Part shown: one piece after another, positions 1-64,000 of the stretch
How positions within the stretch are numbered: the first letter of the stretch is position 1
Layout: each line of letters starts with the position of its first letter
DNA from: Eledone cirrhosa
Taxonomy: Eukaryota
Reading direction: 5' to 3'
Length of the DNA stretch: 64,000 nucleotides
NCBI GenBank assembly: GCA_964016885.1
Contig: OZ024742.1
Location: forward strand, 224,626,001-224,690,000
Made by a program: the position numbers and the translations under genes
Notes under the pieces: generated by a model
Seen by the model: the letters and a program-made list of their open reading frames with translations, nothing else
Database searches by the model: none
What the model was told of the DNA's origin: nothing

Positions 1-161
1 GTAGGAGTGAGAGATAATAAGAAAATAAGAGAGAGGGGGATGAGATAGGGATTTGTTGATTATTTTTGTTAATGGGTTATTTATGTTTTTATATTTTTCT
101 TAATGAATTGTCATTCATAGAACTTATTTCAGGGGTTTCTATAGTAACTGATGCGCTCTCG

Positions 162-248
<87 letters not shown>

Positions 249-331
249 GGTGTGTGTGTGTGTATCTACGTATGTATGTGTGAGTGTATATACATTTGGA
301 TTTATATATATATATATGTATGTATGTGTAG

Positions 332-388
<57 letters not shown>

Positions 389-839
389 AGTGTGTATCTA
401 CGTATATATGTATGTGTGGGTAATTATATATATATGTGTGTATGTGTGTGTGTGTGTTTATGATGGTCTAACCATGCCAATATACATATATCACTCTCTA
501 TGTATATATCAGTATGAATTTATTTATGTATATAATCATATTTATTTATGTATATAATCATATGTATATAATCATATTTATTTATGTATATAATCATATA
601 TATATAATCATATTTATTTATGTATATAATCATATATATATAATCATATACGTATATATGTATATATAATCAATTATATAATCATATACGTATATATAAA
701 TGAAACAATGTTGTTACAGTGGTTGATGATGCTGTTGTGATTTGCCAATGACGACTTTAGGCAACTTTACACCGTGGCACTTTCATTTGGAAAGAATAAT
801 TCTCCTTCGTAAACAAGTATCAGTTATTTTATTATTATT

Positions 840-1407
840 CAAAACACGCCGGAGTTAGCTTTGTCTTTCAGCCTTTCAGGATCAATGAAATAAAGTACCA
901 GTCACACACTGGTGTCGATTTAATCGAATTTCCCCTCTCCCCAAATATCTGGCCTTGTGCTTATAGTAAAAATCATTATTATTAGTGGATTGGCAGTATC
1001 GGTTGAGGGTCGGACGCCATGCTTTCCAGCATAGTTACGTCCCTTTACGATCTGAGTTCAAATCCCGCCGAGGTTGACTTTGCCTTTCATCCTTACGGGG
1101 TCGATAAAATAAAGTACCAGTGATGTACTGGGTAATTGCTGGCCTTGTGCCTAAAGTAGAAACAATTATTATTATTATTTCAAATCCCGCCGAGGTTACC
1201 TTTCCCTTTCATCCTTACGGGTCGATAAAATAAAGTACCAGTAATGTACTGGGTAATTGCTGGCCTTGTGCCTAAAGTAGAAACAATTATTATTATTATT
1301 TCAAATCCCGCCGAGGTTACCTTTCCCTTTCATCCTTACGGGTCGATAAAATAAAGTACCAGTAATGCACTGGGATAATTGGTGGCCTTGTGCCAATAGT
1401 AGAAACA

Positions 1408-1438
<31 letters not shown>
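840..1438 (+). mobile_element. Tandem array of tRNA-derived Nin-domain SINE copies (partial long variant, one near-full copy 985-1178, two 3'-half copies), each ending in (ATT)n
   Basis: A box TGGCAGTATCGG, B box GAGTTCAAATCC, Nin-like core GCCTTTCATCCTTACGGGGTCGATAAAATAAAGTACC, tail GGCCTTGTGCCTAAAGTAGAAACAATTATT. The family recurs more than 10 times in the window. Confidence 0.85.
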
Positions 1439-1439
<1 letters not shown>

Positions 1440-1622
1440 GGTGAAGTATACGTAATATCTAAGAATAAACAAATGAGAAGGCGCTTACTTAGTGTTGTTG
1501 TTGCAGTTGTCGTAATAAACATATCTATATTACTAGGAAAGTGGCAGCAGCGACGGCGATGGAGCTCTGTATTAAACTTTGTCGTATTTGTATTTTCCTA
1601 AAAATAATTCTGCTTGTTAACC

Positions 1623-1669
<47 letters not shown>

Positions 1670-1674
<5 letters not shown>

Positions 1675-2060
1675 CACTGACCAAGAAACTCACTCAGATG
1701 GTGGATGGGTGCTACACGAGAATGCTGAGGATGGCTCTGCTGAACATTAATCAGTATACACTGAGGATGAAAAACTCAGAGTTGTATGGGAGCATCCCAA
1801 AAGTCAGCTCAAAAGTGACACAGAGTAGACTGAGGTTAGCTGGACATGCTCACCGACATCCAGAGTTGACATTGCACTCAGTGCTCCTTTGGGAGCCCCT
1901 ACATGGACACACTAGAAGAGGAAGACCAAGGTTAACGTATGTTGATGCCCTAAGGACAGACACTGGTCTGTTGGAGACGCAGGACATAGCAGCGATAATG
2001 AGGGACAGAGACCGCTGGAGAGAACTCGTCCATGGATCTCGGGAATTTTACCCGCCTTAG
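1670..2060 (+). mobile_element. 5'-truncated RTE-clade LINE, C-terminal ORF fragment, embedded in (TA)n
   Basis: WTLTKKLTQMVDGCYTRMLRMAL...RLRLAGHAHRH...LLWEP..GHTRRGRPRLTYVD...MRDRDRWR matches the typical RTE ORF C-terminus. Confidence 0.8.
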
Positions 2061-2068
2061 ATTATATA

Positions 2069-2136
<68 letters not shown>

Positions 2137-2232
2137 CAATTGTAAGTGAATAAATGCTTTGAACATAGCTTTGATTCTTGTGAATTCTATATAACTGCTC
2201 TGTAGAACAACTGATGTTATTACATTGAGCTA

Positions 2233-2419
2233 GGGCGGTGGATTGGCAGTATCGGTAGAGGGTCGGATGCCATGCTTTCCAGCATAGTTACGTCCCTTTA
2301 CGATCTGAGTTCAAATCCCGCCGAGGTTAACTTTGCCTTTCATCCTTACGAGGTCGATAGAATAAAGTACCAGTAATGCACTGGATAATTGCTGGCCTTG
2401 TGCCTAAAGTAGAAACAAA
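2233..2419 (+). mobile_element. Full-length Nin-type SINE with 15-bp TSD
   Basis: Starts GGGCGGTGGATTGGCAG; TSD TATTACATTGAGCTA at 2218-2232 and 2420-2434. Confidence 0.9.
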
Positions 2420-2556
2420 TATTACATTGAGCTATTTATCTTACTGGTAATAAGGTAGTAATAAATTACTGACCTTCACTGTTTAGGGTTTAAAATATAT
2501 ATAACTATAAAAAGTTTTAGTTTTATATACATAACCATAAATAGTATCCTTAATAT

Positions 2557-2592
<36 letters not shown>

Positions 2593-2634
2593 TATGCGTG
2601 TGTAGGTGATATATATATATATTAATATTTATAT

Positions 2635-2726
<92 letters not shown>

Positions 2727-2810
2727 TATATATGTATATATATATATATATTAAGTCCAGAATTAGCCGTCGAAACGGCTTGAGCTCAGCTGTCGGGGTC
2801 TTACTGGTTC

Positions 2811-2852
<42 letters not shown>

Positions 2853-2940
2853 TGCTAGGGAAAGGATCAGGGGTGTATAACACTCCACTTATCCAGCAGG
2901 CAGTATGAGGTTAGCTCAATGTCTGAGGACAGAGCCGTAA

Positions 2941-3056
2941 TATAATAAATAAATAACAAAGAACGCTTATAGCATATGCATATCTTTATAGTGTGGATGA
3001 AACAATGTTAGTAAGTAAAGATATGCATATGCTATAAGCGTTCTTTGTTATTTATT

Positions 3057-3063
<7 letters not shown>
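2941..3063. repeat. Inverted repeat (48-bp arms, 27-bp spacer), probable PLE terminal relic
   Basis: TATAATAAATAAATAACAAAGAACGCTTATAGCATATGCATATCTTTA and its reverse complement. Confidence 0.8.
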
Positions 3064-3100
<37 letters not shown>

Positions 3101-3159
3101 CAAGGGTCTGATACCATCAACACTATAAACACAGAGCTGGCATATCTAAGAACTGACTA

Positions 3160-3215
3160 ACTGCCTGATGAGGTCATAGCCATTCAATGGCTATCATCGA
3201 AATATATATAGTAGT
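3160..3215 (+). ncRNA. Type I hammerhead ribozyme (minimal, PLE type)
   Basis: Stem I ACTGC/GTAGT; CTGATGA 3165-3171; stem II GGT-C-ATAGCCAT/ATGGCTAT-C-ATC; GAAA 3199; palindromic TATATA stem III; AUA cleavage triplet; AATAAA just downstream. Confidence 0.75.
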
Positions 3216-3286
3216 AAATAAAGGATTATGAGTTCATGCAATTGACTTGTTTCGTCACTATATATATATATATATACATATATATA

Positions 3287-3426
<140 letters not shown>

Positions 3427-3531
3427 GAGATATGCGTGTGTGGGTGATATATATATACATTAATATTTATTTATATATATATATATATATTAATATATAT
3501 ATATATATATATATTAATATATATATATATA

Positions 3532-3622
3532 TTCTTTTATTCTTCTACTGGTTTGGTTTCAGTTATTAAACTGTGGCCATGCTGGGGCACGGCCTTTAAG
3601 GGATTTAGTCGATCATATCGCC
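3532..3622 (-). mobile_element. SINE 3' fragment carrying a CR1-LINE-like tail
   Basis: Minus strand GCCCCAGCATGGCCACAG..TGAAAC..AGTAGAAGAATAAAAGAAT resembles the CR1 tails at 19020-19075 and 21285-21370. Confidence 0.55.
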
Positions 3623-3811
3623 CTCCGTTGATGTGGTGTTTCGATGAAGTTTAGATTTGAATCTTTACTTCTTTCGTCCTCCGTTTCCGCTCAGAACATG
3701 CGCAACTCTGTACATAGATGGCACCAGTTTCCTTTCAGTATTCAGTAAGTGTAGCCTCTTAAGCTTATTATATATGACTTACAGACTTCCTCCTTTTACT
3801 CTCTACTATGA

Positions 3812-4985
3812 TATGGCTGGCTGTTTGTCTGGCTGGTCGCCTGGATGAAGGATGGATGGTTGGCTGACAGGGTTTACTGACTGGCTGGTTGCCTGGATGA
3901 GGGATGGATGGTTGGCTGACAGGGGATACTGTCTGGCTGGTTGGCTGGCTGGCTGCCTGGATGAGGGATGGATGGTTGGCTGACAGGGGATACTGTCTGG
4001 CTGGTTGCCTGGATAAAGGATGGATGGTTGGCTGACAGGGGATACTGTCTGGCTGGTTGGCTGGCTGGCTGCCTGGATGAAGGATGGATGGTTGGCTGAC
4101 AGGGTTTACTGACTGGCTGGTTGCCTGGATGAGGGATGGATGGTTGGCTGACAGGGGATACTGTCTGGCTGGTTGCCTGGATGAGGGATGGATGGTTGGC
4201 TGACAGGGGATACTGTCTGGCTGGTTGCCTGGATGAGGGATGGATGGTTGGCTGACAGGGAATACTGACTGGCTGGTTGGCTGGCTGGCTGCCTGGATGA
4301 GGGATGGATGCTTGGCTGACAGGGGATACTGTCTGGCTAGTTGGCTGGCTGGTTGCCTGGATGAAGGATGGATGGTTGGCTGACAGGGGATACTGACTGG
4401 CTGGTTGCCTGGATGAGGGATGGATGGTTGGCTGACAGGAAATACTGTCTGGCTGGTTGGCTGGCTGGCTGTCTGGATGAGGGATGGATGGTTGGCTGAC
4501 AGGAAATACTGTCTGGCTGGTTGGCTGGCTGGCTGCCTGGATGAGGGATGGATGGTTGGCTGACAGGGAATACTGACTGGCTGGTTGGCTGGCTGGCTGC
4601 CTGGATGAGGGATGGATGGTTGGCTGACAGGGAATACTGACTGGCTGGTTGGCTGGCTGGCTGCCTGGATGAGGGATGGATGGTTGGCTGACAGGGAATA
4701 CTGACTGGCTGGTTGGCTGGCTGGTTGCCTGGATGAGGGATGGATGGTTGGCTGACAGGGAATACTGACTGGTTGGTTGGCTGGCTGGTTGCCTGGATGA
4801 GGGATGGATGGTTGGCTGACAGGGAATACTGACTGGCTGGTTGGCTGGCTGGTTGCCTGGATGAGGGATGGATGGTTGGCTGACAGGGAATACTGACTGG
4901 CTGGTTGGCTGGCTGGTTGCCTGGATGAGGGATGGATGGTTGGCTGACAGGGAATACTGACTGGCTGGTTGGCTGGCTGGCTGCT
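3812..4985. repeat. Minisatellite, about 19 units of 64 bp or 52 bp built from TGGC/TGGA tetramers
   Basis: The GACAG anchor recurs at 3866, 3918, 3982 ... 4946 with spacings of 52 or 64. The P/Q/S ORFs here are artefacts. Confidence 0.95.
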
Positions 4986-5024
4986 GAATTACCTGGTTCA
5001 CTCACGCACAGGCTCATCTCAAAT

Positions 5025-5087
<63 letters not shown>

Positions 5088-5218
5088 ATCTATCTATCTA
5101 TCTCTATCCCCCCTCTTTCTCTCTCTCTCTTCTCCCCCCCCCTCTCTCACGTGCATATGGTAGTGTTGTTCCTGTTGTTGTGGTGGTTGTTGTTGTTGCT
5201 GCAGTTCTTATTTTTGAT

Positions 5219-5255
<37 letters not shown>

Positions 5256-5552
5256 CTATCTCTATCTCTACCCCCCCCCCGCTATCTCCCCCCCTCTCTC
5301 TCTCTCACGTGTATATGGTAGTGTTGTTCCTGTTGTTGTGGTGGTTGTTGTTGCTGCAGCTCTTATTTTTGATGTTATTGTTGATATTACTATAACTACT
5401 ACTTATGATGAGGCTGAGGAAGATAGTAGAGAGAGAAAGAGAGAGAGGGAGAGAGAGGGGGAGAGAGAGACTTATATTGTAATTGGTAGTATAGAGAAAC
5501 AAAATATTTTTGAATGGATACATATGAATGGATACACGTATGTGTGTGTGTG

Positions 5553-5591
<39 letters not shown>

Positions 5592-5626
5592 CTAGTACTG
5601 TTTCATTCTGATGAAATCTTCAGGAA

Positions 5627-5675
5627 GCTTCCTGAAGATTTCATCTGAATGAAACAGTACTAGTCCTGTAGAAGC
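5627..5675 (+). ncRNA. Type I hammerhead ribozyme inside a 74-bp palindrome
   Basis: Stem I GCTTC/GAAGC; CTGAAGA; U.U + TTC/GAA stem II; GAAA 5651; stem III ACAG/CTGT with ACTAGT loop; GUA cleavage after 5670. Confidence 0.75.
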
Positions 5676-5762
5676 TCCTTCTATAAAATAAAAAAATTTT
5701 ACTCTGCCATGTATTGAGTACCTTACTTACTGTGGTTATCCCCGACTCAACCCGGGACCTAC

Positions 5763-5890
<128 letters not shown>

Positions 5891-5948
5891 TCATACACTC
5901 ACGCATATAAATATATATACATATTTATACTCACACATACACACACAC

Positions 5949-5999
<51 letters not shown>

Positions 6000-6030
6000 T
6001 GTGTGTGTGTACATATATATATATACATAT

Positions 6031-6075
<45 letters not shown>

Positions 6076-6116
6076 TATCTATACATATATATATATACAT
6101 ATACACACATATATAT

Positions 6117-6169
<53 letters not shown>

Positions 6170-6170
6170 T

Positions 6171-6257
<87 letters not shown>

Positions 6258-6264
6258 TACATAT

Positions 6265-6295
<31 letters not shown>

Positions 6296-6628
6296 CATAT
6301 ACATTTACATAAGCGTTCGTTTTATAGGTTTGGGTAGTAAACACGATAAATGAAGAACTCATATACTGTATAAGTAGACAATAAAATATTTGCTATTAAC
6401 ATTGATTGTTTATTTCAAAGTTTCGCCGAACTTGCCTCTTTCAAACAGTGTTAAAAAGTCGGTAACCTCGGCAAAACTTTGAAGTAACAGCCACGTTCTA
6501 TTAATAATGTACATTCTGAGATGTATGGTGTGTTTCTGGTACTTTATGGTACTTTTTTTAATTATTATTATTGTTTGTTTTTAGATATTTTAATTATAGC
6601 GGGGGTCGAATATTTAGGTAAATGAAGC

Positions 6629-6659
<31 letters not shown>

Positions 6660-6749
6660 AAGGATATACATACATACACACACACACACATATGTATGTA
6701 TATACACACACACACATACACACACACACACACATTTATATATATATAT

Positions 6750-7500
6750 TCAGCGACCTTCGGCCATGACCCACTCACTCAATGAGACAATAAACTTGCG
6801 ATTGGGAAACTGAATCCTAAGGTTGAGAGTGCACACATTATAATTATTCAGGGAGTACTATGGCAACGTTTTCGTAAAGATATCTCACTTATCCTTATTC
6901 CGCCTACTACAGTTATTAAAACTGCAGTATGCAGAGAATTGCGTATTATTAGCAGACATTACGTAATCGGGTTATTACATTTCATCAGCAGGACATGCCC
7001 ATACTCGACACCTAGGTTCTAAGGTATGCACAGTTGCATGTACTGCCGGTTTCCCAAATCTACCAGTTCTATGCCTTCGTGACACGTGACCACAGTGTGA
7101 GAAAAACACGATATGGTGGGTAAATTCAAAAAGTGGAATTCACGCCAATATAAAACTCAACCATTAACATACATACATATATATACACATACTAACATAT
7201 ACATATATACATATATATGCACGCATGTAAGGGCTGCTTTGCAATATAAAGTTTAACAGTCAACATTCAATATATAAACAATACCCAAAAATATAACCTT
7301 GTAGAGGAGGGAACTCAGTCGAAGCTGGGAGTAAATAATATTCAGTTTACGCAAGTGGCCGAAGTTATTTCAAAGACCTCCGGCCATAACCCACTCACTC
7401 AAGGTTGCGGTTGTGAAACTGCATCCTAAGGTTCAGAATGCACATATTGTAGTTATTCAATGAGTACTATGGCAGTATTTTGGTAAAACACCTCAAACGA
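6750..7500 (+). repeat. Two diverged copies of a ~140-bp repeat (6750-6890, 7370-7500)
   Basis: Shared CGGCCAT.ACCCACTCACTCAA...ATCCTAAGGTT...GAGTACTATGGCA. Confidence 0.7.
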
Positions 7501-7534
7501 AACAAGGTATTATGAAAATTGAGCACCCCTGACT

Positions 7535-8050
7535 TCAATTACAAAAGCGATAGACAGCATGATAGGCCTTGATTATTGGGGTCGACTAGAAAAACTTCAA
7601 CTCTACTCTTCCCAACGCTGTCGTAGGCACTACACCATTTGTATATTCAATCAACATTGTCCAAATGATGTTGGCATCAACTTTAATATCAACACAAGGC
7701 TCGGTCACCGTGTTATCCGCCCACTAAAAAAATCGACCTTGCAATACATAACAATATTATGACACAACAATTTCACCTCAATTGATCCTGCTCTCTTTAA
7801 TATTATACAATAATACATCAAGACAGAACAAAGATCACATAAAATTTATAACGTCCCTGGACAACTTCTTCCAAGAAATTCCGGATAAATTCCTAACACA
7901 TGGATATGTCTTTCGAAATAATAATTGTCTACTGAAGAGGACCATGGTGTCCAAAGAATAACTGAGGTGTGAATCATGATCTAGATGACTTCGGCAGGTG
8001 GTGCTATTAAGTTAAACATGGCCTGGACTAATACTAACCGAAAATTATCT
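7535..8050 (+). mobile_element. Degenerate CR1-clade LINE 3' fragment
   Basis: LDYWGRLEKLQLYSSQRCRRHY resembles the CR1 motif YWERLK.L.LYSLERRRERY, also seen at ~61085; stops and frameshifts follow. Confidence 0.65.
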
Positions 8051-8071
8051 AAGATATATACATAGGTATGA

Positions 8072-8157
<86 letters not shown>

Positions 8158-8215
8158 CAAGATATTAATAAATGAATACGTTCACATAATCAAAATATAT
8201 GTTTTATTATATATA

Positions 8216-9793
8216 CTAGTAGCTGAGCCCGGTTGCACCCGGGGCCACTTTTTATTAAGTTAATAATTTGAAAAATATTATTGAAAGTTTATTATAAAGA
8301 AGCAGTATCAGGAAAAAAATAGAGATATGCACTTGGGGCTGGACGGCGTCCAATGAGAAGTGGAGCGACGTGAAAAGCGTTGAGAGACGTTGAGTGGCGA
8401 CGGAAGAGGAATGGCGGAAGCTTCAAAGGTGTTGTTGCAGTGCTTTTTGTAGACAACGTTCCTTGTATTACCCGGAATACCACAAATGTAGAGATTGTGT
8501 GGACTGCTGACGCGTGAGCACCCGACGTATAGTTGACCTGTGTCAGATTTAGGCCAACTACTTGCAGCGACTGTTCCTGTGCCTTGTTGATACTCATTGC
8601 AAAGCAGAGTTTTACGGGAAACTGCCGTCTCGTAAAATCAAATGGGACGTCAGAAGGACTAAGGCTTATGGGGGATAATAACTTTGTCCCGCCAGCAGTG
8701 GTGGTTCCACATTTCTTAGCAGCATAACTGGAACACCAACCTTCAGTCTAAGGTCATGAAGTGGAAGTCCGGGAGGTTGTTGACTGTTGAGGAATTCAAT
8801 CGGATAGTATTAGAACAGGGGATTCGCAATGTAAGGGTTTTATTTCTTTTGTTAGAAAACAGTGACCTTTTTCGGTTTGGCATTTCGTAAAATTCTACTG
8901 CAGAATCGATTTCATAAAACGGTACTGTATGATCGTTATAGAAATATTTAAATTTAATATAGAGCAACTGTAAATGAAAAATGAAAATGAAACGTACTGT
9001 AAAAGGCAACAGTTTATTAACAGCGAAAAAACGTTGTCTTTGATATGTTATTTTAAATAAGACAATGAATATTAAATAAAAAACTTAATTAATTAACTCG
9101 GCAACCAAAGGGCTTATAGATCCCATTCATTAAGTTTACAATGAATATTAAAAAAACCCTGAATGAATTAACTCGGTAACCCAAAGGCTTATAGATCCCA
9201 TTCATTCATTTTGCATGCATGTATTCTTTAAACTTTTCATTTGACTTTGAAAAATACTACTTACTGATAGTGGGGGTTAACATGTATTAGAATTAAAAAA
9301 TGATATCGGGAAAAAAAGTACCTGAGAACACACCTCCCTTCTTCGCAATTTAAGGGTTTTATTTCTTTTGATGGAAAACAGTGACCGTTTTCGGTTTGGC
9401 ATTTCGTAAAATGGTACTGCAGAATCGATTTCATAAAACGGTACTGTATGTTAACAGCGAAAGAACGTTGTGTTTGATATGTTATGAAAAAATTGATGAG
9501 TTTAAAAATTTGTATGAAATTGTAAATAAGACAATGAATATTGAAAGCGACTACGGAAAATAACTCATCCAAGTATTAGAACAGGGGGAAATAACTCACT
9601 GAAAGCGATAGACCGTTTTGGGGCCCTAGGGACCACAGTTTTCAAGTTAGAGATTTGAAACCTCGTCTATTTGCTTCCTTGGCACTTTTTACATAGGTGT
9701 GTAAATTTTCATGTCCGTCCGACCAGGTCTACTACCATTTAACCGTGCACAACTGAATTTCAACCACCACCCATTTCACAAATATATATTAGA
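8216..9793 (-). mobile_element. Internally deleted Helitron with RepHel PIF1-helicase fragment
   Basis: 5' TCTAATATATA at 9793; 3' hairpin CCCGGGTGCAACCGGG followed by CTAG at 8219-8216; inserted between A and T with no TSD. Minus-strand peptide SPSDVPFDFTRRQFPVKLCFAMSINKAQEQSLQVVGLNL (~8540-8665) is a PIF1 helicase motif. Confidence 0.9.
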
Positions 9794-9944
9794 TTTAGGA
9801 GGTACTGTGCTGTTTTTTCAGTACGCCCTCATCAGATAAAATGTATGAATTGATGTATGACATACCTCAAATATCTTGATGGTTCAATTCCACTGGAATT
9901 GAACCATCAAGACAGTTGATGTATGTCATACATCAATTCATGTA

Positions 9945-10006
9945 TTTTATCTGATGAGGGCGTACTGAAAAAACAACACAGTACCTCCGAAATATATATA
10001 ATAAAA
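9945..10006 (+). ncRNA. Type I hammerhead ribozyme
   Basis: TTTTAT/ATAAAA stem I; CTGATGA 9951; GGG-C-GTACTG/CAGTAC-C-TCC; GAAA 9989; TATATA; AUA. An inverted copy at 8202-8215 plus 9794-9840 is split by the Helitron. Confidence 0.8.
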
Positions 10007-10169
10007 CATGTATTTTGATTATGTGAACGTATTCATTTATTAATATTTTGAATAATATTACTAACTCTAGAAAACTTCGTTGTAGAGTGCTTTTAATCTA
10101 TTGTAAAACTATATTCATTAAGTAATCAATGAATTATATTAATATGTCAGGGCATGTAATGCATCATCT

Positions 10170-10236
10170 TATTTTATCTGATGAGGACGTACTGTTGAAG
10201 TTAGCTCAGTACTTCAGAAATATGTTTAATAAAATA
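10170..10236 (+). ncRNA. Hammerhead ribozyme, tandem diverged copy
   Basis: TATTTTAT-CTGATGA-GGACGTACTG...CAGTACTTCA-GAAA-TATGTTTA-ATAAAATA. Confidence 0.65.
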
Positions 10237-10376
10237 TACTTGATCACAAGAAGTTCTATTTTTGTTAATATTTTGAATTAATATTAATAACTCTGGAAAA
10301 CCATTTTTCTGTTGAGTGCTTCCAATCTATTGTAAAACTCATTCTTTAATTTATTCATTGAACCTTGTTTAACCTT

Positions 10377-10424
<48 letters not shown>

Positions 10425-10674
10425 TACCTATATATATATATATTTTCTTTTTTATATCTCTCCCTTTTTTTCTCTCCCTTGTTCTTCTCTCTCTCTCTCT
10501 TTTTCTCCGTAACCCAACGGCTTATTTAAATCTACTGTGATTTAAAAATATCCAATACATACTTACCTAATAATATAATTAAATTTATAACCCCACAATC
10601 CGGGAGCTTCCAACAGTAATGGTCGCATTCTTTAAGGGTATGTCAATATTTATTTATAAAACTGATCTATATTA

Positions 10675-10739
10675 TATTTTATCTGATGAAAGCACACCAT
10701 AATTTAACTTGGTGTCCTTGAAATATGTATAATGAAATA
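10675..10739 (+). ncRNA. Hammerhead ribozyme
   Basis: TATTTTAT-CTGATGA-AAG-C-ACACCA...TGGTGT-C-CTT-GAAA-TATGTATA-ATGAAATA. Confidence 0.75.
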
Positions 10740-10921
10740 AATATAGTTTCCATTTGTTCATATCGTATTTTTACTCCAATTATTTGTTGAGTGCTTTATA
10801 TCAGTTATAAAAATATTTGGTTGTTGTATCCCAACAATTTAAATAGAACTTCTACATATATATATATATATTCATCTAGCTGTCGAAACGGCCGGAGCTC
10901 AGCCGTCGGGGTCCTGAATCT

Positions 10922-10987
<66 letters not shown>

Positions 10988-10991
<4 letters not shown>

Positions 10992-11460
10992 GTAAGTATA
11001 TATGTATGTATACGTACATACATATATGTATACAGACGTACAGTAGTATGTATATATACACATACATGCACACATATATATATGCACGTATCGGTTTATC
11101 GGTTTGTTTGTTTGTAAACAAACAAACAGCCCGAATTACGCCGTAGAGTGTTTAGGCAACCACGTCACCTTTTTGTTCAACACTGACACAGGAACGATGT
11201 CCCAGTTTCAAGCTTATTAGCTATCGTCAGCATCGTATACCTTCCTGCCACATGGTTGAACGTCTGAAAGTATATACTTTATAATAAATGTTCGGTAAAC
11301 CGATACGTGCATATATATATGTGTGCATGTATGTATATATATACATACTACTGTACGTCTGTATACATATATGTATGTACGTATACATACATACATACAT
11401 ACTTACATTTAAGTAACTGCCGTACTAAGAGTGAGAAATGAAATTTCGTTTCATTCTATT

Positions 11461-11463
<3 letters not shown>
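10988..11463. repeat. Inverted-repeat cassette with a degenerate minus-strand hammerhead (11178-11240); the same family lies in opposite orientation at 12870-13215
   Basis: About 110-bp arms (10988-11100 and 11293-11410). Minus strand CTGACGA-TAGCTAATAAGCTT-GAAA-CTGGGAC..GTTCCTGTGTC; stem I is poor. Confidence 0.6.
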
Positions 11464-11530
<67 letters not shown>

Positions 11531-11598
11531 TTATAAATATGTATTACATACGCACACACACATATATATATATATACATATACATTTATATGTATATC

Positions 11599-11651
<53 letters not shown>

Positions 11652-11795
11652 CATCCATATCGCTCTCTCTTTCTCTCTTTCTCTCTTTCTCTCTTTCTCT
11701 CTTTCTCTCTTTCTCTCTTTCTCTCTTTCTCTGTCTCCCTCTTTCTTTCTATCTCTCTCTCTATCTATCTCTCTCTCTATATATATATGCATATA

Positions 11796-11859
<64 letters not shown>

Positions 11860-11940
11860 TACATATATATATATAGAGAGATAGAGAGAGAGATAGAAAG
11901 AGAGAGGGAGACATATATATATATAGAGAGAGCGAAATAA

Positions 11941-11975
<35 letters not shown>

Positions 11976-12198
11976 TTATGATACAAGACTGGGAAGGCCA
12001 TGAATGAGGAAATCAGAGTAGTACTCGATTCAATGTATACTGAAGTGGTGGAAGCCTAACGGCTAGACATGTTTCAATTTGTTTTCCACCACTATTTTCA
12101 AGTCTAATCATCATTCTACCTTTTCAATAAATTCATTAGTACAATACATTCTATTATTAATTGGTTTAACACAGACATGTGTTGTTGGTGTTGTTGCA

Positions 12199-12241
<43 letters not shown>

Positions 12242-12426
12242 ATGGTGATGATGCTGTTTTCATCTAATTCCTCTAAATTTCATGCCAGCTCGCACACAAT
12301 CATATACACACATACATACACATATACATATATAAGTATATGCATACGTACACGCATACCTGCAAACACGTACATCATACATGTATACATGGTTCCATAC
12401 ACACACATACGCACGCACGCACACAC

Positions 12427-12482
<56 letters not shown>

Positions 12483-12609
12483 CTATATATATATATTAAT
12501 TAAAAGTTATTTGTCTCTAATACTTAGACGACATCTCAATGAATGGATAATATACAGATAAAATATCACTCAGAGAAGCAATTTTACATATTAAAATTAT
12601 ACCATAATT

Positions 12610-12640
<31 letters not shown>

Positions 12641-13211
12641 TCAGTACATCAATGGCAAATAACCTTCTGTTTGATATATTTATACATTTTTGAGACAACT
12701 CGACCATATATATATGTTTCAGAAGATCCCGTTAAGGGTGAAAGCAGCGATTCTTTGCTTAAACTTTAATCTGTTATTTTAATAAATATTTGCTCTACGG
12801 TTCATATTTATTTGATATATATTTATCCTCTTCAAATATATTATTATTACTATATATATATATATATAAACGGAAAAAATGAAACGAAATTTCATTTCCC
12901 ACTCTTAGTACGGCCGTTACTTAAATATAAGTATGTACACGTACATACATATATGTATACAGACGTACAGTAGTATGTATATATATATACATACATGCAC
13001 ACATATATATATGTACGTATGGATTCACCGAAAATTTATTATAATGCTCGGTGTGTTTGTAAACAAACATCCCGAATTAAGCCGTATAAGCATTATAATA
13101 AATGTTCGGTGAATCCATACGTACATATATATATATGTGTGCATGTATGTATATATATATTTATACATACTACTGTACGTCTGTATACATATATGTATGT
13201 ACGTGTACATA

Positions 13212-13252
<41 letters not shown>

Positions 13253-13280
13253 AGTACATCGATGGCAAATAACCTCTGTT

Positions 13281-13316
<36 letters not shown>

Positions 13317-13324
13317 AACAGAGG

Positions 13325-13360
<36 letters not shown>

Positions 13361-13494
13361 GTTATACTTGGGGAGGGTCATATTTGTGTCATATTATATA
13401 TATATATATATATAAAGGAACGATCGACTTTCGTCAAATCGGACCGAGGGAACAATGTTTCCGTTGGTCTTTCCAATTGCTAATACTATCTATC

Positions 13495-13633
13495 GGTCGC
13501 AACTCCAGGTAGAAGGAGCAACGTGAAATAAAGTGTCTTGCTCAAGGACATAACGCATCACCTGGTCCAGGAATCGAACTCACAACCTTACGATTGCGAA
13601 TCCAATTCTCTAACCACTCAGCCACACGCCTTC
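13495..13633 (-). mobile_element. tRNA-derived CORE-like SINE (5' part)
   Basis: Minus strand GAAGGCGTGTGGCTGAGTGGTTAG (A box)...GAGTTCGATTCC (B box)...GTCCTTGAGCAAGACACTT (CORE-like). Confidence 0.75.
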
Positions 13634-13634
13634 A

Positions 13635-13672
<38 letters not shown>

Positions 13673-13746
13673 GGTCGAGTTGTCTCAGAAAGGCTGTGCA
13701 GCCGATTTTTAATAAGCGGAAACAGCGAAATGGATTTCATTGACAA

Positions 13747-13794
<48 letters not shown>

Positions 13795-13795
13795 G

Positions 13796-13844
<49 letters not shown>

Positions 13845-13949
13845 CAGAGCAGTAGTCACTGTTGGAGTCGTTCGTGTTCTCTAGTCACATGACAGCAATA
13901 ATATTTCTGTGAGAATATGTGTAGACGTGGGAGAGAGAGAGTGTGTGTT

Positions 13950-14100
<151 letters not shown>

Positions 14101-14410
14101 TTTGAAAAAGAGAAAGTTGGTTTTATATAACGCTATATGTGCGCTGCCTGTGTGTATGGATGTGTGTATGTGTGCATGTGTGTTTGTGATTCGAAAAGTA
14201 TATAGAAATAATTCACACACACACACATACACATATCATACATACATAGATACATACATACATACATAAATATATAGGTACGCACATATATAGATATATA
14301 CCTACATACATATATCTAAATATGTGTTATATACAAGCAAACAAACAAAATCACACATTACATTATATATATATAACGTAATGTGTGATTTTGTTTGTTT
14401 GTTTGCTTGT

Positions 14411-14506
<96 letters not shown>

Positions 14507-14586
14507 TATAAATTCATAGGGAGAGGAAAGACTGTATATATTTTATCTAATAATTCTTCAAACTTGCAATTTTAAATATATAAATC

Positions 14587-14637
14587 AGATTCCTGATAAT
14601 TTCTAAAGAATGAAACAGTTCTAGTCCTGTAGAATCT
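14587..14637 (+). ncRNA. Hammerhead, family of 5627 (core G8 mutated to A)
   Basis: AGATTC/GAATCT stem I is compensatory relative to GCTTC/GAAGC; CTGATAA; TTC/GAA; GAAACAG..CTGTA. Confidence 0.6.
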
Positions 14638-14720
14638 CATCTATATTAAAACTTTTATACTCTGCAATGTATTGAGTACCTTACTTACTGTGGTTACCTC
14701 CGATTCAACCCGTAATAACG

Positions 14721-14820
<100 letters not shown>

Positions 14821-14834
14821 TATATAATATATAT

Positions 14835-14926
<92 letters not shown>

Positions 14927-14929
<3 letters not shown>

Positions 14930-14979
14930 CTCTCCTGATGATTTCTTACGAATGAAACTGTTCTAGTCCTGTAGAACCC
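14927..14979 (+). ncRNA. Hammerhead, family of 5627
   Basis: CTGATGA-TTTCTTACGAAT-GAAA-CTGTTCTAGTCCTGTA-GAACCC, followed by the same downstream tail. Confidence 0.6.
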
Positions 14980-15207
14980 ATTTCTATATTAAATTTTGTA
15001 TATACTCTATTAATGTATTAAGTACTTCACTTACTGTGGTTAACCCCGACTCATTCACTCACACACACACACGCACACACACATATATATATAGGAATAA
15101 ACAGGGACTGTGTAGTTGCTGGGTAACGTGTATAAGAGAAAAGCAAGAACAGGAGAAAATTTTCCTTCATCAGTCGTCTGCTGGGGTTCCGGATATTTCA
15201 ACGCATT

Positions 15208-15400
15208 ATGGTGGGTTGACAGTATCGGTAGAGGGTCGGGCGCCATGCTTTGACGCATAGTGTTACGGCCCTTGCCATTCTGAGTTCAAATCCCGCCGAG
15301 GTTAACTTTGCCTTTCATCCTTACGGAGTCGATAAAATAAAGTACCAGTAATACACTGGAATAATTGCTGGCCTTGTGCCAAAAGTAGAAACAATTATTT
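15208..15400 (+). mobile_element. Nin-type SINE
   Basis: Same A/B boxes, core and tail as the copy at 2233. Confidence 0.85.
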
Positions 15401-15447
15401 ATATGCATATATATATTATATATATATAAATATATATATATATATAA

Positions 15448-15567
<120 letters not shown>

Positions 15568-15741
15568 ATATATATATATATATATAATATATATATATAT
15601 ATATAATATATATATATATATAATATATATATATATATAATATATATATATATATAATATATATATATAATATATATATATATATAATATATATATATAT
15701 ATAATATATATATATATATAATATATATATATATATAATAT

Positions 15742-15773
<32 letters not shown>

Positions 15774-15813
15774 ATATATATATATATATAATATATATAT
15801 ATATATAATATAT

Positions 15814-15860
<47 letters not shown>

Positions 15861-15876
15861 TATATATATAATATAT

Positions 15877-16000
<124 letters not shown>

Positions 16001-16190
16001 AGTAGTGGTTATATGTGTAGTGGTTATATTTAATTTGTTGGGATACAATAAGCAAAATATTTTTATAACTGATATAAAGCACTCAACAAATTATTGGAGT
16101 AAATATACAATATATTAACAAATGGAAACTATATTTATAAAACCATATTTATTTCATTATACATATTTCAAGGGCCACCAAGGCAGATGA

Positions 16191-16256
16191 TATTTTATCT
16201 GATGAAAGCACACCATAATCTGCCTTGGTGGCCCTTGAAATATGTATAATGAAATA
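16191..16256 (+). ncRNA. Hammerhead with abutting inverted partial copy (about 16020-16190)
   Basis: TATTTTAT-CTGATGA-AAGCACACCA...TGGTGGCCCTT-GAAA-TATGTATA-ATGAAATA; the upstream sequence is its reverse complement. Confidence 0.7.
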
Positions 16257-16290
16257 AATATGGTTTTATAAATATAGTTTCCATTTGTTA

Positions 16291-16402
<112 letters not shown>

Positions 16403-16698
16403 TAAGCAAATAAATAACCAGGTTTTAATTAGATTATTTAATATTTTTACGAACGTTTCTTTAAATACAGAAGGGGGTAGCATTTTATAGCTCTGTAGTG
16501 ATTCCTTCAGAATCATTAAATAATGCAAAAAAGATGTTTTACCAACCGCATGTCCAAGTGTCTCCAAACAGGAAAAAAAATACGAATTTTGTGTATGGGT
16601 GTGTATGTATGTGTATGTGTGTCTGTATATGTACATGCGTATGTGTATGTACATGTGTGTGTGCAAAATTAATTCTATTCTTTACGTATTCACATTAG

Positions 16699-16784
<86 letters not shown>

Positions 16785-16853
16785 TCTAGAGGACTAAGAC
16801 CTAATTCTGTCATTTCTGACTTAAATATATTATCTGCTTTATGTCTCCCCCCT

Positions 16854-16941
<88 letters not shown>

Positions 16942-17115
16942 AAATACACACATACACATATACATATATGATATGTGTATATGTCTATATATACACGTAT
17001 ATACATACGCACGCACATAAGTCTCTCTCTCTCTCACTCTCGCTCTCTCTCTCTCTATATATATATCCGCATATATATATATATATATATATGTGTATCT
17101 CTATATATATATATA

Positions 17116-17214
<99 letters not shown>

Positions 17215-17394
17215 CACATACGCAAGTAGATACGCAGTGCATTCCTGATGGTATATATTTGACTGTTCAACATCAATTAACGTCCACATTCTTGACTACT
17301 TACTTGAAACAATCGCAAATCAATGGAATAATAGCCACCTCACACACACACACACACGCATGTACATACATGCATATATATATATATGTATATA

Positions 17395-17484
17395 TTGGGT
17401 CTGACGAGCCGCCGATTACAGAGTCGGGTCAGATCGATACAGATCGAACCTTGAGCTGATCAGTGGCGAAACGCGCGTCACCAA
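17395..17484 (+). ncRNA. Hammerhead with extended stem II and palindromic ACGCGCGT stem III
   Basis: TTGGGT/ACCAA; CTGACGA 17401; GCCGC...GTGGC; GAAA 17468; GUC cleavage after 17479; AATAAA at ~17487. Confidence 0.75.
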
Positions 17485-17656
17485 CTAATAAACGTAATGA
17501 AGGAGTAACCAATCGTCCTTGTTATTTTATTTCACTATAATACACTCTGTCTAGCTCTACACCTCGACACTGAAGTGAACCTAAACATCGAGTGCTCACC
17601 CGGGTGAACTTACAGTAACGCCAAGTTACACACCCTGGATATATATATATATATAT

Positions 17657-18480
17657 AAGAAAGTAAGTCCATAGAATCATTAGATAAAATATATACAGTA
17701 TTTCTTCTCCCAATCAGCATAATCAACCAGACAAAAAATCATTTAAACGATGCTATGAGTTTAAAATATACCTATGAAGAAATAATAGATAAATAAATGA
17801 TAGCTTTTTATCCGCGATTCACAGCCACAGAAAATTTACCTAGTATTTCTGATAGCCTGTAGAAATTGATTAGACATACAGTTAACCATACGTAATTAGG
17901 TACAAAATCAAAGTTAGGAGAAAAATTGTACATAAACATACCAAAATCATCAAAATATATCTCTACCCCCGGAAGTTTTATTCGCTTTTTGGATATATCC
18001 GATCTTGGATAAATCAACGAGTTTCGAAATCATCAGGAGACAAACTCAATTGGACAAAGATTTTTCTTAAATGATCCCCGCCAGAAACAAATTCAAAATA
18101 GCTAAGAATTGTCACGTGGCCAGTGGTCAAGTCAGAAAGCTTGTGATTGGTGCCTGTCGGCGAGTAGGCCGGTTGCTAGAAAGCACAGCCGAATACTGCC
18201 TAAAGTTTTACTCAACCTTACGGGAGTATATACAATTTAGAAGTTTACATACACATAAACTAGACAGAGCCATATATATATATATATATATATGTTTTTG
18301 GCAACCATTCACGGTGTGGCTCAATGACGAATTAATTAATTAAATAATCAACAATCAGAGCAATATATAAGAAAGTAAGTCCATAGAATCATTAGATAAA
18401 ATATATACAGTATTTCTTCTCCCAATCACCATAATCAACCACACAAAAAATCATTTAAACGAGGCTATAAGTTTAAAATA
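17657..18480 (+). repeat. ~115-bp direct repeats (17657-17771, 18368-18480) flanking about 600 bp
   Basis: TAAGAAAGTAAGTCCATAGAATCATTAGATAAAATATATACAGTATTTCTTCTCCCAATCA... occurs twice. Confidence 0.8.
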
Positions 18481-18547
18481 TATATATGTATATATATATA
18501 CACACATACATATATATATATGTATGTATATATAAGTATGTATATAT

Positions 18548-18619
<72 letters not shown>

Positions 18620-18628
18620 GCAGTGATC

Positions 18629-18672
<44 letters not shown>

Positions 18673-18673
<1 letters not shown>

Positions 18674-19076
18674 GCAGTGATCTACATGTGGAAAATCCTA
18701 GAGGGACTAGCACCAAACTTTGGCATTGGGAACGTATGGTGCCAAAGGTCAGGTCTTCCACATCTAAAATAAGGAGCAGGTATTGCAATAGCCTGGGATT
18801 CAAGGGCCCTCAACTCTTCAACAAGCTGCCGAGGGATCTGAGAGATCTACATGGTGTGAAGGTGGATGTCTTCAAGAAACATCTCGACACCATGCTATCC
18901 AGGATCCCGGATGAGCCCACAGCAAGGCACGAGGGAAACCTTAGGGCAGCAGCAACGAACTCCCTCTTACACCAGTGGCCAACCAATACAGGCTGGAGAT
19001 AAAATGTGTAGCAACAAGGGCGGTGCCCCAGCAAGGCCTCAGCCGGATGGCTGGAACAGGTAAAAGAGTAAAATAG
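18673..19076 (+). mobile_element. CR1-clade LINE 3' end in (TA)n
   Basis: [44 protein letters not shown] plus 3'UTR; related to 60138-61545. Confidence 0.8.
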
Positions 19077-19087
19077 TATATATATAT

Positions 19088-19275
19088 AACGAAGGAGTTG
19101 TGGTAAGGAACCAGATGGACCATAACGCACCAGAGTACTCAATACTTAGGGTAGTAGAGTGGGTAATAGGAAAATGTAGACCCCGACGGCAGAGCTGAAG
19201 CCGTTTCGACGGCTATTTCTGGATTGAAATAGCCGTTGAAACGGCTTGAGCTTTGCCGTCGGGGTCATACATGTT

Positions 19276-19280
<5 letters not shown>
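19088..19280. repeat. PLE-like terminal cassette with two inverted hammerhead 3' halves; second cassette at 20572-20765; fragments at 2752, 10880, 42000, 56795, 63725
   Basis: GAAACGGC-TTGAGCT(C/T)N-GCCGTC-GGGGT (stem III with GAGCTC-like loop, GUC triplet) on both strands; the CUGANGA half is missing. Confidence 0.7.
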
Positions 19281-19333
<53 letters not shown>

Positions 19334-19949
19334 CAGCAATAAGTCACCACGTTCAACAGTTAATACATTATTTATTTGATCTATAATTATTAGTTCCACT
19401 AAATACAGACATAGATTATAATAATATCAGAACATGACTGTTGGTAATACCAGGTGCAACGACTGTTATGAAAAGAACGTTAAATAATTCTGACAATTCT
19501 AACCTTCCATAACTTTACAAAAAAAACCTTGTTTATAATTTACGGCTGGAACATACGGTTAAAAACTACATCGATCGTTAATTAAAAATTCTTTAATATT
19601 TTGTATTTCTAATTGAACCTGACGATTTCTTTATAACCATTGTAAGCAATATCCAAAGGTGTAGATCAAATAAACGATGTATTAAGTGTTGAACTTAGTC
19701 ACTTATTGGTTTGTTAATATATGGTCTGTGATTTAAATCTAAGATGACTGTGAAGTATACCAACTGGATTTACCCTGAAATATCTCTTGTTTACAAATAT
19801 CTGAATGGCTTACTGTTGTTTTATTAACTTATAGAATACTCTCTCTCTCTCTATATATATATATATATTATATATATACATGTATGTATGTTTCTCCTGC
19901 CTCTGATTATGTTTTGATGAAAGCCTGACGTCCGAATCATTAAGACATG

Positions 19950-20059
<110 letters not shown>

Positions 20060-20801
20060 TGTCTATATGCTATTGAGCGCAGCCCAAAAACCGCTGTGCC
20101 CTAAGCCTAGAGCCCATCACCCTCTCTTTCCCTACTCCCATTCTTGTGTGACCCTAGAGTACTTGCCCTTCATTTCATTTTCAATGTTTAAACATCTGTA
20201 GTATTTTTGTCTCCCTCTATACATATATGTATCTATTTATTTATTCCACCGTCATATATATGTATATATATGTATCTATGGAACCTTTCTATGGATTTCA
20301 CTGAATTACTCGCTATCAGATTACATTGAGTTCTATCTACGGTACGGACCCTACCACGAATGGTAGACCACATTGAAAATACATATATATATATGTTTAT
20401 ATAGTAATAAGAAATACAAAGATCAAAATATGTAGAGGACTCGATAAGTATTGTATATATATAAGTGTATATAATTGCGTAGAGTAGATATATATTATTA
20501 GTATGGATTAAGAATTTAAGCAGTAAATTACAGCTTTCACCCTAAGCGGGATTTTATGAATATATATATATAAGAAAATGTGTAAGCCCGACGGCAGAGC
20601 TCAAGCCGTTTCGACGGCTATTTCTGGACTCAGAAATAGCCATCGAAACGGCTTGAGCTCGGCCGTCGGGGTTAAACATTTTCCTATTACCCACTCTACT
20701 ACCCTAAGTATTGAGTACTCTGGTGCATTATGGTCCTTCTGATTCCTTACCACACTTCTCCAGTTATATATATATATATATATAAATATATATATATATA
20801 A

Positions 20802-20886
<85 letters not shown>

Positions 20887-20993
20887 CAGTGAAAAATTGA
20901 ACCGGAACAAAACAGAGAGGCAGTACGAACAAAGGTTTATTAGTTTCACGCTCTTGAGAGTGGGGTGGTGGTATATATAATATATATATATAA

Positions 20994-21070
<77 letters not shown>

Positions 21071-21071
21071 C

Positions 21072-21174
<103 letters not shown>

Positions 21175-21380
21175 TATATTTATCTGTTAGATACACTTAA
21201 ACCACTTATCCATTCGATACAAACATCTCGATATACCGAAGTGATTGACAAAATACTCAAGGCAATAAAATCAATTAAATTAACTGGTGTTGCACCAGCA
21301 TGGCCGGTGTTTAATGACCCCTGCTGTCATCAGAATACGAGAATAAAAGGGTAAAAGATTAAAAGAATACAAACATTACG

Positions 21381-21453
<73 letters not shown>

Positions 21454-21534
21454 GGGGGGGTTAGGATCAGAGGTAGGGGGGAGAAGGAGGAGCATAAAAG
21501 TGGGTCGGTCAAATTGTAGGAACGCCAATAGAAA

Positions 21535-21597
<63 letters not shown>

Positions 21598-21711
21598 TAA
21601 AAAGGAAAAGAAAATGCTGACAAATTTTTCCCAGTGAAAAATAGTTTAATTAGGAATAAGTATTGGTTAGTATTCAGTTTCAGTTTTAAGCTTTTACCGG
21701 TTGCGCATTTC

Positions 21712-21828
21712 TAATGCTTTTCAAAAATAATTTTGAGATAGAGCGCTCGTGTTGTTTGCTCTAATCTGCTCCAGGATAGAGCAAACATCACGAACGCTCT
21801 ATCTCAAAATTATTTTTGAAAAGCATTA
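21712..21828. repeat. Near-perfect inverted repeat (~57-bp arms) upstream of a hammerhead
   Basis: TAATGCTTTTCAAAAATAATTTTGAGATAGAGCG... and its reverse complement. Confidence 0.85.
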
Positions 21829-21879
21829 CATGACTGAATCTTAACCATCTACTATGTCAGGGTATGTCATGCATCATCT

Positions 21880-21946
21880 TATTTTATCTGATGAGGACGT
21901 ACTGTTGAACTTAACTCAGTACCTCTGAAATATGTATAATAAAATA
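21880..21946 (+). ncRNA. Hammerhead ribozyme (family of 9945/10170)
   Basis: TATTTTAT-CTGATGA-GGA-C-GTACTG...CAGTAC-C-TCT-GAAA-TATGTATA-ATAAAATA. Confidence 0.78.
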
Positions 21947-21990
21947 TAATTGATCACAAGAATATCTATTTTGTTAATATTTTGAATTAA

Positions 21991-22037
<47 letters not shown>

Positions 22038-22243
22038 TGAAATTTCCGTTGGAAACAGAAAAGGTCATAGAAATGAAGAGTGCTCTATGTAAGTATCAGA
22101 GCAAAATTTAATGTAACATACATATACACACACCTAACTATATTTCTTGATAGATTTTTATATATTTCAATTTCTATTTCATTTATCTATATCTTTTTTT
22201 GATTTTCTTGATGAGTTTTTCTAAGTATTTACCCATGTTTTAT

Positions 22244-22321
22244 ATTGCCTCGTCTGACGGACGAATGAAGTCGTTTATTTCGTATTCGCCTCATTCGGGA
22301 AACCTCTGGTAATGAGGTAAT
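22244..22321 (+). ncRNA. Hammerhead with 10-bp stem I and variant core CUGACGG
   Basis: ATTGCCTCGT/ATGAGGTAAT; CGAATGA/TCATTCG stem II; GAAA 22299; ACC-TCT-GGT stem III; GUA. Confidence 0.6.
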
Positions 22322-22531
22322 TATATTGTATTGATTTTTATACATTATATATATATATATATAGTAATAATAATAAATTTGAAGACTAAAATCCAAAGAG
22401 GGCTCGATTCTTTGCTTAAACTTTAATCTGTTATTTTAATAAATATATATATATATAATAAAAAATAAAATTTTCGCTCTACATGGCTGAATACAATAAA
22501 ATGTAATCTGAGTTTTTCGAATGTTAATAAT

Positions 22532-22747
22532 GGTTTCTTTTATAGGCACAAGGCCAGCAATTTTGGAGGAAGGGAAAGTCGATTAAACCGACCCCAGTGC
22601 GTGACTGGTACTTTATTTTATCGACCCCGTAAGGATGAAAGGCAAAGTTAACCTCGGCGGAATTTGAACTCAGATCATAAAGGACCGTAACTCTATGCTG
22701 CAAAGAATGGCGCCCGGCCCTCTACCGATACTGCCAATCCACCGCCC
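22532..22747 (-). mobile_element. Nin-type SINE, long variant, 19-bp TSD
   Basis: TSD TTTTTCGAATGTTAATAAT at 22513-22531 and 22748-22766. Confidence 0.9.
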
Positions 22748-22961
22748 TTTTTCGAATGTTAATAATAACATTCGACTCGTTTACAATTATGCAAACAAGC
22801 CTCAATTTTATAGCCATGTCAGTAGAATGAACCCTGCAGTTCTGTTCACATGCCAACACAAGAGCAAGAATGAAGTGTTCATTCTACTGACATGGCTATA
22901 CATTTGAGGCTCGTTTGCATAATTGCAAACGAATCGAATGTTATTATTAATATTCAAAAAA

Positions 22962-23135
22962 GGGCGGTGGATTGGCAGTATCGGTAGAGGGTCGGACGCC
23001 AAGCATAGAGTTACGGCTCTTGCCATTCTGAGTTCAAATCCCACCGTAGTTAACTCTGCCTTTCATCCTTACGATTAAATAAAGTACCAGTTATACACTG
23101 GGATAATTGCTGGCTTTGTGCCAAAAGTAGAAACA
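22962..23135 (+). mobile_element. Nin-type SINE, short variant, 19-bp TSD
   Basis: TSD ATTATTAATATTC(A/G)AAAAA at 22943-22961 and 23136-23154. Confidence 0.9.
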
Positions 23136-23171
23136 ATTATTAATATTCGAAAAACTCAGATTACATTTATT

Positions 23172-24603
<1,432 letters not shown>

Positions 24604-24943
24604 GCGTGTGTGTGTGCGCTAAGTATTTCCGGAGAAAAGGTAAAGGAAAAAAAAGTGCTCTCTACAGAGCTAATTAAAAAAAATAATATACCTGTGTGTG
24701 TGTGTGTGTTTGTGTTTATGTGTGTGCGTGTGTTGCGCGCGTGCGTATGTGTGTAAACAAATGTATATATGTAAATTTCATATTTGCTATCAAACCGGCA
24801 ATAACTTCAGCGTAGGGTAGAAAATCTCTATATTTTGTACAGTCTACACATGTCTTAACATGTAACATCTCACATATATATATATATATATTATAATGAA
24901 ATGACAGGAGGCTGGATTTGTGTAAATCATTGAAAGGTTTATT

Positions 24944-25001
24944 ATACTATGATCATTTCAATGACCGGGTTCCGTATGAATCCGGTGACATCATCAGGTA
25001 T
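24944..25001 (-). ncRNA. Hammerhead, inverted partner of 25133
   Basis: Reverse complement of the 25133-25190 motif, within ~120-bp arms spanning 24891-25243. Confidence 0.75.
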
Positions 25002-25132
25002 TCGAAATATAAGAAGTGAATGTAATAGAGGGCTACCGGCAAAGGTGGAAAATGTTGGATGGCGGTCGTCCTCGGGTCTTTGATTTTCAGCCCCATGGAT
25101 TTTATCTATTACATTCACTTATTATATTTCTA

Positions 25133-25190
25133 ATACCTGATGATATCACCGGATTCATACGGAACCCGGTCATTGAAATGATCATAGTAT
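25133..25190 (+). ncRNA. Hammerhead ribozyme
   Basis: ATAC/GTAT; CTGATGA 25137; TAT-C-ACCGG/CCGGT-C-ATT; GAAA 25175; palindromic ATGATCAT; AUA; AATAAA at 25191. Confidence 0.82.
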
Positions 25191-25517
25191 AATAAACCTT
25201 TCAAGGATTTACACAAGTCCAGCCTCCTGTTATTTCATTATAATATTTAACTCCGTACTAGCACCACCAACTACAAAAACAAAGACGGTTGAACTGCTTT
25301 ACGTTGAGTACTCTCCATATTATTACATTAAGATTGACCATACGGAATTGACCAGCTCTATCCAGTGGTGAACCTCAAACCTGAATAAATATATATATAT
25401 ATATATATATTTCGTTTCTGAATTTGTTTAGCAAGATTCTTTATCTGAAATCGTGTGTTGAAACCGATATTGTTATACTTTAGGAGGGTTATTGGCAACA
25501 TGACCCTCCGAAAGTAT

Positions 25518-25548
<31 letters not shown>

Positions 25549-25644
25549 CAAATAAATGTATACACACATACAAACGCACTCACACACACACATATATATA
25601 TAATTAGACAATAAGTTACACGAATACACCATTCAAGGAAAAGC

Positions 25645-26410
25645 AATTATTACATGCTTTCAACCGATTACTAATATATAGATATATATATATGAGTGTG
25701 TATGTGTGTGCATGTGTGTGTGTGTTGTGTGTGTGTGAGTGTGTGTGCATGTGTGAGTGTGTGTTGTGTGAGTGTGTGTTGTGTGTGTGCATGTTGTGTG
25801 TGCATGTGTTGTGTGTGCATGTGTTGTATGTGTGAGTGTGTATGTGTGCGTGTGTGTGTGTGAATTATTACATGTTTTCAACCGATTACTAATATAAATA
25901 TATATATATGAGTGTGTGTGTGTATGTTGTGTGTGCATGTGTGTGTGTTGTGTGTGTGTGTGAGTGTGTGTGTGTGTGCATGTGTGTGTGAGTGTGTGTT
26001 GTGTGTATCTGTATATGTGTGTGTATGTTGTGTGTGTGTGTATGTTGTGTGTGCATGTGTTGTATGTGCATATGTTGTATGTGTGAATGTGTATGTGTGT
26101 GTGTGTGAATTATTACGTTTTCAACCGATTCCTAATATAAATATATATATATGAGTGTGTGTGTGTGTATGTTGTGTGTGCATGTGTGTGTGTTGTGTGT
26201 GTGTGTGAGTGTGTGTGTGTGCATGTGTGTGTGAGTGTGTGTTGTGTGTGTGTGTGTATGTTGTGTGTGTGTGTATGTTGTGTGTACATGTGTGTATGTG
26301 TGAGTGTGTGTGAGTGTGCATGTGTTGTATGTGTGAGTGTGTGTGTGTGCGTGTGTGTGTGTTTATGTGTGTGTGTATGTGTGTGTATGTGTGTGTGTGT
26401 GTGTGTGGCT
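25645..26410. repeat. Three tandem ~215-245-bp units of complex (GT)-rich sequence
   Basis: Anchor ATTATTAC..TTTCAACCGATT.CTAATATA at ~25646, 25864 and 26109. Confidence 0.8.
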
Positions 26411-26537
26411 GTGTGGTTAGAACTGTCTGTTCACAAATACATTGTTGTATCACTCTCTCTTTGAGCCAACTTATGTAGGCCTCTGCTACTCTAGTCACGG
26501 TTTCACCAATATCTTGTCAAGGAGATCTTGTTAAAGC

Positions 26538-26587
<50 letters not shown>

Positions 26588-26764
26588 ATAAATCAGGAAA
26601 GAAGGTTTACATGGTTTGCTATACAAAAAAGTTTTTAATCACATAGCTTACATTTGTTTCACTGAACTGGTATGTCTAGAGATCGCTATTCGCTTAATTT
26701 TGCGTTACTCGATCGCCAATACAGATTACTAAGTGGACTGCATTTAACTATTATTTGTTAATCC

Positions 26765-26798
<34 letters not shown>

Positions 26799-26900
26799 TA
26801 GAATACGGTAAGGTAATAATCAAAATGTTCATACATTGACTGTATGAGCACTCAGTGTGTAGACATTTCATTTCTTAATAGACACACACATACACATACA

Positions 26901-27006
<106 letters not shown>

Positions 27007-27699
27007 GAACACTGGAAGGTAATATCCGTAGTGGTAGAGCACTCAGTCCATGGGACGAGTTAGGTAGAAGTGGTAACATAACAGTTAGTTCACCATACTG
27101 AGAACAATTGTTTCACCTTAGCGGATCCTCATGTACGTGTGTACGTATGTATGTGTGTATGTATGTATGTATGTATGTATGTATGTTTGTGTGTATATAT
27201 ATATATATATATACATACATACATACATACATACATACATACATACATACATACATACATACATACATACATACATGTGTACGCGCTCCATCATCCACTC
27301 TTCTAAAAAATAAATCATACACAAAACGCCAGCATCAACAGTTTTGCAAGAGATGTCAACATGAATGGATATATGTATTTATATCTGTATCTTTGACCGT
27401 TGGTCAGTCAATGATAAACGTTGATTGCCAAATGAATTAACTATGGAGATATAAAAGATACAGAAGCGAAAACCAACCAAACAGTGAGCGTGTTCTGTTA
27501 TTATTTCTGGCAATAGTATTACAACAATATGACCCTCCCCAAGTATAGCAATATCTGTTTCGACACACGGTTTCATATCAAAAACCTCGCTAAACAAATT
27601 CATCGCCGTTATTTTGTACCGTTTCCTCTCACCCCTTTTTTTCTAAATTTCTCTCCCCAACTCCCCTACGCACCCTTGGAACTCTCTTCCCACACACTT

Positions 27700-27737
27700 T
27701 TCACCTGAAGAAGGGCTTATGCCCGAAACGTCATTCC
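27700..27737 (+). ncRNA. Ultra-minimal PLE-type hammerhead core
   Basis: CTGAAGA-A-GGGC-TTAT-GCCC-GAAA-CGTC; stem I is weak; AATAAA at 27771. Confidence 0.6.
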
Positions 27738-27819
27738 CCACCACCACCCCACACTCAAGAGCGTGAAACTAATAAACCTTTGTTCGTACTGCCTCTCTGT
27801 TTTGTTCCCGTTCAATTTT

Positions 27820-28100
<281 letters not shown>

Positions 28101-28644
28101 CATAGGGAGCGAAGAGGTCAAAGACAATGAAAAGAAAGAAACAACGGAAAAAGGACATTGTCGTCTCCTCAGTTAACCTCTGAAAATCACTACGGTCGAT
28201 ACCATTTAATCCAGTGCACATTACGACATAACAAAACAGGTAGAGACACGTTAAGCCCTCAGGTAAATTACACAACTATAGAGTGAACAAAGGCTTAGCC
28301 AAAGGAAAGAAATATAGAATGGAGAGAAATAGTAAAACAGAAGAGAGTAAGGACTGTTGTCTAACGTGCTGACAAAGAAGAACACCGGGGCGTAGAAAAA
28401 AACAAAACAGGCCGGGCAGTGTGATGTCTCTTATATGATGCTTCTAAAAAAAAAAAACCCGCATGGGAGGGCTATATATATAGTGCCGAAATTACTTTCT
28501 GTTAGTATTTAGAGTTTCGTCAAATGCGATGAGCAAAAATCGCGTCGGTTAAAAATGTGATATATGTGGTGTCATTTTTAGTGGCTCCACCACACGGATT
28601 TATCTTGAATAAAATCTTATATAAGTGTCTCACATTTAAATGAA

Positions 28645-28697
<53 letters not shown>

Positions 28698-28783
28698 CAT
28701 GAATGGACCTGTTATTTTTATCTAAAGACATTTTTTTCCAATTCCCCCCACCCGTCCCTTCAATCTATCTTATTTCTCATTCG

Positions 28784-28821
28784 TTCTTCTGGTGAAGGAC
28801 TAGCGTCTGAAACGTTAAGAG
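28784..28821 (+). ncRNA. Minimal hammerhead (A6 mutated to G), paralog of 31736
   Basis: TTCTT-CTGGTGA-AGGACTAGCGTCT-GAAA-CGTT-AAGAG; ~200-bp flanks shared with 31645-31857. Confidence 0.5.
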
Positions 28822-29029
28822 CCTCTTCCTATTATTTCAAGCGTTAAGCTAATATATTCCTTCCATATACTGTACCGATTGTGTTGTTATTTCTGTTTAC
28901 CTTTTACTTTTGCATACATATATGAAGGACTACTGGGCTTTCAAACTTGGCGGTCCTTCTGGCACTGACGGAGACCATCACTGAATATTAATATCGATGT
29001 AGTTTTTTTATATCGATATTGGATGGGCA

Positions 29030-29152
29030 TCCACTGATGAGTTATAAGGGCCCACTTGTGTGTATATCTATGGATTATATACAAGTTTCTACACAACTTG
29101 GACATTATTTCTCCCACCTTGTAGAAATCTTATAACGAAACGATCGTATGGA
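29030..29152 (+). ncRNA. Hammerhead with ~96-nt stem II domain
   Basis: TCCA/TGGA; CTGATGA 29034; GTTATAAG/CTTATAAC; GAAA 29137; palindromic ACGATCGT; GUA cleavage after 29148. Confidence 0.75.
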
Positions 29153-29336
29153 AAGAAAGAGAGATTTATTTAATTATGTCTCATATAAAATAATACAACC
29201 AACTATCCACGGAATACAGTATAGTTAGCACCCCAAACACATAATTGGGATTATACTTAGGTATATCCTAATGTTTGTTGAGTGAGATGGAGTTGGTCAG
29301 AGTATCGCTTAAGGCTTTCTCTGTTAATGTATTAAA

Positions 29337-29436
<100 letters not shown>

Positions 29437-30078
29437 ATATATATAATATATATATATATAATATATATATATATAATATATATATAATATATATATAATA
29501 TATATATATAATATATATATATATATAATATATATATATATAATATATATATATAACATATATATAATATATGTGTGAATGAAGTAATTCCGTCGGAAAG
29601 GTCCAGGAAAAAAAAGGGTGCTCTATGTAGGTTACTGGTAAATGAAATAATTATCTTATGTTGTTTATTACATAACTATATATAATATATATATATAATA
29701 TATATAATATATATAGATACATATATACATTACGTGTACTTATATGTTCAAGGTTTACGATATATGTATAGTAAACAGGCAGACAGATAGAGACAGGCAG
29801 ATAGGCATGTTCCACCAACATATATGTTGCTAATAAACATATCTTCATACAAGCTCCCATATCGTCAGGCTGTCTCCACCTCTTCTATCTCTCTCACTCT
29901 CTACCAGTCTCATTCTCTCTCTCACGCTCTATATCGCCCTCTCTGCTTCTCTTCCTTCCATACACACACGATCATACTCATATCATCAGAATAGAGAGGC
30001 AAAATAACCCCAACTCCCTACAACACACCTCATCTCTCTTTCTTTGCATCTCTAACATACAATATGAGATTATTATAA

Positions 30079-30457
30079 GTGGATTGGCAGTATCGGTAGA
30101 GGATCGGACGCCATGCTTTGCGGCAAAGAGTTACGGTCCTTTATGATCTGAGTTCAAATCCCGCCGAGGTTAACTTTGCCTTTCATCCTTACGGGGTCGA
30201 TAAAATAAAGTACCAGTAATGTACTGGGTATTTGCAGGTCTTGTGCCAAAAGTAGAAACAATTATTTTGTAGTTCCGGTGGATTTGCAGTATTGGTAGAG
30301 AGTCGGACGCCATGCTTTCCAGCATAGTTACGTCCCTTTACGGTCTGAGTTCAAATCCTGCCGAGGTTAACTTTGCCTTTCATCCTTACGGGGCCGATAA
30401 AATAAAGTACCAGTAATGTACTGGGTTATTGCTGGTCTTGTGCCAAAAGTAGAAACA
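30079..30457 (+). mobile_element. Head-to-tail Nin-type SINE dimer
   Basis: Two copies (30079-30265, 30277-30457); ATTATTATAAG at 30069-30079 and 30458-30468. Confidence 0.85.
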
Positions 30458-30815
30458 ATTATTATAAGAGTTATTATTCAAATAAACTCCCTCGAATCAA
30501 CGGCTGAAAAACCATCACCACCATCACCTTCATCATCATGATCATCACTAGTATACCCCGCTCGATATCACTATATATCCTTTACAATAGCAGAAAGAAA
30601 TACCAACAATCTTCCACATGAATGTGAAATGTAGAAATCCTAGCTGCCTTCTCTCGCGTTCTCTCTTTTTCTCTCCGTCTTAACAATATATTAAGACATA
30701 TTTATAGAGAGAGAGACAGGGAGAAACTCACTCTCACACATAAAAATACATGCACGTGTATATGTACGTGTGTATGTTTGTATGTGTACATATACACACA
30801 CACTTATATATATAT

Positions 30816-30884
<69 letters not shown>

Positions 30885-30885
30885 T

Positions 30886-31152
30886 AAGGATTTGGAACTG
30901 CCATGAGGTCAAAGTGGTCCCGATTGTCATAGGCGCACTAGGTACTATCTCAAAGAGTTTCCAAGGATGGCCAAAGAAAATTGGTCCCGCCCCGCTTTTT
31001 GGAACACTTCAAAAGGCATGCTTGTTGGGAACAGCAAGAATCCTCTGATACGCCATGAATATCTGAGGCTGCAGGTAGTGGCGTGATATTCATTTCAACA
31101 AACTTTCCAGTTAAATAACATCAATGACTGAGACTCAAAGAACTCAAAGAAC
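30886..31152 (+). mobile_element. R4/Dong-type RLE retrotransposon 3' fragment (family B) in (AAT)n
   Basis: RIWNCHEVKVVPIVIGALGTISK...LQKACLLGTARIL plus 3'UTR; near-identical to 46780-47034; (AAT)n on both sides. Confidence 0.88.
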
Positions 31153-31200
<48 letters not shown>

Positions 31201-31207
<7 letters not shown>

Positions 31208-31425
31208 GGAAGATTTGTTATGTCTTCAATACATTTATTTAGTGACGCGCGTTTCGCTATTGATCAGCTCAAGGTTCGATCTGTATCGATCTGGCCTGAC
31301 TCTGGAATTAAAAGTTCGTCGGACCTCTGCTGTGGTAATGGCAGATCGAACCTTGAACTGATCAATAGCGAAACGCGCGTCACTAAATAAATGTATTGAA
31401 GACATACCAAATCGTTCTTTTATTA
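31201..31425. repeat. Inverted pair of hammerhead 3' halves (GAAACGCGCGTC family); also 53671-53960, 54064-54128, 54628-54693
   Basis: Arms are mutual reverse complements; CAGATCGAACCTTGA.CTGATCA...GCGAAACGCGCGTCAC is shared with 17440-17482. Confidence 0.75.
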
Positions 31426-31496
31426 TTATATTTACACTCTGCTTAGTTCTACACCTCTTTACAGATGGGAAACTCACGTACGCACGCACGCACGCA

Positions 31497-31633
<137 letters not shown>

Positions 31634-31735
31634 TGCAAGAGATGTCAACATGAATGGACCTGTTATTTTTATCTAAAGACATTTTTTCCAATTCCAACCC
31701 GCCCGTCCCCTCACTCTATCTTATTTCTCATTCTT

Positions 31736-31771
31736 TCTTCTGATGAAGGATTAGCGTCCGAAACGTTAAGA
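31736..31771 (+). ncRNA. Minimal hammerhead
   Basis: TCTT/AAGA; CTGATGA-A-GGAT-TAGC-GTCC-GAAA-CGTT. Confidence 0.68.
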
Positions 31772-32497
31772 CCCTTTTCCTGCTATATCAAGCGTTGGTC
31801 TAATATATCCCTTCCATGTACTGTACCGATTGTGTCGTTATTTCTGTTTACCTTTTACACACACGCACACATATATATATATATATATATAAATATATAT
31901 GTATACACGCACACACACACAGGTGTATATATATATATGTTTTTATTTATTTTTATGTGTATATATATGTAAACACGCACACACACACACACACGAGTAT
32001 ATATATATATGTTTTTATTTATTTTTATGTGTATTTGGTGTATACGTTCGTATGTGTGCGGTACAGGCGTTGCGTGGGTTCTGTATGTGCGTGTGTGTGT
32101 GTGTGTGTGTGTTGTTTTTTTGTGTACGTGCTTGTATTTGCATACCCATTACGAGTGTTTTCGCGTATGCTTGTGTATGTACGTATATGGATATGTGTAT
32201 GTATATATTTAATTTCAATTACCTCTGTATTTTATTTACTTTATTCTTAACTCTGAAGCCGAGAATCATTCGGTTTCCTAGTTAGAATTTTAGTCTACGA
32301 CTTCAGTTATACCATTTACGTGGTTTTGTTTTTGCGTGTAATTGTTTTCACTGCACCAAATAATGACGTATTATCTTCGTTTTTTTCCGTTCTTTGCCAG
32401 GGAACGTTTCCACGAACCAAAGTATCGTCTTCCTGTCTTCCTTCGGTTGCAACGTTTTTTGAAATATTTACTTCAGCGTTCACAGATTCACTTTTTT

Positions 32498-32548
32498 AGT
32501 TTCTGAAGATCTCATTAAGGGTGAAAGCAGCGATTCTTTGCTTAAACT
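32498..32548 (+). ncRNA. Hammerhead (degenerate paralog at 12716-12765)
   Basis: AGTTT/AAACT; CTGAAGA; U.U + CTC/GGG; GAAA 32523; AGCA/TGCT stem III; CUU triplet. Confidence 0.62.
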
Positions 32549-32721
32549 TTAATCTGTTATTTTAATATATATATATATATATATATGCAGAGGTTATATT
32601 TAATTTGTTGGGATTCAACAAGCTTAAAAAATGTTATAACTGATATAAAGCACTCAACAAGTTAGTGGAGTAAATATGCAATATATTAATAAATGGAAAC
32701 TATATTTATAAAAACCATAAT

Positions 32722-32880
32722 TATTTTATTATATATATTTCAAGGGCAACTAAGGTAGATTATGGTGCGCTTTCATCAGATAAAATACAGATTTGTTTTA
32801 TAAATTTATAAAACAAATCTGTTATCTGATGAAAGCGCACCATAATCTACCTTGGTTGCCCTTGAAATATATATAATAAA
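32722..32880. ncRNA. Divergently oriented hammerhead pair (minus 32722-32787, plus 32822-32879) in a ~250-bp palindrome
   Basis: CTGATGA-AAGCGCACCA...TGGTTGCCCTT-GAAA-TATATATA on the plus strand, with a near-identical copy on the minus strand; centre at ~32804. Confidence 0.75.
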
Positions 32881-33984
32881 ATAATTATGGTTTTATAAAT
32901 ACAGTTTCCATTTATTAATATATTGTATATATATATACAAGTGGAAGCTTAGTAAAACCGAAGCTTTGGCTGCGGCCAAGGAAAGTCAACCTACAATTAG
33001 GAATGAGTAGCAAAGCACTCAATAAGGGCCCTTAGATTAATAACATACGTTTAGATAGCTTGACAAATTGAAAATTGTGGCAGGCAAAACCCAACCATAC
33101 AATACCAAAACAACGAAAAAACTAATCAGGTTAGACAAATATATATATATATGCCTCTAAGTTTCGAATGCTTGCTGGCAGCGATGAATGCACCAAAAAT
33201 ATGTAATAGTGTTAAACTAAGTGACCACTAACAGGTGCAATCCATCTGACAGGCTTTTACACCGATATGGATCGAAATGTGGCTATGGTAGACATCACGC
33301 CACCATACACACACACCCACACATTTGTCTTAAATGCCGTTTAGTGGGATTGAACACGGGACCGTGTGACTGAAACTAATGTATCTTCTTAAGTACATGG
33401 CCAAACCACGTTTGACTGCGTCTTCGATATGCACAGATGGTGCATAAGAGGTTTGAATCCAGCTGCCGCCGACTATTATACATGGCAGGAGCCCGGCCTA
33501 AGTAATGCTGGAAGGAAGAACATGTTGCTGGGTCAAGGATCGTAAATAAACAACATCTTAAGCAATCTAGCGTAGCATTCACTGGTTATGAGTACTTACT
33601 TACCTCCTCCTGCCCTCACTGGCTGGCCCACCTCATAAAAGAAGAAAGTTGTAAAATTTAAAAGCCCAACCATGTTGATTCTCTCCAGCTGTTTCCCCCC
33701 TTTACCTTTCCCCCTTTTGAGAAGCAGCAGTCAGTCACATGCATGACACACTGTCAATTATATCTCCCCAGAAGTGACACACACTAATTTGTTTGTCATG
33801 TAAGTGATTCGTTCTTTCGACTTGTTACAAGACGTCAGTCACAACACCAATTGACTTAGACTAAACCAAAACATAAATGGATCGATTCGATCACAGGACC
33901 TTATCACATATTTTATTGACTGCGTTCAATTAAGTGACTTACTGAAGTGTAACTTTACAATTTTATTTCTGAACAATGTGAATG

Positions 33985-34440
33985 CACGTGGCTTGGTGGT
34001 TTACGTGGCTTGGTAGTTCGATTCCCGGTAGCATTTTGTGTCCTTGAACAAAAAAACAAACAAACAAACAAAAAACACTTTATTTCACGTAACTTTGATT
34101 CACTCAGCTGAAAAATAAAATCCGTTTTGTCTGTAATCCAAAGGACCAGTATTGTCACACTGTTTCACTGAATCTCACTGAGAACCACGTTAAGGGTATT
34201 TCGTGTATGTGTAATGCTCAGACACTTGTATATTGGTTTCACTGGTAGGGTGTTCTGTTTAATTGTATAACTGCGACACTCACCGGGGCAACTGACAGAT
34301 ATACAACATAAAGAGAATCAACTCAACCAGGACACGAATAGCTGCATGGTTAAGAGGTTCGCTTTGTAGCTACGTATTTTGGGGTTCAATCCCGTTGCAT
34401 GGCACCTTAAACAAGTGTCTTTTACCTTAGTCCCCGGGCG
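33985..34440 (+). mobile_element. Degenerate CORE-like tRNA SINEs (related copies at 54895-55345)
   Basis: GTTCGATTCC B box, GTGTCCTTGAACA..ACACTTTATTTCACG, CTGAGAAC.ACGTTAAGG..GGAATGCTCAGACACTTG-like segments. Confidence 0.6.
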
Positions 34441-35972
34441 AATAGGACATAATTCATATGGCTGCCCAAGCTGATGCCTAGGGGGCATGTTGAGACTAGA
34501 GACTGGTCATCTTTTCTTTTTTTTCTTTTTGCTTTAGTGGGGTAAAACATTGAAGTGCCAGTAGAAGCCTGAAATACCTGTAAAGCCTAGGGTATGGCCA
34601 AAACAATGATTGAAATTACATAGACGGAAACCTTTGAGGCATAATACAAGCAGATGGTGGGCGCCAAGATGATATGAAAAAAGCTCATGACTGGATGGTT
34701 TCTGCATGGACTAATAGACCCCACCACTAATACCACAGAGCACCCTTGGTGTTGTCTCTTATTGTGGGTGGAGAGCGAAAGACGGAAAGACTTGTAATAG
34801 AGAATAAAAACCCGCGTCAGTTGAGGATTTTCTGCCATCTTAGGGCTGACAAAAACAGAAAAAGAGAGAAAGCGACAATAGCAGTAGTAAATAAAACTTT
34901 AGGGCCATTATAATATCCATCCATCTATCTATGGAGCCTTAACTTCTTGTGAAGAAGTAGGGGCACCATCATGATATAGAAGAGATGGGTTGGGCATTTC
35001 AGGTATGGCGGTTAGCATCCATCTCCATGTCTGAATGCAGCCGATTTCTTCCAGAGAAAGAGGGAGACGGACAGTCAAAGAAGGGAAGTAAGACAGATAT
35101 ATAGAGAAAGAATCGACCATAGTACTTGATTGTGCTTTATTTATCGACCTCGAGAGGATGAAAATCAAAGTTGATCTCGGAAAATGAACTCAGGGCCCAG
35201 ACAACCGGAATAATTAATGCAAGTCATTCTCTCCGACATTCTTACAACTCTGCTAATTCATTGCTTTAATTATAAATATAGCTAACGATAAATTTGAAAT
35301 TTCCAAATCAAGATAATTTGTACTTGTTGTCAGCGAACCATTTAGTTTTTAACAAAATAACTGAACGCCAATTTTTTTTTTTTTAAGTAATTTTTCACAA
35401 ACACGGAAAAGATAAATTAATTTTCGTAAACCGAATCTATAAATCCTTCCATCAAAATATGCATTAAATAAATAAATATAAAAAATAGATAAATAAATAA
35501 AATGAAAATGAATATATCCATCTTCTATTTTATCTTAAATGTCACAACCACCACCAAGAAGAAAAAAAGAATTATCAGAAAAAATGTAAAAGAGACAAAA
35601 ATGAATGTGTTGAGCAGGTAGGTTGTAAATGGATAGTTATAAAGAATTAAAGTGAATAGAAGACATAAAACGGTATAAATGCCTTCCATGGAACACTGCC
35701 GTTTACATAACGTCTCTCTTTGAACAATAACATTTCCATACAATACTATAAAGAATAAATTCTAACTCCAAGCTCAAAACATGGATCAACTGTGGAAGCA
35801 ACAGAGCGTGCGAGTCTCTTCAAAGCTAAAAACTAGGGACATTAGCAATATTACAAGGAGTAGGGGAGCAGGGAGGAGGCTAATAATTGACTCTGAGAAA
35901 AAAACAAAAACATGAAAATATTACTACCTCATAAGGTAAATGATGTGATAGATAAAATAACCAGGAGTGAAC

Positions 35973-36080
<108 letters not shown>

Positions 36081-36110
36081 AAGAGAGAGAGAGCGAAAGA
36101 GAGAGAGATA

Positions 36111-36159
<49 letters not shown>

Positions 36160-36167
<8 letters not shown>

Positions 36168-36832
36168 ACATGGCGTGTTGCGTGGTTGCAAATGGGTTAC
36201 ATATGAATAAATTTAGTCCTTCATCAGTGATCTTCCAGCCTTCATTGGTATTTCATCGCTTTCAAGACCATATACCTCCGGTTGGTGCGAGCAACGGCTA
36301 AAGAAAGTCGTTGGGACATGTAAATAGGGGGAACGAGCGAGACAGTAAACAAACAAAGATGGTAATGCAACGAAAAGTGAGGAAGAAGGAGTCAAGTCCC
36401 TGAAATCGATGAACATAAGTTCTGTGAAATCGTAGACGAGAGAGAATAAAGACCATCCGACCTGGTCGAAATGTGAGTAAGGAAAGAATTTCGCACAGGT
36501 CAAACGGGAGGAAGTAGGAGAGGGAGCAGCAGAGAGTGAGTGAGTGAAAGTGTGAGGAAGAGGCTAACAGAGAGAGTGACTGGCAGAGGGGGTAATAGGA
36601 AGTAAGAGATACAGAGAAAGGAGAAGCAGTAAGAAAGAAACAGACGGGTCATAGCGGAGGAAAATGTATAAATATATGAAAAATATGAAAACATGGCGTG
36701 CTGCGAGGTTGCAAATGGGTTACATATGAATAAATTTAGTCCTTTATCAGTGATCTTCCAGCCTTCATTGGTATTTCATCGCTTTAAAGACCATATACCT
36801 CCGGTTGGTGCGAGCAACGGCTAAAGAAAGTC
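36160..36832 (+). repeat. ~150-bp near-identical direct repeats (36160-36310, 36685-36832) flanking a purine-rich interior
   Basis: TATGAAAACATGGCGTG...GCAACGGCTAAAGAAAGTC occurs twice. Confidence 0.85.
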
Positions 36833-37007
36833 TTTATATTAAAATAAAAACAGATACAGCTACACATTAACAGAGACTGCTTGATGGAACATAAAACATT
36901 GACATAAAAAATGAGTTCATTTATGTCCAGCAATTAATTAATTAACTGAATGATAATTAACTTTAAATTGTTATTATCATTATTATCATCATTATTATAA
37001 TTTTCCA

Positions 37008-37365
37008 ATCTGAGTTCAAATCCAGCCGAGGTTAACTTTGCCTTTCATCCTTACGAGGTTGATAAAATAAAGTACCAGTAATACACTGGGTCTTTGCTGG
37101 CCTTGTGCCAAAAGTAGAAACAATTATTATAATTATTAACTTTGCCTTTCATCCTTACAGGGTCGATAAAATAAAGCACCAGTAATGCACTGGGGAAATT
37201 GATGGCCTTGTGGCAAAGGTAGAAACATTTGCCTTTCATCCTTACGGGGTCGATAACATAAAGTACCAGTCACGCACTGAGGTCGATTTAATCGACTTTT
37301 CCCTCCCTTTAAAAAATTGCTGGCCTTATGCCTAAAGTAGAAAGAATTATTATTATTATTTTTAT
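37008..37365 (+). mobile_element. Three tandem 5'-truncated Nin-type SINE 3' halves in ATT-rich sequence
   Basis: TTTGCCTTTCATCCTTAC..GTCGATAA..GGCCTT.TG..AAAG(G)TAGAAA occurs three times, mixing short and long variants. Confidence 0.8.
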
Positions 37366-39404
37366 TATAACCTCGAACAAGGAGGCGAATTGGCAAAGTC
37401 GTTAGAGATGGATGACAGGCGGTATCTGAACTGAGAACGTGAAGATGCCACAAACATTTTGTCTGACATTCTAATGATCCATCGCACTAACAAGAACAAC
37501 ATATATCAAAACCGAATTTTCCGGCATATAAGGCATTATTTTTATCCCCAAAATTTGATGTCAAAATTCGATGATATGAATCCAATAATACGCATGTATG
37601 CATGTATGTATGTATGTATGTATGTATGTATGTATGTATGTATGTATGTATGTATGTATGTATGTATGTATGCATGTATGTATTAAGAGTCAATGGCCAT
37701 CCAAAATCACCGAGAGAGATGACCCCTTAGCCTTTGTCAAAGCAGAATTCTAGGAGAAGGAAAACTCTGATATAACACCTGCAACCCTGATGGTATCCAA
37801 TGATGTTGACTTGTTCTTCTGTTTGGTAAATATCATCTTGGTTAAGAGAGTGGGACTGGCCTTGTGCAGTGCCTTTGCTCACTATAAAAGCTTCACAGCA
37901 CAGGCATTGCTTTATATCTGGAGATCTCTCTGCACTTGTCGTCACATGGTACCATGGGCCCAGCACTATGTGTCAATAATTGTCACAAGTGTAGCTGGCT
38001 GGACTAAAAAGTCACACTTGTTCAGCGCATCGGTAAGGGTTCTCCTACATGGATATAAAGTAGTGGCTGTACTCGAAAACGAGTTGGCAGCCACCATGTA
38101 TGTATGTATGTATGTATGTATGTATGTATGTATGTATGTATGTATGTATGTATGTATGTATGTATGTATGTTTATAGATAGATACACACACACACACACA
38201 GTTGAAGAATAACAAGACACACACAGAAGTGTAAAAACATAAAGTCTTATTAGTTTCACGCTATCTGTAATTCTATAAAATGTTCACACAATGCCTTCCC
38301 TAACCCAATATTATTGTTATAATAAGATCACTTTCCAATCACAAAACCCTAGGTTCTAATCCGACATTAATTCCTGTTGATAGTTATTTCTCCAGCATTA
38401 CTCACATATATAATCCTATATCATTTGTATATACATGCTGAACTAAGGTGAATAAAACCATGTAGTTTTTATACACCAGAACATATCAACTACATCAGTA
38501 TCATGTAGTTTTATAAGCCAGAACGTATCAACTACAACATCACCTATATAAACTTTTTATTTAAACTATATTAAAGTCTGATTTTTTTTCCAATTTGAAT
38601 GATTGTCTATATATCCGGTGACCCTGGTACATATGGACTAGAACAATTAAACACATTCAATGCTATTGCCATCATTTTTGACGGCACAGGTACACTAGTT
38701 TCTTATAAAGCTTTCTGTTAGTATGAATACTGAATAGAGAAGAAAAAAACCCATTCACTAGGTTAAATTCAAAATACTTTACTATGTCTAGCTATACTAT
38801 AATACAAGTGGGGGTGTATATAAAAACCATTAATCTGGATACCTAAATATGGAATGTTACGCGGTGGGGCACTTATTAAAATATCCTTCTTATCATAAAA
38901 TAATAACTTCCATGTGTCAGTAATCAATATAAACTGTAGGGTTTCTCTTATGCAAACTATTAATTTTTTAAAACGCAAGTTTCTCAGTTTGTACGTTCAT
39001 ATATCTGGCAATGTTGATATGTACGTCAAACCAATTCTGGACTCCAAAAGTTAGATGTCCAACACCATTGCCGTCATTATTGAAGGCGCGGGTCTATTAG
39101 TAAGATCATTCTAACATTCGTACAAAGCCAATAATTTGAGGGAAGGGGAAATCGATTATATCGATCCAGTACTTAACTGGTACATTATTTTATTGACCAA
39201 GGAAGATGAAAGACAATGTTGACCGTGGCGGGATTTGAACTCAGAATGTAGAAGGGCGCAACTAAAGTATTTTGTCTGACACTCAACTGATAATCCCAAT
39301 CAACTTCCCTGTCACTAGTACAAAAATGATAATATACTATACACAAACCATGTATATATAGAGAGCTGAAAATTAAGTTATTTTTCTTGAATTTCTTCTT
39401 GAAA

Positions 39405-39437
39405 ATAAGGCTGTCTTATATTCCGAGAAATAAGGTA
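39405..39437 (-). mobile_element. Possible solo pogo/Tc1-mariner-type TIR
   Basis: Minus strand TA-CCTTATTTCTCGGAATATAAGAC resembles CCGTATTT.TCGGA.TATAAGAC termini; no partner TIR seen. Confidence 0.3.
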
Positions 39438-39796
39438 AGTGATATATGCAAACAAACCAGACTACTTCTGAAGAAAATTGATAAGAATAGGTGTGGGGAC
39501 ATGTCGGTGAAGACAAAGGAAATGTGGAGAAAGCTACTCTGATAACACAATGGTAGATAAAAAACATTAAAATGGTGGAGATTGGTTGATATCTCAGAGA
39601 TTCAAGACTGAAAACAAGGTTGAGAAAACTGGCAAAGATGGGAAAACATCGTACACTATTCGATAAAAAAAAAAAATACTATTGTGCCGTTTGTATGTGG
39701 TGGTGTGGTGTGAGTGAGTGTGGATGAGTAAGTGTGTGTACGTGTGAGCATGTGCCTGTCACTTATAACGTACAAACAACAACAACAATAATAATA

Positions 39797-39830
<34 letters not shown>

Positions 39831-40147
39831 CATACCTATATATACATACCTATATATACATACCGATATATAAACACACATACAACACACACACACACAC
39901 ACACCACACACACACCCATCCATATATATATGTATATGTATATATATATATGCATGTATGTATGTAGATATATATAATATCTACGTCAGTAATTCATATA
40001 TAATATTTTTTCTATACGTATCCACAAATTACTTTCAAAAACAACAACAACAATCACAAAACATTAAAGAATAAGAAAAACATCGAACAAACAAACATGT
40101 ATATTTATCCATTATATAAGATATCCAGCTCACTCCTCTCTCTGTTT

Positions 40148-40184
<37 letters not shown>

Positions 40185-40355
40185 CACACACAAATACTCA
40201 CACACACACACACGCGCGCGCGCGCGCGCTGACACACACACACACATAGACACATATATATAATATATATGACGGTGGAATAAATAAATAAATATATACA
40301 TATATACACAGAAAGACAAAAATCGTAAACAAATCTCTCTCTATATATATGTATA

Positions 40356-40413
<58 letters not shown>

Positions 40414-40490
40414 TATATATATATATATATATATAGTGTTATACTTGGGGAGGGTCATATTGTTGTAATACTATTGCAAGAAATAATAAC

Positions 40491-40664
40491 TGTTTCTACT
40501 TTAGGCACAAGGCCAGCAATTACCCAGTGCATTACTGGTACTTTATTTTATCGACCCCGTAAGGATGAAAGGCAAAGTCAACCTCGGCGGGATTTGAACT
40601 CAGATCGTAAAGGGACGTAACTATGCTGGAAAGCATGGCGTCCGACCCCCTACCGATACTGCCA
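40491..40664 (-). mobile_element. Nin-type SINE inserted into a Penelope 3'-tail fragment (40438-40718)
   Basis: AATAAC is duplicated at 40485-40490 and 40665-40670; the uninterrupted host sequence is at 61654-61760. Confidence 0.85.
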
Positions 40665-40723
40665 AATAACGGAACACACTCATTGTTTGGTTGGTTTTCG
40701 CTTCTGTATCTTTTATATATATG

Positions 40724-40754
<31 letters not shown>

Positions 40755-40801
40755 ATATATGTATATATATATATGTATGTATGTGTGTGTGTGTATATAT
40801 G

Positions 40802-40923
<122 letters not shown>

Positions 40924-41571
40924 AGATGTATATCTATCTATCTCTCCCTCACATTCTATCTCCCCCATTTTCTCTCTCCTCATTCTCTCTCTCCCTCTCT
41001 CTCTCTTTCTCTCGAACGACGATTTATCAATCAGTTGAAGAAACAGCTGGTTAGAGGCTAGAGGCAAGTGAAATGCATTCCATCTTAAAACGAACAGTTA
41101 AGATAGTCTCGTCATTTTAAACTGTAGATTATTAATTTATTAAATTTTTAATAAATGGCCGCATCTTTGCACACTAGCTTGTCAATTTTCACGGGCATCT
41201 CCACAAAGATAGACATATCAGCTAGCTTATATTTTATAAAATGGTCGCATCATTTTACGCAGTGGTTGAACAATATTTCGTGAGCCTTTTTATAGAGACA
41301 GACATACCAGATAGCTTCCAGTCGGGGGAAAATGGCTACGTCATTGCAAACAGTAGCATATGAGTTTTTACTTAACACTTAGTAACAAAAAGCATATATC
41401 AGCCATGTGAATAATATGGCCCCGGTCGTTCCTTTCAAGATGATACGCAATAGGATTGAACCCCAAAAAATCCACGTAGCAGCAAAGCGAACGACTTTAT
41501 CATATAGCTATGTCTGCGCTCGTTTGATTCGATTCCGTGTATTTCCCAAGAGATGTATGTGTGAGTGTGTG

Positions 41572-41602
<31 letters not shown>

Positions 41603-41947
41603 ACATGCACGGGCGCACGTATGTGTATGTGTGTGCGCATGTGTGTGCATACATGTGTATGTGCGCGTGTGCGTATGTGTTGTATACCCGTTGTTTCTGG
41701 CGACGAGTTTTCCAGTTGTGAAATCAACAGAATAGCTTGCACAAAAGATTAACATGGATGTAGCTGAACTTCCCTTGTACGTTCAATGTCGTAAGTCGGA
41801 CACCTTAACCACTAAGCTGCGCGCCTTCACACGAAAGTAAGACATCAGCTAACAGATAGGAAGTGTATTTTGAAGTAGGTGGCATGGATTTACCTTTGCC
41901 CCATCGATTAACCTACGCAATCTTAATCTTTACCGCTTAGCTAAATC

Positions 41948-42000
<53 letters not shown>

Positions 42001-42425
42001 AAAATGTTTGACCCCGACGGCAAATTTGAACACTATCAACATATTACATCCGCCATAAATTTTAATACATTAACACATTTGCTTGCCATGCAGTATTTAT
42101 TTATTTATCTATATATGGATAATACCTTTGCTTATATATATGACTAACGCATGTGCACTTTCTACACGCTTGCATATGTACTGCTAATGTACTCATTCTT
42201 TCTCAATGCCTCTTTAATTATTAGACTATTCTCTTGTATTATCTGTCGCATGTATTCCACTCTGTACTTTTAATTTTAATTTGAATTTTTGTACAATTCT
42301 CGTAAAATATGTCACATCCATTCCACCCAGTAAATACGAAACTGTTGCTCACAACATCAATATATATGTATCTATATGATTGTTCAGTTGAATAGGACGT
42401 TAATTATATGTACAAACATTGATAA

Positions 42426-42472
42426 TGCTCTGATGATTCCAAACGAAAGTTTGGAAGAAACGATTGTCAGCA
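42426..42472 (+). ncRNA. Hammerhead with GNRA-capped 8-bp stem II
   Basis: TGCT/AGCA; CTGATGA; TTCCAAAC-GAAA-GTTTGGAA; GAAA 42457; ACGATTGT; GUC cleavage after 42468. Confidence 0.82.
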
Positions 42473-42506
42473 ATTAAATGATTTGAACATAACTTTGATA
42501 ATTGTG

Positions 42507-42547
<41 letters not shown>

Positions 42548-42695
42548 GGTTTGTTGGTTCACCACTGGATGGAATTGGTCATTCCGTATGGTCAATCTTG
42601 ATGTAATATTATGGAGAGTACTCAACGTAGTGGCGTCCTCTCTGTCGCTGATTTTCGGACCCATGGATTTTATATATTCCTTTGCTATATTTCGA

Positions 42696-42753
42696 ATACC
42701 TGATGATATCACCGGATTCATACGGAACCCGGTCATTGAAATGATCATAGTAT
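42696..42753 (+). ncRNA. Hammerhead identical to 25133-25190
   Basis: ATAC-CTGATGA-TATCACCGG...CCGGTCATT-GAAA-TGATCATA-GTAT. Confidence 0.82.
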
Positions 42754-42814
42754 AATAAACTTTTCAAGGATTTACACCAGTCCAGCCTCCTGTTATTTTA
42801 TTTATAATAATTAT

Positions 42815-42998
42815 TGGATTGGCAGTATCGGTAGAGGGTCGGACGCCATGCTTTCCAGCATAGTTACGTCCCTTTACGATCTGAGTTCAAATCCCGCCGA
42901 GGTTGACTTTGCCTTTCATCCTTACGGGGTCGATAAAATAAAGTACCAGTAAAGCACTGGGTAATTGCTGGCCTTGTGCCTAAAGTAGAAACAATTAT
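42815..42998 (+). mobile_element. Nin-type SINE
   Basis: Matches the family consensus; preceded and followed by AATTAT. Confidence 0.88.
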
Positions 42999-43013
42999 AT
43001 ATATATATATATA

Positions 43014-43360
<347 letters not shown>

Positions 43361-44100
43361 GCCAACATAATAAAAAATGGGTGCAGCCCATTATGCCGTG
43401 TATGCAAAAAACAACCAGAGACCATTGACCATATAATTTCAATGTGCAGTCCTATAGCTCCAACGGAATACCTAAACAGGCATGACAGAGCTGCACAATA
43501 CATACATTGGATAATGTGTAAGCATTTTGACCTGCCCCATCAAAAGAATTGGTGGGAGCATCAACCACCTCCCATACTTGAAAAAGATCACATCTCAATC
43601 TTGTGGAACTTTAGCATCCAAACAGACCGAAAAATAGATGCAAATAGACCTGATATAATATTGAAGGACTTTCAAAGGAGGGTATGCCTGCTAATTGATA
43701 TGTCTGTTCCAATAGACAAGAATGTATCTATAAAAACATTTGAAAAATTGAGCAAGTATAAGGACCTGGAGATAGAAATTGGAAAAATGTGGAAATTGAG
43801 AACTAAAACAATACCAGTGGTTGTAGGCGCTCTGGGAATGATACCTAAGGGGTCTAACGACTACTTATCGCAAATCCCAGGAAACCCGCGTATAGGAGAA
43901 ATACAAAAGATAGTACTAATGGGAACTGCCCATATACTAAGGAAGATCCTGTCAATATAAGTACATCACAAGTCTAAACACTAAGGATGCATGTGTGAAT
44001 ATGTGTGTTCTTTCTTGAACATGGCGGACCTTGTTGTCTCTTGAGGTCACTGGTTGTGACTTGGTGATAACTCGTATAAACATAAAGCAAGATAAATGCA
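43361..44100 (+). mobile_element. R4/Dong-type RLE retrotransposon, family A, 5'-truncated
   Basis: CCHC finger CRVCKKQPETIDHIISMC, RHD, and RPDIIL..LIDMSVP...K..KY..L RLE motifs; stop at 43960; (AAT)n on both sides. Confidence 0.9.
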
Positions 44101-44136
<36 letters not shown>

Positions 44137-46058
44137 CAGGAGGTTTTTGTCATTCAGTATGAAGACATGGAAAACGACACTCCTTTTGAATAGTGAAACA
44201 AAATCACTGGAAGCTGGAGAAGTTAATATTAATTGTGGAATTTTTCAGGGTGACTCTTTAATACCGCTTTTATTCTGCATCGCACTTATACCATTAAGTA
44301 AAATGCTCAATGAAACAAAACATGGATATAAAGTCTATGACAAAACCATTAATCACTTGTTCTACATGGATGACCTGAAACTATTTGCAAAAAACGATGA
44401 ACAATTGCAAGGGCTATTATCCACTGTGGAGCAGTTCAGTGATGACATTAAAATGGAGTTTGGACTAGATAAATGCGCCAAAGCAACGTTCACCAGAGGA
44501 AAGCTGCTGAAAAGTTCAGACATTAATCTTGATCGGGGGAATGTGATAAGAGAACTTGATCAAGAGGAAACTTACAAATATCTAGGTGTTTGTGAAGGAG
44601 ACGGAATCAAGCACTCGACAATGAGGGAAAGGATAAGGAAGGAATGTTACCGCAGAGTAAGAGCAATCTTAAGAACGGAATTGAATGCAAGGAATAGGAT
44701 CGATGCCATAAACACGCTTGCCATACCAGTAGTAACCTACAGTTACAATGTCATCAACTGGTCAAGCACAGAGATCTGTAGGCTCGATACAAAAATTCGA
44801 AAATTCTTAACCATGCACAGAATGCATCACCCTAAGACAGATACAGATAGAATATATCTCCCTAGGAAAGAAGGACGACGTGGGTTAATCCAGTTAGACA
44901 TTGCGTTGAAAACTGCAACAATTGGATTATCTACATATCTAAGGGAATCACATGATTGGATGATCAAACTCGTTTTGAAACACGAAAGCATCAAAAGATC
45001 ATAATCCATTACAAAAGATGCACAAAGATACAGTAATGGACTACAAATTTCAGAAGTCCCATTTACTGCTGAAATGGAAAACACAGAAAAATCAAAGCAG
45101 GTAAAAGTAACTGCAAAGAAAGAACTGCTACATAAACTGGCTAAGAAATAGCAAGAAAAGCCTCTGTATGGAAAATACCCAGAACGAGCTAACAATCCTG
45201 ATATTGACAAAACTTTAACCCATCAGTGGTTGGCATCCTCTGGACTGAAATCGGAGACTGAAGGTCTGATTATATCAGCACAAGATCAGTGTCTGCCAAC
45301 AAAAAATTACCAAGCCAACATAATAAAAAATGGATGCAGCCCATTATGCCGTGTATGTAAAAAACAACCAGAGACCATCGACCATATAATTTCAATGTGC
45401 AGTCCTATAGCTCCAACCGAATACCTAAACAGGCATGACAGAGCTGCACAATACATACATTGGATAATGTGTAAGCATTTTGACCTGCCCCCATCAAAAG
45501 AATTGGTGGGAGCATCAACCACCTCCCATACTTGAAAAAGATCACATCTCAATCTTGTGGAACTTTAGCATCCAAACAGACCGAAAAATAGATGCAAATA
45601 AACCTGATATAATACTGAAGGACTTTAAAAAGAGGGTATGCCTGCTAATTGATATGTCCGTTCCAATAGACAAGAATGTATCTATAAAAACATTTGAAAA
45701 ATTGAGCAAGTATAAGGACCTGAAGATAGAAATTGGAAAAATGTGGAAATTGAGAACTAAAACAATACCAGTGGTTGTAGGCGCTCTAGGAATGATACCT
45801 AAGGGGTCTAATGATTACTTATCACAAATCCCAGGAAACCCGCGTATAGGAGAAATACAAAAGATAGTACTAATGGGAACTGCCCATATACTAAGGAAGA
45901 TTCTGTCAATATAAGTACATCATAAGTCTAAACACCTAAAGATGCATGTGTGAGTATGTATGTTCTTTCTTGAACATGGCGGACCTTGTTGTCTCTTGAG
46001 GTCACTGGTTGTGACTTGGTGATAACTCGTATGAACATAAAGCAAGATAAATGCAGCT

Positions 46059-46060
<2 letters not shown>
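44137..46060 (+). pseudogene. R4/Dong-type family A copy with RT, CCHC and RLE, disabled
   Basis: GIFQGDSL, HLFYMDDLKL, FGLDKCA and YKYLG RT motifs; stops at ~45002 and ~45149; one extra C at ~45490 relative to the 43361 copy. Confidence 0.9.
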
Positions 46061-46117
<57 letters not shown>

Positions 46118-46118
<1 letters not shown>

Positions 46119-47034
46119 TGCTCAGAGCTGTACTGAAGGAGGGGACAGTAGGCCAGGGGATACCCAAGGAGGAAATAACATCAAGGAGGAAGAGCAGCCT
46201 TAAGGGAAAATCCCTTCATAGTACCTTCTTTGAGAAAACTGAATTTAGAGATCCACAGACATGGAACTGGTTGAGAAGAGGAGACCCCAAAAAGGCTACA
46301 GAAGGAATGCTAATGGCTGCGCAGGAGCAGGCCCGCAAAACGAAGTGGTTGAAGCACCATATCTACAAGGAGGAGGCTAGCCCACTGTGCAGGATCTGTG
46401 GAGAGAGAGAGGAGACTGTGGCTCACATTGTGTCCGAGTGTAAACACCTAGCCCAGACCCACTATAAGGGCTGGAGACACGATGTGATGGGCAGGGTGAT
46501 CCACTGGCACCTGTGCAAAGTAAACAATCTACCACATTCTGAGAAATGGTATGAGCATAGGCCAGAGGCGGTGATGGAGAACAGTCAGGTGAAGGTGCTG
46601 TGGGATTTTAGGATACAGACGGACAAAAAACTGGAACACAATAGACCTGACCTGGTGGTTGTGGACAAAGAAAAAAGATCGTGCCTGATTGTGGATGTGG
46701 CCTGCCCGTTCGACACGAGAGTGCAAGAGAAGGAGAGGGAGAAAATTAACCGATACCAGGACCTAAAGTGGGAGGTGAAAAGGATTTGGAACTGCCATGA
46801 AGTCAAAGTGATCCCGATTGTCATAGGCGCACTGGGGACTATCTCCAAAGGTTTCCAGGGATGGTTAAAGAAAATCGGCCCCTTCACGCTTTTTGGAACG
46901 CTTCAAAAGGCATGCTTGCTTGGAACGGCAAGAACCCTCCGATACGTCCTGAATATCTGAGGCTGCAGGTAGTGGCTTGATATTCAATCCAACGGACTTT
47001 CCAGTTAACCAACATCAATGACTGAGATTCAAGG
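46118..47034 (+). mobile_element. R4/Dong-type RLE retrotransposon, family B, 5'-truncated
   Basis: AAQEQA, CRICGEREETVAHIVSEC, RHD, RPDLVVVD..IVDVACP...EKINRYQDL; stop at 46960; (AAT)n flanks. Confidence 0.9.
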
Positions 47035-47046
47035 AATAACAATAAC

Positions 47047-47090
<44 letters not shown>

Positions 47091-47350
47091 TTTCTTTATT
47101 AACCACAAGGGTTTACATAAAGTAGACATTAAGGACAGTGCAGGACAATGCAGGACGGTACAAATGGGCATTTCTGCGTGTAAAAAAACAAAAACAGAGG
47201 ATGTAACAAAAATAACAATGAAAATAACAATGAAAAATTCCCCAATAGGGGGGAGACTTCGGAGGGACATTTGTGGAGAAAGCCCAGTAAAAAGCCACAA
47301 TGACCCTGACCACCAAGGCAAGTGCCCTCTCCCAGTTTTCCACCTTTAGT

Positions 47351-50300
47351 TTACAGATATATACTCAGAGTCGACCCATTCACTCGGGCCATTCTTGCTT
47401 CTCTCACCCATCTTTCAACAAAATGCTGGGAAGAGAGCACTTCCTTCTCTACTCTGATTTTCCTTTTCAAATGAAATTTGAAAAAGTCAATCAGAGCATC
47501 ACCGAAGAGGTAAGTGCTCGTCTTCAGCCCTTTCAAACGTGTCCACCATACTATCTCTTTCGCCATGGCCACCAGACAGATAAAAACTGCCTGCCCTTCC
47601 CGGCTAAAGGAGGAGGGCGGGGCAATCCTCACGATAGACTCAGATGATAGCTGGATCCGTCCTAAACGCGACAGCAGGTGTTCGACATAAACCCACAAGT
47701 CAGCAATTTTCGGACACTGGACGAGTGCGTGCAGGACGGTTTCGTCGCCCTGCGCGCATCTCGGACATGCCCGGCTGACGGCACCTCCATGCCTGTAGAG
47801 TTTATCCCGAACTGGCAAGGCTCCTCGGTAGCACTGCCAGGCCAGAGATTTCTGGAAGTTGTCCATAGGCCCTGGCCCGAAAGTTCTTCCGAAGAGATTG
47901 GCTAGTTGATTTTCGTCGACGCCTAGAGTTTCCCCAAGTACGTCGTCGCTCTTCCCCTCCACTAATCCTCTATAGAACGCCGAGGTGGAGTTTCCACCGA
48001 TCACATTGCCCGATTGGTCGAGGGCTGTGAGCGCCTGAAGACATTCCAGTCTCCAGGCGCTCCCTCTCGGTCTTCGCTTGACCCAGGACTGCAGCTCCGT
48101 CAAGGAAACGAGCTGGGGAAAAACGCGTCTAGCAAACGGCGACCACACCTGATCACCGTCGAGGAAGAGGTGGAGATGTCGTAGCCTGAGCGCGTGCCTG
48201 CGCATCATCAGCCACGGCATGCCCAGCCCTCCACGTAGCGGGTGTTGACAACAGATGGACCGCCTGACCATCGGAGCACGTCCCTTCCACAAAAAGCGAA
48301 AGAGCAAACGCTCCAGCGCAGTCAGGCGAGGCTTAGGACAAGGTACGACGGTTAGGCGGTAGCAGATGACAGACGCGATGTACGCGTTAGCCACCTCCGC
48401 TCGACCTTTCAGGGATAGCTTCCTCTCCGCCCATTTCTGGGTGAGAGAAGCCACCCTGCTCGTCACCTCGTCCCAGTTTTTGTCCGTCTGGAGGTCCGGA
48501 CCGAACCAGACCCCTAGCAATTTAACCGGTCCGTCCGTCCAGCGCCCGACGACGCTGTTGGACGGCATGGACCTGCCTCTCCAGGTGCCGAGCTGCAGGC
48601 CCACTGACTTTTCCTGGTTGATCATTGCTCCTGTCACCGCTTCGTATTCTCTTAGTGTAGTGCCGATCGCCTCGATGTGTTTGGCGTTCGACACCACTAC
48701 GGTGACATCGTCCGCATATGCTGACACGGATCTTCCGCATCCTAGTTCGCGCGGGACTCCCCTCAACGTCTCCAGTTTGTGCAGTAATGGCTCGAGAGTC
48801 AATACGTACAAGAGGGACGAGAGGGGACATCCTTGGCGGACCGAGCGCATGATGTTGAACGGTTCCGACAGGTGACCGTTCACTCTCACCACAGAGCAGA
48901 TGTCGCTGTGCATGGCAGCGATCCAGCCTCTGAAGACGGGCCCAAAGCCAGCCGCCCTCAGGACTGCCGCTAGGTAACGATGGTCGACCCTATCGAAAGC
49001 TTTCGACTGATCTAAATTGATCAAGGACCCACCCGTGCCAGGTTCCCTAGCTACCCTCTCTACGATGTATCGCATGAGGTGGAGGTTGTCGTGGATGGAT
49101 CTGTCGGGAATGGCGCATGTCTGCGCCTCTCCCACCAGACCACCAACGACAAGCGCCAACCTCTTTGCTAGCACCTTGGCCAAAATCTTAAACTCTGTGT
49201 TTAGCAGAGTTATGGGCCGGAAATTGTCTATGTTATCCCCCTTGTTCGGATCCTTTCTCAGCAGTGCCACCGCTCCTCGGCTCACAGAACTGGGAATTCT
49301 CCCGTTCTGTTGCCAGTTGCAGTAGACGTCCGCCAAGAGGCCTCCGAACAAGTCTGGCATCTGTACGTAAAGTTCATAGGGCAGACCATCCAAACCAGGC
49401 GATTTACCCCTTGTGCAGCCAGTCATTGCCTCCCGTACTTCAGCGGCTGTTATCGGCTTTTCGCAACACCTCGCCTCAGTGGCCGAGAGCCGCGGCAGTC
49501 CGTCGAGGTAGACACTAAAGTCCATCCCTCTACCCGGCCCCCCGCTGCCCCCGAACAGCTGAGCGAAGTGTCGCTGAAAAGCTTCACACATTTGCCCGGG
49601 ATCGAGTAGCATGCGCCCGTCGTGGTCCACCAAAGACCGGATCGTGGCTTTGTTGCCACGACGCGCCTCCGCCACTCGGGCCCATTGAACGGCTTTCGTC
49701 CCCTCGTGTCTGAGAGCACGCACCCTAGCTCTGACAACGCAGCCTTCGTGCTTTGCATTGAAGAATTGGTCAAGGGCCAATTTCGCCGCAAGCACGTCGG
49801 TCGCAATGCCTTTGCTAAGCGCCTCGTCTAATTTTCTAACTAGTTCTCCCTCTGCTCTATTTTTCTCTATTGCTAAAGCCTTACTAAACCTAATCGATTC
49901 TATTCTAATCGCTCTTTTCAGAGCAAACCACCACTTGTTGTTGACGATGGCCCCCGTCAACGCCCGCTTAACTAGTTCGCTAATCCGGTCTCTGTAGGCC
50001 TTGCGCGCTGGTAAGGACGCGTTTAGCTTCCAGTAGCCGGGTCCTCGTCTATGAAGCCTATCTAAGTCAAGCACACAGGTCACGAATTTGTGGTCCGTGT
50101 AGCTGACTATCTTGAATTGTGGACAGCCTATGCTAGACCTATCTATTTCCCTACAAAATACTCTATCTAGATATGATCTGGATGACCCTATGCGGTTTGT
50201 CCAAGTCCACATTGGCACATTCGGGAAATCCAATCGGTACCTGTCAGACAGTTCAAAACGCCTGAGCAGGTTGGTGAGGCTCTTGCACCCTCCACCCCTA

Positions 50301-50770
50301 TCCGCTAATCCCACACAGTCCCAGCGTGCATCTAAGATCCCGTTCCAGTCGCCCACTAACACTAAAGAGCGGGACGTTCCAAGAAAGGTCTCCAGACGCC
50401 GGAAGAAATCAGGCCGCCCTGCTCCTGTCGGGGCATAGACGGCCACTAGCCTGAAAGCTTTCCCGTCTCCGCTGGTCACGTCCAGCACCACCAGCTTACC
50501 CTCTGGGTCCAGGAAGATGGCCCGTATGGCGAGATCCAAACCTCTCCGAAAAAGCACAGCAACTCCTCCACCCGATCCAGGACGGCTGGGAGATGCGTAC
50601 ACATCGTAGCCGCCGAAGATCGGTGCGAAGGCCCGTGCTTCGGAGATTCTGGTCTCGCTGATGGCCACTACATCTATGTTTAGTGACCTGAGGTCGTTGA
50701 GCAGGTGACCCTGCTTCCATGACGACCCCAAGCCACGCGCATTTATGCTGCCTATTCTGAGTGAGGTCAT
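47351..50770 (-). CDS. LINE ORF2: APE endonuclease, reverse transcriptase and C-terminal zinc finger (1139 aa, open)
   Basis: APE: SINARGL, ISET, VGDWN, YLDR, TDH. RT: FRPITLLN, LDQSKAFDRVDH, VRQGCPLS, AYADD. Zinc finger: CPRC..GDETVLHALVQC. Confidence 0.95.
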   Translation of the reverse strand: MTSLRIGSINARGLGSSWKQGHLLNDLRSLNIDVVAISETRISEARAFAPIFGGYDVYASPSRPGSGGGVAVLFRRGLDLAIRAIFLDPEGKLVVLDVTSGDGKAFRLVAVYAPTGAGRPDFFRRLETFLGTSRSLVLVGDWNGILDARWDCVGLADRGGGCKSLTNLLRRFELSDRYRLDFPNVPMWTWTNRIGSSRSYLDRVFCREIDRSSIGCPQFKIVSYTDHKFVTCVLDLDRLHRRGPGYWKLNASLPARKAYRDRISELVKRALTGAIVNNKWWFALKRAIRIESIRFSKALAIEKNRAEGELVRKLDEALSKGIATDVLAAKLALDQFFNAKHEGCVVRARVRALRHEGTKAVQWARVAEARRGNKATIRSLVDHDGRMLLDPGQMCEAFQRHFAQLFGGSGGPGRGMDFSVYLDGLPRLSATEARCCEKPITAAEVREAMTGCTRGKSPGLDGLPYELYVQMPDLFGGLLADVYCNWQQNGRIPSSVSRGAVALLRKDPNKGDNIDNFRPITLLNTEFKILAKVLAKRLALVVGGLVGEAQTCAIPDRSIHDNLHLMRYIVERVAREPGTGGSLINLDQSKAFDRVDHRYLAAVLRAAGFGPVFRGWIAAMHSDICSVVRVNGHLSEPFNIMRSVRQGCPLSSLLYVLTLEPLLHKLETLRGVPRELGCGRSVSAYADDVTVVVSNAKHIEAIGTTLREYEAVTGAMINQEKSVGLQLGTWRGRSMPSNSVVGRWTDGPVKLLGVWFGPDLQTDKNWDEVTSRVASLTQKWAERKLSLKGRAEVANAYIASVICYRLTVVPCPKPRLTALERLLFRFLWKGRAPMVRRSICCQHPLRGGLGMPWLMMRRHALRLRHLHLFLDGDQVWSPFARRVFPQLVSLTELQSWVKRRPRGSAWRLECLQALTALDQSGNVIGGNSTSAFYRGLVEGKSDDVLGETLGVDENQLANLFGRTFGPGPMDNFQKSLAWQCYRGALPVRDKLYRHGGAVSRACPRCAQGDETVLHALVQCPKIADLWVYVEHLLSRLGRIQLSSESIVRIAPPSSFSREGQAVFICLVAMAKEIVWWTRLKGLKTSTYLFGDALIDFFKFHLKRKIRVEKEVLSSQHFVERWVREARMARVNGSTLSIYL

Positions 50771-50805
50771 GTTTAAAATAGAGTGGAAAAGATGGGAAAG
50801 ACCAC

Positions 50806-52902
50806 TTACCGTACTTTTGGTAGAGGAGGGATGGTTTTTACATCCCTTTTCACTTGATCGTCTGGTGAAGGGACCGTTGAATCGTCCCTTCGGCTGGTCG
50901 TCGGCTCTTCTAAGAGAATGTCTGAATATACTCTTCGATTGATGGTTCCTCCTAGGTCCCTGAAATCACCAACTGCGTTGGGGAATTTCGTTTTAATGTT
51001 TGTGTATTGTTTCTGTGCTATTTTTAGCAGTCTTATGTTAGTTGGCGTTTTGATTGGTGCTGGTATTATGTAGTCCTGTTGTGAAATGTCTGTGTGTTCA
51101 ATTATGTAAGTCATTAGTTTCTTGTTGTGTGTGTTTATTGCCGTGCATTTGTTTTTCTGGGGGTGGGGTGTGGTTCTGCTATTTTCTTGTCGTTGTTGCT
51201 GGGTGTGTGTGTTTTGTTGTTGTGTTTGCGATGTTGGTGCTTGTGGTGGTGGTGTTGAAGGTGTTGTTGGCGGTGGGGTTGTCGCCGGTGGTGATGGTGG
51301 TGCTGGTCTGGGTGGTGATGGTGTTGGTGGTGTTGCTGCTGTGGGTCTCTTTGCAGTAGACTTTACCCTTTTCTCATTTCTTTCCTCCCTTTTCAAAGGC
51401 GACGATGCGCTGCTTCTGCGTTTGTGCCTTCTTGCGACCTTTTGCCATCCCTCTCCCACCTCACACTCCATGTCTGATTCTGTAAGGTCGGGGAGGGGTA
51501 CCAGCTCCACTCTTTCACTTGTTGTTGTTGGTGATGTTTGCACTGGAGTCTCTGTTGCAGCTGCATTTGGTATTGCTGTTGTTGTTGTTAATATTTCCAC
51601 TGCTGCTGCTGTCTTTGATTTCCGTGGAGTGGGTATGGGTGCCACGGACCTATCGTTCCTGGTTGCCGCTTGTCCTGTTGCTGGTAGCCGTGGAGCCGGA
51701 TTCGGAAGGAGGGGGGTTTTCTCCTTTCTCAGGGTCTTCTCGTTGCAGAAGGCCCTGAGGTGAGTCTTCGATCCACAGCGAAAGCATTTCGGGCGTTTGC
51801 CCTCAACACTTATGGGCAGTTGAGTGCCGTTATCGAAGTCTATCACATCCGGGATAGCTTCGATGCACTCCTGGTTGGTTTGGATTAGCATCTCAATGGA
51901 GGAGCCGACCCAATCTTCTCTTACTTTTTTCTGTACTTGCAGTACAGTTGTTTTGTCCTCGATTCCGACGAGGACAGACGCGGCCAGCCAAGAAGGGGTC
52001 ATTCCGGGGGGGACGTGGGTCAGTTTGACCCTCACAATTTTTTGCCCGCAGTAGGAGGGCACCAACACCATTTCCTCGCTCCTTAGGGTCACTACTGATT
52101 GGGCCTTTGCCTCCTGGGGTGTGGCAAAAAGTACGTCTACGGTGGCGTATTTTTTGCCTCGGGTGATGTGCGTTTTCCTCTGCCACACAGACCCCAAGGC
52201 TTTTTGTATTTGGGCCTCTGTGGCTCTTTCCACCCTACGGGATTTTGTACTTACTGTACGGTACGTGACCGTACAGTGCTCTTGGGTTTCGAAAAAATTT
52301 TTCGCTGCCTTGCAGATTGCTCGGTGTCCGTTCTTTGTCACCATCTTCTTCGCTTCCTCTAATTCCTCATTTGTTATGAGGATTGTTTCCAAGTTTTTCG
52401 CAATACCTGCAAATGAGATTGGTTTTTCTCTGCTGTTGTTGTTGTCGTCAGAGCTGCTGGTACTTTTGTTGTTGCTGCAGGTACTACGACTACTGCCTCC
52501 GCCGCTGTTGCTGTGGTTGTTGTTGGTGTTGCTGCTGCTAATGCTGTTGTTGTTTATGCTGCTGGTGATGCTGTTGCGGCTGCTACTGTTGTTTTCATTG
52601 TCACTGTTGCTGTTGTTATTACGGCTGCTACTGCTATTATTCCTGACGTCAGACGAATGAACTGGGTTTTCGTATTTCCCGCACACCTGTTTCGTCGCTG
52701 TCGTCGTCGTCGTGGAGAAACCTTGCACGCTTTGCACGAGACTTTTCTTTTCTTTCGTCGCTTGCGAAAGAGAAGGGAGGGAGAGAGACACATTTAAAGA
52801 AGGGAGGGAGAGAGACAATCTTCTCTCTGCTGTAGTGATGATTGAGGAAGAAGAAGACGGAATGAGTGGGAGTGACGTATGAAATTTCTTTTTCGTAGCC
52901 AT
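50806..52902 (-). CDS. LINE ORF1, gag-like nucleic-acid-binding protein (698 aa from first ATG)
   Basis: Zinc knuckle CFRCGSKTHLRAFC, an SFAGIAK motif, a Ser/Asn-rich N-terminus and a Pro/Thr-rich region; ATG at 52902. Confidence 0.85.
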   Translation of the reverse strand: MATKKKFHTSLPLIPSSSSSIITTAERRLSLSLPSLNVSLSLPSLSQATKEKKSLVQSVQGFSTTTTTATKQVCGKYENPVHSSDVRNNSSSSRNNNSNSDNENNSSSRNSITSSINNNSISSSNTNNNHSNSGGGSSRSTCSNNKSTSSSDDNNNSREKPISFAGIAKNLETILITNEELEEAKKMVTKNGHRAICKAAKNFFETQEHCTVTYRTVSTKSRRVERATEAQIQKALGSVWQRKTHITRGKKYATVDVLFATPQEAKAQSVVTLRSEEMVLVPSYCGQKIVRVKLTHVPPGMTPSWLAASVLVGIEDKTTVLQVQKKVREDWVGSSIEMLIQTNQECIEAIPDVIDFDNGTQLPISVEGKRPKCFRCGSKTHLRAFCNEKTLRKEKTPLLPNPAPRLPATGQAATRNDRSVAPIPTPRKSKTAAAVEILTTTTAIPNAAATETPVQTSPTTTSERVELVPLPDLTESDMECEVGEGWQKVARRHKRRSSASSPLKREERNEKRVKSTAKRPTAATPPTPSPPRPAPPSPPATTPPPTTPSTPPPQAPTSQTQQQNTHTQQQRQENSRTTPHPQKNKCTAINTHNKKLMTYIIEHTDISQQDYIIPAPIKTPTNIRLLKIAQKQYTNIKTKFPNAVGDFRDLGGTINRRVYSDILLEEPTTSRRDDSTVPSPDDQVKRDVKTIPPLPKVR

Positions 52903-53142
52903 GTTTTTTTTGTTTAAAATGAAATTTTGGGTACAAAACCCCAATAACTGGTTATTTAACCCCGAAGGGCCAAATAACGGACAGAAAGACCCCTCTCACG
53001 AGGAGGAGGGTGTCTTTATCAACAATTTGGTTCAAGTTTTAAACAATTTACAATTGTTTTAACGGTTAAAAATTACTATACCTTACAGAGCCGAGCCTCC
53101 GTCAACCATGGCATTCAATAATAATAATAATAATAATAATAA

Positions 53143-53331
53143 AAGTTTCCAAGGATGGTTAAAGAAAATTGGCCCCGCCCCGCTTTTTGGAACACTTCAA
53201 AAGGCATGCTTGCTGGGAACAGCAAGAACCCTCCGATACGTCCTGAATATCTGAGGCTGCAGGTAGTGGCTTGATATTCATTTCAACAAACTTTCCAGTT
53301 AACTAACATCAATGATTGAGACTCAAAGAAC
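53143..53331 (+). mobile_element. R4/Dong family B 3' fragment
   Basis: FQGWLKKIGP..LFGTLQKACLLGTARTLRYVLNI* plus 3'UTR and AAT tail. Confidence 0.88.
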
Positions 53332-53968
53332 AATAATAATATTAATTATAATTGTTTCTACTTTTGGCACAAGGCCAGCAATCACCCAGTGCATTACTGG
53401 TTAACAATATTAATAAATGGAAAATATCTTTATAATACCATATTTTGAATGATAATCAACATGCCGTATAACTCATTGTTTTATACATATATATGATATA
53501 TAGTTTAGGGATTGCAACGTCAAGTTACTGTAGGTTCACCAGAGTGAGCACTTGATGCGTAGTCTCCTGTGGGTATATAGGTGTTGTACTAAGCAGGGTG
53601 TAATCATTTTTTCTACTTTTGGCACAAGGCCAGCAATTATCTCAGTGTATTACTGGTACTTTATTTTATCAATAATAATAAAAGTACGAAGTGTTAAATC
53701 TTCAATACATTCATTGAGGTGTGACGCGCGTTTCGCGATTGATCAGCACATTGTTCGATCTGTATCGATCGGGTCAGACTCTGGAATCAAAAGCTGGTCG
53801 AGCTTCTGTTATGTCACTACCATAACAGAAGTCCGACGAGCTTTTGATTCCAGAGTCGAGCCCGATCGATACATATCGAACCTTCAGTTGATAAATCGCG
53901 AAAGACGCGCGTCACACCTCAATGAATGTATTGAAGATTTAACACCTCGTTGTTTTTATTATATATAT

Positions 53969-54066
<98 letters not shown>

Positions 54067-54124
54067 CGAAACACGCGCGTCACACCTCAATGAATGTATT
54101 GAAGATTTAACACCTCGTTCTTTT

Positions 54125-54172
<48 letters not shown>

Positions 54173-54173
54173 C

Positions 54174-54355
<182 letters not shown>

Positions 54356-54513
54356 TATATATATGTTTATATATATACATATATATGTAATATATATGCA
54401 TACATTATATATATATACATATAATGTATGTGTATATATATTATATATATATATGTATATATATATGTGTGTGTGAGTGTGTGTGTGTGCGTATATATAT
54501 ATATATATATACG

Positions 54514-54573
<60 letters not shown>

Positions 54574-54584
54574 ATATATATACA

Positions 54585-54632
<48 letters not shown>

Positions 54633-55610
54633 AAAAGAACGAGGTATTAAATCTTCAATACATTCATTGAGGTGTGAAGCGCGTGTTTCGCGATATATAT
54701 ATATATATACACACATACCTATATATATCTACCTACATACATACATACCTACATACATACATACATACATACATACATACATACATACACGTAACATCAC
54801 AATATCCTGCAAATTCAAATTTAAAATTTTCCTATTTAGACATCTTCAACTATATTTTGTCTAGACATATAAAGTCTACTGCTTCTTCTGTGAAGTATGT
54901 TCAGTTCACCATCGTAGTGTCGTGTGTTCGATACACGGTGATGCGTTGTGTCCTTGGATAAACCACTGTATTTCACATCGCTTCAGTCCGCCCACTAGGG
55001 AGGGGTGGAACAATGTATCAAGTCAGTTTCGACATACACTGCGTTACGCTAAATCTCCCTGAGAACTACGTTAAAGATACTAAGTTCTGAGTCTGATGCA
55101 CGTTGATATCAAGAGCGGGCTACTCTGTTCGAATTAACTGGTACACTCGTCGTCGAAACCGACGAAGGTCCAATACTTTTTTGTTTATTCATGAGATAAA
55201 CGTTCAAGTGCGTCCCGTTGGATCTCATCGAGAACTACGTTACGTGTATATTTGTCTGTGGAATGCTCAGACACTTGCATGTTAAATGTCATGAGCATGC
55301 TTGTTGTTCCATTGATTGGATCAACTGGAAGACTCTTCATTGAAATCGACGGAGATCCAAACCATGTTTTAGAAATATATGCGTGGGTTATGGGTAAATA
55401 ATGTGATGGATGGTATATATGTATATGTGTGTGTGTGGGGGGGGGGGTATGTGTGTGTGTGTGTGTGTGCGCGTGTGTTTGTACATGCGTGCGTGCGAGT
55501 GAGTGCATGTGAGTACATGCGTGTATTTGTGCATGCGTGCGTGTGTGCGTGTGTGGCGATGTATATATATACATATATATTATGAATGTATATATATATA
55601 TATATTGTGA

Positions 55611-55649
<39 letters not shown>

Positions 55650-55678
55650 GAATGTGTATATATATATATATATTGTGA

Positions 55679-55736
<58 letters not shown>

Positions 55737-55770
55737 CATATATATATATAAATATACATTCATATATACG

Positions 55771-55817
<47 letters not shown>

Positions 55818-55822
55818 GAATG

Positions 55823-55856
<34 letters not shown>

Positions 55857-64000: not shown

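What the first reader, a model, noticed from the sequence alone, without database searches (positions are those of the whole stretch)
22495..23170. Two different SINE variants inserted at the mirror-image nucleotide of an inverted repeat
Seen: a ~680-bp inverted repeat carries a SINE at the equivalent site in both arms, each with its own 19-bp TSD, and the TSDs are near reverse complements. The left SINE is the long variant (extra GGTCGGTTTAATCGACTTTCCC segment) and the right is the short variant. Arm-specific differences are also reflected in each TSD pair. Inference: these are two independent insertions at the same target sequence, which is evidence of sequence-specific targeting and fixed second-strand nick spacing.
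Basis: partly seen in the sequence, partly recalled or inferred. Interest (0 to 1): 0.72.

Follow-up and report, generated by a model that had tools for sequence, protein, structure and literature searches.

The report
Two SINE hits on mirrored target
Two different versions of a short jumping element sit at the same base in the two arms of a mirror-image repeat, likely because each landed separately on an ATTATT site that this element uses all over the genome; about one in six copies of that site is filled, so the double hit is a tidy but ordinary result of a known kind of targeting.

Summary
A palindromic repeat carries a long-subfamily SINE (22532-22747, minus) and a short-subfamily SINE (22962-23135, plus) at mirror positions, with 19-bp duplications. 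They differ at subfamily-diagnostic sites and share no clear private change, so two insertions are very likely.

The site is a genome-wide hot spot: 706 of 4332 exact copies carry a SINE end at this base, and 12 of 43 other facing arm pairs with a filled arm are doubly filled (10 different, 2 copied arm to arm). The SINE targets ATTAT(T) everywhere, and used sites are re-hit at 17%, so the host is simply a good target.

'Fixed second nick' is not supported: 87 filled sites show 73 different 5' junctions; full-length copies peak at 18 bp. The apparent 19 is a minority, but typical of the older long subfamily.

The host is likely a Penelope-type, hammerhead-like repeat; the driver is likely an L1/Tx1-group LINE with the same tail hairpin. 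This scan noted the ATTAT-targeting SINE, the Tx1-like partner and palindromic retrozymes before on other DNA of this genome. Closest precedent: SINEU and Tx1-Mar in Mariner-N4.

The parts
22460..22512 (-). Host repeat, outer left segment with the ~35-nt extension (long end); likely the Penelope-type 'tail'
   Evidence: long+short ends in 40 of 44 and 21 of 24 facing arm pairs
22513..22531 (-). Left target-site duplication, downstream copy (19 nt, carries arm-specific C)
22532..22747 (-). Full-length SINE, long subfamily (216 nt; 10/216 from long consensus)
22748..22766 (-). Left target-site duplication, upstream copy (identical to 22513-22531)
22767..22839 (-). Host repeat, inner left arm (inverted, 5'-truncated copy of the ~436-bp unit)
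22840..22942 (+). Host repeat, inner right arm; begins at about the predicted hammerhead cut site; the ribozyme core itself is absent from this copy
22943..22961 (+). Right target-site duplication, upstream copy (19 nt, one CG to CA change)
22962..23135 (+). Full-length SINE, short CTTGCCATT subfamily (174 nt, two private deletions; 10/173 from its subfamily consensus)
23136..23154 (+). Right target-site duplication, downstream copy
23155..23169 (+). Host repeat, short end
23173..24603 (.). (TA)n array flanking the host; a short TA run also lies at about 22445-22458
47089..52995 (-). L1/Tx1-group LINE (APE endonuclease, RT, zf-RVT in ORF2 47354-50965) with the same tail hairpin and ATT end; candidate driver family, not part of the locus

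Best explanation
Two SINEs of different subfamilies sit at the same base of the two arms of a palindromic repeat, and they very likely arrived by two separate retrotransposition events onto the same ATTATT target, which each arm carries. Shown: the SINE family lands at ATTAT(T) genome-wide; about 16-25% of host sites are filled at this exact base; 5' junctions vary widely, with a peak near 18 bp for full-length copies. Inferred steps: (1) a Penelope-type enzyme inserted a non-autonomous ~436-bp repeat into (TA)n as a sense copy plus an inverted truncated copy, so two identical targets faced each other; (2) the arms began to diverge (left T to C); (3) an L1/Tx1-group LINE protein bound the SINE RNA's 3' hairpin, nicked the bottom strand just before ATTAT, primed on the RNA's AUU end and copied it, once per arm; (4) the second strand was resolved about 18-19 bases on, as is usual for full-length copies of these older subfamilies. 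The order of the two insertions cannot be told.
For: SINEs differ at 25 of 174 aligned sites plus four indels; ranks 96 and 98 of 138. Left is 10/216 from the long consensus and 20/187 from the CTTGC one; right 10/173 from CTTGC and 22/174 from long; only one column shares a state under 20% frequency (G at 0.19, beside the long insert). Left C is in both left duplication copies, T in both right copies. Host site: 4332 exact, 706 + 11 preceded by a SINE end; 1372 filled versus 4100 empty at up to 1 mismatch. 10 of 12 other doubles differ in 5' junction. Four SINEs 2/185 apart sit in hosts 7-11% apart. Background 1 Mb: ATTA opens the upstream duplication copy in 56-57 of 58; used sites re-hit 22 of 128. 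LINE tail hairpin with the same loop, different stem, same spacing; LINE-type ends at the same host base in 3 of 4 matches.
Against: Both arms full-length with apparent 19 bp is rare: the only such pair among 34 matches, hand estimate 0.05-0.1 expected genome-wide. Arm-to-arm copying does occur in this family (2 of 12 doubles, L101 0/179, L114 1/105), and the partner arm is filled in 17 of 48 (35%, CI 22-51%), a little above the 16-25% base rate. The LINE partnership rests on tail and target likeness only; no tree with reference Tx1 elements was built. Rfam found no hammerhead in the host and 5' ends show no clear peak at the predicted cut (6 of 167).
Confidence: 0.82

Rival explanations
1. 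One SINE inserted, was copied to the other arm by fold-back repair or conversion (giving both the 19-bp junction), and one copy was later overwritten by another subfamily.
For: Arm-to-arm copies exist (L101, L114). Matching full-length 19-bp junctions are rare. Full replacement of one Alu by another subfamily is reported (PMC554112, passages).
Against: Needs two extra events. Diagnostic differences run from about position 64-73 to the last base. The C/T variant sits in both duplication copies of each arm, so neither flank was copied from the other. True copied pairs have near-identical arms; these arms differ (3 and 4 of 82 from consensus, at different sites).
Confidence: 0.07
2. The host site is specially targeted beyond the ATTAT motif because it is the loop of a small AT-rich palindrome (TCGAATRTT-ATTATT-AATATTCGA) that can extrude as a hairpin.
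For: Host occupancy 16.3% (CI 15.2-17.4) against 2.7% for any ATTATT and roughly 2-7% for the same 10-mer elsewhere; no local SINE excess around hosts (130 and 162 per Mb versus 129).
Against: Perfect-stem and mismatched-stem hosts are filled alike (27 A: 38 G among 65 scored of 87 filled, versus 1023: 1761 empty; P = 0.44). Previously used sites outside the host are re-hit at the same 17%, though tandem copies could also arise in other ways.
Confidence: 0.12
3. The many filled sites are passengers: a few host-plus-SINE composites were amplified by the host's own mobility.
For: One filled site recurs in at least 6 near-identical 3-kb segments (L186-L191; 11 listed matches share its variant).
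Against: Those are copies of a larger segment, flanks included. 73 distinct junctions in 87 sites; near-identical SINEs lie in diverged hosts.
Confidence: 0.03
4. The SINE is driven by the abundant Dong/R4-like REL elements that target TAA repeats rather than by the L1/Tx1-group LINE.
For: Dong/R4-like copies are common here and sit in AAT runs (clade label recalled); Dong-R4 is abundant in Octopus vulgaris (PMC13282606, part 1 of 3); the EhLINE1 REL enzyme prefers GCATT (PMC1635306, passages).
Against: Their 3' ends share nothing with the SINE tail and end in AAT on the sense strand, the opposite polarity to the SINE's ATT.
Confidence: 0.06

Closest known systems
SINEU and Tx1-Mar in Mariner-N4_AMi of crocodilians (PMC4494074, passages)
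   Same: A SINE repeatedly inserted at set positions inside another abundant transposon, with tandem copies separated by a duplication, both duplications and target truncations, and a Tx1 LINE hitting the same target.
   Different: Here the SINE head is tRNA-like, the target is a short motif used genome-wide (host sites are about 0.5% or less of an estimated 386,000 SINE ends), the host is likely a Penelope-type palindrome, and SINE and LINE share a 3' hairpin.
Tx1L in Tx1D; Kibi and Koshi in microsatellites (as cited in PMC4494074)
   Same: APE-type, Tx1-clade target preference for a repeat or microsatellite-like motif.
   Different: ATT-type target; a SINE passenger far outnumbers the LINE at the site (706 versus 3). 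Clade membership of the LINE here was not tested on a tree.
Penelope-like elements and animal non-LTR retrozymes (PMC8557442, PMC4209133, PMC11167929, bioRxiv 10.64898/2026.07.22.740005; passages)
   Same: Host shows tandem units, an inverted 5'-truncated copy, a 30-40 nt tail at one end, (TA)n flanks and a type I hammerhead-like core with the extra A before stem II.
   Different: One extra base before GAAA; no Rfam hit; no ORF; this copy lacks the ribozyme core; partner PLE not identified.
Parallel and near-parallel Alu insertions and Alu replacement by conversion (PMC554112, passages)
   Same: Different subfamilies at equivalent sites; the same independent-versus-conversion question.
   Different: Those are rare and tens of bases apart; here the same base is hit hundreds of times.
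RTE-related SINEs whose duplication start matches the 3' microsatellite tail (PMC6007223, abstract and outline)
   Same: First bases of the duplication match the element's tail repeat.
   Different: Candidate driver here is L1/Tx1-group, not RTE.

Membership tests
tRNA-derived SINE | Short, high-copy, non-coding, 5'-truncated copies with variable duplications | tested here: met
   129 3' ends per Mb; truncation and duplication spectrum
tRNA-derived SINE | tRNA-like head with A and B boxes | tested here: inconclusive
   Box-like TGGCAGTATCGG and GAGTTCAAATCC seen by eye (box consensus recalled); ARAGORN 0 genes; no tRNA hit in Rfam
MetaSINE or CORE-SINE superfamily | Shared central domain | not testable with these tools
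   Consensus is in figures; supplement search gave no usable sequence and file 1 was not searchable
Tx1-dependent SINE | 3' end shared with the LINE | tested here: met
   CTTGT-type loop, 3-4 bp stem, 12 nt to the junction in both; 252 of 294 SINE tails and 26 of 30 LINE-type tails with 3-4 pairs. Similarity is short.
Tx1-dependent SINE | Same target as the LINE | tested here: met
   LINE-type ends at the same host base in L182, L184, L185 (3 of 4 matches; host on both sides seen in 2)
Tx1-dependent SINE | LINE belongs to the Tx1 clade | tested here: inconclusive
   APE, RVT_1, zf-RVT; best solved relative human L1 ORF2, E 3e-52; no reference tree
Tx1-dependent SINE | Trans-mobilisation shown | not testable with these tools
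   Needs a cell or in vitro assay
PLE-derived non-autonomous repeat (retrozyme-like) | Tandem units, inverted truncated copy, tail at one end, (TA)n flanks | tested here: met
   436-bp spacing in L007; long+short ends in 40 of 44 and 21 of 24 pairs; TA flanks
PLE-derived non-autonomous repeat (retrozyme-like) | Type I hammerhead ribozyme in each unit | tested here: inconclusive
   CTGATGA-A-GGG..CCC-A-GAAAC..GTC with a pairing stem I in 65 motif matches; no Rfam hit at E 1; no clear 5'-end peak at the cut; cleavage untested
MITE (class II foldback) | Fixed terminal inverted repeats with symmetric ends | tested here: not met
   Ends are asymmetric, the centre junction varies and the unit also occurs in direct tandem
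Strictly site-specific non-LTR element (R1/R2 type) | One long target, fixed second-strand cut | tested here: not met
   Target is a 5-6 nt motif genome-wide; duplications run from target deletion to 22 bp

The most novel reading that the evidence does not exclude
Thousands of identical host sites act as a natural in vivo target assay, and they show that second-strand resolution shifted between SINE waves: the older long subfamily ends at 19 bp (7 of 24 in the 19-bp set, 0 of 33 in the 18-bp set, P = 0.0013), the youngest at 18. If this is not just a 5' A on some source RNAs, it records a change in the driving LINE enzyme, and the same panel could define what makes an ATTAT site about six times better than average.
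Probability: 0.3. Interest if true: 0.55.

Novelty: new member of a known kind. Interest (0 to 1): 0.33.

Why it matters
It is a clean case of exact-base SINE homoplasy: with about one in six good sites filled, the same base is hit again and again by different subfamilies, which is a caution for using these SINEs as ancestry markers. The host family also gives thousands of identical targets for measuring first-nick precision (exact) and second-strand spacing (loose, mode about 18) without an assay, and a rough rate of arm-to-arm copying (2 of 12 doubles). The principle, a SINE sharing its LINE's preferred site inside another transposon, is known.

Tried and rejected
The repeat finder was swamped by the (TA)n array. 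Dong/R4 as driver: rejected on tail sequence and polarity. Class II MITE as host: rejected on asymmetric ends and tandem units. Hairpin-stem targeting: no difference between stem variants, P = 0.44. Regional SINE excess around hosts: not seen. Rfam gave only microsatellite-driven miRNA matches below gathering score. Peak of 5' ends at the hammerhead cut: weak, 6 of 167, with indels blurring the count. A subfamily-specific 5' A as the cause of 19 bp: A precedes GGG in 7 of 7 long and 9 of 9 CTTGC background copies but also in 12 of 12 duplication-bearing young copies, some host-derived, so unresolved. The double count had filter faults and is superseded. Public runs laid as contigs piled repeats on the stretch, none spanned it: no information on alleles or order. 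Paper searches for this host-SINE nesting listed nothing describing it; the library lacks most subscription papers and Repbase, and supplement file 1 of PMC4824008 could not be searched, so absence from print is not shown. Look-up of earlier notes by sequence gave nothing.

Full report
Setting. The window is G000:C3:224626001-224690000 in a 3.0-Gb animal genome, AT-rich and full of microsatellites. That it is octopus-like is my recollection of similar SINEs and the wording of earlier notes, not a call result.

Observation. The two arms align as an inverted repeat. The left SINE (22532-22747, minus) has identical 19-nt flanks; the right (22962-23135, plus) has 19-nt flanks with one CG to CA change. 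Both 3' ends meet the same host base. The left has the 28-nt extra segment.

Two insertions or one? In an alignment of 139 near-full-length copies the two differ at 25 of 174 sites, and each ranks the other 96th and 98th of 138. The left is 10/216 from the consensus of 16 long copies; the right is 10/173 from the consensus of 27 CTTGC copies; cross-distances are 20/187 and 22/174. The differences match subfamily states at positions 69-73, 145-148, 158-185 and 204-216. One column shares a state under 20% frequency (0.19, next to the long insert, where gaps lower the count). The inner arms are 3 and 4 of 82 from the host consensus at different sites. The left arm's C lies in both of its duplication copies and the right has T in both, so the left insertion came after that change and neither flank was copied from the other.

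The site is a hot spot. The host core has 1863 first-look candidates; 5 of 25 other top copies carried a SINE at the same base. The exact 24-nt site occurs 4332 times, 706 preceded by the short SINE end and 11 by the long end: 16.3%, CI 15.2-17.4. At up to one mismatch there are 1372 filled and 4100 empty. In 82 loci chosen by an exact filled junction on contig C1, 43 facing arm pairs were found: 31 single, 12 double; 10 doubles differ in 5' junction and 2 (L101, L114) are near-identical copies. So double filling is common (hand estimate about 130 or more elements), usually independent, sometimes copied. Passenger amplification does not explain it: 87 filled sites give 73 distinct junctions, and four SINEs 2/185 apart sit in hosts 7-11% apart. 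One cluster is a duplicated larger segment (L186-L191).

Targeting is genome-wide. In 100 evenly placed 10-kb stretches (1 Mb) there are 129 SINE 3' ends; of 58 with a detectable duplication of 10 nt or more, 56-57 start the upstream copy with ATTA, 51 and 47 continue T, T, and the base before is never G. The motif is thus in the target, not only in the tail. Any ATTATT is filled at 2.7% (56 of 2085); the host's 10-mer elsewhere at roughly 2-7% (total estimated from 31 hits). But a site already used once is followed by another, diverged SINE in 22 of 128 cases, 17%, the host's rate. The host therefore looks like an ordinary good site. What makes a site good beyond six bases is open; the small palindrome round it is not supported (P = 0.44, 65 scored of 87), nor is a regional excess.

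Second-strand spacing. Of 87 filled sites, 24 are full-length (10 at 18 bp, 9 at 9-16, 5 unscored), 28 nearly full and 35 truncated, running from target deletion to 22 bp; none scored 19. Genome-wide the 18-bp junction matches 101 times (about 11 from the duplicated segment) and the 19-bp one 34 times, the window's two included. In the background, full-length duplications run 7-23 nt with a peak at 16-18, and 16 of 46 had none detected. So spacing is preferred, not fixed. It depends on subfamily: among host insertions, long copies are 7 of 24 in the 19-bp set (28 of the 32 non-window matches fetched, 4 dropped as non-host) and 0 of 33 in the 18-bp set (40 of 101 fetched, 7 dropped), P = 0.0013; long plus CTTGC 12 of 24 versus 4 of 33, P = 0.003. 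Long copies are older (median divergence 7.9% versus 3.2% for the youngest). Both window SINEs belong to the subfamilies that favour 19, which eases the coincidence; it remains the only double-19 among 34 matches (hand estimate 0.05-0.1 expected). Whether the extra base is target or a 5' A of the RNA is unresolved.

The host. It is the 3' part of a ~436-bp unit that also occurs in direct tandem. Facing arms end one long and one short in 40 of 44 and 21 of 24 pairs, usually in TA runs. This matches the Penelope-like layout of an inverted truncated copy, a 30-40 nt tail at one end and microsatellite bias (PMC8557442, passages; tail origin in PMC11167929, passages). The unit holds a type I hammerhead-like core in 65 motif matches with the unpaired base before stem II described for PLE ribozymes (PMC4209133, passages), but one extra base before GAAA, no Rfam hit and no clear end peak at the cut. 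I call it likely PLE-derived and retrozyme-like (bioRxiv 10.64898/2026.07.22.740005, passages). Earlier notes describe 310- and 467-bp families of this kind in the same genome; I reached the hammerhead and PLE reading before that look-up.

The driver. Tested: Dong-like 3' ends do not resemble the SINE tail and have the opposite polarity. A LINE in this window (3' end 47089, minus) encodes APE, RT and zf-RVT domains, is closest to L1 ORF2 among solved structures, and ends in a hairpin with the same loop, a different stem and the same distance to an ATT end as the SINE. LINE-type ends occur at the very same host base in 3 of 4 pattern matches. The partnership is inferred; the Tx1 label is from recall and earlier notes, not a tree.

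Comparison. The nearest precedent is SINEU with Tx1-Mar in Mariner-N4_AMi (PMC4494074, passages): a SINE and its LINE hitting set positions in another transposon, with tandem copies. Other papers seen: PMC554112 (passages), PMC1635306 (passages), PMC4824008 (passages and supplement search), PMC13282606 (part 1 of 3), PMC6007223 (abstract and outline). Searches listed no paper on this nesting; that does not show absence from print.

Verdict. Real, well explained, and of a known kind: two likely independent insertions on a motif this SINE uses everywhere. What this locus adds is the host family as a panel of identical targets, showing an exact first nick, a loose second-strand step, a subfamily shift from 19 to 18 and occasional arm-to-arm copying. 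Interest 0.33.

Noticed in passing
L101:700-1560 and L114:900-1510: Palindromic hosts with the same SINE insertion in both arms (0/179 and 1/105 differences) and near-identical flanks; L101 has the long end on both sides. Looks like recent arm-to-arm copying or fold-back repair.
   Followed up: partly
L186-L191: A segment of at least 3 kb with one host-plus-SINE is repeated at 98-99.7% identity on contigs C16, C19, C20, C27; 11 listed matches share its variant. A larger mobile or duplicated unit, not identified.
   Followed up: partly
window 21666-21774: A separate near-perfect ~110-nt hairpin repeat (MITE-like) just upstream; gave a sub-threshold Rfam miRNA match.
   Followed up: no
window 43300-47089: Several Dong/R4-like REL-type LINE fragments stacked in AAT runs and inserted into the ATT tail of the L1/Tx1-group LINE; same arrangement in L137 and L143.
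   Followed up: partly
window 838-1419, 30079-30464, 37002-37357: Head-to-tail SINE clusters, one with an inverted truncated SINE in front (838-981); consistent with re-use of the regenerated ATTAT target.
   Followed up: partly
L183:about 1150-1530: At the host target, after a SINE, an AT-rich ~80-nt insert ending like the LINE tail (AATAAAGAAATC) with its own duplication; origin unclear.
   Followed up: no
L009, L028, L030 and window 22513-22531: The T to C host variant recurs and perfects the small palindrome round the target; may be template-switch correction.
   Followed up: no
L035, L114, L115: Recurrent 5' truncation at SINE position 81, where SINE TTCAAA resembles host TTCGAAA: microhomology-guided junction.
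   Followed up: partly
window 3881-4984: 64-bp minisatellite, 18 copies.
   Followed up: no

Follow-up and report, generated by a model that had tools for sequence, protein, structure and literature searches.

Pairs formed by a SINE and a LINE are already well known. In the L2 clade, the cognate stem-loop is recognized and bound by the ORF2 protein, and retrotransposition drops when this structure is mutated; the eel UnaL2 and the zebrafish ZfL2-1 and ZfL2-2 pairs have a short common 3′ tail with a stem-loop (PMC4176376). Stringent pairs of the L1 clade include LINE1-1_ZM with maize and sorghum SINEs and L1-1_CR with SINEX-3_CR, and the available text of the survey by Ohshima covers 58 pairs, three of which involve a SINE with an L1 tail, the examples described being from plants and one green alga (PMC3472496). 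In crocodilians, Tx1-Mar was proposed as the partner of SINEU through a shared target preference, and tandem insertions were described; the SINEU elements combine snRNA heads with a poly(A) tail, and the available portion of that paper reports no LINE sharing the 3′ end of SINEU-1 (PMC4494074). According to the same source, the Tx1 families Kibi and Koshi target (TC)n and (TTC)n. Annotations of octopus genomes list abundant tRNA SINEs (tRNA-Deu and tRNA-Core) beside active L1-Tx1, CR1 and Dong-R4 LINEs (PMC8967140, PMC13282606). The available text of one review mentions Tx1 five times, always in passages on phylogeny (PMC3747384), and the main text of a survey of bivalve SINEs carries no mention of it (PMC11481361). 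The tail-sharing partners published in these sources belong to CR1, L2, RTE, I, Tad1 and plant or algal L1, the sole Tx1 case, SINEU, being one of target preference only. No tail-sharing SINE/Tx1 pair was found in the open-access literature searched.

The elements described here were found in a 64,000-nucleotide stretch of Eledone cirrhosa DNA (the window) and in further copies across the genome. Their comparison suggests that an abundant SINE is likely the non-autonomous partner of ATT-targeting Tx1-like LINEs, in a stringent SINE/Tx1 partnership. Like the eel and zebrafish pairs, the two have a short common 3′ tail with a stem-loop; unlike the described L2-clade pairs, the putative partner is Tx1/L1-like, there is a target preference with target site duplications (TSDs) of 12–20 bp, and the hairpin is a predicted one. 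The Tx1 partner, the target preference and the tandem insertions recall SINEU/Tx1-Mar, but the SINE studied here has a tRNA-like head, and its tail, its predicted hairpin and its target are all common with Tx1. Insertion into microsatellites resembles that of Kibi and Koshi, the differences being that the targets are (ATT)n and ATCT-like repeats and that the available text of PMC4494074 mentions no partner SINE for those families. With the plant and algal L1 pairs the locus shares an L1-related LINE, a conserved 3′ hairpin with compensatory changes and a SINE carrying the same hairpin; unlike them, it involves an animal Tx1-like lineage and a microsatellite end. Co-occurrence of tRNA SINEs and L1-Tx1 is common to the octopus annotations; in their available text, no LINE partner is named for the SINEs. 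As judged from sequence, the new part would be the tail-sharing Tx1 partner.

The LINE, called family A here, is full-length and occupies 6,028 bp of the minus strand (47089–53116, with the ends set by means of other copies). Its ORF1 (50806–52902, minus strand, 698 aa counted from the first ATG) and ORF2 (47351–50770, minus strand, 1,139 aa counted from the first ATG) are both open frames. ORF1 has no match in Pfam and contains a CCHC-type knuckle by sequence reading, while Pfam searches found endonuclease, reverse transcriptase and zf-RVT domains in ORF2, where the catalytic motifs are present. This is the layout expected of a LINE of the Tx1 clade: two ORFs with an APE endonuclease, a reverse transcriptase and a C-terminal zinc-binding domain. 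The closest named relative of ORF2 is the 'Transposon TX1 uncharacterized 149 kDa protein' (311 bits); human L1 ORF2p gave 181 bits in a different search. Family A is young and large. Its 5′ 24-mer has 1,628 exact matches in the genome, and the best 40 of 1,094 candidate copies are about 100% identical across the last 416 bp. In long alignments, family A copies differ from the window copy by about 2–7%, and the sister Tx1 families by 20–30%. Full-length Tx1 5′ ends were also seen clustered at 5–7 kb spacing, partly in head-to-tail arrays (L080–L083 and L085–L087; G000:C1 55.43–55.54 Mb).

The initial annotation placed the LINE in (ATT)n in its own polarity, and such tracts indeed lie on both flanks, at the 3′ end (47035–47088, minus strand) and ahead of the 5′ end (53117–53142, minus strand). 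On the plus strand, the first of them reads as (AAT)n and forms the tail of a Dong/R4-like element, and the LINE is placed in (AAT)n between two Dong-like copies lying on the opposite strand. These elements, which we take to be Dong/R4-like and which show a restriction-like endonuclease motif by eye, are nested and in tandem, belong to two families and have (AAT)n between them (43361–47034, 53141–53330 and 30886–31205, all on the plus strand). Other family A copies have similar surroundings. ATTATT directly follows the 3′ end in 30/30 of the top copies, and at least four ATT units precede the 5′ end, by eye, in all of 30 other copies; a Tx1 tail stands before the 5′ end in 12/30 and a SINE tail in 5/30. 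Again by eye, 7 of the top 30 copies have a second copy behind them in head-to-tail order, and in 12 the 3′ end meets a Dong-like 3′ end tail to tail. The target-sequence preference expected of the Tx1 clade is thus found in family A. The SINE and Tx1 elements are nested in each other in one polarity, and SINE inserts after Tx1 tails were also seen.

The SINE is short, non-coding, dispersed and abundant, with TSDs and 5′-truncated copies. An exact 26-base stretch of its tail has 137,049 matches genome-wide, which sets the copy number at 137,049 or more, and SINE matches span 19,580 of 770,000 sampled bases (about 2.5%). In the head, stretches resembling an A box and a B box, and ends complementary to each other, were recognized by eye with box consensus sequences that we take to be the standard ones; ARAGORN and Rfam gave no tRNA match. 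The labels 'Nin-type' and 'dominant SINE' of the initial annotation are provisional ones; short motifs from the central domain did not retrieve a Nin/Deu entry in the published supplements searched. Copies 120 bases long or longer (77 in all) fall into a long form (32 copies, median 14.5% from the consensus) and a short form (45 copies, median 6.8%), and only 1/45 short-form copies is within 2% of its consensus. The short form is without about 28 bases upstream of the hairpin, yet it has spread.

The window holds several copies of this SINE. A full-length short-form copy lies at 2233–2419 (plus strand), with hairpin GGC/GCC around CTTGT and a 15-bp TSD (2218–2232 and 2420–2434); the stretch around it (2210–2460) is a repeat, an apparently empty copy of which (L161) agrees by eye with the TSD. 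The initial annotation had also reported TSDs at or next to ATT at 22513, on the minus strand, at 22943 and at 30069. The duplications themselves are real, but those at 22513 (19 bp) and 22943 (19 bp, one mismatch) represent a single site present in both arms of an inverted repeat (22440–23200) and are therefore not independent. Each arm carries a SINE at this identical site: in the left arm a copy of the older long form (22532–22746, minus strand, ends approximate), and in the right arm a short-form copy (22962–23134, plus strand, ends approximate). This pair could have arisen by two separate insertions into one site or, once the site had been duplicated, by gene conversion. Rfam matches near 22.8 kb fall on the inverted repeat and are far below gathering scores. 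A head-to-tail dimer (30080–30457, plus strand) is flanked by an 11-bp TSD (30069–30079 and 30458–30468). A further SINE (975–1439, plus strand) has a 3′ part in tandem (121-bp unit), lies behind another SINE tail and ends in (ATT)n. Beside the LINE 5′ end, the Dong-like fragment contains in its AAT-rich tail a 5′-truncated copy (53335–53401, minus strand, in the polarity of the LINE).

The ungapped identity of 21/28 previously noted between the 3′ tails was reproduced with LINE positions 47083–47110 (minus strand) and the SINE copy at 1143–1170. Without the six ATT bases it amounts to 15/22, and the 40 bases upstream match at 9/40 only. A short match of this kind, with nothing comparable upstream in the window LINE, might reflect chance or convergence in an AT-rich genome filled with ATT repeats, a reading that we nonetheless regard as highly improbable. 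At the given base composition, the analytic chance of 15/22 or more is about 7e-5 per comparison. When sites before ATTAT were collected from 770 kb taken at round-number positions, 42/4,195 reached 15/22 and the reversed control gave 0/3,967; by eye, these 42 sites are 37 SINE-type tails and 5 Tx1 tails. The genome contains 37,513 instances of CCTTGTG with three ATT units 17–18 bases further on, vs. 22 in the controls. The pattern CCTTGTG-N8-AGAAA, with one mismatch allowed, has 85 matches in 600 kb (75 SINE-like, 7 Tx1 and 3 unrelated) and 4 in the reversed control. The likeness also extends across about 48 bases when the long SINE form is compared with the tails of sister Tx1 families, and the TSD register is common to both elements. 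The shared 3′-terminal sequence expected of a stringent pair is present, and it is short (22–48 bases).

Specificity was assessed with other 3′ ends. The tails of five Tx1 families match three SINE tails at 11–18/22; eight other 3′ ends match them at 1–9/22, none above shuffles. The eight decoys were limited to families met in the sampled DNA and comprised the ends of a CR1-like, three RTE-like and two Dong-like families (clade names that we assume from protein motifs) and of two unassigned ATT-tailed repeats, the ends of two RTE-like families being approximate. The CR1-like family, a young one, also ends in (ATT)n, so an ATT tail is not by itself diagnostic of Tx1, and its 945-aa frame, its short (ATT)n tail and the fact that it supplies most of the best reverse transcriptase matches would make it, or a LINE of another clade, a candidate for mobilizing the SINE, with the Tx1-like tail retained from an earlier partner; tail swaps have been described among mollusc SINEs in the available text of PMC11481361. 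We consider this improbable, since the last 22 bases of the CR1-like family match the SINE tails at 2–4/22, below shuffles, and ATTAT marks the start of the SINE TSDs, in the register seen for Tx1. The CR1-like copies (L317–L346) have an apparent 3′ hairpin of their own, and one of them, L340, carries a SINE inserted at ATTAT in its 3′ UTR. A LINE with a much better match to the SINE tail, which would have spoken against the pair first proposed, was absent from the eight non-Tx1 ends; within Tx1, sister families fit the older SINE tail better than the window LINE does.

The best match to the SINE tail is that of family C, with 17–18/22 and with 31/48 ungapped against the long form, and family B locally outscores family A against long-form tails. 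This better fit of the sister families points to an ancestral Tx1 element as the donor of the tail. The tail pattern CCCTTGTGG-NN-AATAAAGAAA has 18,769 matches in the genome and none in the control, and upstream ORF2 homology, at 56% to 98% identity, was present at 24/30 loci of this pattern. Five Tx1-like families keep the shared tail, and their ORF2 sequences are 56–80% identical to that of the window LINE. Families A and A2/E end in ATT, families C and D in ATCT-like or TAT repeats; family B is a further ATT-ending Tx1 family, with at least 1,540 copies. Sister families with the same tail hairpin and ATCT-like or TAT targets were seen at L145, L148, L153, L155–L157, L162, L164, L165, L167 and L168. 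These target differences represent target switching inside one Tx1 lineage. In a tree built without L233 and six database proteins, which were too short, and without reference Tx1 sequences, the ATT-type families group at 83/94, short of firm support.

A search for LINEs with a SINE-type end returned 514 matches. The 30 loci examined were 27 SINE copies (25 identified by script and 2 by eye), 2 single-base variants of family A and L243, an old Tx1 copy with a tail of the long-form SINE type (L243/L306, G000:C1 near 55,766,800). As a LINE family with a SINE-type end, L243 was rejected, its end being the sole one of this kind among 30 B-type loci; it is a probable chimera joined at the shared loop, or else a remnant of the lineage that donated the tail. 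The end of L305 departs from the L243 type by a single base. A metagenome scan for the tail pattern yielded 9 matches, all of them lacking both ORF2 homology and a repeat tail.

The shared tail is predicted to form a hairpin. In the LINE, this structure (47101–47113, minus strand) has a 4-bp stem, AACC/GGTT, and the loop CTTGT, and is followed by AATAAA and GAAA. In both elements, the order is a stem around CTTGT, GAAA, two bases and a TSD starting with ATTAT. A C-G pair closes the loop in every aligned tail, the invariance of CTTGT being partly by construction because the tails were collected on that loop. The second pair is C-G in 66/69 Tx1 tails and G-C in 183/205 SINE tails, a swap by which the first two LINE/SINE mismatches are compensated upstream. 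The third pair is G-C in 36, A-T in 29, G-T in 3 and unpaired in 1 of the 69 Tx1 tails, and G-C in 192/205 SINE tails. In 22 distinct hand-picked tails, 85% of the cells are paired and three of the four pairs change on both sides; the covariation score of these tails was reached by 0/500 shuffles, slid controls giving 16–57%. On two of five covariation measures the tails did no better than shuffles (301/500 and 197/500), and these values rest on few independent changes and on shuffles that ignore the relatedness of the tails. The stem is 3–4 pairs long, with the outer pair open in 12/22 tails, and the hairpin appears in register in 8/9 minimum free energy folds, with weak z-scores (0.0 to −2.6). 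The remaining three mismatches ahead of GAAA fall in or beside AATAAA, a motif retained in all Tx1 tails and drifted in the SINE, as would be expected if the SINE were a Pol III transcript needing no poly(A) signal. The conserved 3′ stem-loop expected of a stringent pair is present, then, as a prediction with compensatory changes.

The short and weak stem leaves some room for another reading, in which Tx1 mobilizes the SINE by relaxed recognition of an AUU end together with the endonuclease site, and the hairpin is a relic or serves RNA processing or stability. The L1-type elements of animals are described as relaxed in the available text of PMC3472496, and the SINE tail fits best a family that targets ATCT. 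Set against this, the loop and the pairing have been kept by compensatory change in Tx1 families and SINE forms, and the adjoining AATAAA has drifted in the SINE while the hairpin was kept. We hold relaxed recognition to be unlikely, if less so than mobilization by a CR1-like family, and consider it probable, from the comparison of these sequences, that the SINE is mobilized in a hairpin-dependent way by the ATT-type Tx1 lineage.

The integration signature was examined with TSDs anchored on their non-ATTAT part, which worked for 53/230 SINE tails and for 1/230 in the control. An earlier unanchored scan, with 37/86 vs. a high control of 12/86, was superseded by this test. The target pentamer is ATTAT in 44/53 SINE TSDs and has at most one mismatch in 52/53; 9 of the 53 come from loci preselected for ATT, and without them ATTAT is found in 36/44. 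The TSDs in the anchored test are 12–20 bp long and begin about two bases after GAAA. In the same register, the 3′ flanks of Tx1 copies have ATTAT in 25/27 cases for family A, 17/23 for B and 4/6 for A2/E, vs. 0/17 for families C and D, and five ATT-type Tx1 copies have TSD candidates of 12–21 bp. Site and TSD length, the integration signature expected of a stringent pair, are thus shared. The two elements differ in how deep the ATT tract runs, with three ATT units at 5/53 SINE targets and 6/85 SINE 3′ flanks, vs. 20/27 (A) and 14/23 (B) LINE flanks. This gap could stem from a longer AUU run on the RNA of the LINE or from an older, less strict family. Two statements of the initial annotation need revision. 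That both elements end in (ATT)n does not usually hold for the SINE if a long tract is meant, as ATTAT follows 60/85 SINE copies and three ATT units just 6/85; and the SINE mostly targets the pentamer ATTAT instead of the (ATT)n microsatellite.

Target-primed reverse transcription, which is well established, was together with the L2-clade pairs the basis for the mechanism that we propose. A tRNA-headed SINE would have taken its tail from an ancestral Tx1 element, and ORF2p would recognize the predicted 3′ RNA hairpin carried by both elements. The protein would then nick the strand opposite ATTAT and prime reverse transcription, probably helped by pairing of the AUU end of the RNA with the target, and a second nick 12–20 bases further would produce the TSD. 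The shared tail motif and hairpin and the same five-letter insertion site make it likely that the SINE borrows the Tx1 enzyme for its copying. The hairpin, the compensatory pairs, the decoys and the start and length of the TSDs all support the original proposal that the window LINE or a relative of it drives the SINE. Against it, family C, the best match to the SINE tail, targets ATCT-like repeats and not ATT, and young SINE copies are few vs. many near-identical LINE copies. The spread of SINE ages, with medians of 6.8% for the short form and 14.5% for the long one, points to copies made by successive members of the Tx1 lineage and not only by the young subfamily of the window. Because few SINE copies are as young, it is rather doubtful that this subfamily made most of them.

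Taken more broadly, we lean towards an animal Tx1-like lineage that combines stringent recognition of a hairpin with loop CUUGU and a diverged endonuclease target, and whose element of about 30 bases has been exploited by a tRNA SINE with more than 100,000 copies. If this is true, a likely engine can be named for the SINE that fills about 2.5% of the sampled DNA, and a Tx1 LINE acquires a tail-sharing SINE partner. It would also bear on whether animal L1-related enzymes kept stringent RNA recognition and would offer a natural system that parts template choice from target choice in such an enzyme, with a testable minimal signal for which compensatory variants and a deletion exist in nature. Sister families with one hairpin and different targets are suited to domain swaps between template and target recognition.

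The Tx1 families have another short 3′ UTR motif in common, made up of a C run, TATT and a G run, which may also form a hairpin; it was not seen in the SINE. In the window LINE it lies at about 47232–47245 (minus strand), and it is present at loci L141–L170 as well. Further retroelement remains in the window include a 479-aa frame without a Pfam match (62152–63591, minus strand), which looks Penelope-like, and two pieces that we take to be a CR1-like fragment (60656–61240, plus strand) and an RTE-like 3′ end (about 1830–2060, plus strand).
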